A stretch of DNA of 64,000 nt from contig NC_083231.1 of the NCBI RefSeq assembly GCF_032191835.1, positions 126,418,001 through 126,482,000 of the forward strand. Reading direction: 5' to 3'. Shown piece after piece: positions 1-64,000 of the stretch (positions are counted from its first letter, which is position 1; the number at the start of each line of letters is the position of its first letter). Position numbers and translations under genes: made by a program. The notes under the pieces were generated by a model. The model worked only from the letters and a program-made list of their open reading frames with translations, was not told where the DNA came from and searched no databases. Source of the stretch: Heteronotia binoei. Lineage: Eukaryota.

Positions 1-117
1 AAAGTCTCACCCCATCCTCCAAGATGGGGTTGGGCAGGTAAATTGCTGGAAACTTCCTAAAGGTAGCACCACAAAATGCTCAGGTGGCATCCTTCAAGCC
101 TGGAATGAATTTTTGAG

Positions 118-512
118 AGGACGGTGGCTTAGTGGTAGAGCATTTGCTCAGAAAGCAGAAGGTCCCTGGTTCAATCTCCAGCATCTCCAACTAAAGAAGT
201 CCAGGCATGGAGGCGTGAAAAACCTCAGCTTGGGACCCTGAGAGACAGTCTGAGTAGACAAGACTGACTTTGATGGACCGAAGAGGGTCTGATTCAGTAG
301 AAGGCGGCTTCATGTGTAGAGGGAGGGATAATGGCTCAGTCGTAGAGCATCTGCTTGGTAAGGTTCAATCCTGGCATCTGCAACTAAAAAAGGGTCCAGG
401 CAAATAGGCATGGAAAAACCTCAGCTGGAGACCCTGGAGAGCGGCTGCCAGTGAGTTGACAAGACTGACCGGGGGGGGGGGGGGTCTGATGCAGTAGAAG
501 GCAGCTTCCTAT
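118..512 (+). mobile_element. Tandem pair of tRNA-derived SINEs (Squam3-like), copy A
   Basis: A-box-like tggcttagtgg/tggctcagtcg and B-box-like ggttcaatc heads, each followed by a body ending gggtctgattcagtagaaggcggcttc. Family name from memory. Confidence 0.7.
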
Positions 513-556
513 GAGACCAGGCGTGGCTAGGCGACCCTCATGCAGGGCCCACTCAC

Positions 557-994
557 CGCATTGCAAGAGGTCAGCAAGTTGACGACGTTGTGGTCGAAGT
601 GCGTGACGTGGTTGGCGATGTAGACGCGGGCGCGGAGGCCGTGCTGCCGAGGCTGGCTCTGCCGCACCAGGAGGCCGAGCACGGAGCACATCACCCGCAC
701 GACAAACCTGCGGAGGGCGCAGTCCGGAGGGCGCAGCTGACGAGGAAGACGTGCAGGCCGAGGAAGAGGCGCAGCAGCAGCAGGCACAGCCCCACCGGCG
801 CGTAGAGCAGCAGCGACAGCAGCAGCAGCCCCGTCGCTCGGCAGCCTGCAGGGGGGAGAGGGCGGGCGCGCGCTTAGAGCGGGGGGGGGGGGAGGCGGCG
901 CGCGCCCGCGGGGGAGGGAGGGGGGCTCACCGGTGGGAGTCGAAGAGGCGGTCCGGCCGGGGGCGCGGGGGCGGGCGTGCGGGGAGGCCTCCAT
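557..994 (-). pseudogene. AUP1: AUP1 exons 1 (931-994) and 2 (557-845), copy A, frameshifted as assembled
   Basis: Same sequence as 11642-12080, but exon 1 is 64 nt instead of 65 and exon 2 has compensating +1/-1 indels. Probably a redundant assembly copy rather than a true pseudogene. Confidence 0.75.
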
Positions 995-1461
995 GGCGTC
1001 CGGCCGCTCCCTCCCTCCCTCCGTCTCCCGCCTTCCCGGCCTCAGGGCCAGGCGGAGGCCCGCTCAGCCCCTGCCGCCATCTTGGCCGCGCCTGCGCAGA
1101 CGAGGGAGCGCCGTTTCCGGGCCGCCCGGAGAAAGGGCGGGGCCTCCTTCCTCCGCGGCACGGGCTCCTCTTCCCGGCAGGCCTTGCGCGGCGGCCGGCA
1201 CTTCCGGCCCCCAGGCGAGGAGGAGGAGCGGGCGATGCGGCGCGGTGGGCGCTGCGGGCGGGGGTGGCGGCGGGGCGGGGCTGGGGCTGGGGGCGGGGCT
1301 GGGCGGGCGCGGGGGGGGCGGCGGCGGCCGTGCTGGTGGGCGGGGACGGGGAGGGGCGCCCCGTGGGGATCACGCCCCTCCCCGCGAGGCACCTTCAACT
1401 TCATCGCCGACGTGGCCGAGAAGACCGCCCCCGCCCTCGTCTACGTGGAGATCCTGGGCAG

Positions 1462-2690
1462 GTGAGGGAGGGGGAGGAGAGGAGAGGGGCCCCCAAGCAG
1501 AGCCCCCAGCGCCCCCTCCCCCGTCTCCATGGAGATCCTGAGCGGGGGGGGGAGTGGGAGGAGAGGCCCCCCCAAGCAGAGCCCCCAGCGCCCCCTCCCC
1601 CGTCTCCATGGAGATCCTGAGCGGGGGGGGAGGGGGAGGAGAGGGGCCCCCCAGGACCCCCTCCCCTTGTCTCTATGGAGAGCCTGAGCGGGGGGGGGGA
1701 GGGGGAGGAGAGGGGGCCCCCCAGCGCCCCCTCCCCCCGTCTCCATGGAGATCCTGAGCAGGGGGGGAGGGGGAGGAGAGCCCCCCCAAGCAGAGCCCCC
1801 AGCGCCCCCTCCCCCGTCTCCATGGAGATCCTGAGCAGGGGGGGAGGGGGAGGAGAGGCCCCCCCAAGCAGAGCCCCCAGCGCCCCCTCCCCCGTCTCCA
1901 TGGAGATCCTGAGCGGGGGGGGAGGGGGAGGAGAGGGGCCCCCCAGGACCCCCTCCCCTTGTCTCTATGGAGAGCCTGAGCGGGGGGGGAGGGGGGAGGA
2001 GAGGGGCCCCCCAGCGCCCCCTCCCCCCGTCTCCATGGAGATCCTGAGCGGGGGGGGGAGGAGAGGGGCCCCCCAGCGCCCCCTCCCCCGTCTCCATGGA
2101 GATCCTGAGCGGGGGGGGAGGAGAGGGGCCCCCCAGCGCCCCCTCCCCCGTCTCCATGGAGATCCTGAGCGGGGGGGGGAGGGGAGGAGAGGGCCCCCCA
2201 GAACCCCTCCCCCCGTCTCCATGGAGATCCTGAGCAGATGGGGGAGGGGGAGGAGAGGGCCCCCCAGCACCCCCTCCCCCCCATCTCCATGGAGATCCTG
2301 AGCGGGGGGAGGAGAGGGGCCCCCCAGCGCCCCCTCCCCCCGTCTCCATGGAGATCCTGAGCGGGGGGGGAGGGGGAGGAGAGGGCCCCCCCAGAACCCC
2401 TCCCCCCCGTCTCCATGGAGATCCTGAGCAGATGGGGGAGGGGGAGGAGAGGGCCCCCAGCACCCCCTCCCCCATCTCCATGGAGATCCTGGGCAGGGGA
2501 GGGAGGGGGAGGAGAGGAGAGGGGCCCCCAGCACCCCCCCCCCTCTCCATGGAGAGCCTGAGCAGGTGGGGGAGGAGAGGGGCCCCCCAGCACCCCCCAT
2601 CTCCATGGAGATCCTGAGCAGGGGAGGGAGGGGAAGGAGAGGGGCCCCCCAGACCCCCTCCCCCCCCGCCCCGTCTCCATGGAGATCCTG
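1462..2690 (+). repeat. Minisatellite in HTRA2 intron 1 (copy A), ~60-80 bp units, ~18 copies
   Basis: Recurrent core gtctccatggagatcctgagc flanked by C-runs and G-runs. Confidence 0.95.
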
Positions 2691-3043
2691 CATGGGATGG
2701 AGAACGTAGAGAAAGAAGTCCTTTTCTCCCTTTCTCACAATACAAGAACTCGTGGGCATTCGATGAAATTGCTGAGCAGTCGGGTTAGAATGGATAGAAG
2801 GAAGTACTTCTTCACCCAAAGGGTGATTAACATGTGGAATTCACTGCCACAGGAGGTGGCGGCCGCAAGCATAGCCACCTTCAAGAGGGGTTAGATAAAA
2901 ATATGGAGCACTGGTCCATCAGTGGCTATTAGCCACAGTGTGTGTGTATATATAAAATTTTTTGCCCCTGTGTGACACAGATGTGTTGGACTGGATGGGC
3001 CATTGGCCTCATCCAACATGGCTTCTCTTATGTTCTTATGTTC
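2691..3043 (+). mobile_element. CR1 LINE 3' fragment (copy A)
   Basis: Encodes [27 protein letters not shown]...[14 protein letters not shown] (CR1 ORF2 C-terminus) and ends in a ttcttatgttcttatg octamer tail. Confidence 0.92.
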
Positions 3044-4495
3044 AGCACAGCTTTCTAAAGGGGACAGAAAGATGAATGGGACAGAGGAGCCTGATGCTAC
3101 TGTAGGCCACTCAGCAGCCCCCTTTGCTCTGAGGCAAGACACCATTGGCTAGCCAGCCCCAACCCTCCTGAGCAGCCAGCAGCTGCACCCAGCAGCTCTG
3201 AACTCACTTGCAGGTGGAGCAAAGGAGCACAAGACAGGCCTCACTCACGCTCCTCCTCCTCCACCCCTCGCGGGCCTGCTGGCCTGGCCTGTGGAAGCAC
3301 CTTTTGCCGGGGGCCTCCGGCGTCTCCCCTCCTCCCTTGGGACGCACCATCGCCCTCTTCTCTTGTCGCCCTAGGCATCCCTTCTCGGGGCGGGGAGCTG
3401 CCCATCTCCAACGGCTCTGGCTTTGTGGTGTCTGCAGATGGCCTCATTGTGACCAACGCTCACGTCGTGGCCAACCGCAGGCGGGTGAGGGTGAGGCTGG
3501 CCAGTGGGGAGCTCTACAACGCTGTCGTGCGGCAGGTCGACCAGGTCGCTGACATCGCCACCATCAAGATCGACCCCAAGGTGCCAGGGGGCAAGGGCTT
3601 TTGCAACCCCCCAGGCACAGGCAGACCCCCAGATCCCTCAAGCTTCACACGCAGTGGGAGGCAGCTGTTCTGTGAGTGAGCCGATCTGAGCGGGTATTCC
3701 CGGTTCTAGACAGCGGATTGATCCAGAGATGCTCCAAAGCACTCCCCCAAAGGCCTCTTTGTGTTGCCTCAGTGGGGGGGGTGGTTGGAAGGAAGTGCTT
3801 GCCAAGGCAAGGTGCCACCCTAGGTGTCTGTCTCTTCCTCTCCCCACAGCACCCTTACCCACCTTGCCCTTGGGCCGCTCTTCCGAGGTGCGCCAGGGGG
3901 AGTTTGTGGTGGCCATGGGCAGTCCTTTTGCCCTCCAGAACACCGTTACGTCTGGCATCGTCAGCTCAGTCCAGCGAGGAGGGCGGGAACTAGGCCTGGC
4001 CGCCTCGGACATGGAGTACATCCAGACAGATGCTGCCATCGACGTGAGGCCCCTCTGGATCCTCTCCCTGGGCTGGGGAGGGGATTGGAAGGGGCTGGGA
4101 CCTTTCTCCGCAAGGGCTTTGGCCACTTGGGCCCTTCGGGAGCTCCTACTCAGGATACCTTTCTCCCCCCCCTTCTCCTCCACAGTTTGGGAACTCTGGT
4201 GGCCCTCTGGTCAACCTGGTAAGTGTTCCGGGTTCTGCTGCATGGGAGAGGCAGGGGGCCCCTGGGGGCCCCGGAGGGCTTCTGCCTCTTCCTTGTGGCT
4301 GCTTGGGGATGGGGAGGGGATGGCCTTCCCTCTCGAGGGCCTCCTGGGGCAGATGGCGGTTTAGTTCCCAGCCTTCTTCCTGCCTTCTGGGCTGCAGGGG
4401 TCCCCCCTCCCCCTTCTGGTGCAGTCGGAGTTGCAGACAGCTGCCAGGGTGACTTTGTCCTCTCCTAGGATGGCGAGGTGATTGGCGTCAACACT

Positions 4496-4595
4496 NNNNN
4501 NNNNNNNNNNNNNNNNNNNNNNNNNNNNNNNNNNNNNNNNNNNNNNNNNNNNNNNNNNNNNNNNNNNNNNNNNNNNNNNNNNNNNNNNNNNNNNN
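4496..4595. other. Assembly gap (100 N)
   Basis: Exactly 100 N, typical of a fixed-size scaffolding gap. Confidence 1.
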
Positions 4596-5010
4596 AAATC
4601 TGCTGGGCGAGGGGAAGGACTGGCCTGTCTGCCTGAGACCCTGCAGAGCCATTGCCAGGCTGAGTGGACCATGATGGACCAAGGAGGGGGGTCTGATTCA
4701 GTATGAAGCAGCTTCAGGGGGACCCACCTAGACCGACTGATGATACTGGATTCATACCCCGCCCTATACTCTGAATCTCAAGAGCAGTCACCATCTCCTT
4801 TACTTCTCCCCCAACAGACACCCTGTGAGGTGGGTGGGGCTAAGAGGGCTCCCCCAGCAGCTACCCTTTCAAGGACAACCCCTACAAGAGCTGTGGCTGA
4901 CCCAGGGCCATTCCAGCAGGTGCAAGTGGAGGAGTGGGGAATCAAACCTGGCCCTCTGCACTTCACTACTACACCAAACTCCTCTCTGTGGAGGAGCCCT
5001 GGCTCAGTGG
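4596..5010. mobile_element. SINE fragments (Squam3-like 3' part, then Squam2-like on the minus strand)
   Basis: 4596-4715 resembles the SINE body at 11300-11400. 4735-4950 resembles the element at 42267-42554 (cagacaccctgtgaggtgggtgggg...gcaggtgcaagtggaggagtggggaatcaaacc). Confidence 0.7.
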
Positions 5011-5919
5011 AACAGCCTTTGCTTGGGCAGCTCCCGGTCTCACCCCCAGCCTGATGGAAAAGACCACTGCCCGCCACTCTGGAGGGGTGCTTCCAGTCTG
5101 GGTAGACAATACTGACCGCGATGGCTCGCAGGGGCTGCCTGGGGGGCTCCAAGTGTTCAGCCCTGTGGCCGCCGCCTCCTCCTGGCCAGCCCCTCGATGG
5201 TGGCACTTCCTCCCTCTGATGGGACTGCAGTCTGTGCTCACCCCAACCCCACTATCGGAAAATCACCTGAGAGGGTGGAGGGATCAGAGGGGGGATACCC
5301 CAAAGGGCCCTCTCGCCAGCACCCCGAGAAGACCGGGTGAGCAGCACACAGGGAAGCCCCTCTTCCTTCTCCTGGCCTCCACCCATTGGGCAGGACTTCC
5401 TCTCTTGCCCCCACTTCGTTCTTCACTCACAGTTCTCCGTTCTGGCTGAAACCCAAGGTGGATCAACTTGGTATAAAATGGTGTAAAATCAAAGAGCACG
5501 AGAGACCGGGGGCCTGCCAGCCTCCATGGAGCAGGGGGCAACGCACTTGCATGGATCCCACCCCCACGACAGTTGTCCTTTCCATTGAATCCTCACCACC
5601 ACCTGTGAGGTAGGCTTGGCTGAGTGTGTGTGGCTGACTCAAGGCCACTCGTCCAGCTGGCAGGGCAGGGCAGGGCAGAAGGGGGTTCATACCTGGAGCT
5701 TCCAGATCTGAGACCAACACAACAGCCCCTGTGCAGACCCCGCCAGAGGCTCCCGAGCAAGACAGACTCTGCCCTCCCGCCCTCCCTAGAAGGCAGCTTC
5801 CCCAGCAGGCCTGGAGTATTGGCCTGGTCGAGTAGCAGGTTCGCAAGGACCCCTCAGCAGGGCTCAGCTGTAGCACTCAAAGGAGCTGCTCCCACGCACA
5901 CACGAGAAAGTGAGTCATT

Positions 5920-5925
5920 TTTATT
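5920..5925 (-). terminator. Probable AUP1 polyadenylation signal AATAAA
   Basis: tttatt on the plus strand, ~210 nt past the AUP1 stop codon. Confidence 0.65.
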
Positions 5926-6133
5926 TTGATAGCGAAAGCCTCCCCCCCCCGGCTCCAGGGCCCCCCAGTGCTGTGCTGAGTCCAGGGCCCGGAGCGAAAG
6001 CGCAGGTGGGCTGGGATCAGCCCGGGACACATGGAGTTGGAGTAGCCACAGGTTGCTCATCGTCCACGGCAGCCCTCCACGCCCATAGCCGCCACTGCCC
6101 GTTGCCAAGTCCAGAAGAAGTTGCATGATCTGC

Positions 6134-9100
6134 TCAGCGGTTCCCCTGGCTCTGGGGCATCCCGTATTTCTCTGTGTATTTCCTGCGGAGGCAAGGGAAG
6201 CCTGAGGCAGTGCCCAGCAGAGCCAGCCAGCCAGTCTGCCCTGCCCAAGCACCACAAGCCCTCCTTGCCCCCTCCAGCCTCACCTCCTGGCGTAGTCAAA
6301 GAGCGCCCGCTTCCGGTCCTGCAGGGAGAGGTGCCTGGCCTCCGGGGACCTGGCAAACACCTTCAGGGGCAGCTGCAACCACAGAGAGAGAGAGAGAGAG
6401 AGAGAGGAGAAGAGGGAGGGAGTCACCCCCTTGCCCTAGTGCATGCTTGCTTTCTCCTCCTCCCCCCACCCGAAGGCGGTCTGCACGTACCGCAGCTGGA
6501 GGAGGAGCCGCAGGGGGCTGAGCACTGGAGACGGATGGGCCAAGCAAGGAGGGCTCCTCTTCTGCCTCGCTGGGGGTGAAGGGAACCCGCCCCTCCAGCA
6601 GGTTGGCAATGGTGGCGTCCACGCAGTTTGTCTGGGCTGGGGAGAGAGGCAGGCCATATGTGAGAGGCAGGGCGAAGGGGAAAAACCAACAACCCTGGGC
6701 CAGACTTCCTCCAAGCGTGGTGGCTCTTGGATCTGGAGTATCAAATTGATTCCTCTTCCAGATCACCTCCAACGGACTTTAAACATCCCCCGCCGCCAGC
6801 CTCCTCCTGGGTTTAAATTAACACTGAATTAATGGACTATATTGATCCTTTATCCTCATTATGTGGTTTTATTATGGGATGCTGCTTATACAAGTTTTTC
6901 CGGAGAGCAGTGGGGTTTAAGTCTTCTCCAAAAACTAACACTGAAATTCAGCGACACCGCACCAATACAAGCAATGCTTATTCTGACACAAACTTTGGCG
7001 AGACAGTGGTCATGTAACCAGGCATTGGAAAGGTAGACTGAGGGACCCTCCTGCACACCTGATCAAGTGAGGCCTGACTCAGGAGAACTCCAGTGGACCA
7101 AGTCCTGCATTTAAGGTGGCTCCCGCCTAGTTCTGCTGCAAAAGACTAACGCAGTCACCTATGTGGAAATCAGCTGGTTTATGCCGCCTTCCAACTCACT
7201 CTGTCTTGCCTTACTGACGCTTTCCTTGCTCTGCAATGCCCAGGAGGGAACCTTGAGCTCCACCTTTCAGTCACCAATCTGCAGCAGCCCCCCTCCCACA
7301 CCCTCCCAGCATCCACTCACTCACCCAAGTCTTTGCGAATGACTGCCAGGGGCACGTGAGGCAGAACTTCCTTGACACGCTGAGCCATGCCTGTCAAGTG
7401 GGGTGTATCCTCCGTGGGGGGTGAGCTGGAGAAAGCCTGAGGCCGGGCTGCCAAGGGCTGACTTGGGACTGGGAAAGAGAGAGATGGGTGAAACACAAGT
7501 GTTTGCTGAAGGTCCCACCTCCAGGGCAATTCTGGGGCGCAGCCACCTTCCTCCCTTTCTGGGACCGCTTGCCACAGGCAGAGTGAAGTTGTCACTAACA
7601 TCCTCTCCTGGGGAAAAATCCACCCCCCCCCCACTTCTACAAGCCAGAGCACAGATGGGGCTAGCAAGGCCAGGCCCGTGGGATGACCATGTTGATGGGC
7701 GCAGTGGGAAGAATGGCTCAGTTGAGGGCTGGAGGACCGTGGCCCACCTGGGGCATAGGGAGTTGGAGGGCCGTAGCTCACCTGGGGCATAGGGGGCTGG
7801 AGGGCCATGGCTCACCTGGGGCATAGGGGGCTGGAGGGCCATGGCTCACCTGTGGCATAGGGGGCTGGAGGGCCGTGGCTCACCTGGGGCATAGGGAGCT
7901 GGAGGGCCGTGGCTCACCTGGCGCGTAGAGGGCTGGAGGGCTGTGGCTCACCTGGGGCATAGGGAGCTGGAGGGCCGTGGCTCACCCCACCTGGGGCATA
8001 GGGGGCTGGAGGGCTGCGGCTCACCTGGGGGATAGGAGGCTGGAGGGCTGCGGCTCACCTGGGGGATAGGAGGCTGGAGGGCCGTGGCTGACCTGGGGCA
8101 TAGGAGGCTGGAGGGCTGTGGTTCACCTGCAGCATATGGGGCTGGAGCGCTGTGGCTCACCTGGGGCATATGGGGCTGGAGGGCTGTGGCTCACCTGGGC
8201 ATAGGGGGCTGGAGGGCTGTGGCTCACCTAGAGCATAGGGGGCTGGAGGGCTGTGGCTCACCTGGGGCATAGGGGGCTGCTGTGGCTCACCTGGGGCATA
8301 GGAGGCTGGAAGGCTGTGGTTCACCTGCGGCATATGGGGCTGGAGGGCTGTGGCTCTCCTGGGGCATATGGGGCCGGAGGGCTGTGGCTCACCTGGGGCA
8401 TAGGGGGCTGGAGGGCCGTGGCTCACCTGGGGCATAGGGGGCTGGAGGGCTGTGGCTCACCTGGGGCATAGGGGGCTGTGGCTCACCTAGGGCATAGGGG
8501 GCTGGAGGGCCGTGGCTCACGTGGGGCATAGGGGGCTGCTGTGGCTCACCTGGGGCATAGGAGGCTGGAGGGCTGTGGTTCACCTGCGGCATATGGGGCT
8601 GGAGGGCTGTGGCTCTCCTGGGGTCTGGAAGGCTGTGGCTCACCTGGGGCATAGGGGTCTGGAAGGCTGTGGCTCACCTGGGGCATAGGGGGCTGGAGGG
8701 CTGTGGCTCACCTAGGGCATAGAGGGCTGGAGGGCCATGGCTCACCTGGGGCATAGAGGGCTGCTGTGGCTAACCTGGGGCATAGGAGGCTGGAGGGCTG
8801 TGGTTCACCTGCGGCATATGGGGCTGGAGGGCTGTGGCTCTCCTGGGGCATATGGAGCCGTAGGGCTGTGGCTCACCTGGGGCATAGGGGGCTGTTGTGG
8901 CTCACCTGGGGCATAGGGGTCTGGAGGGCTGTGGCTCACTTAGGGCATAGGGGGCTGGAGGGCCGTGGCTCACCTGGGGCATAGGGGTCTGGAAGGCTGT
9001 GGCTCACCTAGGGCATAGGGGGCTGGCGGGCCATGGCTCACCTGGGGCATAGGGGGCTGGAGGGCCGTGGATCACCTGGGGCATAGGGGGCTGGAGGGCT

Positions 9101-12080
9101 GTGGGTCTCCTGGGGCATATGGGGCCGGAGGGTCGTGGCTCACCTGGGGCATAGGGGTCTGGAGGGCTGTGGCTCACCTGGGGCATAGGGAGCTGGAGGG
9201 CTGTGGCTCACCTCACCTGGGGCATAGGGGGCTGGAGGGCTGCGGCTCACCTGGGGGATAGGAGGCTGGAGGGCCGTGGCTCACCTGGGGCATAGGGGGC
9301 TGGAGGGCTGTGGCTCACCTGGGCATAGGGGGCTGGAGGGCTGCGGCTCACCTGGGGGATAGGAGGCTGGAGGGCCGTGGCTCACCTGGGGCATAGGGGG
9401 CTGGCGGGCCGTGGCTCACCTCACCTGGGGCATAGGGGGTTGGAGGGCCGTGGCTCACCTGGGGCATAGGGGGCTGGAGGGCTGCGGCTCACCTGGGGGA
9501 TAGGAGGCTGGAGGGCCGTGGCTCACCTGGGGCATAGGGGGCTGGCGGGCCGTGGCTCACCTCACCTGGGGCATAGGGGGTTGGAGGGCCGTGGCTCACC
9601 TGGGGCATAGGGGGCTGGAGGGCTGCGGCTCACCTGGGGGATAGGAGGCTGGAGGGCCGTGGCTCACCTGGGGCATAGGGGGTTGGAGGGCCGTGGCTCA
9701 CCTGGGGCATAGGGGGCTGGAGGGCCGTGGCTCACCTGGGGCATAGGGGGCTGGAGGGCCGTGGCTCACCTGGGGCATAGGGGGTTGGAGGGCTGTGGCG
9801 CAGTCGCTTCAGGTGCTCTGCTTTGTCAGCAGCAGTGAGCCGTGTTGACACCACATCAAGCTCCAAGGCCAGGAGCTGCAAGAGGCACAGAGATCAATGG
9901 GGAGGCTCCCTGTCCAGAGGAGCCCCCCCTGTCAACATCCCTGACACCAACCGTGGGGGGCCCCAGCCGGTAGGATGCTGTGGAATACGAGGGCAGCGAA
10001 CACCATAGTCCCATGGCTGCCATGGGGAAACCCCACCCTGGGCTTCAGTCCTTACCTCTTGGACTCGAAGAGCCAGCTCCTCCCGCGTCTCTTCAGCTCG
10101 CCTGCAGACGGAAGGGAGCCACCTGCACCAGGCCAAGAAAAAAGCCCAAATGAAGACGGGGCAACAAGCTGGCTCTCCTTCTCCCTACTGGCATAAAGGG
10201 GCCCTTCTTTTAAAGGACAACAGAGCTGCCTCCAAACACTCCTCCTCCCACCCCCAAAGAATGACAGAGAACTAGTACCTTACTTGATAAATGGTGAAGG
10301 GAACAAAGAAAGTCCAGAGCAGCTCAGTAACCCAGGAGGCATCCGCTGTGCTCTTCAAAGAGAAAGGGAAAGGAAACTATAAAAAGCCCCGGGGAACCTG
10401 TGGCCGGCACACAACCCTGTTGGGATAAGGGTGGAGCAGCGCCCCCCCCCCCAAGACTCATTGTGGCAGAACACTTTGCAAAAAAAAGGAAAGACCCGAA
10501 TATGCGCAACGCAGGACAGGAGTGAAAGTACAACGCTAGCCCCTCTCCCTCCCCCCTAAAGCACTCACCACGGCAACAAAGGGCCTCTGCACTTGCAGGG
10601 CCACTGGCTGGACCACATCCAAGATGGAGAACGGCCACGTGCTGGAAAGGGAACAGCCCGGTCAGCAAGGCCAGGCCTGGAGAGAGGCAAGCCTATGGGC
10701 AGCACCCGCCCCTCCTGCTCGCTGCTCCCCCAGCCCACCTGAAGCGCAGAAGCCCCACCCTCCCGTTGGTGGTGGTCTCCTCAGGGAAGAGCAGCAGAGG
10801 CGGGTTGCCTCCGTGGGAGGAGTAGGCCTTCAAGGACTCCAGGAGCTCTGCTCGGCTGCCCGTGCTCCCCACCTCCAGGAAGCCACGGGACCAGCAAATG
10901 AACCCAGAGGCTCCGTTCAGCATCGGCTGTTGGAGAAGAGAGAGAGACACAGAAGGCAAGAATGTAAAGCCTGAGAAACACCACCCACCCATCCTCCAGG
11001 TATCCAGAGGCCAATGAGGGAAGACAGCTCTTGGGTGCCCGGAAGCAGCCCCAAGATAACTGATGGTTCAGCTGCTACCAAAAAGTCTCACCCCATCCTC
11101 CAAGATGGGGTTGGGCAGGTAAATTGCTGGAAACTTCCTAAAGGTAGCACCACAAAATGCTCAGGTGGCATCCTTCAAGCCTGGAATGAATTTTTGAGAG
11201 GGACGGTGGCTTAGTGGTAGAGCATTTGCTCAGAAAGCAGAAGGTCCCTGGTTCAATCTCCAGCATCTCCAACTAAAAGAAGTCCAGGCATGGAGGCGTG
11301 AAAAACCTCAGCTTGGGACCCTGGAGAGACAGTCTGAGTAGACAAGACTGACTTTGATGGACCGAAGAGGGTCTGATTCAGTAGAAGGCGGCTTCATGTG
11401 TAGAGGAGGGATAATGGCTCAGTCGTAGAGCATCTGCTTGGTAAGGTTCAATCCCTGGCATCTGCAACTAAAAAAGGGTCCAGGCAAATAGGCATGGAAA
11501 AACCTCAGCTGGAGACCCTGGAGAGCGGCTGCCAGTGAGTTGACAAGACCGACTTGGGGGGGGGGGGGGTCTGATGCACTAGAAGGCAGCTCCCTATGAG
11601 ACCAGGTGTGGCTAGGCGACCCTCATGCAGGGCCCACTCACCGCATTGCAAGAGGTCAGCAAGTTGACGACGTTGTGGTCGAAGTGCGTGACGTGGTTGG
11701 CGATGTAGACGCGGGCGCGGAGGCCGTGCTGCCGAGGCTGGCTCTGCCGCACCAGGAGGCCGAGCACGGAGCACATCACCCGCACGACAAACCTGCGGAG
11801 GGCGCAGTCCGGGAGGGCGCAGCTGACGAGGAAGACGTGCAGGCCGAGGAAGAGGCGCAGCAGCAGCAGGCACAGCCCCACCGGCGCGTAGAGCAGCAGC
11901 GACAGCAGCAGCAGCCCGTCGCTCGGCAGCCTGCAGGGGGGAGAGGGCGGGCGCGCGCTTAGAGCGGGGGGGGGGGAGGCGGCGCGCGCCCGCGGGGGGA
12001 GGGAGGGGGGCTCACCGGTGGGAGTCGAAGAGGCGGTCCGGGCCGGGGGGCGCGGGGGCGGCGTGCGGGGAGGCCTCCAT
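6134..12080 (-). CDS. AUP1: Ancient ubiquitous protein 1 (lipid droplet/ER protein; acyltransferase-like, CUE and G2BR domains), 11 coding exons, 429 aa
   Basis: Exons 12080-12016, 11930-11642, 10926-10739, 10641-10569, 10352-10279, 10122-10056, 9875-9770, 7468-7325, 6636-6491, 6372-6284 and 6182-6134. All are GT-AG, phases are compatible and they total 1290 nt. Motifs GPDRLFDSHR, NHVTHFDH, LLFPEETTTNGR, MAQRVKEVLPHVP (CUE) and LSLQDRKRALFDYARR (G2BR) match recalled vertebrate AUP1. Confidence 0.96.
6383..6406. repeat. (AG)n microsatellite forming the polypyrimidine tract of AUP1 exon 10
   Basis: agagag run, which reads (CT)n on the AUP1 strand just upstream of the acceptor at 6372. Confidence 0.9.
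7726..9800 (-). repeat. 34-bp minisatellite in AUP1 intron 7, ~60 copies, starting inside exon 7
   Basis: Unit ggctcacctggggcatagggggctggagggccgt on the plus strand. On the gene strand each unit contains CCAG|GTGAGC. Confidence 0.95.
11199..11596 (+). mobile_element. Tandem pair of tRNA-derived SINEs (Squam3-like) in AUP1 intron 2
   Basis: Two head-to-tail copies with A/B-box-like heads (tggcttagtggtagagc...ggttcaatctcc). Confidence 0.72.
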
Positions 12081-12323
12081 GGCGTCCGGCCGCTCCCTCC
12101 CTCCCTCCGTCTCCCGCCTTCCCGGCCTCAGGGCCAGGCGGAGGCCCGCTCAGCCCCTGCCGCCATCTTGGCCGCGCCTGCGCAGACGAGAGAGCGCCGT
12201 TTCCGGGCCGCCCGGAAGGGGCGGGGCCTCCTTCCTCCGCGGCACGGGCTCCCTTCCCGGCAGGCCTTGCGCGGCGGCCGGCACTTCCGGCCCCCAGGCG
12301 AGGAGGAGGAGGAGGAGCGGGCG
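12081..12323. promoter_or_regulatory. Bidirectional AUP1/HTRA2 CpG promoter
   Basis: 243 bp between divergent ATGs. YY1-type gccgccatcttg at 12159-12170, NRF1-type gcgcctgcgca at 12174-12184 and ETS/GABPA-type cacttccgg at 12282-12290. Confidence 0.8.
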
Positions 12324-15300
12324 ATGGCGGCGCGGTGGGCGCTGCGGGCGGGGGTGGCGGCGGGGCGGGGCTGGGGCTGGGGGCGGGGCTGGGCGGGCGC
12401 GGGGGGGGCGGCGGCGGCCGTGCTGGTGGGCGGGGACGGGGAGGGGCGCCGTGGGGATCACCGCCCCTCCCCGCGAGGCACCTTCAACTTCATCGCCGAC
12501 GTGGCCGAGAAGACCGCCCCCGCCCTCGTCTACGTGGAGATCCTGGGCAGGTGAGGGAGGGGGAGGAGAGGCCCCCCCAAGCAGAGCCCCCAGCGCCCCC
12601 TCCCCCGTCTCCATGGAGATCCTGAGCGGGGGGGGAGGGGGAGGAGAGGCCCCCCCAAGCAGAGCCCCCAGCGCCCCCTCCCCCGTCTCCATGGAGATCC
12701 TGAGCGGGGGGGGGAGGGGGAGGAGAGGGGGCCCCCCAGGACCCCCTCCCCTTGTCTCTATGGAGAGCCTGAGCGGGGGGGGGGAGGGGGAGGAGAGGGG
12801 CCCCCCAGCGCCCCCTCCCCCCGTCTCCATGGAGATCCTGAGCAGGGGGGGAGGGGGAGGAGAGGCCCCCCCAAGCAGAGCCCCCAGCGCCCCCTCCCCC
12901 GTCTCCATGGAGATCCTGAGCGGGGGGGGAGGGGGAGGAGAGGGGCCCCCCAGGACCCCCTCCCCTTGTCTCTATGGAGAGCCTGAGCGGGGGGGGGGGA
13001 GGGGGAGGAGAGGGGCCCCCCAGCGCCCCCTCCCCCCGTCTCCATGGAGATCCTGAGCAGGGGGGGAGGGGGAGGAGAGGCCCCCCCAAGCAGAGCCCCC
13101 AGCGCCCCCTCCCCCGTCTCCATGGAGATCCTGAGCGGGGGGGGAGGGGGAGGAGAGGGGCCCCCCAGGACCCCCTCCCCTTGTCTCTATGGAGAGCCTG
13201 AGCGGGGGGGGGAGGGGGAGGAGAGGGGCCCCCCAGCGCCCCCTCCCCCCGTCTCCATGGAGATCCTGAGCGGGGGGGGAGGAGAGGGGCCCCCCAGCGC
13301 CCCCTCCCCCGTCTCCATGGAGATCCTGAGCGGGGGGGGAGGAGAGGGGCCCCCCAGCGCCCCCTCCCCCCCGTCTCCATGGAGATCCTGAGCGGGGGGG
13401 GGAGGGGGAGGAGAGGGCCCCCCAGAACCCCTCCCCCCGTCTCCATGGAGATCCTGAGCAGATGGGGGAGGGGGAGGAGAGGGCCCCCCCAGCACCCCCT
13501 CCCCCCATCTCCATGGAGATCCTGAGCGGGGGGGAGGAGAGGGGCCCCCCAGCGCCCCCTCCCCCCGTCTCCATGGAGATCCTGAGCGGGGGGGGGGAGG
13601 GGGAGGAGAGGGCCCCCCAGAACCCCTCCCCCCCGTCTCCATGGAGATCCTGAGCAGATGGGGGAGGGGGAGGAGAGGGCCCCCCAGCACCCCCTCCCCC
13701 CATCTCCATGGAGATCCTGGGCAGGGGAGGGAGGGGGAGGAGAGGAGAGGGGCCCCCAGCACCCCCCCCCCTCTCCATGGAGAGCCTGAGCAGGTGGGGG
13801 AGGAGAGGGGCCCCCCAGCACCCCCCATCTCCATGGAGATCCTGAGCAGGGGAGGGAGGGGAAGGAGAGGGGCCCCCCAGACCCCCTCCCCCCCCCCGCC
13901 CCGTCTCCATGGAGATCCTGCATGGGATGGAGAACGTAGAGAAAGAAGTCCTTTTCTCCCTTTCTCACAATACAAGAACTCGTGGGCATTCGATGAAATT
14001 GCTGAGCAGTCGGGTTAGAATGGATAGAAGGAAGTACTTCTTCACCCAAAGGGTGATTAACATGTGGAATTCACTGCCACAGGAGGTGGCGGCCGCAAGC
14101 ATAGCCACCTTCAAGAGGGGGTTAGATAAAAATATGGAGCACAGGTCCATCAGTGGCTATTAGCCACAGTGTGTGTGTATATATAAAATTTTTTGCCCCT
14201 GTGTGACACAGAGTGTTGGACTGGATGGGCCATTGGCCTCATCCAACATGGCTTCTCTTATGTTCTTATGTTCAGCACAGCTTTCTAAAGGGGACAGAAA
14301 GATGAATGGGACAGAGGAGCCTGATGCTACTGTAGGCCACTCAGCAGCCCCCTTTGCTCTGAGGCAAGACCCATTGGCTAGCCAGCCCCAACCCTCCTGA
14401 GCAGCCAGCAGCTGCACCCAGCAGCTCTGAACTCACTTGCAGGTGGAGGCAAAGGAGCACAAGACAGGCCTCACTCACGCTCCTCCTCCTCCACCCCTCG
14501 CGGGCCTGCTGGCCTGGCCTGTGGAAGAACCTTTTGCCGGGGCCTCCGGCGTCTCCCCTCCTCCCTTGGGACGCACCATCGCCCTCTTCTCTTGTCGCCC
14601 TAGGCATCCCTTCTCGGGGCGGGAGCTGCCCATCTCCAACGGCTCTGGCTTTGTGGTGTCTGCAGATGGCCTCATTGTGACCAACGCTCACGTCGTGGCC
14701 AACCGCAGGCGGGTGAGGGTGAGGCTGGCCAGTGGGGAGCTCTACAACGCTGTCGTGCGGCAGGTCGACCAGGTCGCTGACATCGCCACCATCAAGATCG
14801 ACCCCAAGGTGCCAGGGGGCAAGGGCTTTTGCAACCCCCCAGGCACAGGCAGACCCCCAGATCCCTCAAGCTTCACACGCAGTGGGAGGCAGCTGTTCTG
14901 TGAGTGAGCCGATCTGAGCGGGGATTCCCGGTTCTAGACAGCGGATGATCCAGAGATGCTCCAAAGCACTCCCCCAAAGGCCTCTTTGTGTTGCCTCAGT
15001 GGGGGGGGTGGTGGAAGGAAGTGCTTGCCAAGGCAAGGTGCCACCCTAGGTGTCTGTCTCTTCCTCTCCCCACAGCACCCCTTACCCACCTTGCCCTTGG
15101 GCCGCTCTTCCGAGGTGCGCCAGGGGGAGTTTGTGGTGGCCATGGGCAGTCCTTTTGCCCTCCAGAACACCGTTACGTCTGGCATCGTCAGCTCAGTCCA
15201 GCGAGGAGGGCGGGAACTAGGCCTGGCCGCCTCGGACATGGAGTACATCCAGACAGATGCTGCCATCGACGTGAGGCCCCTCTGGATCCTCTCCCTGGGC

Positions 15301-18300
15301 TGGGGAGGGGATTGGAAGGGGCTGGGACCTTTCTCCGCAAGGGCTTTGGCCACTTGGGCCCTTCGGGAGCTCCTACTCAGGATACCTTTCCTCCCCCCCC
15401 CCTTTCTCCTCCACAGTTTGGGAACTCTGGTGGCCCTCTGGTCAACCTGGTAAGTGTTCCGGGTTCTGCTGCATGGGAGAGGCAGGGGGCCCCTGGGGGC
15501 CCCGGAGGGCTTCTGCCTCTTCCTTGTGGCTGCTTGGGGGATGGGGAGGGGATGGCCTTCCCTCTCGAGGGCCTCCTGGGGCAGATGGCGGTTTAGTTCC
15601 CAGCCTTCTTCCTGCCTTCTGGGCTGCAGGGGTCCCCCCTCCCCCTTCTGGTGCAGTCGGAGTTGCAGACAGCTGCCAGGGTGACTTTGTCCTCTCCTAG
15701 GATGGCGAGGTGATTGGCGTCAACACTATGAAGGTGACGGCCGGGATTTCCTTTGCCATCCCCTCTGACCGGCTGCGGGCCTTCCTGGAGGAGGAGGGGA
15801 AGCAGACGGGTGCGTGCGTGGGGGCAGCCCCCCCCAACAATGCTGCCACATGGGGTGATCTTAGTGCTTGCTGCCCCTTTGCTGTTTCACTGTTGGGGGG
15901 GCTTGCTTTCCAGGCTGCTTTCCCCTGGGGGGGCGGCTGGGGGGCTTCAGGGTCCCTTGTGGTGGGGGCTGGCTGAGCCGTTTGGGAGGAGCACAGCGCC
16001 CCCTGGCTGACGGCCTCTCCTCTTGCAGGCTCCTGGTTTGGCGGCGCAGAGGGGAAGCGGCGCTACATTGGTGTGATGATGCTGACCCTGACCCCCAGGT
16101 GAGCAGGAGTCTCCCAGCCTCAGGCAGCTGCAGCTGTCCTCCTCCTCCCCTCTCCTCCGGTAGGCGGTTCTATTTAATTCTGAACTATCTCCTCCAGGGT
16201 TAAACCCGCCAGGCTCCATAGAGCACAGGAGAGTTGTGTTTTTCTGCAGGCTGGAGGAAGCTCCAAGGGTTTAAAAACTGTAGAATAGCCCAAGCCCTGC
16301 TTGCTTCCTAAAGGAGAGAATGCCGCCAGCCTCTTGTGAGGTTTTGGGTAGCCATTTTGGGGTCAGTTGGGCCTTGCTGAAGATTCTAATCCTCGGTTAA
16401 GAACATAAGAGAAGCCCTGTGGGATCAGACCAGTGGCCCCTCCAGTCCAACACTCTGTGTCTCATAAGAACATAAGAGAGGCCCTGTTGGATCAGGCCAA
16501 TAGCCCATCCAGTCCAACACTCTGTGTCACAGAAGAACATAAGAGAAGCCCTGTGGATCAGGCCAGTGGCCCATCCAGTCCAACACTCTGTGTCTCATAA
16601 GAACATAAGAGAAGCCCTGTTGGATCAGGCCAGTGGCCCATCCAGTCCAACACTCTGTGTCACAGAAGAACATAAGAGAAGCCCTGTGGATCAGGCCAGT
16701 GGCCCATCCAGTCCAACACTCTGTGTCACATAAGAACATAAGAGAAGCCCTGTTGGATCAGGCCAGTGGCCCCTCCAGTCCAACACTCTGTGTCACATAA
16801 GAACATAAGAGAAGCCCTGTTGGATCAGGCCAGTGGCCCACCCAGTCCAACACTCTGTTCACATAAGAACATAAGAGAAGCCATGTTGGATCAGGCCAGT
16901 GGCCCATCCAGTCCAACACTCTGTGTCATATAAGAACATAAGAGAAGCCATGTTGGATCAGGCCAGTGGCCCATCCAGTCCAACACTCTGTGTCATATAA
17001 GAACATAAGAGAAGCCATGTTGGATCAGGCCAGTGGCCCCTCCAGTCCCACACTCTGGGTCACATAAGAACATAAGAGAAGCCCTGTTGGATCAGGCCGA
17101 TGCCCCCTCCAGCCCAACACTCTGTGTCACATAAGAACATAAGAGAAGCCCTGTTGGATCAGGCCAGTGGCCCATCCAGTCCAACACTCTGTGTCACAGA
17201 AGAACATAAGAGAAGCCCTGTGGATCAGGCCAGTGGCCCATCCAGTCCAACACTCTGTGTCACATAAGAACATAAGAGAAGCCCTGTTGGATCAGGCCAG
17301 TGGCCCCTCCAGTCCAACACTCTGTGTCACATAAGAACATAAGAGAAGCCCTGTTGGATCAGGCCAGTGGCCCACCCAGTCCAACACTCTGTTCACATAA
17401 GAACATAAGAGAAGCCATGTTGGATCAGGCCAGTGGCCCATCCAGTCCAACACTCTGTGTCATATAAGAACATAAGAGAAGCCATGTTGGATCAGGCCAG
17501 TGGCCCATCCAGTCCAACACTCTGTGTCATATAAGAACATAAGAGAAGCCATGTTGGATCAGGCCAGTGGCCCCTCCAGTCCAACACTCTGTATCACATA
17601 AGAACATAAGAGAAGCCCTGTTGGATCAGGCCAATGGCCCTTCCAGTCCAACACTCTGTGTCACATAAGAACATAAGAGAAGCCCTACTGGATCAGACCA
17701 GTGGCCCATCCAGTCCAACACTCTGTGGCACATAAGAACGTAAGAGAAGCCCTGTTGGATCAGGCCAGTGGCCCATCCAGTCCAACACTCTGTGTCACAT
17801 AAGAACATAAGAGAAGCCCTGTTGGATCAGGCCAATGGCCCATCCAGTCCAACACTCTGTGCCACAGAAGAACATAAGAGAAGCCCTGCTGGATCAGGCC
17901 ACTGGCCCCTCCAGTCCAACACTCCGTGTCACATAAGAACATAAGAGAAGCCATGTTGGATCAGGCCAGTGGCCCATCCAGTCCAACACTCTGAGTCACA
18001 TAAGAACATAAAAGAAGCCCTGTTGGATCAGGCCAATGGCTCATCCAGTCCAACACTCTGTGTCACATAAGAACATAAGAGAAGCCCTGTTGGATCAGGC
18101 CAGTGGCCCCTCCAGTCCAACACTCTGTGTCACATAAGAAAATAAGAGAAGCCGTGTTGGATCAGGCCAGTGGCCCCTCCAGTCCAACACTCTGAGTCAC
18201 ATAAGAACATAAGAGAAGCCATGTTGGATCAGGCCAGTGGCCCCTCAAGTGCAACACTTTGTGTCACATAAGAACATAAGAGAAGCCCTGTTGGATCAGG

Positions 18301-21300
18301 CCAGTGGCCCCTCCAGTCCAACACTCTGTGTCACATAAGAAAATAAGAGAAGCCATGTTGGATCAGGCCAGTGGCCCATCCAGTCCAACACTCTGTGTCA
18401 CATAAGAACATAAGAGAAGCCATGTTGGATCAGGCCAGTGGCCCATCCAGTCCAACACTCTGTGTCATATAAGAACATAAGAGAAGCCATGTTGGATCAG
18501 GCCAGTGGCCCATCCAGTCCAACACTCTGTGTCATATAAGAACATAAGAGAAGCCATGTTGGATCAGGCCAGTGGCCCCTCCAGTCCAACACTCTGTATC
18601 ACATAAGAACATAAGAGAAGCCCTGTTGGATCAGGCCAATGGCCCTTCCAGTCCAACACTCTGTGTCACATAAGAACATAAGAGAAGCCCTACTGGATCA
18701 GACCAGTGGCCCATCCAGTCCAACACTCTGTGGCACATAAGAACGTAAGAGAAGCCCTGTTGGATCAGGCCAGTGGCCCATCCAGTCCAACACTCTGTGT
18801 CACATAAGAACATAAGAGAAGCCCTGTTGGATCAGGCCAATGGCCCATCCAGTCCAACACTCTGTGCCACAGAAGAACATAAGAGAAGCCCTGCTGGATC
18901 AGGCCACTGGCCCCTCCAGTCCAACACTCCGTGTCACATAAGAACATAAGAGAAGCCATGTTGGATCAGGCCAGTGGCCCATCCAGTCCAACACTCTGAG
19001 TCACATAAGAACATAAAAGAAGCCCTGTTGGATCAGGCCAATGGCTCATCCAGTCCAACACTCTGTGTCACATAAGAACATAAGAGAAGCCCTGTTGGAT
19101 CAGGCCAGTGGCCCCTCCAGTCCAACACTCTGTGTCACATAAGAAAATAAGAGAAGCCGTGTTGGATCAGGCCAGTGGCCCCTCCAGTCCAACACTCTGA
19201 GTCACATAAGAACATAAGAGAAGCCATGTTGGATCAGGCCAGTGGCCCCTCAAGTGCAACACTTTGTGTCACATAAGAACATAAGAGAAGCCCTGTTGGA
19301 TCAGGCCAGTGGCCCCTCCAGTCCAACACTCTGTGTCACATAAGAAAATAAGAGAAGCCATGTTGGATCAGGCCAGTGGCCCATCCAGTCCAACACTCTG
19401 TGTCACATAAGAACATAAGAGAAGCCCTGTTGGATCAGGCCAGTGGCCCATCCAGTCCAACACTCTGAGTCACATAAGAACATAAGAGAAGCCATGTTGG
19501 ATCAGGCCAGTGGCCCATCCAGTCCAACACTCTGAGTCACATAAGAACATAAGAGAAGCCATGTTGGATCAGGCCAGTGACGCCCACTCACCCAGCCTCA
19601 ACAGATCCCTTTGGACTTCCTCACAATCCTCTCTGGTTCTCACCACCCTGAACAATTTAGTCTCATCTGCAAACTTGGCCACTTCACTGCTTACTATCAA
19701 CTCCAAATCATTTATGAACAAGTTAAAGAGCATGGGACCCAGTACTGAGCCGTGCGGCACTCCACTGCTTACCGTCCTCCACTGCGAAGACTGCCCATTT
19801 ATACTCACTCTCTGCTCCCTATTAATTAGTCAGTTTTTGATCCACAAGTGGACCTGTCCTTTTACTCTATGACTCGAGCTTACTAAGAAGCCTTTGATGA
19901 GGAACTTTATCAAAAGCTTTCTGGAAGTCAAGGTAAACAATATCTATCGGGTCTCCTTTGTCCACATGTTTGTTCACCCCCTCAAAGAAATGTAACAGGT
20001 TAATGAGGCAAGATCTTCCCTTACAGAACCCATGCTGAGTCTTCCTCAATAACTCGTATTCATCAATGTGCCTACTCATTCTGTCCTTGATAATGGTTTC
20101 TACCAACTTTCCCGGTATTGAAGTCAGACTGACTGGCCTGTAGTTTCCCGGATCTCCTCTGGAACCCTTTTTAAAGATGGGGGTGACATTTGCTACCTTC
20201 CAGTCCTCAATGAAAGATTACATATTTTTGTCAGAAGATCCACAAGTTGAACTTTGAGTTTTTTCAGAACTCTGGGATGTATGCCATCCGGACCTGATGA
20301 CTTATTAGTTTTTAATTCGTCTCTCAGTTGTAGCACCTCCTCTCTTGTCACCTCAATCTGACTCAGGTCTTTCAACACCCCTTCCAATATAAGTGGTTCT
20401 GGAGCAGGCAAACACTTCTCATCTTCCACAGTGAAGACGTAAGCAAAAAATGCATTCAGCTTCTCAGCCATTTCCCTATCCTCCTTCAGTAATCCTTTGA
20501 CCCCTTGGTCATCCAAGGGCCCCACTGCCTCCCTGGCTGGTTTCCTGCTTCTAATATATTTGAAGAAATTTTAATTGTTGGTCTTTATGTTTTTTGCAAT
20601 ATGCTCCTCATAGTCCCTTTTTGCCTGCCTGATCACAGTCTTGCATTTGATTTGCCACTGCCTGTGTTCCCTTTTATTAATCTCACTTGGACTAGCTTTC
20701 CACCGCTTAAAGGAGTCGTCCTTACTTTTTACAGCTTTCATTACTTTGTTTGTTAACCATGCAGGCCTTCCCTTATACCTGTTTGTACCTTTCCTAACTT
20801 GTGGTATATATTTTATCTGACTTTCTAGGATTGTAGTTTTAAATAGCCTCCAAGCTTCCCCAAGGGTTTTGACTGCATTTATCTTTCCTTTCAGTTTCCT
20901 CTTCACATGCCTCCTCATCTCAGAGAAGTTACCCCTTTTAAAGTTAAACGTGGTTGTGCCGGTCTTTTGGGGCAACTCTCTATTTATACAAATGGTGAAA
21001 TCAATAACGTTATGGTCACTGCTCCCAAGCGGTGTGATCACTTTTACATCTCTCACCAAGTCTTGGGCATTACTTAGGACCAAATCCAGGATCGCCCCAC
21101 CCCTGGTAGGTTCAGAGACCATCTGCTCCATAGCACAGGCATTGAGAGCATCAAGAAACCCAATCTCTTTCTCTCGACCAGAACACATATTGACCCAATC
21201 AATCTGCAGGTAGTTAAAATCACCTATGATAACACAGGTCTTACATCTAGCCACTATCTTTACGCCTTCCATCATATTATAGTCGTTCTCTATCTTTTGA

Positions 21301-24300
21301 TTTGGTGGGCGATAACAAACTCCCATAGTTAAATTTCCTTTTGGGCCCTCTATTTCGACCCAAAGCATTTCTAGAAGGGAATCTAATTCTCTGACCTCAG
21401 TCTTACTGGACCATATGCCCTCTCTGACATACAGAGCCACCCCACCTCCAACCCTTCCCTCCCTATCCTTCCGATATAACTTATATCCAGGAATCACCAT
21501 GTCCCACTGATTCTCCTCATTCCACCAAGTTTCTGAAATTCCCACAATGCCTCTGTTTTCTCCCAACACTAAACATTCCAATTCACCAATTTCACTTTGA
21601 AGACTTCTAGCATTTGTGTACAAACAGCTATAATTTCCCAGGCAAGCCAGGCCCGCCACCTTCCTCCTGCTGCCTCGAGACTCTGGCAGGCAGTCCATTC
21701 TGTTTGTCACCATCTCAGTGGACAACTCTGGTCCATTACCTGGTAGAAAAGTAACAGCTAACCCTTCATCTCTTTGAAATGGGTCCTCCCGAACCATAGA
21801 CATTTCCTCTCCTGTCAGCTTTCCCCTAAGATTTAGTTAAAAAACTGCTCTGCCACCTTTTTGATTTTAAGTGCCAGCAGCCTGGTTCCATCCGGGGACA
21901 AGTGGAGACCGTCTCTTTTGTACAGCTCCCGTTTGTTCCAGAAAGCATCCCAGTGTCTAACAAACTTAAACCCTTCCTCCTTACACCATCGTCTCATCCA
22001 TACATTGAGACTTCTAATTTGTGCCTATCTCTCCAGCCCTGCACGTGGAATAGGTAGCACTTCTGAGAAAGCTACCTTGGAGGTCCTGGCCTTAAGTCTC
22101 CCGCCTAGCAGCCTAAATTTTTCCTCCAGGACCTCACGACTGCATTTCCCCACATCGTTGGTGCCAACATGCACCACGACCACTGGCTCCTCCCCAGCAC
22201 TGTCTATCAGCCTATCTACTACACGCGTAATGTCTGCTACATTCGCACCAGGCAGGCAAGTCACCATACGGTCAGTATGCGGTTTCGCCACCCAGACGTC
22301 TACTTGCCTAAGGATCGAATCGCCAACTTCCAAGACCCCCCCTCTCTCCCTGCCCAGGGATGGTTCCTTGGCGCGAAAGGATTTCCGCTCACCAACTGAA
22401 GAAGAGGTCCCTTCTGAGGGCACATTCCCCTTATCCTCAGCCCGGTGTCCTGTTCCCTCTCGACCCTCATGCTCCCTAGTAGCAACGGGGCTGCCATGTT
22501 CAGAGCGGGGCTCATCTAACACGTCCCTGAGAGTCTTCTCCGAGTGCCTAACTGACTGTCTCTGCTTCTCCAGGTCAGTCACCTCAGTCTCAAGGGTACG
22601 AACTCGTTCCCTGAGGACCAGGAGCTCCTTGCATCGAGCACACACCGAAGACTTCTGTCCTGTGGGCAGATAGTCATACAGGTGATACTCAATGCAAAAC
22701 ACTGGAAAGCCCTCACCTCCCTGCTGGCATTCTACCTTCATGATAGCTTTTTAAAAATATACAGTCCCCTTTTAAACCCTGTTTAAGTGGCTCCCCACCT
22801 GGAGAGTCTACTTACCTTATTGGGAACACAAGGAATCTGGGTTCCTGGTCCTTACACAGCCCCCAGGCCAAGAGCCCTTTAGCTCTCACCCTTCGGTTCG
22901 CGCCTCTGGCAAGGTGCAGCTTAATAATGCAGAGGGTGGGGAACACAGCCACTCCTAATCAATCAAGTTAGTGTGTGTGTGGGGGGAGAGGCTGGAAGGT
23001 AAGCGGTAGAGAAAGGGAAGAGAACGGGAATAGAAAGGGAAGAGTATAGCCACCTTCAAGAGGGGTTTAGATAAAAATATGGAGCGCTGGTCCATCAGTG
23101 GCTATTAGCCACAGTGTGTGTGTATATATAAAATTTTTGCCACTGTGTGACACAGAGTGTTGGACTGGATGGGCCGTTGGCCTGATCCAACATGGCTTCT
23201 CTTATGTTCTTAATGCTGGAGGGGGGAAGAGGGAAATTGTGACAAGAGGAGCCCTTGAAGGATGTGGCCTTTTGCTGGCCTCCCCCTCTCTGGGGACTGG
23301 TGCTTGAGGGAGCTGGAGACTTATGGGGATCCCTGAAGGTGTTGCTGTTGTGTTGCAATTTATAAATCCTGTTTTAATTGCTTGACCTCTGTTGTAACCT
23401 GCCCTGAACTCACTTAGGAAAGGCGGGATATAAATGCAAGGACACAAGCGGGTGGAGGGGGACAGGATAGGGCTGAGGGCAGAAGAGGGTGTTTGGGTGG
23501 GCTCTGCTAGGTGTGTGGCAAAAGGAAGAGCAGCAACGGAGGAGGGGGGACGAGAGTCTCTTGGGCTCCTCCACCGTGTAGCTTTGTGTAGGGCGGAAGA
23601 GGCAGGCAGAGGCCTTGGAGCATCTGTGAGGCAAGCCAGGGCTCCCAGCATCGGTCCCAGCTGTGAAAAGGGCAGCTCAGAAGACCTTGACCTGAGGCCC
23701 TGGAGGGCAGAGTCTGACTCAGAGAAAGGTCCCTCCATCCGTGCATCTCCCTGGGCTGTTGGCTGGCTTTGGGCCTTGGTTTCTGCACCCTGCAAAGTGG
23801 GCAGCTTTGTGGCACTGCTAGGATGAGGACGACAGTCAAGGGGAGGCCCCCAGCCCTGGATCAGCCCCCTCCTTGGGTGGGCAGCTGGGGTGACTCATGG
23901 TGCCAGGCAGAAGCGCCCCCCCCCCAGTAATCCTGCCCTCCAACAGGAGGCTCCTCACAAATGCCCCACAGGTGCAGCTTCTTGATGTGGGCAGTGCACG
24001 GCCCCCAAGGGGCTTGGCCAGAGAGCGCCCTCTAGGCTCCCTTGGCTCCAGACGCACTGACCTTGGGATCTCCCGCCCTCCCCTGCCCTCTACAGTATCC
24101 TGTCTGAGCTGAAGCTGCGGGATCCGGCCTTCCCTGACGTGCCTTACGGGGTCCTCATCCACAAGGTGATCTTTGGCTCTCCGGCTCATCAGTAAGTGCA
24201 AGGGGGCTCCTCCTTGGCAGGGGGTGGGGGGGCTGCAGCAGGTGCCTGTCCTGCGCACGGGATCCCCTTCCCCTCTTCCTCTCCTCCTTTGTCCCCAGAG

Positions 24301-24465
24301 CAGGACTGAAGGCAGGGGATGTCCTGGTGGAAATCAACGGGCAGCCTTCGCAGCGGGCAGAGGGATGTCTACAAGGCAGTGCGGACACAGCCCCACTTGG
24401 CCCTGCTGGTGCGGCGAGGCCCCGAGTCCTTGCAGCTGACCATCACCCCGGAGGTCACGGACTAG
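12324..24465 (+). CDS. HTRA2: HtrA serine peptidase 2 (mitochondrial; trypsin-like protease plus PDZ), 8 exons, ~366 aa after correcting a +1 frameshift in exon 8
   Basis: Exons 12324-12550, 14604-14808, 15076-15270, 15417-15449, 15701-15809, 16029-16098, 24096-24191 and 24299-24465. Catalytic motifs TNAHVV, DIA and GNSGGPLVN; [11 protein letters not shown]; C-terminus ITPEVTD. The start codon and the exon 1 frame are less certain. Confidence 0.93.
12551..13919 (+). repeat. Minisatellite in HTRA2 intron 1 (copy B), ~20 units, derived from the exon 1 3' end
   Basis: Unit core cgtctccatggagatcctgagcgg resembles the exon end cgtctacgtggagatcctgggcag. Confidence 0.95.
13920..14273 (+). mobile_element. 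CR1 LINE 3' fragment
   Basis: CR1 ORF2 C-terminal peptide (ORF 13909..14163), a (GT)n(AT)n 3' UTR and a ttcttatg tail. Confidence 0.92.
16397..19578 (-). repeat. Tandem array (~47 x 67 bp) of the CR1 3' terminus in HTRA2 intron 6
   Basis: Unit cataagaacataagagaagccctgttggatcaggccagtggcccatccagtccaacactctgtgtca is the reverse complement of the CR1 tail seen single-copy at 14205-14273. Confidence 0.95.
19579..22900 (-). mobile_element. Near full-length degenerate CR1 LINE (ORF1 esterase-type plus ORF2 EN/RT)
   Basis: ORF1 pieces 22025-22741 carry Cys motifs, GDSILR and VHVGTND. The endonuclease ORF 20571-21803 carries YTNARS, GISETWW, GDFN and GSSDH. RT pieces 19569-20525 carry YLDFQKAFD and KFADETK. 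There are several frameshifts, and the 5' boundary is approximate. Confidence 0.92.
23047..23213 (+). mobile_element. Short CR1 3' fragment
   Basis: atagccaccttcaagagggg...ggcttctcttatgttctt, the same tail family as 13920-14273. Confidence 0.88.
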
Positions 24466-24926
24466 GGCGGGCAGGGCACTGGATTCTGGCTGGGAGCCGC
24501 CTCTCTGCCCCCCCCCAGGAGGTCTGCACAGGGGGGCCTCCCTCTCCCTGCCTCTGCTCTTGGCAAGGTGGCGGGACCCTGCAGGGGGAGGAAGGCCAGG
24601 CCAGTGGGCACCTTGTCCTTTCGCTGGCAGTCCTCCGCAGAGCAGGCTGAAGCAGTGCTGTGGGGAGGGGGCCAGCCTGCATCTGGCCGGAGCAGCAGAA
24701 CTGCTTAGCGACAAGGAAGCCCGCAGCTGCATACAGCTTTTGGGGGTGGAAACCCTCGTCCCTCACGGAGACCCAGGGGTTGCGTTTGCCCTGCTGGTGT
24801 CGGTTCAGACCCTGCCCCAGTATGGAGAAGGTTCTAGTCGCGACTCTGTGATTCAAGAGGTTCCCTCGTGGGGAAGGGGAGCTGAAGGGCAGATGAAGAA
24901 AAAGAATCTTCCAGAGGAGGAGGAGG

Positions 24927-24932
24927 AATAAA
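24927..24932 (+). terminator. Probable HTRA2 polyadenylation signal AATAAA
   Basis: aataaa ~460 nt after the TAG at 24463-24465. Confidence 0.55.
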
Positions 24933-25289
24933 AGGACGGCAACTAAGATGGAAGTAAAGAAACGCTTGGATTCTGCCAGCTCTCTCTGTATTCTTTGGGA
25001 AGGGTTTTGTGCTTGGAGTTGAAGCTCTTACGACAGTCGTGTTGGTGAACCCCTCGGAAGCAGCCGGGCCCTGTGTTTGGGGTGGGGCAGGCCAGGCCTG
25101 GGAGGTCTCTGGTGGTCCTGGCAAAGCCCTTGCTGCTGCATGGCCAGAATCGCAGCTGGAGCCTCGTTCCCAACCACCCTCAAGGCCAAGGCCGGGGCAA
25201 GGCACTAGTGCTGCAGGAGGGCAGTGCCAGGCTTGGCTTCTTGGAAGCCAGATGCTCACCAGAGCTTGTTTCTCTGCTTGCCCCACAAG

Positions 25290-28200
25290 GGGGAGGCCAG
25301 GGAAGGGGTGGCGGCTGTGCCCTGAGGGGCAGCTGTGCCACCAGGGGGGGCCAGGGAAGGGGTGGGCGGGTTGTGCCCGGGGGGGCAGCTGTGCCCCTAG
25401 GGAGATCCAGGGGAAAGGGGAGTGGGCGGTTGTGCCCTGAGGGGCAGCTGTGCCACCAGGGGGGGCCAGGGAAGGGGTGGGCGGTTGCCGCGGGGGGGGG
25501 CAGCTGTGCCCCAAGGGGAGATCAGGGAAGGGTGTGGGCGTTTGTGCCGGGGGGGCAGCTGTGCCACAAGGGGGGGGCCAGGGAAGGGGTGGGCGGTTGT
25601 GCTACAAGGGGGGGCAGGGAAGGGGTAGGCGGTTGTGCTGGGGGGGGCAGCTGTGCCACAAGGGGAGATCAGGGAGGGTGGTGTGTTTGTGCCCGGAGGG
25701 GGCAGCTGTGCCACAAAGGGGGAGGCCAGGGAAGGGGTGGGCGGTTGTGCCCGGGGGGGCAGCTGCTGCCACAAGGGGAGATCAGGGAAGGGGTGGGCGT
25801 TTGTGCCCGCGGGGGGCAGCTGTGCCACAAGGGGAGATCAGGGAAGGGGTGGGCGTTTGTGCCCAGGGGGCAGCTGTGCCACAAGGGGAGATCAGGGAAG
25901 GGGTGGGCGGTTGTGCCCGGGGGGCAGCTGTGCCACAAGGGGAGATCAGGGAAGGGGTGGGGGGTTTGTGCCCGGGGGGGCAGCTGTGCCGCCAGGGGGG
26001 GCCAGGGAAGGGGGGCGGTTGTGCCCGGGGGGGCAGCTGTGCCACCACGGGGGGGCAGGGAAGAGGGCGGTTGTGCCCGGGGCGGCAGCTGTGCCACAAG
26101 AGGAGGCCAGGAAGGGGTGGGAGGGGGGTGCGGAGGGCGGTGTGCCCGGGGGGGAGCTGGGCCACAAGAGCGAAGGCAGGGGGGCTGGCTGATGCCCGGA
26201 GGGGGGAGCGCCACTGTGCCACAAGGGGGGATCAGGGAAGGGTGTGGGCGGTTGTGCCGGGGGGGAAGCTGGCACAAGGGGAGATCAGGGAAGGGGTGGG
26301 CGTGCCCGGGGGGGCAGCTGTGCCAGCACAAAGGGGAGGCCAGGGAAGGGGTGGGCGGTTGTGCCCAGGGCAGCTTGCCACAAGGGGAGATCAGGGAAGG
26401 GTGTGGGCGTTTGTGCCCGGGGGGGCAGCTGTGCCACAAGGGGAGATCAGGGAAGGGGTGGGGGCGTTTGTGCCCAGGGGGCAGCTGTGCCACAAGGGGA
26501 GATCAGGGAAGGGGGCGGGTTGTGCCCGGGGGGCAGCTGTGCCTCAAGGGGAGATCAGGGAAGGGGTGGGAGTTTGTGCCCGGGGGGGCAGCTGTGCCAC
26601 AAGGGGAGATCAGGGAAGGGATTGGGCGGTTGTGCCCGGGGGGGCAGCTGTGCCACAAGGGGAGATCAGGGAAGGGTGGGCGTTTGTGCCCGGGGGGCAG
26701 CTGTGCCACAAGGGGAGATCAGGGAAGGGGTGGGCGTTTGTGCCCGGGGGGCAGCTGTGCCACAAGGGAAATCAGGGAAGGGGGGGTGGGGCGGTTGTGC
26801 CGGGGGGCAGCTGTGCCACAAGGGGAGATCAGGGAAGGTGGGGGTTTGTGCCCGGGGGGAGCGTGCAGCCAGGTGGCCAGGGAAAGGAGGGGGCGGATGG
26901 GCGTGTGCCCGGGGGCAGCTGTGACACCAGGGGGGGCCAGGGAAGAGGGCGGTTGTGGGCCGGGGGGCAGCTGTGCCACAATAGAGGGGCCAGGGAAGGG
27001 TGGGAGGGGGCTGCTGTGCCACAAGGGGGGATCAGGGAGGCGGGGACTGTGCCACAAGAGGAGGGGTGCACAGAGGAGGCAGGAAGGGTGGGAGGGGGGC
27101 AGCTGTGCCACAAGGGGGGATCAGGAAAGGGGTGGGCGGTTGTGCCCGAGGGGGGAAGCTGTGCCACAAGAGGAGGGCCAGGGAAGGGGTGGGGGTTTGT
27201 GCCCGGGGGGGCAGCTGTGCCACCAGGGGGGGGCAGGGAAGGGGGGCGGTTGTGCCCTGGGGGGCAGCTGTGCCACAAGGGGGGGCGGGTTGTGCCCGGG
27301 GGGGGGAAGCTGTGCCACAGAGGAGGCCAGGGAAGGGGTGGGGGGCAGCTGTGCACAAGGGGGGTCAGGGAAGGGTGGCGGTTGTCCCGGGGGGGAAGGC
27401 TGTGCCACAAGAGGGAGGCCAGGGAAAGGAGGGGCCTAGGGGAGGCAGGTGCAAGGGGGGATCAGGAAGGGGTGGGCGGTTGTGCCCAGTAGCTGTGCCA
27501 CAAGGGATAGGAGGTGCGGTTGTGCCCGGGGGGCAGCTGTGCCACAAGGGGGATCAGGGAAGGGTGGTGGCGGTTGTGCCCGGGGGGCAGCTGTGCCACA
27601 AGGGGGATCAGGGAGGGGGTGGGCGGTTTGTGCCCGGGGGCAGCTGTGCCACAAGGGGAGATCAGGGAAGGGGTGGGTTTGTGCCCGGGGCAGCTGTGCC
27701 ACAAGGGGGGCAGGGGGAGGCAGGGAAAGGGGGGGGCGGTTGTGCCCATGGGGGGCCAGCTGTGCCACCAGGGGGGGCCAGGGGAAGGGGTGGGAGGGGG
27801 CAGCTGTGCCACAAGGGGGGATCAGGGAAGGGGTGGGCGGTTGTGCCCGGGGGGGGGGAGCTGTGCCACAAGAGGAGGCCAGGGAAGGGGTGGTAAGGGG
27901 GGCAGCTGTGCCACAAGGGGGGATCAGGAAGGGGTGGCCGTTTGTGCCCGGGGGCAGCTGTGCCACAGGGGAGATCAGGGAAGGGGTGGGCGTTTGTGCC
28001 CGGGGGGGGCAGCTGTGCCACCAGGGGGGGGCCAGGGAAGGGGGGCGGTTGTGCCCTGGGGGGCAGCTGTGCCACCAGGGGGGGCCAGGGAAGGGGTGGG
28101 TGGTTGTGCCCGGGAGGGGGGAAGCTGTGCCACAAGAGGAGGCCAGGGAAGGGGGGGCAGCTGTGCCACAAGGGGGGATCAGGGAAGGGGTGGGCAGTTG

Positions 28201-29165
28201 TGCCCGGGGGGGGGGAAGCTGTGCCACAAGAGGAGGCAGGGAAAGGGGTGGGAGGGGGGGCAGCTGTGCCACAAGGGGGGATCAGGGAAGGGGTGGGCGG
28301 TTGTGCCCGGGGGGCAGCTGTGCCACAAGGGGGGCCAGTGAAGGGGTGGGCGGTTGTGCCCGGGGGGCAGCTGTGCCACAAGGGGGGATCAGGGAAGGGG
28401 TGGGCGGTTGTGCCCCGGGGGGCAGCTGTGCCACAAGGGGAGATCAGGGAAGGGGTGGGGCGGTTGTGCCCGGGGGCAGCTGTGCCACAAGGGGGGGCCA
28501 GGGGAAGGGGGGGGCGGTTGTGCCCTGGGGGCCAGCTGTGCCACCAGGGGGGGCCAGGGAAGGGGTGGGAGGGGGCAGCTGTGCCACAAGGGGGGGATCA
28601 GGGAAGGGGTGGGCGGGTTGTGCCCGGGGGGGGGGAAGCTGTGCCACAAGAGGAGGCCAGGGAAGGGGGTGGTAAGGGGGGCAGCTGTGCCACAAGGGGG
28701 GATCAGGGAAGGGGTGGCCGTTTGTGCCCGGGGGGCAGCTGTGCCACAAGGGGAGATCAGGGAAGGGGTGGGCGTTTGTGCCCGGGGGGGCAGCTGTGCC
28801 ACCAGGGGGTCCAGGGAAGGGGGGCGGTTGTGCCCTGGGGGGCAGCTGTGCCACCAGGGGGGGGGCAGGGGAAGGGGTGGGTGGTTGTGCCCGGGGGAGG
28901 GAAGCTGTGCCACAAGAGGAGGCCAGGGAAGGGGGGGGCAGCTGTGCCACAAGGGGGGATCAGGGAAGGGGTGGGCAGTTGTGCCCCGGGGGGGGGGAAG
29001 CTGTGCCACAAGAGGAGGCCAGGGAAGGGGTGGGAGGGGGGGCAGCTGTGCCACAAGGGGGGATCAGGGAAGGGGTGGGCGGTTGTGCCCGGGGGGCAGC
29101 TGTGCCACAAGGGGGGCCAGTGAAGGGGTGGGAGGTTGTGCCACAAGGGGGGGAGCTGTGCTGCC
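25290..29165. repeat. G-rich ~57-64 bp minisatellite (~60-65 copies) between the HTRA2 and LOXL3 3' ends
   Basis: Unit ggggcagctgtgccacaaggggagatcagggaaggggtgggcggttgtgcccggggg. Confidence 0.95.
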
Positions 29166-29169
29166 AGAG

Positions 29170-30285
29170 GGCCCCCCTCGTCTCTCTGTTAAAAACCTCC
29201 AAGGCAGGAGAGCCCACCACCTCCCGAGGAGGAAGCCTGTTCCACTGTGGAACCGCTCTAACGGTCAGGAAGCGCTTCCTAATAGAATCCTAGAGTTGGA
29301 AGGGAGCTCCTAGGCCATCTAGTCGAACCCCCTGCACAATGCAGGAAACTCACAAACCCATCTCCCTAAATTCACAGGATCTTCATTGCTGTCAGATGGC
29401 CATCTAGCCTCTGCTTAAAAACCTCCAAGGAAGGAGAGTCCACCATCTCCCGAGGAGGAAGCCTCTTCCACTGAGGTATCGCTCTAATGGTCAGGAAGTT
29501 CTTCCTAATGTTGAGCTGGCCCAGAAACTCTTTTGATTCAATTTCAACCCACTGGTTGTGGTCTGGCCTTCTGGGGCAACAGAAAGCAATTTTGCTCCAT
29601 CCTCTATATCAGGGGTGTCAAACATGCAGCCTGAAGGCAAATCAGGCCCTTGAGCAAGTGGCTGTCATTGCTTCCTCTCTCCTGCATAAAAGCTTGCTTT
29701 GCAAGGCTTGCTCAATCGTTCAGGAGCTACAGAGTCAAGGCTCTTATTTTCAGTTGGCTGAGGCTTGTCCATTAGCGGGGAAAGGAGAGCTTGCCTTGCC
29801 AGGCTCTTTCAGTTGCACAGCAGAGCTCCTGAGCAGCCTCTCTTCCTTCTATTGGCTGAGGCTCCTCCCCCTCCTGGTCCCCTAGGGAAGCAGGAAAGAG
29901 CTTCCTTTGCCTAGTTCCCTGAATCCCAACAAGTGCTGTCTTAAGTATGTTTTAAGTAAAAAAAAGCAAAAAGCTTTGTGTTTGTGTCCGTTATAAAGTT
30001 TGTATCTCTGCTACCTAATCTTAAACAGGTATGCACATGGCCCAGCCCAACAAGGTCTCATTCGTGTCTGTTTTGGCCCTCATGAGTTTGACACCCCTGC
30101 GGGCCTTCAAGTACTTGGAGATGGTGATCCTATCACCTCTCAGCCGCCTCCTCTCTAGGCTAAACATGCCCAGCTCCTTCAACCTTTCCTCATAGGACTT
30201 GGTCTCCAGACCCCGCACCATCTTCGTCGCCCTCCTCTGGACCCCTTCCAGCTTGTCTACATCCTTCTTCAAATGTGGTGCCCAA
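29170..30285 (-). mobile_element. CR1 3' fragments of a second subfamily, split by a DNA transposon
   Basis: ORF 30021..30272 ([23 protein letters not shown]) plus tail-type sequence at 29285-29530. Confidence 0.8.
29610..30099. mobile_element. Non-autonomous hAT-like DNA transposon (MITE)
   Basis: Perfect 14-bp terminal inverted repeats caggggtgtcaaac (29610-29623) and gtttgacacccctg (30086-30099). The left flank is ctctatat, but no matching right TSD was seen. Confidence 0.8.
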
Positions 30286-30887
30286 AAGGAAAGGGAAGAA
30301 TTGGGTTCCCCCCTCCCCCGGCAGATAATTGTAAGACCTTTTTTGTATCTGTCCCTCTGTTGTCTTGAGCCCCTGGGCTGAAGTTTCCATGTTTACAGAG
30401 CTGGTGGCAAAGGGTTTCTTCCTTCCCCCTCTGTCCTCTTGGGGGGGGGGGGTCTCCTGCCCTCTCCTCACTGCCTTGCTGCCGGCCACCGCCTCTGCTC
30501 TTTCCCCAGTGCCAGCAGGGCCGCAGAGGCCACTGGGGTCAGAGGCTCCGTCCAGCCTCCCCTCCCTCCAGAAGAACCAGGCAGCAGGAGACAAGGTGGG
30601 GGCAAACCCAACACTTTATATGGGAGACAGTCCTGGCCGGGAGGGGCCACCCCACTCCTGGGGGGGCAGGAGGGTGCCAGGCAGGGGCTCCAGAGCTGGG
30701 CCCTTGCAGTCGAGTGCCAGCCTGCTTATGGAGTGGCTGCCTGGCCCCCGTGCTGTGCTGCTGCTCCTCCTCCTCTGGGGCTGTGCTGGATCCGCTGCTG
30801 GCGAGTGGGCAGCAGGGAGCTGGGCCAGAGCGCCATCCTCCCCGCCCCACTGGGTGCAGCTGGCGCAGGGGCGAGCGGAAGGTGTGG

Positions 30888-33800
30888 CTACACAACTTGG
30901 TTGTTCAGCTGTCCGGGATACTGTTCAAAGCGCCTGCTCGCCTCCTCGCTGAGAGCGTCTCCTGCAAGAGGGATGGAGGGGGGACTGAGCCCTCCCCAGC
31001 AGCAGGGCCTCCCCTCCCCTCCCCCCCTCCCCCTCCCCCCCCCGCCTGCTCCAAACCTATGTGGCAGCTGTGGACCCAGATGCGGTGCCCGTCATATTTG
31101 CAGTTGCACTTCATGGCGTTGTTGGTGAAGTCGCTCTCGGCCACCTCGTAGCGGGGGTTGATCACCACCTGAGAGGGAGCCCTCGGTCAGAGGGGCCCCG
31201 AGGCCCACCAAGCAAAGCCCCCGCCTCTTGCGCGCAGAAGAGCTCCAGGCCCTGGGCTAGGCTGGCAGCAGACGGGAAAGGCGTTCCTCAGCCTGCCCCC
31301 CCCCCCCCCCGCTGTCACCAGAAAGAAGGTGGGGGAAGGGCTCTGTGGGCAACAGGCTGCTCCTCTCCCCCAGCAGGGAGGATCTGGCCGCTCTCCGGGC
31401 CCAGAGGTGGCCTCGCCCGCCCTCCCTGCCAGGGCAAAGCCAGAGCAGCCCCTTGAAGACTCCAAGCCCCCCTGCTGGGGATGGAGAAAGCAAGGTCTCC
31501 GCAAGGGCCTGTGCTAGGCTCTGCCGTGGCTCACCTGCAGAATGTAGTTCCCGGGCCGGACGTCTGTGATGTCGATCCACTGGCAGTCGATGTCGTGTCG
31601 ATAGAGGTCCCAGCAGCCCACAGTGATGCCCTGCTCTCCAAAGTTGGCACACTCGTACCGCTTGCCCACATCTGCCAGAGGAAAGGAGCGCAAGGGAGGG
31701 GGGGGGACGGGCATCCGGTGCTGCCTTTGGCTTCCCTCCTCCTCCCTGCCCAGTCAAGGAGACTGGAGGAAGGCCAGGGCACAGGCAGAGGGCACTGTGG
31801 CTTCACAGTCATGCCCGTGTGCCCGCCCCTGACGCGGCTGGTCTGCAAGGACTCAAGAAAGGCCGTGAAGCTCTCTGAACCCTGCCCCTGCCAGCAAGCT
31901 CTTCCTGCCCCACTCACCCTCCTGGCACTCCGTGTCTTCCAAGCAGAAGCTGGCCTTGTGCCCCTCGGCCACCTTGGTGCCATTGGGGGTGAGGAGGTCA
32001 TAGTGGGTGAAAATGTCCATGCTGTGGTAGTGCCTGGGGGGGGGGGCACAAAGAGAAGGTGAGAGCCAGCAGGGAGGGAGCCCCAGGGAGACCCTTCTGG
32101 CCACCACTGCTCCTTACCCGTGGCATTCGTGCCACACCCAAGAGTGGCGCCCAGCCTTGGGGCGGAAGTCTGCCCGGCCGTTGTTGTGGATTTGAGAGGA
32201 GAAACGCAGGAGGCGCCGGTGCCCATAGGGCCAGTTGGCATTACGGGCGCTGCTCGACAAGCAGTTTTCCTCTGCCGCACAGTAGAGCATGTGCAGAGGG
32301 CGGTCCTCAATGTAGGCCGTCTCTTGCACCAACGGGGCGTGGAGCAGCAAGTCTGAGGCAGCTGCAGGAAGAGAAAGGGGCGCGAGAGAGCTAGCGGGGG
32401 GCTTAAGAACAGAAGAGAAGCCCTGTGGGATCAGGCCAATGGCCCCTCCAGTCCAACACTCTGTGTCACATAAGAACATAAGAGAAGCCCTGTTGGATCA
32501 GGCCAGTGCCCATCCAGTCCAGCACTCTGTGTCACATAAGAACATAAGAGAAGCCCTGTTGGATCAGGCCAGTGGCCCATCCAGTCCAACACTCTGTGTC
32601 ACATAAGAACATAAGAGAAGCCCTGTTGGATCAGGCCAGTGGCCCATCCAGTCCAACACTCTGTGTCACATAAGAACATAAGAGAAGCCCTGTTGGATCA
32701 GGCCAATGGCCCATCCAGTCCAACACTCTGTGTCACATAAGAACATAAGAGAAGCCCTGTTGGATCAGGCCAGTGGCCCCTCCAGTCCAACACTCTGTGT
32801 CACAGAAGAACATAAGAGAAGCCCTGTTGGATCAGGCCAATGGCCCATCCAGTCCAACACTCTGTGTCACATAAGAACATAAGAGAAGCCCTGTTGGATC
32901 ATGCCAGTGGCCCATCCAGTCCAACACTCTGTGTCACATAAGAACATAAGAGAAGCCCTGTTGGATCAGGCCAGTGGCCCCTCCAGTCCAACACTCTGTG
33001 TCACAGAAGAACATAAGAGAAGCCCTGTTGGATCAGGCCAATGGCCCATCCAGTCCAACACTCTGTGTCACATAAGAACATAAGAGAAGCCCTGTTGGAT
33101 CAGGCCAGTGGCCCATCCAGTCCAGCACTCTGTGTCACACTGTGGCCAAAATTTTATATACACACATACACTGTGGCTAATAGCCAGTGATGGACCTCTG
33201 CTCCATATTTTTATCTAAACCCCTCTTGAAGGTGGCTATGCTTGTGGCCGCCGCCACCTCCTGTGGCAGTGAATTCCACATGTTAATCACCCTTTGGGTG
33301 AAGAAGTACTTCCTTTTATCCGTTTTAACCTGTCTGCTCAGCAATTTCATCGAATGCCCACGAGTTCTTGTATTGTGAGAAAGGGAGAAAAGTACTTCTT
33401 TCTCTACTTTCTCCATCCCATGCATTATCTTATAAACCTCTATCATGTCACCCCGCAGTCGACGTTTCTCCAAGCTAAAGAGTCCCAAGCGTTTCAACCT
33501 TTCTTCATAGGGAAAGTGTTCCAGCCCTTTAATCTTTCTAGTTGCCCTTTTCTGGACTTTCTCCAATGCTATAATATCCTTTTTGAGGTGAGGCGACCAG
33601 AAATGCACACAGTACTCCAAATGAGACTGCATCATCGATTTATACAGGGGCATTATGATACTGGCTGATTTGTTTTCAATTCCTTTCCTAATAATCCCCA
33701 GCATGGCGCTGGCCTTTTTTATTGCAAACACACACTGTCTTGACATTTTCAGTGAGTTATCTACCACGACCCCAAGATCTCTCTCTTGGTCAGTCTCTGC

Positions 33801-36800
33801 CAGTTCACACCCCATCAACTTGTATTTGTAGCTGGGATTCTTGGCCCCAATGTGCATTACTTTGCACTTGGCCACATTGAACCGCATCTGCCACGTTGAT
33901 GCCCACTCACCCAGCCTCAACAGATCCCTTTGGAGTTCCTCACAATCCTCTCTGGTTCTTACCACCCTGAACAATTTAGTGTCATCCGCAAACTTGGCCA
34001 CTTCACTGCTCACTCCCAACTCTAAATCATTTATGAACAAGTTAAAGAGCATGGGACCCAGTACGGAGCCCTGCGGCACCCCACTGCTTACCGTTCTCCA
34101 CTGTGAAGACTGCCCATTTATACTCACTCTCTGCTTCCTATTACTCAGCCAGTTTTTGATCCACAAGAGGACCTGTCCTTTTACTCCATGACTCTCAAGC
34201 TTTCTAAGGAGCCTTTGATGAGGAACTTTACCAAAAGCTTTCTGGAAGTCAAGGTAAACAACATCTATCGGGTCTCCTTTGTCCACATGTTTGTTCACCC
34301 CCTCAAAGAAATGTAACAGGTTAGTGAGGCAAGATCTTCCCTTACAGAACCCATGCTGAGTCTTCCTCACTAACCCGTGTTCATCAATGTGCCTACTCAT
34401 TCTGTTCTTGATAATGCTTTCTACCAACTTTCCCGGTATTGAAGTCAGACTGACTGGCCTGTAATTTCCCAGATCTCCTCTGGAACCCTTTTTAAAGATG
34501 GGGGTGACATTTGCTACCTTCCAGTCCTCAGGAACTGAGGCAGATTTCAATGAAAGATTACAGATTTTTGTTAGAAGATCCACAAGTTCAACTTTGAGTT
34601 CTTTCAGAACTCTCGGATGTATGTCATCCGGACCCGTTGACTTATTGTTTTTGGTTTTTGGCTTGGGAGGCCCTGGGGGGGGCAGAGTAGGGGAGAGGGA
34701 TGAGGCAGAGACCTGGCAGGGGGGGCACCCAAAATTCAGCTCTGCCCCCATCCAACCCCTAAGAGAGGGGGCACCCGGAGCCCTGGGGAACATCCAGGGC
34801 AGAGACGCGAGAGAAGTGTAGGACTGCCCCTGCCTGCCCTCCCCCTCCCTGGACTCACTCTCAGAACAGATGACCCCTGCAGCGAAGCGGGCCCCTCTCT
34901 TCTGGCAGTTAAGGGTGTCGTGGTGCGGGCAGTGCCCCAGCGTCATCTCTTGCCCCGTGCACTTCACGCCACTCAGCACCATCTCTGTCACGTTGCTGGC
35001 GTCCCAGTACCACGTTTCCTTGGAGAGACACCAGGCAGCCTGAGTGGGCCGGACCCCTCCCAGCCCCTCACCCTGCCCCAGCCGCACCCCCCAGCCATCC
35101 ACCTACCGTCACGGCATGCATGGCGTAGCCCAGGCCGAGCTGGCGACATGCCACCATGGCCTCCCTGGTGCTCCAGCCCGTGCTGCAAACTGTGCCCCAC
35201 CTCCCGGCGTGCTTCACCTCTATGCGCCCCTCAAAGGCCGTGCGGCCACCGACCAGCCGGATCTGTGGGGAAGCCCTGCAGGGAATGAGCGTGCTGCCTG
35301 CCCCCCACCCCATGGAAAGGCCTGGCTGCCATGCCCCCTTCAGCCCCAGGGAAAGCTCCAAGCTCAGCAGCGGGGCGGGGGGGGGAACGGGGGGGGAGGA
35401 GATGCAAGCCGTCCAGCCAGGAGCGAGAGAAGCCAGCCAGGGGGCCGAGAGCGGGTACCTACTTGCAAGCCTTGGCTGGCAAACCCCAGGCCCAGCTGCC
35501 GGCACACCACCAGGGCCTCCAGAGCCCCCCAGCCCTCGCCACAAACCAGGCCCCACTGGGAGGGGCTGCTGCTGCTCCCAGCCCCCAGCGCCACCTCCAC
35601 CCGCCCCTCAAAGCGGCTGCGGCCCCCGCTCAGGCGGATCTGTGGAGAGAGGGGGAGAGTCAAGGGCTCTGCAGCTCTGGCTCCCTTGGACGACTCCCCC
35701 CCCCCCCGCCATTCCTCCTGGTGTGGTCAGTTGCTATACCTCCCCCCCCCCTGTCTCTGGACTGAGCCCTCCACCCTTTGCTCAACAAAGGCCCCGAGTT
35801 CTTCCTAGCTGGGGGGGCACACGGGGGGACTACGTTGGGGGCAGATCTTGACCCCCGAGAGTATTTCAAGCACCTGCCTGTGCTTGGACCGCTCTCTCTC
35901 CCTCCCTCCGACAGCTGAGGCAGGAGGCGCTAGGGGGGAGGCAAGAGCAGGGGGGAGGGGACAGAGAGGATCTGCCCCCCCCCCCCGTGCAAACCTGATG
36001 CCCTGAGCGGTGATCTGAAGAAGCCTTAAGCAAGAATTGAAGCTCTCTGCCCCCCACTTCCTCAGCCCTCTTGTCTGTGCCAATCAGGGCCTTTGCCAAT
36101 CCAAGGGCAACAAGATCTGACACCAGCTGGGTCAAAGGGCCCTGAGCCAATGAGCTTCCCGCCCCCCCCCCCCGGGCATTGTAGCCTGAGAAAATGGCAC
36201 AGGCTGAAGCCACCCCCCCCCCCCGCCCATGCCACAGATGGGAGCCAAATGGGGCTCTGGAACACAGGTGCCCCCATGGCCCTTGGAGCCCTGCAGAGAG
36301 AAGACGAGAGCTGAGTGGTTCCAGATGCACCTGGGAGCTCCCAGCCCCACAGCAGTCCCCCCCCCCCCATCTGCTGTGCTATTTTACCAGAACGCTCTGC
36401 AAATCCCGTTCTCTGAATTCCCAGCTCTCGGTTTTCAAAAAGCAAGTCTCTAGCCCATTCTGTTGCAGAGATGTGGCTTTCCATTTATAGCAGCACAACA
36501 AAAGAGGCCAGAGAGGTTTTGCCTTCTAAATGAGAGCTGCGGAAGCAGAGAGACAGTTTGGACTGTGTGAAGATCCGGTAGGACTGGGGTGGTGCTGTTG
36601 GGGGCCCGAAGCTGGGAAGCCCACTCCCCTCTCCCCCGCATGGAGCAAGGGCAACAAACCCCTCCCCGCAGCCGATCCCAACCCAGTTCCTCCCAAGGGC
36701 CAGGCCTGCCTGGAGGTTTTAGCCGGCCAGTGTGGGAGCCACATGCTCCAAAGGGCCCTGGAAGCTGTCTTCTCCCACAAGCACTCTGGGCCTACTCCCC

Positions 36801-39800
36801 GCCCACCTGCTTTTGGCCTTGCCTGGAGAGTGAGCAGAAGGGGGGGGGCAGAAGCAGTGACGCTTTGTTGGGGGGGGCCTTTCTGCCTCCTCTCCTGCCT
36901 TTGGGCAGCAGGCCCCCCCTTCCCCGCTCTGTGCACAGGGGGCAGGGTGATCTCTTGCGGGAAGGGGGAGGTGGTAGCGAGAGGTCTGCAGGGGCCCCCT
37001 CCCCTAGCTAGGGCTTCTGCCTGCCTGCCTGGGTGCTGGGCTCCCTTGAGGGTGGCAAGTCCCTGGCTTAGAGGGCCGCAGCAGGCCAGAGGGGGCGGGG
37101 GCAGGTCGGGCTCCTGGCCAGAGCTGGGGGCGGCCCGGCTAACCGTGGTCTCGTAGCCCATGTAGGGGACGTTGCAGCGGACGCCGGCATCCTCCGAGTG
37201 CTTGCAGCCCTCCTGGGTGAGGTTCTTGTGTGGGCAGCTCCACAGTGACTTCTCGGAGCCTGTGCAGCGCACCTCGTTCATGTGGATGGGGCCCATTCCT
37301 GCCAGAGAGGAGAAGGAGCTCATTCATGCCCTCGGGCTCCATCACACCTGCCCAGCTGCCAAGCCCCACCCATAGGAGCTGCCCTGCAGGGAACCAGAGC
37401 GGGGCTCCATCTGGGTCAGCCCTGACTCCGCAGGCAGGGAAAGGCCTCCCACGTCCCCTCCTGCCTGCCTGAGTGTAGGACTTCCTGCAGACCCAGCCGA
37501 AGGGCTGCCACCCCTGAGCCACCAGGGCCCCCCCAGGAGCGAAATGCAGCGGCCCTCTTTTATAACCTGGGGGTGGGACCCCATCCACAGGGGAGCCTAA
37601 AGAGCTCCTGGCTGAGCCCAGATGGAGGGTGGGGCTGGTGGGTGCCATCCAGACTCACCTTGGCCCATGCGTGCCCCTGTCAGGGCCTCCTTGGCACTGC
37701 CAAAGCCCAGCTCCCGGCAAACTACGCTGGCCGACACCAGGTTCCAGCGGTCGTCACAGATGGTGCCCCATTCGCTGTGCCGGAGCACCTCCACCCGCCC
37801 TTCGCCGGCCCTGGCCCCGCCCTTCAGCCGGAGGCGCATCTGTGGGGAATGCCAGGCAGCTCAGAGCGGGCGAGAGACAGCCTGCAGCCCCCCACCTGCC
37901 CTGGGAAGGCTTCCCTCGTGTGGCCTCTCAAGTCAATAGCTTAGCAACCTGCCATACGATAAGGCAAGAGTGATGGTGGCTCACAGGATATTAGATAGTG
38001 CCAGACAAACGGACTTAACTAACTCACAAAAATGGTGCACCTTTATAGCGCTGTTTCATAGGTTTTCTCCCATGCTATATCTGTTTCCCCTAGAAAGCCC
38101 TGAATGCAGCAGAATATTCTCCCTTTTGAGGTGGGACGGCCTCCCTTCTGCAATTAGAGGGCAGCTGCAGGAAAATCCCCTATGAAGCTCGTAGATGCCC
38201 TTGCTGTCATGACGGCAGAGAGTCACTAGTTCACGGCTTTCATGACTGCAAGGGGCACAGGAAGCACGGGGAATCCCTCCTGCCGTCAAAAATATGCCAA
38301 CTAAAAGAACTCCTGGAGGGCAAATATCCTGCAGTTACTCTTAAAATAGCTACATTTGGTTGGTTTGGCTTTAGGACGGGAAAATCACTAGTAGCCTAAA
38401 ATGCTGGAGTATGCTTGTTTTAACAGCCATTTCTGGGTTTTTCCCCAATTTTTATAATGTTATAATACTTTTATAACGTTTTACAGATAGTTCTTATGGA
38501 TATGTATAGTCATCCCTTTTGTTTAAGATGCTGGCTTTTGCCATCTCCTCACCTGCCCAGGCTGCTGCTTCTGCTGCCGCTTCTTCTTCTGGCCGCCACT
38601 TGCCATAAAGAGGGGCCCGGGGACGCAGCCCACCACTGCCGGCATCCCGCCCTTGCACACCCCGGTGGCGTTGCTGCGGTAGAACTCGAAGGAGCAGAGA
38701 GAGAGGTGGACCTCGTTCCCCAGGCAGGAGACCGAGTGCAGCCGGTAGCTGGGGGGGTGTCGCTGCGTGGAGAGCCTGCAAGGGGGGGGCGGTCAGTGCC
38801 AGGGGGAGGCGAGGGGTGCAGCAGAAGGGGACACTGCCTCTGAGCTGCTCTTTGGGCTGAGGGGGCCATTCTCACTGCCCCCCCCCCCCCCAATATCACT
38901 GTCATGGCGAAAGGGAGGCATTTCCGGGGCGGAAGGGGGAGAGTGCTCCTCTCAGCCCAGAGAACATCTCAGCCCCAGCCTTGTGAGCCCTAACAGAGTC
39001 CGGTGCTGTGCTGCCCCCCCCCCCCCCGCAAAAGCTGCCTCTCCTCCCTCACAGAAGAGCTCCCAGCTGCCCTTGAATGAACGCAGCGGCCTCTGGATCC
39101 TCCAGGCTGGGGGGGGGGTGCCCGCATTACCTCTTGGGGCCCCTAAAGGCCTCCCTGCGTCTCTGCTTGGGCCGAGGAGCCCTGGAAAACAGAAGAGAAC
39201 AGTGAAGGGGCCCGCCGATGGCCAGGCCCACCCCCCAGAGCCCCCCCCTGCAGCAGGTCTGAAGCAAGCTCTGCAACCCCCCCCCCCCCCCGTGGTCCCA
39301 AAGGCCTCCCTTTAGCTGCCTTCACCTGGGCAGGGGAGCAGGAACACCCCCTGCTTGGATTAGACCCAGACCCCCCCTTCACCCTCCCCCCCCCACGGCC
39401 TGCTGTTTCCAGCACAGCCAACCCCCCCCCCCCCGGGGGCTCTGAGGAGGGCGGGTGGAGGCCAGCTCTGGGTCTTCCACAGCAGGGGCTCTGGGCTTGC
39501 AGGGAGCCTCTCCGTGGCTCTGGCCTCACTGAGCTGTTCCCCCTGCTTCTGTCTCAAGAAGGCCTGGCCCTGGGGTAACCCCCCTCCCGCCCCCGCAGGA
39601 CCCTCCAGGCTAGGCAAGCAGATGCTGCCTCTGCATCAGAAAAGGCCCGGGGGGGGGGGGGGGGGCGGCCTGTGCACCTGAGCCAGATCTGACCATCACG
39701 GCAATTGTCAAGAACAACAACATTCCCCAAAGGGCCTCGGCCAGAGCCGCAAGGCATGTCAGGGCCACACGGGCTGTCCTGGGGGGGGGGCAGTCCTTTC

Positions 39801-42800
39801 AGCCACCTGATGAGCACAACAGGGAGTTGGTCTTGGCAGTGCCAGCTGTGCCAATGCAAGCTCTACGTGAGGGTGGTGCCCTGAACCCTGATGCCAGTCC
39901 TTGGCCCAGCTGCTGCATCTAAAGACTTAAGAATGGAAAAAGACTCCTTCAGGGAACGGAAAGAAGGCCTTATCGCCAAGGAGGGATACAAACAAATCAC
40001 CAGTGCTTGTAGAGAAAGAGTTAGGAAAGCTAAAGGTCAGGGTGAACTTAGGCTGGCCAAAGATGCTAAAAACAACAGAAAAGGGTTCTTTCTTTGTGTT
40101 CAAAGTAAAAACAAGAGCAAGGACATGGTCGGCCCCTTGCAGGGACAGGAAAGTAAAATTGTAGCAGGTGATGAAGAGGGCGGAACTGCTCAAGACCTAC
40201 TTTTCCTCAGTCTTCTCTTTTGAGGGAAATGGTGCTCAACATGTACATCGCCTAGAGCTCGGCAACAGCCAGGATGAAGCAATTTATAAATTTAATAAAT
40301 AATAATATATAATAATAAAAACAGAACATATAATCAGGGTCGGGAATTGCAACCTAGTATCAGCATAGAGGTAATACATAAACACCGAGTTTCTTTAAAT
40401 GAAGCTAAGTCCTCAGGGCCAGATGAACTGGGCTAAAAGAACTTGTGGATGTAATTTATGAGCCTCTGGCCATTATTTTGAGAATTCTTGGAGAACAGGT
40501 GAGGGGCTGGAAGATTGGAGGTGGGCAAATGCTGTCCCCATCTTCAAAAAGGGGGAAAAGGAGGATCCGGGTAACTACCAACTTATCAGCTTGACATCTA
40601 TATCTGGAAAAGGTTTAGAACAAATCATCAAACAGTCGGTCCTGGAACATTTAGGAAGAATGAATGTGATTTCTAAGAGCCAGCATGGGTTTCTCAAGAA
40701 CAAGTCATGTCAGACTAGCCTTATCTCTTTTTTGGAGAAAGTTACTAACTTGATTTCAGTAAGGCTTTTGATACATACTATCCTTGTTGACAAGTTGGTA
40801 AAATGTGGTTTGGATCCTGTTATTGTTCGGTGGATCTGTAACTGGTTGACAGATCGCACCCAAAGAGTGCTTGTGAATGGTTCCTCATCCTCTTGGAGAG
40901 GAGTGGCAAGTGGAGTGCCTCAAGGATCTGTCCTGGGACCTCTTTTGTTCAACATCTTCATAAATGATTTGGATGAAGGCATAGATGGAATGTTTTTAAA
41001 TCTACAGATACTAAATTGGGAGGTGTTACAAGTACAAAAGAAGACAGAAACAGGATACAGGATGATCTTGACAGGTTGGAATACTGGGCTAAAACCAATA
41101 AAATGAATTTTAACAGGAATAAATGTAAAGTTCATTTAGGTACAAAAAATCCAATGCATATTTATAGCTTGGGGGAGACTTGTCTGGGCAGTAGTGTGTG
41201 CAAAAAGGATCTATGGGTCTTAGTGGACCATATGCTGAACATGAGTCAACAACCTGGAGAGGAGGCTGCTGAGAGGTGATATGATCACCATTTTCAACTA
41301 CTGGAAGGACTGTCATCTAGAGGATGGGGTGGAATTGTTTTCTGTGGCCCCAGAAGGTTGGTCCACAACCAGTGGGTTGAAGTTAGATCAGAAGATTTTC
41401 TGGCTCAACATTAGGAAGAACTTCCTGACAGTTAGAGCGGTTCCTCAGTGGAACAGGGTTCCTCCTTGGGAGGTGGTTATATGGGCATCTGACAGCATTG
41501 CTGATCCTGTGAGCTTAGATCAGGTATTTGTGAATTTTCTGTATTGTGCAGGGGTAAGGTTACCAATCTCCAGGTGGGGGCAGGGGATCCCCCAGTTTGG
41601 AGGCCCTCCCCCCACTTCAGGGTCATCAGAAGGTGGAAATATTGGAAGGTAAAGGGGCATTTCGTGATTTTTGACAATAACTGAAGCTTTGTGGAATAAT
41701 GGACTAAATCCTATTAAGAAATAATTTCCTTTTGTTTTGTTTTTTTGATAAAGGTGAAAGGATAAGAATGAAGATGGACATATAGGGTTTGACTTCTCTT
41801 ATACTCATTCTTCTTTTTTCTTTTTTATTGGGATAAGGCTTTAATATGGAGATTCTTGGTTTGATAAAATTGTCTTGCATTTTTACCAATTTAAGTAAAC
41901 ACCGGCGGGGGTCATAAAAAGGGGGGAGAGGAGGAGGGGGGGAAGTGTAATGTACTGGTATAAATTTGTATTGATTATTTTATTTCTTTAAGAATATTAT
42001 AACAATATATTGCAAATTAATAAAATTGTTTTACACACAAGGAAGTGGGGAAGGGGGGAGGGAAATGTTTGCTGGGCACTCCATTATTCTCTATGGAGAC
42101 CAATTCCCATAGGATATAATGGAGAATTGATCCATGGATATCTGGGGCTCTGGGGGGGCTGTTGTTTGAGGTAGATGCAGCAAATATGCAACATAGCATC
42201 CTATGCCTCTCCTCAAACCACCCACCAAGTTTCAAAAGGATTGGACTAGAGGGTCAAGTTCTATGAAGAAGAAGAAGAAGAAGAAGATATTGGATTTCTA
42301 TCCCGCCCTCCACTCCGAAGAGTCTCAGAGCGGCTCACAATCTCCTTTCCCTTCCTCCCCCACAACAGACACCCTGTGAGGTGGGTGGGGCTGGAGAGGG
42401 CTCTCACAGCAGCTGCCCTTTCAAGGACAACCTCTGCCAGAGCTATGGCTGACCCAAGGCCATTCCAGCAGGTGCAAGTGGAGGAGTGGGGAATCAAACC
42501 TGGTTCTTCCAGATAAGAGTCCGCACACTTAACCATTACACCAAACTGGCTCTCCTATGAGCCCCAAAATGGAGGGAATGTAATGTAACGGCAAGACCTC
42601 CCTTTGGAGTTCAAATATGCCTGTCAGAACCTTGCTCCTGGCTCCACCCCCAAAGTTCCCAGATGCTTCCTGGCAGCCCTGTTCAGGGGGCTTGGACCAG
42701 ATGACGCTGGGGGGCCCTTCAACTCTGTGATTTTATGATTTCATCAGCCCCTGTCCAGCCCAGAAGCCCCCAGAGAGGCACAGGGGCCATTCAAACCCAT

Positions 42801-45800
42801 CCTAGCCCCCAAGCCTTGGCTTTTAGTGTTGGCTGTCATTTTTGTGGGCAGCCTTGCAGCTACCCGTGGCGCAGTGGTAAAACTGCAGTCCTAAGCTCTG
42901 CTCATGACCTGAGTTCGATCCCGGCGGAAGCTGGGTTCAGGTAGCCGGCTCAGGTTGACTCAGCCTTCCATCCTTCCGAGGTCGGTCAAAGGAGTCCCCA
43001 GCTTGCTGGGGGAAAGCGTAGATGACTGGGGAAGGCAATGGCAACCACCCCGTAAAAAGTCTGCCGTGAAAACGTTGTGAAAGCAGCATCACCCCAGAGT
43101 CGAAAATGACTGGTGCTTGCAGAGGGGACCTTGCAGCTACTAGTGGGTGGAAAGCCCGAGGGGGCCTGTGTTACCCCTGACGGCCTCCTCTCTGCCTCCG
43201 CGAACTGGGCTCCCTCGGAGTGTGCAAGCTGCCTAGGCCAGTTGGTGGCTGTGCCCAGCTCTCATGGGGAAGCACAGAAAGGACTTCCTTTTTCCCCTCT
43301 GGCACCACCTGCTCTATGATTTCACCATGTCTAGAAAACCCCTCTGACTGCTCCAGAGGCGAGGAAGCCCTCACGCCTGAGCCACGTGTGTGCGAGGAAG
43401 TGCAAACCATAACTCCACCCCCCCACACAAATGCCTTTCCTCAGCAGGAAAAGAGGCCACAAAGCCCCCCCCCCCACCTCCCCCTCTTCCTGGCGGGCCA
43501 AGGCCAGGCCCGTCTCCACAGCCAGTGCAGCCAGTGAGGAGGAGGAGGAGGGGCCTGCTGGTGAGTCATCCCCTGGAAAGGCTGGGCACACAGGGGGAGC
43601 TTTGTCCCCAGGCTCTTTCCAGACTCCCATTCATGTCTCTCCAGTCCTCCTCGTGGCTACCCTCTGCCCCTCTCCGTGCCACAGTCCTGGAAGGCCAGGA
43701 AAGGAGGGCAAGCAAGGCCCTGCCACTGCCCCCTCCCCTCCCCTGCTTGCTCTTCCTTCCTTGCTCGACCTTTGAGCTGCCTGGGGAGAGCTTTGCCTGC
43801 TGCCCTGGCCCCTGCTCTATGGCCTGGCCTCTTCCTCCTCCTCCTCCTCCTCCCTGCTGCCTGCCTGTGCAGAAGCAGCCCCCTCCCCTCCCCCCCCCCC
43901 CCCCGCAGGGGAGCAAGGCTAAGGAGAGCCTGCTGGCCTCAGACAAGCAGCCCCTCCCTCCTGCTGGCCCCTCAGCAAGGCCAAGGGTGGGCAGGAAAAA
44001 GAGCCCCTCGAAACAGACCCCCCCTTTCCAGAAACCTGCAGGCCTTGGCCCCTCCTCCTCCCCCAGGGCAGGAGGGCACCGGAAGGGAGAAAGGTCTCCC
44101 CCTCCCCGCAGCTGGGCGCTGGGATTGGGAGGGCTGAGAGGCCAGCAGGCGCCCCCCGGAACGATCCCAAGCAGGTCAGGGTGCCCCAGACTTCCGGGAT
44201 GAACCTCGTGCCCTCCAAGCCCAAAGGGAGCCAGAAAGCCAGCCAGTGCAGGGGGTCCTTCTGCTTGGGAGAGAGGTTCATCCCCACCCCCCCGCTCACG
44301 GCCGGATTCCCAGCCACTCAATCCAGCCGGGATGGGCCTGCCACCCGCTGCGTAGCCGGGTCCCATCCCGCAGGGAAGCCTCGGGGCTGCACGACCCCGC
44401 AGGGCCCGTTACCTCCTGCCACCGAGGCCTGCCTTCCTCGGGCCCTTGGCCGCCTTGGCCACTCGCCTGAACCGCCTGCTGGGGAGGCAAAGGCAGCGGC
44501 AGCAGCAGCCGCCTCTTAGTGGGGAGGGAAAGGCCAGGAGCCCCCAGACCAGTCAGCTCTCCCTGCCCTACAGGCTGGGCCTCCCGCCCTGTGGGCCAGA
44601 TGTGTGCAGGGAGCGGCATGCTCTGAACAGGCCCTCCCCTCCAGGGCCCCCTTTGCCCTGCTGCAGAAATGCCTTCGCAGCGACAGAGAAGTCGGCCCAA
44701 AGGGAGAAGCAGCAGCTCCTGAGGCTGGGCTGGTGCAGCGGCTGCTGGATGGCAGAAGGGCCTGAGCTCCGACAGGGCCCTCCCCTCCCCACCCCCACCC
44801 CGAGGCTGACCCAGCAGGCCAGGACTCACCGGTAGAAATTCCGGTTGACTTTCTTCTCAGCAGGGAAGCCCAGCATGCCACAGACGACCCGGCTGTTCTG
44901 GCTGCTCCAGCTCTCGTCACAAATCTGGGCCCAGCTGTTTTTGTAGCGGACTTCCACGATGCCCTCTGTCACCGGCAGCGGCCGCTTGGCGTGGGAGACA
45001 ACTGGGCGCAGCCGGAGCTCTTCCACCTGGTTCTGCTCTGTCTGGGGAGAGGGGCAAGTATCAGCCCCCCAGCAGCCACTTTGGCCCTCCCTGCAGGGGC
45101 CACCCACAATCCACGTTGTGGGGGGAGCAGGCTGGCAGGAATTCTCTCTGCTCCAGGAAGCAAGATCCAGAGCAAGCCTCTAGTCTGCACTGGACAGCAA
45201 CCACACAATGCTGCCCCGCCCTCCCCACAGACCCCATGTACCCACGGCTTTGTGGGGCAAATTGGTAAGAGGGTGTGCCAGGAGTCCAAGGCAGGCTGGA
45301 AGCTTCCTGGCTCTCCTCCAGTGCTCTTTGCAAGGCCCTGAGTGCGAAGGGACATATCAGAGGCTGCAAGCAATCCGGAGGGATTTGTGGGGCAGCTGGG
45401 CAATGTGGAGCCCTTCGGGAGGGCTTGGGGCACAGGGGACAAGGACCTCTTGGGAGAAAACCACTCAGAAAGGGGTTGTAGCTACTGGGAGGCTTTCAGG
45501 AGGACTTAGGGCTCCAGGGACGAGGCCCTCTTGTGAGAAAACCACTCAGAAAGGGGTTGTAGCTACTGGGAGGGATTTTGGGAGGGCTTGGGGCACAGGG
45601 GATGAGGCCCTCTTGTGAGAAAACCACTCAGAAAGGGGTTGTAGCTACTGGGAGGCTTTCGGGAGGACTTAGGGCTCCAGGGACGAGGCCCTCTTGTGAG
45701 AAAACCACTCAGAAAGGGGTTGTAGCTACTGGGAGGGATTTTGGGAGGGCTTGGGGCTCTGGTGACGAGGCCCTCTTGTGAGAAAACCACTCAGAAAGAG

Positions 45801-46253
45801 GTTGTACCTACTGGGAGGGATTTTGGGAGGGCTTGGGGCACAGGGGATGAGGCCCTCTTGTGAGAAAACCACTCAGAAAGGGGTTGTAGCTACTGGGAGG
45901 CTTTCGGGAGGACTTGGAGCTCCAGGGATGAGGACCTCTTGTGAGAAAACCACTCAGAAAGGGGTTGGAGATACTGGGAGGGATTTCGGGAGGGCTTGGG
46001 GCTCCAGGGACGAGGCCCTCTTGTGAGAAAACCACTCAGAAAGGGGTTGTAGCTACTGGGAGGGATTATGGGAGGGCTTGGGGCTCCAGGGACGAGGCCC
46101 TCTTGTGAGAAAACCACTCAGAAAGGGGCTGTAGCTACTGGGAGGGATTTCGGGAGGGCTTGGGGCTCCAGCGACATAAGAACATAAGAGAAGCCATGTT
46201 AGATCAGGCCAATGGCCCATCCAGTCCAACATTCTGTGTCACAAAGCGGCCAA

Positions 46254-46305
<52 letters not shown>

Positions 46306-49300
46306 ACTGTGGCTAATAGCCACTGATGGACCTCTGCTCCATATTTTTATCTAACCCCCTCTTGAAGGTGGCCATGCTTGTGGCCGCCACCACCTCCTGT
46401 GGCAGTGAATTCCACATGTTAATCACCCTTTGGGTGAAGAAGTACTTCCTTTTATCCGTTTTAACCTGTCTGCTCAGCAATTTCATCGAATGCCCACGAG
46501 TTCTCGTATTGTGAGAAAGGGAGAAAAGTACTTCTTTCTCTACTTTCTCCATCCCATGCATTATCTTGTAAACCTCTATCATGTCACCCCTCAGTCGACG
46601 TTTCTCCAAGCTAAAGAGCCCTAAGCGTTTCAACCTTTCTTCATAGGGAAGGTGTTCCAGCCCTTTAATCATTCTAGTTGCCCTTTTCTGAACTTTCTCC
46701 AATGCTATAATATCCTTTTTGAGGTGCGGCGACCAGAACTGCACACAGTACTCCAAATGAGACCGCACCATCGATTTATACAGGGGCATTATGATACTGG
46801 CTGATTTGTTTTCAATTCCCTTCCTAATAATTCCCAGCATGGCGTTGGCCTTTTTTATTGCAAACGCACTTGCGACTTGGGAGAGCTTCGGGCTCCGGGT
46901 ACAAGGCCCTCTTGTGAGAAAACCACTCAGAAAGGGGTTGAAGTTACTGGGAGGGATTTCGGGAGGGCTTGGGTCTCCGGGTACAAGGCCCTCTTGTGAG
47001 AAAACCACTCAGAAAGGGGATGTAGCTACTGGGAGAACTTTTGGGAGGGCCTGGGGCACAGGGGATGAGGCCCTCTTGTAAGAAAACCACTCAGAAAGGG
47101 TTTGTAGCTATTGCGAGGGATTTCAGAAGGGCTTGGGGCTCCAGGGATGAGGCCCTCTTGTGAGAAAACTCAGAAAGGGGTTGTAGCTACTGGGAGGGAT
47201 TTCGGGAGGGCTTGGGGCTCCAGGGACAAGGCCCTCTTGTGAGAAAACCACTCCGAAAGGGGTTGTAGCTACTGGGAGGGATTTCAGGAGGGCTTGGGGC
47301 TCCAGCAACAAGGACCTCTTGTGAGAAAATCACTCAGAAAGGGGTTGTAGCTACTGGGAGGCTTTCGGGAGGGCTTGGGGCTCCGGGTACAAGGCCCTCT
47401 TGTGATAAAACGACTCGGAAAGGGGTTGTAGCTGCTGGGAGGGATTTCGGGAAGGTTTGGGGCACGGGGGATGAGGCCCTCTTGTGAGAAAACGACTGAG
47501 AAAGGGGTTGTAGCTGCTGGGAGGGATTTCGGGAGGGTCTGGTGCAAGGGGGAAGAGGCTCTCTTGTGAGAAAACGACTCGGAAAGGGGTTGTAGCTGCT
47601 GGGAGGGATTTCGGGAAGGCTTGGGGCATGGGGAAGAGGCCCTCTTGTGAGAAAACGACTCGGAAAGGGGTTGTAGCTGCTGGGAGGGATTTCGGGAGGG
47701 CCTGGGGCACGGGGAAGAGGCCCTCTTGTGAGAAAACGACTCGGAAGGGGGTTGTAGCTGCTGGGAAGGATTTCGGAAGGGCAGGGGGGATGAGGCCCTC
47801 TTGTGATAAAACGACTCGGAAAGGGGTTGTAGCTGCTGGGAGGGATTTCGGGAAGGTTTGGGGCACGGGGGATGAGGCCCTCTTGTGAGAAAACAACTCT
47901 GAAATGGGTTGTAGCTGCTGGGAGGGATTTCGGGAGGGCCTGGGGCACGGGGGATGAGGCCCTCTTGTGATAAAACGACTCGGAAAGGGGTTGTAGCTGC
48001 TGGGAGGGATTTCGGGAAGGTTTGGGGCACGGGGGATGAGGCCCTCTTGTGAGAAAACGACTCGGAAAGGGGTTGTAGCTGCTGGGAGGGATTTCGGGAG
48101 GGCCTGGTGCAAGGGGGAAGAGGCTCTCTTGTGAGAAAACGACTCGGAAGGGGGTTGTAGCTGCTGGGAGGGATTTCGGGAAGGCTTGGGGCACGGGGGA
48201 TGAGGCCCTCTTGTGAGAAAACGACTCGGAAAGGGGTTGTAGCTGCTGGGAGGGATTTCGGGAGGGCCTGGGGCACGGGGGAAGAGGCCCTCTTGTGAGA
48301 AAACAACTCGGAAAGGGGTTGTAGCTGCTGGGAGAGATTTCGGGAGGGCCTGGGGCACGGGGGATGAGGCCCTCTTGTGAGAAAACGACTCGGAAAGGGG
48401 TTGTAGCTGCTGGGAGGGATTTTGGGAGGGTCTGGGGCACAGGGGAAGAGGCCCTCTTGTGAGAAAACGACTCGGAAAAGGGTTGTAGCTGCTGGGAGGG
48501 ATTTCGGGAGGGCCTGGGGCACGGGGGATGAGGCCCTCTTGTGAGAAAACGACTCGGAAAGGGGTTGTAGCTGCTGGGAGGGATTTCGGGAGGGCCTGGG
48601 GCACGGGGGAAGAGGCCCTCTTGTGAGAAAACGACTCGGAAAGGGGTTGTAGCTGCTGGGAGGGATTTCGGGAGGGCCTGGGGCACGGGGGAAGAGGCCC
48701 TCTTGTGAGAAAACGACTCGGAAAGGGGTTGTAGCTGCTAGGAGGGATTTCGGGAGGGCCTGGGGCACGGGGGAAGAGGCCCTCTTGTGAGAAAACGACT
48801 CGGAAAGGGGTTGTAGCTGCTGGGAGGGATTTCGGGAGGGCCTGGGGCACGGGGGAAGAGGCCCTCTTGTGAGAAAACGACTCGGAAAGGGGTTGTAGCT
48901 GCTGGGAGGGATTTCGGGAAGGCTTGGGGCACGGGGGATGAGGCCCTATTGTGAGAAAACGACTCGGAAAGGGGTTGTAGCTGCTGGGAGGGATTTCGGG
49001 AGGGGCTGGGGCACGGAGGAAGAGGCCCTCTTGTGAGAAAACGACTCGGAAAGGGGTTGTAGCTGCTGGGAGGGATTTTGGGAGGGTCTGGGGCACGGGG
49101 GAAGAGGCCCTCTTGTGAGAAAACGACTCGGAAAGGGGTTGTAGCTGCTGGGAGGGATTTCGGGAGGGCCTGGGGCACGGGGGATGAGGCCCTCTTGTGA
49201 GAAAACGACTCGGAAAGGGGTTGTAGCTGCTGGGAGGGATTTCGGGAGGGCCTGGGGCACGGGGGAAGAGGCCCTCTTGTGAGAAAACGACTCGGAAAGG

Positions 49301-52300
49301 GGTTGTAGCTGCTGGGAGGGATTTCGGGAGGGCCTGGGGCACGGGGGAAGAGGCCCTCTTGTGAGAAAACGACTCGGAAAGGGGTTGTAGCTGCTGGGAG
49401 GGATTTCGGGAGGGCCTGGGGCACGGGGGAAGAGGCCCTCTTGTGAGAAAACGACTCGGAAAGGGGTTGTAGCTGCTGGGAGGGATTTCGGGAGGGCCTG
49501 GGGCACGGGGGAAGAGGCCCTCTTGTGAGAAAACGACTCGGAAAGGGGTTGTAGCTGCTGGGAGGGATTTCGGGAAGGCCTGGGGCACGGGGGATGAGGC
49601 CCTATTGTGAGAAAACGACTCGGAAAGGGGTTGTAGCTGCTAGGAGGGATTTCGGGAGGGCCTGGGGCACGGAGGAAGAGCCCCTCTTGTGAGAAAACGA
49701 CTCGGAAAGGGGTTGTAGCTGCTGGGAGGGATTTCGGGAGGGCCTGGGGCACGGGGGAAGAGGCCCTCTTGTGAGAAAACGACTCGGAAAGGGGTTGTAG
49801 CTGCTAGGAGGGATTTCGGGAGGGCCTGGGGCACGGGGGAAGAGGCCCTCTTGTGAGAAAACGACTCGGAAAGGGGTTGTAGCTGCTGGGAGGGATCTCG
49901 GGAGGGCCTGGGGCACGGGGGAAGAGGCCCTCTTGTGAGAAAACGACTCGGAAAGGGGTTGTAGCTGCTGGGAGGGATTTCGGGAAGGCTTGGGGCACGG
50001 GGGATGAGGCCCTATTGTGAGAAAACGACTCGGAAAGGGGTTGTAGCTGCTGGGAGGGATTTCGGGAGGGGCTGGGGCACGGAGGAAGAGGCCCTCTTGT
50101 GAGAAAACGACTCGGAAAGGGGTTGTAGCTGCTGGGAGGGATTTCGGGAGGGCAGGGGGTATGAGGCCCTCTTGTGAGAAAACGACTCGGAAAGGGGTTG
50201 TAGCTGCTGGGAGGGATTTCGGGAGGGCAGGGGGGATGAGGCCCTCTTGTGAGAAAACGACTCGGAAAGGGGTTGTAGCTGCTGGGAGGGATTTCGGGAG
50301 GGCCTGGGGCACGGGGGAGGAGGCCCTCTTGTGAGAAAACGACTCGGAAAGGGGTTGTAGCTGCCTGGAGGGATTTCGGGAGGGCAGGGGGGATGAGGCC
50401 CTCTTGTGAGAAAACGACTCGGAAAGGGGTTGTAGCTGCTGGGAGGGATTTCGGGAGGGCCTGGGGCACGGGGGAAGAGGCCCTCTTGTGAGAAAACGAC
50501 TCGGAAAGGGGTTGTACCTGCTGGGAGGGATTTCGGGAGGGCCTGGGGCACGGGGGAAGAGGCCCTCTTGTGAGAAAACGACTCGGAAAGGGGTTGTAGC
50601 TGCTGGGAGGGATTTCGGGAGGGCCTGGGGCACGGGGGAAGAGGCCCTCTTGTGAGAAAACGACTCGGAAAGGGGTTGTAGCTGCTGGGAGGGATTTCGG
50701 GAAGGCTTGGGGCACGGGGGAAGAGGCCCTCTTGTGAGAAAACGACTCGGAAAGGGGTTGTAGCTGCTGGGAGGGATTTCATGAGGGCAGGTGGGATGAG
50801 GCCCTCTTGTGATAAAACGACTCGGAAAGGGGTTGTAGCTGCTGGGAGGGATTTCGGGAGGGCCTGGGGCACGGGGGATGAGGCCCTCTTGTGATAAAAC
50901 GACTCGGAAAGTGGTTGTAGCTGCTGGGAGGGATTTCGGGAGGGCAGGGGGGATGAGGCCCTCTTGTGATAAAACGACTCGGAAAGGGGTTGTAGCTGCT
51001 GGGAGGGATTTCGTGAGGGCAAGGGGGATGAAGCCCTCTTGTGAGAAAATGACTCGGAATGTGGTTGTAGCTGCTGGGAGGGATTTCGGGAGGGCAGGGG
51101 GGATGAGGCCCTCTTGTGATAAAACGACTCGGAAAGTGGTTGTAGCTGCTGGGAGGGATTTCGGGAGGGCAGGGGGGATGAGGCCCTCTTGTGAGAAAAC
51201 AACTCGGAAAGGGGTTGTAGCTGCTGGGAGGGATTTCGGGAGGGCCTCGGGCACGGGGGAAGAGGCCCTCTTGTGAGAAAACAACTCGGAAGGGGGTTGT
51301 AGCTGCTGGGAGGGATTTCGGGAAGGCTTGGGGCACGGGGGATGAGGCCCTCTTGTGAGAAAACAACTCGGAAAGGGGTTGTAGCTGCTGGGAGGGATTT
51401 CGGGAGGGCCTGGGGCACGGGGGAAGAGGCCCTCTTGTGAGAAAACACCTCGGAAAGGGGTTGTAGCTGCTGGGAGAGATTTCGGGAGGGCCTGGGGCAC
51501 GGGGGATGAAGCCCTCTTGTGAGAAAACGACTCGGAAAGGGGTTGTAGCTGCTGGGAGGGATTTTGGGAGGGTCTGGGGCACGGGGGAAGAGGCCTTCTT
51601 GTGAGAAAACGACTCGGAAAGGGGTTGTAGCTGCTGGGAGGGATTTCGGGAGGGCCTGGGGCACGGGGGATGAGGCCCTCTTGTGAGAAAACGACTCGGA
51701 AAGGGGTTGTAGCTGCTGGGAGGGATTTCGGGAGGGCCTGGGGCACGGGGGAAGAGGCCCTCTTGTGAGAAAACGACTCGGAAAGGGGTTGTAGCTGCTG
51801 GGAGGGATTTCGGGAGCGCCTGGGGCACGGGGGAAGAGGCCCTCTTGTGAGAAAACGACTCGGAAAGGGGTTGTAGCTGCTGGGAGGGATTTCGGGAGGG
51901 CCTGGGGCACGGGGGAAGAGGCCCTCTTGTGAGAAAACGACTCGGAAAGGGGTTGTAGCTGCTGGGAGGGATTTCGGGAGGGCCTGGGGCACGGGGGAAG
52001 AGGCCCTCTTGTGAGAAAACGACTCGGAAAGGGGTTGTAGCTGCTGGGAGGGATTTCGGGAGGGCCTGGGGCACGGGGGAAGAGGCCCTCTTGTGAGAAA
52101 ACGACTCGGAAAGGGGTTGTAGCTGCTGGGAGGGATTTCGGGAAGGCTTGGGGCACGGGGGATGAGGCCCTATTGTGAGAAAACGACTCGGAAAGGGGTT
52201 GTAGCTGCTGGGAGGGATTTCGAGAGGGCCTGGGGCACGGAGGAAGAGGCCCTCTTGTGAGAAAACGACTCGGAAAGGGGTTGTAGCTGCTGGGAGGGAT

Positions 52301-55300
52301 TTCGGGAGGGCAGGGGGTATGAGGCCCTCTTGTGAGAAAACGACTCGGAAAGGGGTTGTAGCTGCTGGGAGGGATTTCGGGAGGGCAGGGGGGATGAGGC
52401 CCTCTTGTGAGAAAACGACTCGGAAAGGGGTTGTAGCTGCTGGGAGGGATTTCGGGAGGGCCTGGGGCAAGGGGGGAGAGGCCCTCTTGTGAGAAAACGA
52501 CTCGGAAAGGGGTTGTAGCTGCCTGGAGGGATTTCGGGAGGGCAGGGGGGATGAGGCCCTCTTGTGAGAAAACGACTCGGAAAGGGGTTGTAGCTGCTGG
52601 GAGGGATTTCGGGAGGGCCTGGGGCACAGGGGAAGAGGCCCTCTTGTGAGAAAACGACTCGGAAAGGGGTTGTAGCTGCTGGGAGGGATTTCGGGAGGGC
52701 CTGAGGCACGGGGGAAGAGGCCCTCTTGTGAGAAAACGACTCGGAAAGGGGTTGTAGCTGCTGGGAGGGATTTCGGGAGGGCCTGGGGCACGGGGGAAGA
52801 GGCCCTCTTGTGAGAAAACGACTCGGAAAGGGGTTGTAGCTGCTGGGAGGGATTTCGGGAGGGCAGGGGGGATGAGGCTCTCTTGTGAGAAAACGACTCG
52901 GAAAGGGTTGTAGCTGCGCTGAAGCTGCTGGGAGGGATTTCGGGAGGGCCTGTGGCACGGGGGAAGAGGCCTTCTTGTGAGAAAACCACTCAGAAAGGGG
53001 TTGTAGCTGCTGGGAGGGATTTCGGGAGGGCCTGGGGCACGGGGGAAGAGGCCCTCTTGTGAGAAAACCACTCAGAAAGGGGTTGTAGCTACCGGGACAA
53101 GGACTGTGGCTGCAGCATGTGTCTGTTGCTGTGAAGTGGGATCCCGCTACATCAGCTTTGCATTGTTGAACGTGTCACGTTAATATTTGTGCTCTTCTTC
53201 AGATCTTGGGTAGGTTCCAGATTTCTGCATTCCCCATCCTGCTGCACTGGGATTGGGTATACTCCTTGTAATGCAGCTTCAGCGCAAGAGGGAAGAGCTC
53301 AGTAGAAGTGATGCGTGTGATTTTTAAAAAACAAATTCCAACAGCCTCTCTGTAGCGTGCAGAAAGATGGCTGGCTGCAGCCCACGAGTTGGTGCCTGCA
53401 GTCAGGCCGAGTGCCCTGTCGTTTTCCAGACATGGAGCTGGATGGACATCTGGGGCAGAAAGGCCTGAGAGCGGGGCTGGGGTGGGTGAAGCAATCCCTC
53501 AAGAAGGAAGGAAGCAGAAGAACGAAATGCAGCAATCTGCCAAATTCTGTCTTCGGAAAGGACCCCCCCCCCAACTTGGAGCAGAGTGGAAAACAAAAGT
53601 GCTCATGGGAAAATAGGAGGGGGGGCAGGCCCAGAAGGGATGGAGGCTGAGGCGGGGGGGGCTCTTGGCAAAGGAGTTGCCGCAGCTGCAGCCAGGACAC
53701 AGTCCAGAAAAGCAGGAAAGTGGCAACTCCAGGAGCAGCTGGGAGGAGAAGAGGCGCTGCTTGCTAGAAAGTGGCCAAGTGCCTCCCCCCTCCCCCGCTG
53801 CCTGCTTCTAGCATGACGAACAGACCTCAGGAATGCTGCGGGTGTTAAGTCATCCCCGGCCGGCCTTCAGTCAAGATGAAGACGCATTGGGAGGGGTTGC
53901 AAACACAGAAACAGGATGACCTTGACAGGCTGGAAAACTGGGCTAAAATCAGTAACATGAATTATAACGGGGATAAATGTAAAGTTCTGCATTTAGGTAG
54001 GAAAAATCCAATGCATGGCTATAGGATGGGGGAGACTTGTCTTAGCAGTAGTATGTATGAAAAGGATCTCGGGTTCTTAGTGGATCAAACTCTGAACGTG
54101 AGTCAACCGTGTGATGCGGTGACTAAAAAGGCAAATGCAATTCTGGGTTGTATCAACAGAGGTATAGTGTCCAGATCACGTGATGTGATGGTATTGCTTT
54201 ACTTTGCCTTGGTAAGACCTCACCTGGAGTCTTGTGTTCAGTTTGGGGTACCACATTTTAAGAAGGATCTAGACAAGCTAGAACGGGTCCAGAGGAGGGC
54301 GACAAAGATGGTGAGGGGTCTGGAGGAAAGGTTGAAGGAGCTGGGGATGTTTAGCCTGGAGAGGAGGCAGCTGAGAGGTGATAGGATCACCATCTTCAAG
54401 TCCTTGAAGGGCTGCCTCAGGAGAAGCCCCAGGGTCATGGGACGCTTGGCATGCGTGTGCCCCACATTTGCAGGGGAGTAAAACCACTGGGAGCTGGTGG
54501 GAGCAGTAGTTAGAGCGTGGGGACATCCAACCCACCAGGGGGAATGATCCACAAATCTTGGTGTGGTGGGGGGTGGGGGAGATGGGGCACTTTGGAGACT
54601 TAGCACAGCCCCTTTTCCCTGCTTCCAGAGAGAGATGCTCTTTTAAGCACTGTGACTGACTCAAAGTCACACCACTTGGCTGCACATGGAGGAGAAGTGG
54701 TGACTCAAACTTGGTTCTCCCAGATAAGAATCTGTGCTCTTGGCCACGACACCCCAGCTGCCTCTCCCTTCACCTCACAGCCCTGGGGCAGGGGGGGCTC
54801 CTGAGTGCCCTAGCCTGAAGGGCCATAAACAGCCCCCTGCCCAAGGCTGTGGTCACCTCCTCCTGCTGGGACTTGGGACTCCTCCTCCTCCATGGGGCGG
54901 GGTGGTCGGGAGGACAGCTGAAGAGGAGGGAAGGGAAGGGCTGAGAAGGCTCCCTCGGGGGCTCCAGGGGAAAAGGTCTTTCACAACAGCTCTGTGCAAT
55001 AGCTGGAGCACGCAGGCCTGCAGCTCAACCAGCTTGTAGCTGAAGCGGAGGCTGGACGGACACTTGTTAGGGATGCTCTAGCCCAATCCTGCATTGAGCA
55101 GCGGGTGGGACGAGGTGATGCTATGATGTTCCAGATAAGTGCGAGTGAGTGAGTGTGTGGGGGAGAGAGAGACGGGCTTATTTGATATACCTGTATTTCT
55201 TAGTTTAATAAAGAAAACTAGTGGTTTTTTCCCCAAAGACTGCCTGGTCAGGGGAGCTTCCAAGCAAGCCAAGCCTTGGGGGTATTTGACACACATCCCC

Positions 55301-58300
55301 CTGCACCCCCCACCTGTTTGTCAAGAGAAGACTCTTCCACAAGAACAGACTTTGCCCTTGCAAGAGAAGAGCAAGGATTGTGGGTGTGGAAGTGGTAAAG
55401 AGGTAGAACATGTCCAGAGGTAGCAAAGAGGAAGCAGTAAAGGGCTGGAGCGGGTCCAGAGGAAGGCGATGAAGATGGTGCGGGGTCTGGAGACCAAGTC
55501 CTGTGAAGAAAGATTGAAGGAGCTGGGGATGTTTAGCCTGGAGAGGAGATGGTTGAGAGGTGAGAGGATCACCATCTTCAAGTCCTTGAGGGCTGTCATC
55601 TAGAGGATGGGGTGGAATTGTTTTCTCTGCCCCCAGAAGGCAGGACCAGAACCAATGGGTTGAAATTAAATCAAGAGAGTTTCCAGCTCAACATTAGGAA
55701 GAGCTTCCTGACGGTTAGAGCGGTTCCTCAGTGGAACAGGCTTCCTCCTCGGGAGGTGGTGGGCTCTGCTTCCTTGGAGGAGGTTTTTAAACAGAGGCTA
55801 GATGGCCACTGGATAGCAATCCTGATTCTGTGAATTAGGCAGACCATGAGAAAGAGGGCGGGAAGGGCTGCACCAGTGCTCGTGGCCCTTTCTGAAATGC
55901 CCAGGGAAACGCTGATTGACACTTTGAGGTCAGGCAGGAATTTTTCTCCAGGCCAGTTTGGCCAGGGGTCCTGGAGGGGTCTTTTGTGGAGCAGGGGCCA
56001 CTGGGGGTGGGGCAATATCTGTGTTGTGCAGGGGGCTGGACTAGATGACCCTGGAGGTCCCTTCTAGAGAAAAGCACACCCACCCCGCCCCCCCATTTGG
56101 GGAGCCTGAGGGGGAGGGGTCTGGCTGGACTACTGCACGGTTATGCAAGGCTCCAAGCAGAAGGAAATTCTCCTTCCCAGAGCCCCAGAGCTAAAGCAGC
56201 ACAGATGCTGCGGGGGGGGGGGGGGAGTGTGGAATCCAGCTGCGCCGCCCCCCTCAGATGTTGGCAGGGTCCCACAAGGCTGGGAGCATCTTGGTGGTGA
56301 CAGGCAGGCAGGCGGGGCCTTTTCCCCTGCTCATTGCAAAAGAAAAGGCAACCGTCCCGCTGGTCTGTCTAGCAAAGTGAAGGAGAAGGTGGGGGGTGGG
56401 GTCAACCAGCCTGAGCTCTCCCATTCTTAGAACCACAGAATCCTAGAGTTGGAAGGGACCTCCAGGATCATCTAGTCCAACCCCTGCACAAGGCAGGAAA
56501 CTCACAAACGCCTCCCCCTCAGTTCACAGGATCTTCATTGCTGACTCCTGCCTTGAGCCAGGAGACTGAAGAGATGGTGGTTGGACAATTCCAAGCTTTC
56601 CTGAAGGAGGAGGAGGAGGAGCCTTCTTCAGGCCCCTTCCGACAGAGTTTGAGGCCTGGAGGGGGGGCTGAAAGAGGGAGCCCCACTTGCCCTGTGCTGG
56701 GAGACGGGGCTGGTTCTCTCAGCCCTTTCTGTGGCTCCTGATCCCGATGCTCTTCCGGGCCACCTTTCCAGGCTGGAAGGAGCAGCCAGTTGGCTTCAGG
56801 AGGTGATGCTGGGGGGGGGCTCCATCTCGTCCCCCCTACATGAAGCCATGGGGGTGGGTGGGGTCATCCGGAGAGCTGGGCAGGGCTGTCACTAATATGT
56901 GGGTGGTGGGACTCCGCCCAGAGAGTGGATGAGGGCAAATAAGCTGGATGGGAGCACCACTAGTGAGTGGAAGCCAGAGGAGGATTGCCGGGGTTCCCTG
57001 TTCTGGCTGAGGTTGCACTCAGGAACAAGGCTGCAGTGCGGAGGGTGCTCCAGCACTGGAGAAGCAGCTGACAGCCGTGGCTCGGAGTGCCTTTCCCCCC
57101 AGCTCTGGCCACTTCCCCAGCTGCTGCCTTTCGGGGGCAGAGAAGAGCTGGCCACTGCAGCCAGCCGAGGCAGGGCCTTCTCAGCCAGGGCAACAAAGAT
57201 GGGGAGGGGTCTGGAGACCGAGTCCTATGAAGAAAGGCTGAAGGAGCTGCAGTTGTTTAGCCTGGAGAGGAGGCGGCTGAAAGGTGATAGGATCACCATC
57301 TTTAAGTACTTGAAGGGCTCTCATAGAGAAGAGGGTGTGGAATTGTTTTCTGTGGCCCCAGAAGGTAGGACCAGAACCAACAGGTTGAAATTAAATCAAA
57401 AGAGTTTCCGACTCAACATTAGGAAGAACTTCCTGACCATTAAGAGTGGTTCCTCAGTGGAAGAGGCTTCCTCCTTGGGAGGTGGTGGGCTCTCCGTCCT
57501 TGGAGGTTTTGAAACAGAAGCTGGATGGCCATCTGACAACAATGCGGATCCTGTTAATTTAAGGGGGGGGCGATATCTGTGAGTTTCCTGCATTGTGCAG
57601 GGGGTTGGATTAGATGACCCTAGAGGTCCCTTCCAATGCTATGATTCTGTGATTCTATGAGGGCACCAAAACACTGCAACTCCCCTCCCCACCCTCAGAG
57701 ACCCTCATCCGTCTTCCACTGATGGGCAAAGGATTTTTTTGTTTTGCTTACTGTTCTCTCTACAGTTCCCTCTTTCCTGCCCACTACAGGTTTTGGATAC
57801 ATTTTAACTCTTGCTTTGTTTTAATTACACATTTTTGATGGTTTAAATGGTTTCAAAAATGTAATAATTTTATTATGCACCTTTCAATTTGTTAGCCACT
57901 TTGGTAGGATTTATGAGGCAGAAATGTGGGTGTACATTTTGTGAAATAAATCAAGCAGAGACTAAGTATTTACTGTGGTGCAAGCTTTCCTGAGTCACTG
58001 CTCCAGAGATGGGAAGGGAAATTCTCCTTATGGAGGGGGGGGGAAGGCGGGGGGGGGTGTCAAGGCTCTGTGTAAGGGGGAAAGGGAGGAGGTGAGGTAG
58101 GAAAGGTGGGTCTGTCATGAATCAAGGCTCCTCACTGGCGAAGGAGGCCAGAGATTCCAAGAGAGAAGCAGGCAGCACAAGGGAACCTTCAAGGATGCTG
58201 GGACCAGGTTCCAGACTGGCCACATACACTGTCAGCAGCCCACCGCATGGTCTGAAAAGTGACTCCTGGAGTGCTATGAGTGGGCCCCGCCCCGGCAGGG

Positions 58301-59185
58301 CCCACCTGCCAGAAACATTTCAAGGGGGGTGTTCTTGGCATCCCCACCCTCTCCCTCCCCCCATTCGCACCAGCCTGGACTCCTCCCCTCCCCTCTCCTG
58401 TCTCCCTCTCTTTGGGGCTGCTAAGGAGATGCGCCTGCCAGTTGTCGTGTGGTCTGCTGAGGCCGAAGCTCCAGCCGGGGCCCCCACGTCCCTGAGGAGA
58501 CCCACCTCAATCACATTGGAAGCGACAAAGCCAGGGATGCGCTCGTCCTTGCAGATGACGCCGGCATCTTCCTCGTGGGAACAGTCGCTGTTGCCCCAGC
58601 CCCGTGAGCGGCAGTCCAACACGCTCTTCTCGCCCCCACCACAGCTCAGGTTGTCCAGCCAGATACGCCCTGTGTGTGGGGGAGGGGGCCCCAGTCATGC
58701 CAGAGAAATGAGGCCGGGAAGGGAGGTCACACAAGCCCCGCCCCCTGCCAGGGCCAGAGGGGGTGGGGCCCCCGGGGTTCTCCTCTGCCTGCCCCTCTTG
58801 GGCCTGAGGCTGACCTGCAGAGGAGGGGAATGGAGGGCTTCTCCACGCTCCCCCCCACCCCACTGCAGCCAGACTAGCTGAACTCACCGGAGCCTTTGCC
58901 ATATTTGGCACTGTGGGTCCAGCCGGTGGCAGCGACAAAGCCCAGGTGGCGGCAGAGAACGTGGGCATTGGCCAGGGTGAAGTCGTCGTCACAGATGGTG
59001 CCCCACTCTTGGTTGTAGAAGACCTCGATGCGCCCCTCGTTGTGCTTGCGGGGGTAGCCTGCCAGCCGGAGCTGCAGGGGGCTCTGCCCCGTGGGCGTCG
59101 GAGGGCTTGGCTCAGCTGCGCTCACCCACAGCCAGATGCCACACCAGAGGCTGAGCAGCTCCCACCTCCCACAAGCGGCACCCAT
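30888..59185 (-). CDS. LOXL3: Lysyl oxidase-like 3 (signal peptide, 4 SRCR domains, Cu/LTQ catalytic domain); 750 aa with exon 8a or 743 aa with exon 8b
   Basis: Coding exons 59185-58888, 58669-58506, 45041-44830, 38775-38553, 37839-37659, 37298-37144, [35639-35463 or 35262-35107], 35018-34859, 32361-32118, 32033-31918, 31671-31535, 31168-31057 and 30961-30888. All are GT-AG and in phase. Motifs [23 protein letters not shown] and [14 protein letters not shown]; C-terminus [15 protein letters not shown]. Confidence 0.96.
32403..33140 (-). repeat. Second tandem array (~11 x 67 bp) of the CR1 3' terminus, in LOXL3 intron 9
   Basis: Same unit as 16397-19578, continuous with the CR1 body at 33141. 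Confidence 0.95.
33141..34652 (-). mobile_element. Young 5'-truncated CR1 with an uninterrupted RT-to-C-terminus reading frame (~490 codons)
   Basis: ORF 33177..35102 contains [27 protein letters not shown] and KFADDTK with no stop until 33177. Confidence 0.95.
35107..35262 (-). CDS. LOXL3: LOXL3 exon 8b (alternative first half of SRCR4), 156 nt, phase 0-0
   Basis: ccccacag|ATC...ACG|gtaggt, encoding [52 protein letters not shown]. Confidence 0.9.
35463..35639 (-). CDS. LOXL3: LOXL3 exon 8a (first half of SRCR4), 177 nt, phase 0-0
   Basis: ctccacag|ATC...CAA|gtaggt, encoding [59 protein letters not shown]. Confidence 0.9.
39920..42740 (+). mobile_element. Degenerate CR1 LINE whose 3' end is interrupted (~41557-42680) by nested elements
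   Basis: ORF pieces 39891..40223, 40591..41106 ([21 protein letters not shown]) and 41281..41652. The tail resumes at ~42682 and ends ctctgtgattttatgattt. Confidence 0.78.
42267..42554 (-). mobile_element. Full-length tRNA-derived SINE (Squam2-like) with a (CTT)n tail
   Basis: Minus-strand head gagccagtttggtgtaatggttaag...ggtttgattcccc, (gaa)n tail on the plus strand, and a 6-bp TSD ctatga at 42261-42266 and 42555-42560. Confidence 0.82.
42858..43130 (+). mobile_element. Sauria SINE (Squam1-like)
   Basis: Head gtggcgcagtggtaaa...gagttcgatcc, body gttgactcagccttccatccttccgaggtcgg and 3' part ggggaaggcaatggcaaccacccc. Recognised from memory. Confidence 0.78.
45420..53095. repeat. 82-bp minisatellite (with 75-bp variants), ~85 copies, in LOXL3 intron 3
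   Basis: Unit gaggccctcttgtgagaaaacgactcggaaaggggttgtagctgctgggagggatttcgggagggcctggggcacgggggaa. Period measured 48776 to 48858. Confidence 0.97.
46175..46869 (-). mobile_element. CR1 3' fragment inserted inside the 82-bp minisatellite
   Basis: ORF 46313..47008 carries the CR1 ORF2 C-terminus, with a single tail and an expanded (TA)n(CA)n tract. VNTR units lie on both sides. Confidence 0.93.
53868..54415 (+). mobile_element. CR1 ORF2 fragment
   Basis: ORF 53876..54481: [12 protein letters not shown]...KCKVLHLG...[13 protein letters not shown]...[16 protein letters not shown]. Confidence 0.88.
55445..56067 (+). mobile_element. CR1 3' fragment
   Basis: [16 protein letters not shown]-like sequence through ggactagatgaccctggaggtcccttc. 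Confidence 0.85.
56428..56540 (-). mobile_element. Short CR1 tail fragment
   Basis: cacagaatcctagagttggaagggacctccaggatcatctagtccaacccctgcac. Confidence 0.75.
57180..57660 (+). mobile_element. CR1 3' fragment with the classical octamer tail
   Basis: [21 protein letters not shown]..., ending tatgattctgtgattctatga. Confidence 0.88.
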
Positions 59186-60539
59186 GGTGACCACGGCCTG
59201 GACCTGGGTGGGAAAGGAGGGGTGTCAGGAGGCTGGGTGGAAAAGGAGGGAGAGGGCTCCTTGCAGCCTCCCCTCCCAGCACCCAGGGGCCCTTGCACCC
59301 CCTCCCCAGGAGGAGACCTAATGGGACGAGGGCAGTTCCCAGTTACCTCATCCCCCGCCCCCCCCCCCCGCCATGGCCACAGGACAACCTGTCTGGCTCT
59401 TTCCATTCCCTGGACAAATGCTGAGAAGTGGCCCTCCGCATCTCTCGCTGCTGACGGTTTCAGCACCCCCCGCAGCTGTGCCATCTGCAGACGTCATGAG
59501 GGTTCCCTCCATCCCTGCATCCACCAGGAGAGCAGAGGCCCATGCCCCACCTCTTGCCCCACACTTCAGGCCAGGAGGACAACCGGAGCCCCCTTCCCAG
59601 CCCTTGGAGGGAGAAGGCTGTTCTCAGGGGCCAGAGGCCTTCCTTCCAGCTTGACGCCCCCCCCCCCCCCGCAAACCCACAAAGAAGGTGCACACCTCTC
59701 CACCCCGAGCAAAGGATGCGGGGGGAGGGCCACTCTCCCCTGAGTCCACACCCGGCCCAGTCAGCTAGGCTAGATCTTGCCTCCCTCTCTCATCTCTCTC
59801 CCTGTGAGAAAGAACTCCTCTGAGTTCAGCATCTGACCCTTTGGTAAGTCTGTGGGCCCCCTCTGCACCAGAGCCTGGCTGGTGGCCTGGATGAAACGCC
59901 CGCTGCTGCCCTCTGCTCCCCTGGCTGTGGCAGGGGCGAGACAGAGGCCTGCATGGGCCTACACAACCCCCCCCGCATTCTCTGCACCCCCTTCTGGGGG
60001 GGGGGGGGAGAAGAGAGGCTATCCTCCCACCTGCACTGAGGGGGGTGGGTGTGCGCTGTCAGACACCAAGTTGAAATCACAGTGTGGTGTGTTCCCGGCC
60101 TTTCCAACTAGCACAATTCTTTGCAATGAATGGCAGGGCTTTGAGACTCCACCAGCCAGCTCCTTCAGGGTCAGGGCATGTGATTTGCCCCAGGCCAGCC
60201 CTGCTTTGTGAGTGGTGTGTGTGTGGGGGGGGTCCTCCTGGGTGCCTCCACAAGTGTGCAGCTGCCTGCGGGGCCAGGAGAGCCAGGGGCAGCTGGGCTG
60301 CTGGCAACCCTAGCAGGACCTCCAAGAGGCAATGCCAACACCTGGGTCCAGAATCTGGGGCACTTGGTGGTGAGGGGGTTTGGGCCAGGTCGAAGGGCTT
60401 GACTCCCAAGGCCAGCCTGGGGGCACCAGGAGCAGGATTCCTTCCGAGTGGGGGAGAGGAGATGGGGGGGGGGGGGATTCCATGCCCCAGAAGGGACCAT
60501 CTCCCCCCCCTCCCTCCCTTTGATCCTCAAGGGAGCTGA

Positions 60540-63400
60540 GAAAGAGCGGCGGGGGGGGGGGAGGGATCATGCAAGACCCGGGGGGGGGGGGCGGCACGCA
60601 GACCTCCGGGATCCTGGCCCAGCGCCCCTCCCCCCCATCCCCGCTGAGTCCCGAAAGAGTTCGAGGGCTGCCGCCGCTGCTGCTGCCTTCCTTCGCGAGG
60701 AGGGAGTGGGCGGGCGGGCGGAGCCCTCGCCCGGTTGCCTGGGGCGGGGAGGGGGGAAGCGCGGCCAGGAGAGACGGGGGGGGGGGGGTTCAGGAGGACT
60801 GGAGGCTCCTTCGGGGCGGGCGGGTGGGCTGGTTGGCCCCCCTGGCCGCCGCCGGGCTGGCTCTTCGGGGCCAGAGACGGGGAGGGGGGAGCCGGAGGGG
60901 GGCGGAGGGTCTCTCTTCGGGGCAGCTGCCCCCCCCCCCGCCGGTGCTCAGCCCGCTCGCCGCCCAGGCCGCCCGGCGCTGCTGGGGACGTGGAAGGGAG
61001 GCAGGCAGGCAGGCCCAGCCGGCGCCCCCCACCCCTCCCCTCCCTGCCCAAGTGCGAGCAAGAGAGCGCGGCGGCTGGGAAGCTCCTCCGGCGCCCCCTC
61101 CCCTCCCGTCCCCTCCCGGCGCGGGCCTGGCCACTGACCTCTCGCCGCTCCCTCGACCCGACCCGACCCGCCTGCGCCGCCGACTAACGGGCCGCCCGCC
61201 TGCGCTGCCCCTGGGGGCGCCTCCCAGGCCCGCCCCGCCGCCACTCCGCCCCTCGGAGCAGCCGCAGCAGCCGCAGCCCTCCCGCCCAGCCCCGGCCGTC
61301 GGGGGGCAAGCGAGCCCTCGCAGGAGGACGACCCCGGGCAGCAGGGAGGGAGGGAGGGGCGCAGCGCGGTGCTCCAGGCGGGAGCCGGAGGGAGGCCTTG
61401 CAGCCTCGCCTCGCCTCCTCTGCTTCTCGGGGGGGGGGGGGGGCTGGAGACCCTGCCTGGACCCCCGACGAGCCTCGATGGACGGGGGGGGGGGGGCGAG
61501 CGGCCCAGGAGGAGGAGGCGCCCCCGCCGCTGCAGCCGGAGACCGAGGGGGGTCCCGGGTGGGCCTGGCAGGCGGGCGGGGGGGGGGGCGCTCGCGGAGG
61601 AGCCGGCTGCGGCCCGCGGGCACAGGAAGCAGCAGCAGCGGGAGGAGGGGAGGCCGCCGGGGCTGAGACTAGAGGAGAGGGACTGGCCCAAGATCACCCC
61701 GCTGGCTGCAGGCGCGGGGGGAGGGGAATCGAACCCGGCTCTCTCCTCACCACGCCCCCACAGCCGGCTGCCGAAGGAAGCAGCTCCACCGCAGAGAGAA
61801 CTCGGCCTGCCGGTTCTTCAAGGCCCCCCCCCAGCGGATGCCCCCGGCCGGCCTAGCCTCTCCCGCACCCCAAGCCAGGCTGGCGTCTGGCGCCGCCCCC
61901 CCCCCCCCCCCCCCGGTATTATCTCCCCGAGCGCTGCCTCGACGCTCCCGTCTTGTGAGCAGAAATCCCACTTTGAGCTGCGGCAGAGACACGTGTGCTC
62001 CGGGCACGTGTGAGCGGGAGGCTTGAAGTCCCTGAGCTGGCTCTCGCTGACACAGCTTGGAGCAGGAACGCCGTTCCGTTAGTTGCGTCATGGGGTGTGG
62101 CCTGATATGTAAATGAGTCCTTGCTGGACTTTTTCTACAAAAAAGCCCTCTGTGAAACCATGGTGACCCCAGGGGTGTGGCCCAATATGCAAATTAGCTC
62201 CAGCTGGGCCTTTTCTACTAAAACAGCCCTGGGGGGCGCTGCAGGGCTCGTGGGGGCGCGACGGAAGGTTCGTGCTGTGCTCCAGGCCCTCGGCTTCCCT
62301 TTTTTTTTGCACGGCAGCCCACGGAGGGGCGCGCGGTCCCAGGCCCGCTGCTGCCAGCCCCGCCTGGGGGCACCTCCCCCCCTCCAGCAGGACCCGGCGG
62401 GAGGGCTGGGCGATCTCCCCTCTCCCCCCCCCCCCGCTGCTCTCTGGCGGCGCGCCTTCCTCTGCCGGGGCGGGGCGGGGCCGGCCGGAGTAGCCAGGCA
62501 GGCAGCTGGCCTCGCCCTCTTCCGAAGGGGCGGCCCCGGACTTCGCGTTGCCGCCGCCTTCCCGCTCCCGGCCGCGCGCCGGCATGGACCCCCCGGTGAA
62601 GGCGGGCCCGCTCCTCCTCCAGCAGCCGTCGGGGCTGCGCCTCGGGGCCAAGGTAGGCGAGACCGGGAGGGAGGGAGGGAGGGAGGAGACAGAGAGAGAG
62701 CGGGGCGGCGCCCCCTGCCTGGCCCCACCGCCCGCCCGCGGGCGCTGCGCTTCCGCTCTCCGCGCCGCTGGGCGGGGGCCCCGTCGGGGTGGGGAAGGAG
62801 AAGGGTGCCCGCCTCGGCCTGGCCGCCCCAGCCCGGAAGTCTTCTCGCCTTGGCCGCCGGCTGGCTTCCCCGAGCCTTCTGCGCGACCGTCGGCGGGGCC
62901 CCCTCCCGCTTGGCTGCACCCCCGGCCACGGCCTCCCCCCCCCCCCCGGCCTCCTGGGGGAGCGCACTGGCAGGCCTGCTGCAGCGGCCCGGGAGGGGGG
63001 GCGGAAGTCGGCGGTGGCATGGCAGGGAGGGGAGCTACTTGAAAGGCGCCCCCCCCCGCTTGCGGAAAAGCGGCTGCTGGGGCTGCTGCCCCCCCCGTCC
63101 CATTTGGGGGGCGTGCGAGGGGGCGGGAAGAGGTCCTAACGGTTTGCCCCTTGCGAATGGGAAGGGAGGGGGGCAGAGGCAGCCTCCCAGTTCTCCCTCC
63201 TCCCCCCAGCAATCTGGGTCGCCGCCGAATGCCTCCCTTTCGTCTCAAGGGCTGGGGAGAGAGCCCCGCCGACGAGGCAGGTGGACCGCTCACAGAACAG
63301 AGCGGGAGCCTAGGCAGGGCCCTCCATGGCCAGCCGAGGCGTTTCCGTCCAGGCCTGCGGGGGGGGGGGGGGGGAGAGGCTGCCGCCTGCAGGCACAACG
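60540..63400. promoter_or_regulatory. CpG island, probable shared LOXL3/DOK1 divergent promoter region
   Basis: Very high GC and CpG density with GC boxes and ccggaagt/gcggaagt ETS-type motifs. A candidate donor for a non-coding LOXL3 exon 1 (GAG|GTCAGT, minus strand, exon ending 61139) is unverified. Confidence 0.7.
62584..62652 (+). CDS. DOK1: Docking protein 1, first coding exon (start of the PH domain); the rest lies beyond the window
   Basis: ggcATGGACCCC...GCCAAG|gtaggc encodes MDPPVKAGPLLLQQPSGLRLGAK, resembling the recalled human MDGAVMEGPLFLQSQRFGTK. It has the expected syntenic position head-to-head with LOXL3. Confidence 0.75.
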
Positions 63401-64000
63401 GAAGGGAAGTAGGAACAAGTCATTCGCATGGGGGGGGGAGTAAATTAGCGCACTGACTTCCTCTATCGAAAGCATTGGGCGCTTTATCATCCTGTATGCT
63501 AATTCATTGTAAAAACCACCCCCCATGCATGACTGTTATGTCTCTTTTCATTCCATTGTGCCTGAAACCCCGGGGGGGCGGCGGGAGTTGCCGGCAAAGA
63601 CTCAGCCCTGCTGGAATAAAACTTGGTTGGCCTTCCGGGTGTTCTGCTGCTTCCACTAAGACAGCCCCCCCCCCCCCCCCAATCTATGGACAGGCTACAA
63701 TTCTGCACACCCCTTAGACCTCTGGGCATTTGGCGGGTGGAGTCCTGGGGCTCTTCTGAGTGATGGGAGTTGTGAAGGCGGGACTTCCCAAGGGTGGGGG
63801 TGCAGCCCTCCTGGATTTGGGGCAGAGACCTTCGCTGCTGAGGTGGCAGAAATCCGAGGTGCTTCTGCTGACTTCTATCCAGCCGGCCGAATCCTGTGAA
63901 CCTTTTCTGCTGGCGCATGGAGATGGAGTGAGGCCCCTGTGGAGAGCATAGGTCGCCTGGCCTGCAGGGGGAGCTGGCTGGCCATGGCAGGCCCTTCCCT

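Follow-up and report, generated by a model that had tools for sequence, protein, structure and literature searches.

LOXL3 is a collagen cross-linking enzyme that is required for the development of palate, spine, eye and cartilage, and zebrafish loxl3b is its standard non-mammalian model. A preliminary description of the 64,000 nt stretch of Heteronotia binoei DNA analysed here (the window) proposed that LOXL3 carries two tandem, intact versions of the exon for the N-terminal half of its fourth SRCR domain (SRCR4), termed 8a and 8b. The question raised by this locus is whether the two exons are alternative halves of a single domain, and, if so, what governs the choice between them.

Coding exons 2-14 of the gene were located on the minus strand between positions 30891 and 59221 (outer limits approximate) by tblastn with squamate LOXL3 proteins and by blastn comparison with the loci of Podarcis and Anolis. 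The resulting model follows the squamate proteins colinearly and encodes four SRCR domains ahead of a lysyl oxidase domain. Its catalytic exons share 83-99% identity with those of the vertebrate LOXL3 loci examined, and lysyl oxidase homolog 3, 3A or 3B is the name of nearly all of the best 120 database matches. The gene is a LOXL3 orthologue within the LOXL2/3/4 subfamily of lysyl oxidases.

The arrangement proposed for the two exons proved exact to the base (all positions are on the minus strand). Exon 7 (37144..37298), which encodes the C-terminal half of SRCR3 and ends in phase 0 (YETT|gttagc), is separated by the 1504 nt intron 7 (35640..37143) from exon 8a (35463..35639; 177 nt, 59 aa; donor CAA|gtaggt), which encodes a long-loop version of the SRCR4 N-terminal half. 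After an intron of exactly 200 nt (35263..35462), exon 8b (35107..35262; 156 nt, 52 aa; donor ACG|gtaggt) encodes a short-loop, basic version of the same half. A further intron of 88 nt (35019..35106) leads to exon 9 (34859..35018), which begins in phase 0 with ETWYWD, ends in phase 1 and encodes the C-terminal half of SRCR4 with four cysteines. Both 8a and 8b lack stop codons, start with IRLxGGR, retain EGRxEV, WGxVC and EAxVxCRQLGLG, and contain two cysteines each. They also have the same ccacag| acceptor and |gtaggt donor. Both are phase 0-0 exons between phase 0 junctions, so that either one can bridge exon 7 to exon 9.

The 8a and 8b peptides share 50% identity (BLASTP E 3e-19) and both match the first half of the Pfam SRCR domain (43 and 56.9 bits), and the alignment of their DNAs takes in the common acceptor and donor sequences. 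Exons 8a and 8b resemble each other more than either resembles the other SRCR N-half exons, and a tblastn search of the whole window found these two SRCR4-type copies only. Their tandem homology is far beyond chance. An origin of 8b from exon 6 of SRCR3 was considered and rejected, since the phases differ, the CRQLGLGY sequence is common to 8b and 8a, and the SRCR3 N-half lies far outside the pair in a tree. When the 52 aa peptide of 8b was ranked by summed score against protein representatives, the best 150 matches were giant multi-SRCR proteins, with no LOXL3 among them.

The order 7, 8a, 8b, 9 is also found in the turtle Emydura (contig L010), in a bird-like contig (L002) and in two fish contigs (L001 and L003), and the pair is present in turtle, bird, gecko, bichir, sturgeon, bowfin and teleosts. 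In a phylogenetic tree the 8a sequences form one group and the 8b sequences another (the latter in 97% of bootstrap trees), each group follows the species tree, and LOXL2 falls outside both (91/95). Because the pair is common to turtles, birds and ray-finned fishes, it is older than their common ancestor. Comparison of these sequences places the duplication of LOXL3 exon 8 before the split between ray-finned fishes and tetrapods.

Both copies have since been maintained. Mean identity across squamates, birds, basal ray-finned fishes and teleosts is 77% for 8b and 72% for 8a, with 73% for exon 7 and 78% for exon 9, and dN/dS ranges from 0.05 to 0.22 for 8b, from 0.13 to 0.24 for 8a and from 0.07 to 0.25 for exon 9. 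The purifying selection on 8a and 8b thus matches that on the constitutive exon 9. The presence of the pair in multiple lineages, the type-specific groups and dN/dS values of 0.05-0.24 bear out the earlier claim of an old duplication with purifying selection on both copies; the preliminary description was also right to link an HAVT-type ending with non-mammalian LOXL3.

Group-A SRCR domains consist of about 100 residues with six cysteines in three disulfides, two of which link the N-terminal and C-terminal halves (LOXL2 structure paper). The number of cysteines in SRCR4 fits this class, with two from 8a or 8b and four from exon 9. A single SRCR domain requires one N-terminal half and no more, which makes mutually exclusive use of 8a and 8b plausible. 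Among 199 LOXL3 proteins collected from public annotations, 194 were classifiable by their content between exon 7 and exon 9: 96 contain 8a only, 40 contain 8b only, about 28 contain both and 25 contain neither. The annotated proteins of geckos, birds, bichir, sturgeon, bowfin and teleosts are spread over these four types. Isoform pairs that differ by the exchange are annotated in the flounder Paralichthys (X1, 759 aa with 8a; X2, 754 aa with 8b) and in Danio rerio (X10, 780 aa with 8a; X11, 775 aa with 8b). An RNA contig from Logan (L007) encodes a full 755 aa zebrafish protein with 8a only and contains the 7-8a-9 junction. A search of Logan for spliced fragments with a query of bird exon 7, 8b and exon 9 returned only genomic open reading frames with intron flanks.

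The numerous annotated proteins with both exons or neither indicate that the pair may behave as two independent cassette exons. With phase 0 at the end of exon 7 and at the start of exon 9, inclusion of 8a, 8b, both or neither keeps the reading frame, and because 177 and 156 nt are both multiples of three, NMD does not remove double inclusion or double skipping. If both exons were normally included together, LOXL3 would carry four and a half SRCR domains. Such in-frame inclusion appears in about one-seventh of the classifiable proteins, among them the curated 807 aa zebrafish reference (NP_001139156.1, LOX3B_DANRE) and models from Gekko, Calypte, Zonotrichia, Amia, Acipenser and Polypterus. 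However, Pfam recognizes five SRCR stretches in the isoform with both exons and four in the single-exon isoforms, single-exon isoforms occur in the same species (Danio X10, X11 and X13), a full-length transcript with 8a only exists, and Anolis and Podarcis each dropped one copy without a compensating change. Moreover, gene builders tend to join all supported exons into the longest model, and by analogy with the group-A fold an extra N-terminal half would leave two cysteines unpaired. We therefore regard routine double inclusion as quite improbable.

The reading that we prefer, and consider probable, is that 8a and 8b constitute an ancient homologous-exon substitution that provides alternative N-terminal halves for SRCR4. 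Since one such half, and only one, goes into a folded group-A SRCR domain, the productive mRNAs would be 7-8a-9 and 7-8b-9, with double inclusion and double skipping as tolerated, unproductive by-products. The duplication and its age, the purifying selection on both copies, the annotated single-exon pairs and the reciprocal losses described below are demonstrated; we infer that use of the two exons is exclusive in this species, that a regulatory mechanism selects between them and that their products differ in function.

Either exon would supply SRCR4 with strands 1-3, its only helix and two of its six cysteines. The exchange would replace a long neutral or acidic hairpin loop (8a) with a short basic loop of the form K-R/H-G/A-x-K/R (8b), and the FANHGLQ sequence that follows the helix in 8a with YS/AxHAVT in 8b. 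The long loop may often be N-glycosylated, as judged by the NGT sequence in fishes and geckos. AlphaFold2 predictions of SRCR4 with the catalytic domain from a 31-row alignment were unusable (mean pLDDT 35.7 for the 8b-type Podarcis protein and 36.3 for the 8a-type Eublepharis protein), and only the order of secondary structures in the N-terminal half was taken from them. Because the predicted structures are so poor, surface features were mapped by analogy only. The preliminary description had portrayed a switch of the SRCR domain next to the catalytic domain. This framing needs care, since the solved structure of LOXL2 (5ZE3), in which every cysteine is paired, shows SRCR4 and the catalytic domain out of contact with each other. 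By analogy with LOXL2, the exchange would most likely alter binding or glycosylation rather than catalysis.

How would one exon be chosen over the other? Classical enforcers of exclusivity include a steric or distant branch point, incompatibility of U2 and U12 splice sites, frameshift with NMD, and RNA pairing, and none of these was found to operate in the LOXL3 pair. All donors are GT with a U2-type consensus. The region from the 8a donor to exon 9 is predicted to fold less stably than shuffled sequences (z +3), which argues against a competing RNA structure, and the inverted repeats are G-run/C-run pairs only.

The preliminary description had pointed to a pyrimidine tract downstream of the 8a donor as a candidate distant branch-point region. 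Such a mechanism is known for OGDH exons 4a and 4b, also a vertebrate-wide duplicated pair with a short intron in amniotes, where distant branch points lie 25-41 nt from the donor and are accompanied by a very long run of pyrimidines and an extended AG exclusion zone (PMC7969005). The window does contain a C-rich tract (35369..35432) 30-95 nt after the 8a donor, and the 8a-8b intron is short in three amniotes (147-200 nt). However, the tract occurs in this species only, being absent from bird, turtle and fish, the fish introns measure 547 and 630 nt, and in neither the window nor the bird does a yUnAy motif occur in the 70 nt next to the 8a donor. Eight AG dinucleotides, five of them YAG, precede the 8b acceptor (at -15, -33, -37, -61, -65, -77, -95 and -102), and there is therefore no AG exclusion zone; the AG at -15 (35276..35277) is kept in all five species examined. 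Also, four of the five species, namely the window, the bird and the two fishes, have a yUnAy motif at -23 to -29 of 8b, and the turtle has only a non-consensus tgatcac at the corresponding site. In the window this predicted proximal branch point is CTCAT (35285..35289), whose A (35286) lies 24 nt before the 8b acceptor. Bird and turtle also have a UGCAUG in the region between exon 7 and exon 9. In contrast to OGDH, the LOXL3 intron has no conserved distant branch point, long tract or AG exclusion zone, and we consider exclusivity by an OGDH-like steric mechanism highly improbable.

In the homologous-exon substitution that we favour, neither frame and NMD nor intron size nor U12/U2 incompatibility would accordingly force the choice. 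Instead, the choice may come from splice-site competition together with tissue-specific splicing factors. The pyrimidine fraction of the acceptor is 0.86 for 8a (strong) and 0.68 for 8b (weaker), and the better acceptor belongs to 8a and the better donor to 8b.

The preliminary description had proposed conservation in other squamates as a check, and here the outcome is divided: geckos and the species of the window keep both exons, but Anolis lacks 8b and Podarcis lacks 8a. Specifically, Anolis retains 8a and has lost 8b by deletion, leaving a 42 nt relic of the end of 8b with its donor. Podarcis retains 8b, and its 8a has decayed to a relic with a stop codon. This reciprocal loss in two lizard lineages is a new observation, and it follows that either version alone suffices.

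These losses, in showing that one copy is dispensable, also raise the prospect that the species of the window uses one copy only, most likely 8b, and that the other is intact but turning into a pseudo-exon. The 8a exon of the window departs at four places from residues that the other 8a sequences conserve at 90% or more (T>A, M>L, N>S and one extra loop residue), a degree of departure equalled or exceeded in only three of 73 other 8a sequences, and its tree branch exceeds the Gekko branch in length (0.12 versus 0.027). The 8b exon of the window has one departure from conserved residues, which is conservative. The four departures suggest that constraint on 8a may be relaxing in this lineage, as in lacertids. 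Nevertheless, 8a retains its reading frame, both cysteines, its strong acceptor and the conserved CAA|gtaggt donor, its substitutions are conservative, and its dN/dS between the window and bird is 0.17. We judge the use of a single copy in this species to be unlikely, although it is the most serious of the alternatives, and retain the substitution of 8a for 8b as the preferred explanation.

A broader proposal, on which we are evenly divided, is that LOXL3 in the ancestor of bony vertebrates already made two enzymes by exchange of the SRCR4 N-terminal half, with a long, often glycosylated loop in one and a short basic loop in the other, that these were regulated by tissue or stage and differed in binding, and that this state was later resolved repeatedly and in opposite directions, with 8a kept in Anolis and presumably mammals and 8b kept in lacertids. 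Were this true, the zebrafish Loxl3b reference with both halves would be an annotation chimera. Should two SRCR4 variants be made in fishes, birds and most reptiles, zebrafish or chick studies based on one cDNA or on the 807 aa reference may misrepresent the native protein. The two ancient versions, together with the natural knock-outs (Anolis for 8b, lacertids for 8a), would then offer a natural handle on the role of SRCR domains in LOXL enzymes. The pair would also be a homologous exon substitution that is invisible to human-centred catalogues and one that persists without the classical mechanisms that enforce exclusivity.

The LOXL3 exons are a further case of the already known tandem homologous-exon pairs. 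Like the tandem duplicated exon substitutions catalogued in human (PMC9741552, Martinez-Gomez et al.; PMC8373072), they are adjacent, homologous, equal in phase and ancient, and they keep key structural residues, change loops and surface, and are both under purifying selection. LOXL3 is absent from the main text of both papers and from one part of the supplement of PMC9741552. In contrast to the events in these catalogues, that of LOXL3 occurs in sauropsids and ray-finned fishes but is unreported for human LOXL3, and its double inclusion and double skipping escape NMD and are both annotated. The literature found on mutually exclusive, duplicated or alternative exons of LOXL3 and on loxl3b splicing does not describe the pair.

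Human LOXL3 has 14 exons and encodes 753 aa, and its variants LOXL3-sv1 (without exons 1-3 and 5) and LOXL3-sv2 (without exons 4-5) likewise alter the SRCR region by splicing and keep the catalytic domain (PMC6678131). Whereas those variants remove whole SRCR domains, the 8a/8b event exchanges half of SRCR4 for a paralogous half. Human LOXL2 (5ZE3), whose SRCR4 is a group-A domain with three disulfides, aligns with the 8b-type SRCR4 and catalytic region (E 1e-161). Unlike LOXL3, LOXL2 has the long-loop, 8a-like form only, and aligning it with 8b takes two gaps of two residues each in the hairpin that joins strands 2 and 3.

The LOXL3 gene occupies about 59221-30891 on the minus strand of the window, as delineated from stop-to-stop frames together with tblastn of squamate proteins, and it encodes four SRCR domains, each spread over two exons, followed by a lysyl oxidase domain. 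Its top protein database matches are lizard LOXL3 proteins, none of them identical, and DNA similarity to the Podarcis and Anolis loci is found in exons only. The window belongs to a squamate lineage other than these two. A run of N lies at 4496-4595. Exon 7, which encodes the C-half of SRCR3, ends in phase 0 at position 37144 (YETT followed by gttagc), and exon 9 (35018-34859, minus strand), which encodes the C-half of SRCR4, starts in phase 0 with ETWYWD. Between them lie exons 8a (35639-35463, minus strand, 59 aa) and 8b (35262-35107, minus strand, 52 aa), each flanked by ccacag upstream and gtaggt downstream, with a spacing of 200 nt. Their peptides share 50% identity (E 3e-19); each covers positions 1-47 of the 100-position Pfam SRCR model, of which exon 9 covers 58-100, and they are the only SRCR4-type N-halves in the window. 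Every feature that the preliminary description had ascribed to the pair, including coordinates, peptides, splice sites and spacing, is present, and this observation is confirmed.

The same arrangement occurs in other vertebrates. Genomic ORFs of other species were matched when the open frame surrounding 8b served as query, one comprising an 8a-like and an 8b-like exon with the intron read through, and another comprising 8b, the intron and exon 9. Three Logan contigs carry exon 7, an 8a-like exon, an 8b-like exon and exon 9 in this order: L002 is GC-rich and bird-like, and L001 and L003 are AT-richer and fish-like with compact introns, the taxon labels of L001-L006 being deduced from sequence similarity and base composition rather than metadata. 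The intron between the two exons measures 147 nt in L002, 547 nt in L001 and 630 nt in L003. In the turtle Emydura macquarii (L010), 8a and 8b are both intact and 191 nt apart.

We compared 13 species with both exons (the window, a gecko, four birds, bichir, sturgeon, bowfin and four teleosts), and the features specific to each exon type proved constant throughout. In type 8a, a loop 5-7 residues longer, which often contains NGT, is followed by WGL(I/V)CGEGWG and, at the end, by (F/Y)AN(H/Q)GLQ; in type 8b, a short, basic hairpin is followed by WGTVCSxGW(T/S)T and, at the end, by Y(S/A)xHA(V/I)T. Mean pairwise identity is 72% for 8a, 77% for 8b, 73% for exon 7 and 78% for exon 9, and among the available DNA pairs dN/dS is 0.13-0.24 for 8a, 0.05-0.22 for 8b and 0.07-0.25 for exon 9. 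In a maximum-likelihood tree, which is only indicative because it has 58 usable columns, bootstrap support for a single group is 97% for 8b and 72% for 8a, the species tree is repeated within each group, and three LOXL2 sequences fall outside both (91/95). These values and type-specific groups bear out the earlier proposal of an old duplication with purifying selection on both copies. The tree fits a duplication in the LOXL3 lineage that predates the divergence of ray-finned fishes and tetrapods, a split more than 400 million years old. Contig L004 (L004:98-872; Logan SRR25569774), probably from an invertebrate, contains a LOXL-like gene whose introns measure 65-80 nt and whose catalytic domain is only 47% identical. 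Its loop-less SRCR4 N-half groups weakly with 8b, and not with 8a or LOXL2; given this affinity, the pair may have an older origin.

Public gene models include all combinations of the two exons. The protein query was the 641-aa window open frame beginning with exon 9, with scoring confined to exon 9, so that full-length proteins pass the length filter. It returned 597 LOXL3-like proteins, with names for the best 120. We sorted 199 proteins (the best 120 plus 79 cluster members) by their content between exons 7 and 9, five without exon 9 being unclassifiable: 96 contain only 8a, 40 only 8b, about 28 both and 25 neither, and the remainder have a retained intron or are partial, these counts referring to gene models and not to independent observations. 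Exact swaps are seen in Paralichthys olivaceus (X1, 759 aa, with 8a; X2, 754 aa, with 8b) and Danio rerio (X10, 780 aa, with 8a; X11, 775 aa, with 8b). Models with both exons include those of Gekko kuhli, Calypte, Zonotrichia, Mycteria, Polypterus, Acipenser, Amia, Electrophorus and Labeo. Both are also present in the curated entry for zebrafish, NP_001139156.1 (LOX3B_DANRE, P0462, 807 aa), which has five Pfam SRCR stretches, compared with four in single-exon forms; Danio isoforms X10, X11 and X13 each have one of the two. The only direct transcript reached, Logan RNA contig L007, codes for the entire 755-aa zebrafish X13 with the junction 7-8a-9. The curated zebrafish Loxl3b reference may be a chimeric model. 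The teleost proteins P0284, P0287 and P0291, named lysyl oxidase homolog 3A, have the 8a-type exon only, and genes named loxl3b have both types; one paralogue may have lost 8b following the teleost genome duplication.

In the LOXL2 crystal structure (5ZE3), all cysteines are disulfide-bonded, SRCR3 and SRCR4 both belong to group A, with three disulfides, and there is no contact between SRCR4 and the catalytic domain. Alignment of the 8b-type region to this structure requires two small gaps in the hairpin following the EGRVEV strand. Each N-half, 8a or 8b, has two cysteines and exon 9 has four; by analogy with the LOXL2 disulfides, a folded domain would therefore need one N-half per C-half. On this analysis, forms with both exons or with neither would each leave two cysteines unpaired. 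Mainly from this analogy, we infer that 7-8a-9 and 7-8b-9 are the productive mRNAs.

Among the isoforms listed, those of Anolis all contain 8a and those of lacertids all contain 8b, because their genomic loci have lost the other copy. In Anolis carolinensis (L008), the 366-nt intron between 8a and exon 9 retains an 8b relic (L008:35384-35420) consisting of the last part and donor (LGLG-AMHAIT followed by gtaggt) with a frame break, and matching the window at 81% over 42 nt (E 7e-8). In Podarcis muralis (L009), 8b lies 347 nt after exon 7, and the intervening intron holds a decayed 8a (L009:9801-9974) that is colinear with 8a of the window (95% over 20 nt and 76% over 54 nt), is missing the first third and contains a stop codon. 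Conservation of the pair in other squamates is thus mixed: a gecko has both exons, Anolis is without 8b and Podarcis is without an intact 8a. These reciprocal losses indicate that either version alone supports a viable animal and that either can be retained. Of the residues shared by at least 90% of 73 other 8a sequences, exon 8a of the window deviates at four, and the corresponding number for 8b is one, a faint hint that constraint in this lineage may be weaker on 8a than on 8b.

How one exon is chosen was considered from the splice signals, which are all U2-type GT-AG. Double inclusion adds and double skipping removes sequence in frame (333 nt in total), in agreement with the prior statement that double inclusion escapes NMD; NMD therefore cannot police the choice. 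The preliminary description had also placed a candidate distant branch-point region in the pyrimidine tract at about 35432-35369. The mechanism known from OGDH exons 4a/4b is defined by an AG exclusion zone (PMC7969005), whereas the LOXL3 8a-8b intron violates such a zone, with eight AGs, five of them YAG, after the tract. The tract is absent from the bird, turtle and fish introns, and in the window the 70 nt next to the 8a donor are devoid of yUnAy motifs. We therefore rejected a distant branch point. The original interpretation is partly supported, with the old duplication and the selection on both exons upheld.

In the window (CTCAT, A at 35286), the bird and both fishes, a yUnAy motif precedes the 8b acceptor by 23-29 nt; the turtle has only a non-consensus tgatcac there. 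At -15 relative to this acceptor, an AG (35276-35277) is conserved in the window, L002, L010, L001 and L003; it follows the predicted branch point and precedes the true AG, and its use would cause a 13-nt frame shift. The pyrimidine fraction of the acceptor tract is 0.86 for 8a versus 0.68 for 8b, and the donor is weaker for 8a (A at -1) and stronger for 8b. RNA folding and inverted-repeat searches gave nothing above background. The choice might be made by splice-site competition between 8a and 8b, tuned by trans-acting factors. The Rbfox-type hexamer UGCAUG precedes 8b by about 30 nt in the bird-like contig (L002:1355-1360) and the turtle (L010, about 10587-10592), where the window has GCACG; TGCATG is present within 8b, at the M-H-A codons, in the window and fishes.

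The pair is a homologous-exon substitution of the same kind as the 236 events catalogued in human (PMC9741552; PMC8373072). LOXL3 is absent from the main text of both reports and from a portion of the PMC9741552 supplement. For human LOXL3, a review (PMC6678131) lists 14 exons, 753 aa and no variants other than sv1 and sv2. No description of the 8a/8b pair was found in the literature on LOXL3 splicing. Mammals may have lost 8b, a claim that draws on the preliminary description and on this review. Since the isoforms are recorded in RefSeq, UniProt and Ensembl-derived records, the sequence facts are already public; our searches turned up no earlier account of the interpretation, the age, the reciprocal losses or the zebrafish reference as a probable case of mis-modelling.

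Several repeats lie in and near the gene. A CR1-type LINE reverse-transcriptase ORF (33180-34700, minus strand; Pfam RVT_1, 122 bits) occupies intron 9 on the strand of LOXL3 and forms, together with exon 9, a single open frame of 641 aa. The same intron contains a tandem array (32404-33139) of 11 copies of a 67-nt unit, 96% alike, that ends about 20 nt before exon 10. Just 3′ of LOXL3 is a minisatellite of about 3.9 kb (25283-29152) with G-rich 54-56-nt units, which has several open frames on either strand and therefore mimics long ORFs. Another array (45407-46175), with about nine copies of an 82-nt unit that are 89-91% alike, is located in the intron upstream of the exon for the SRCR2 N-half.
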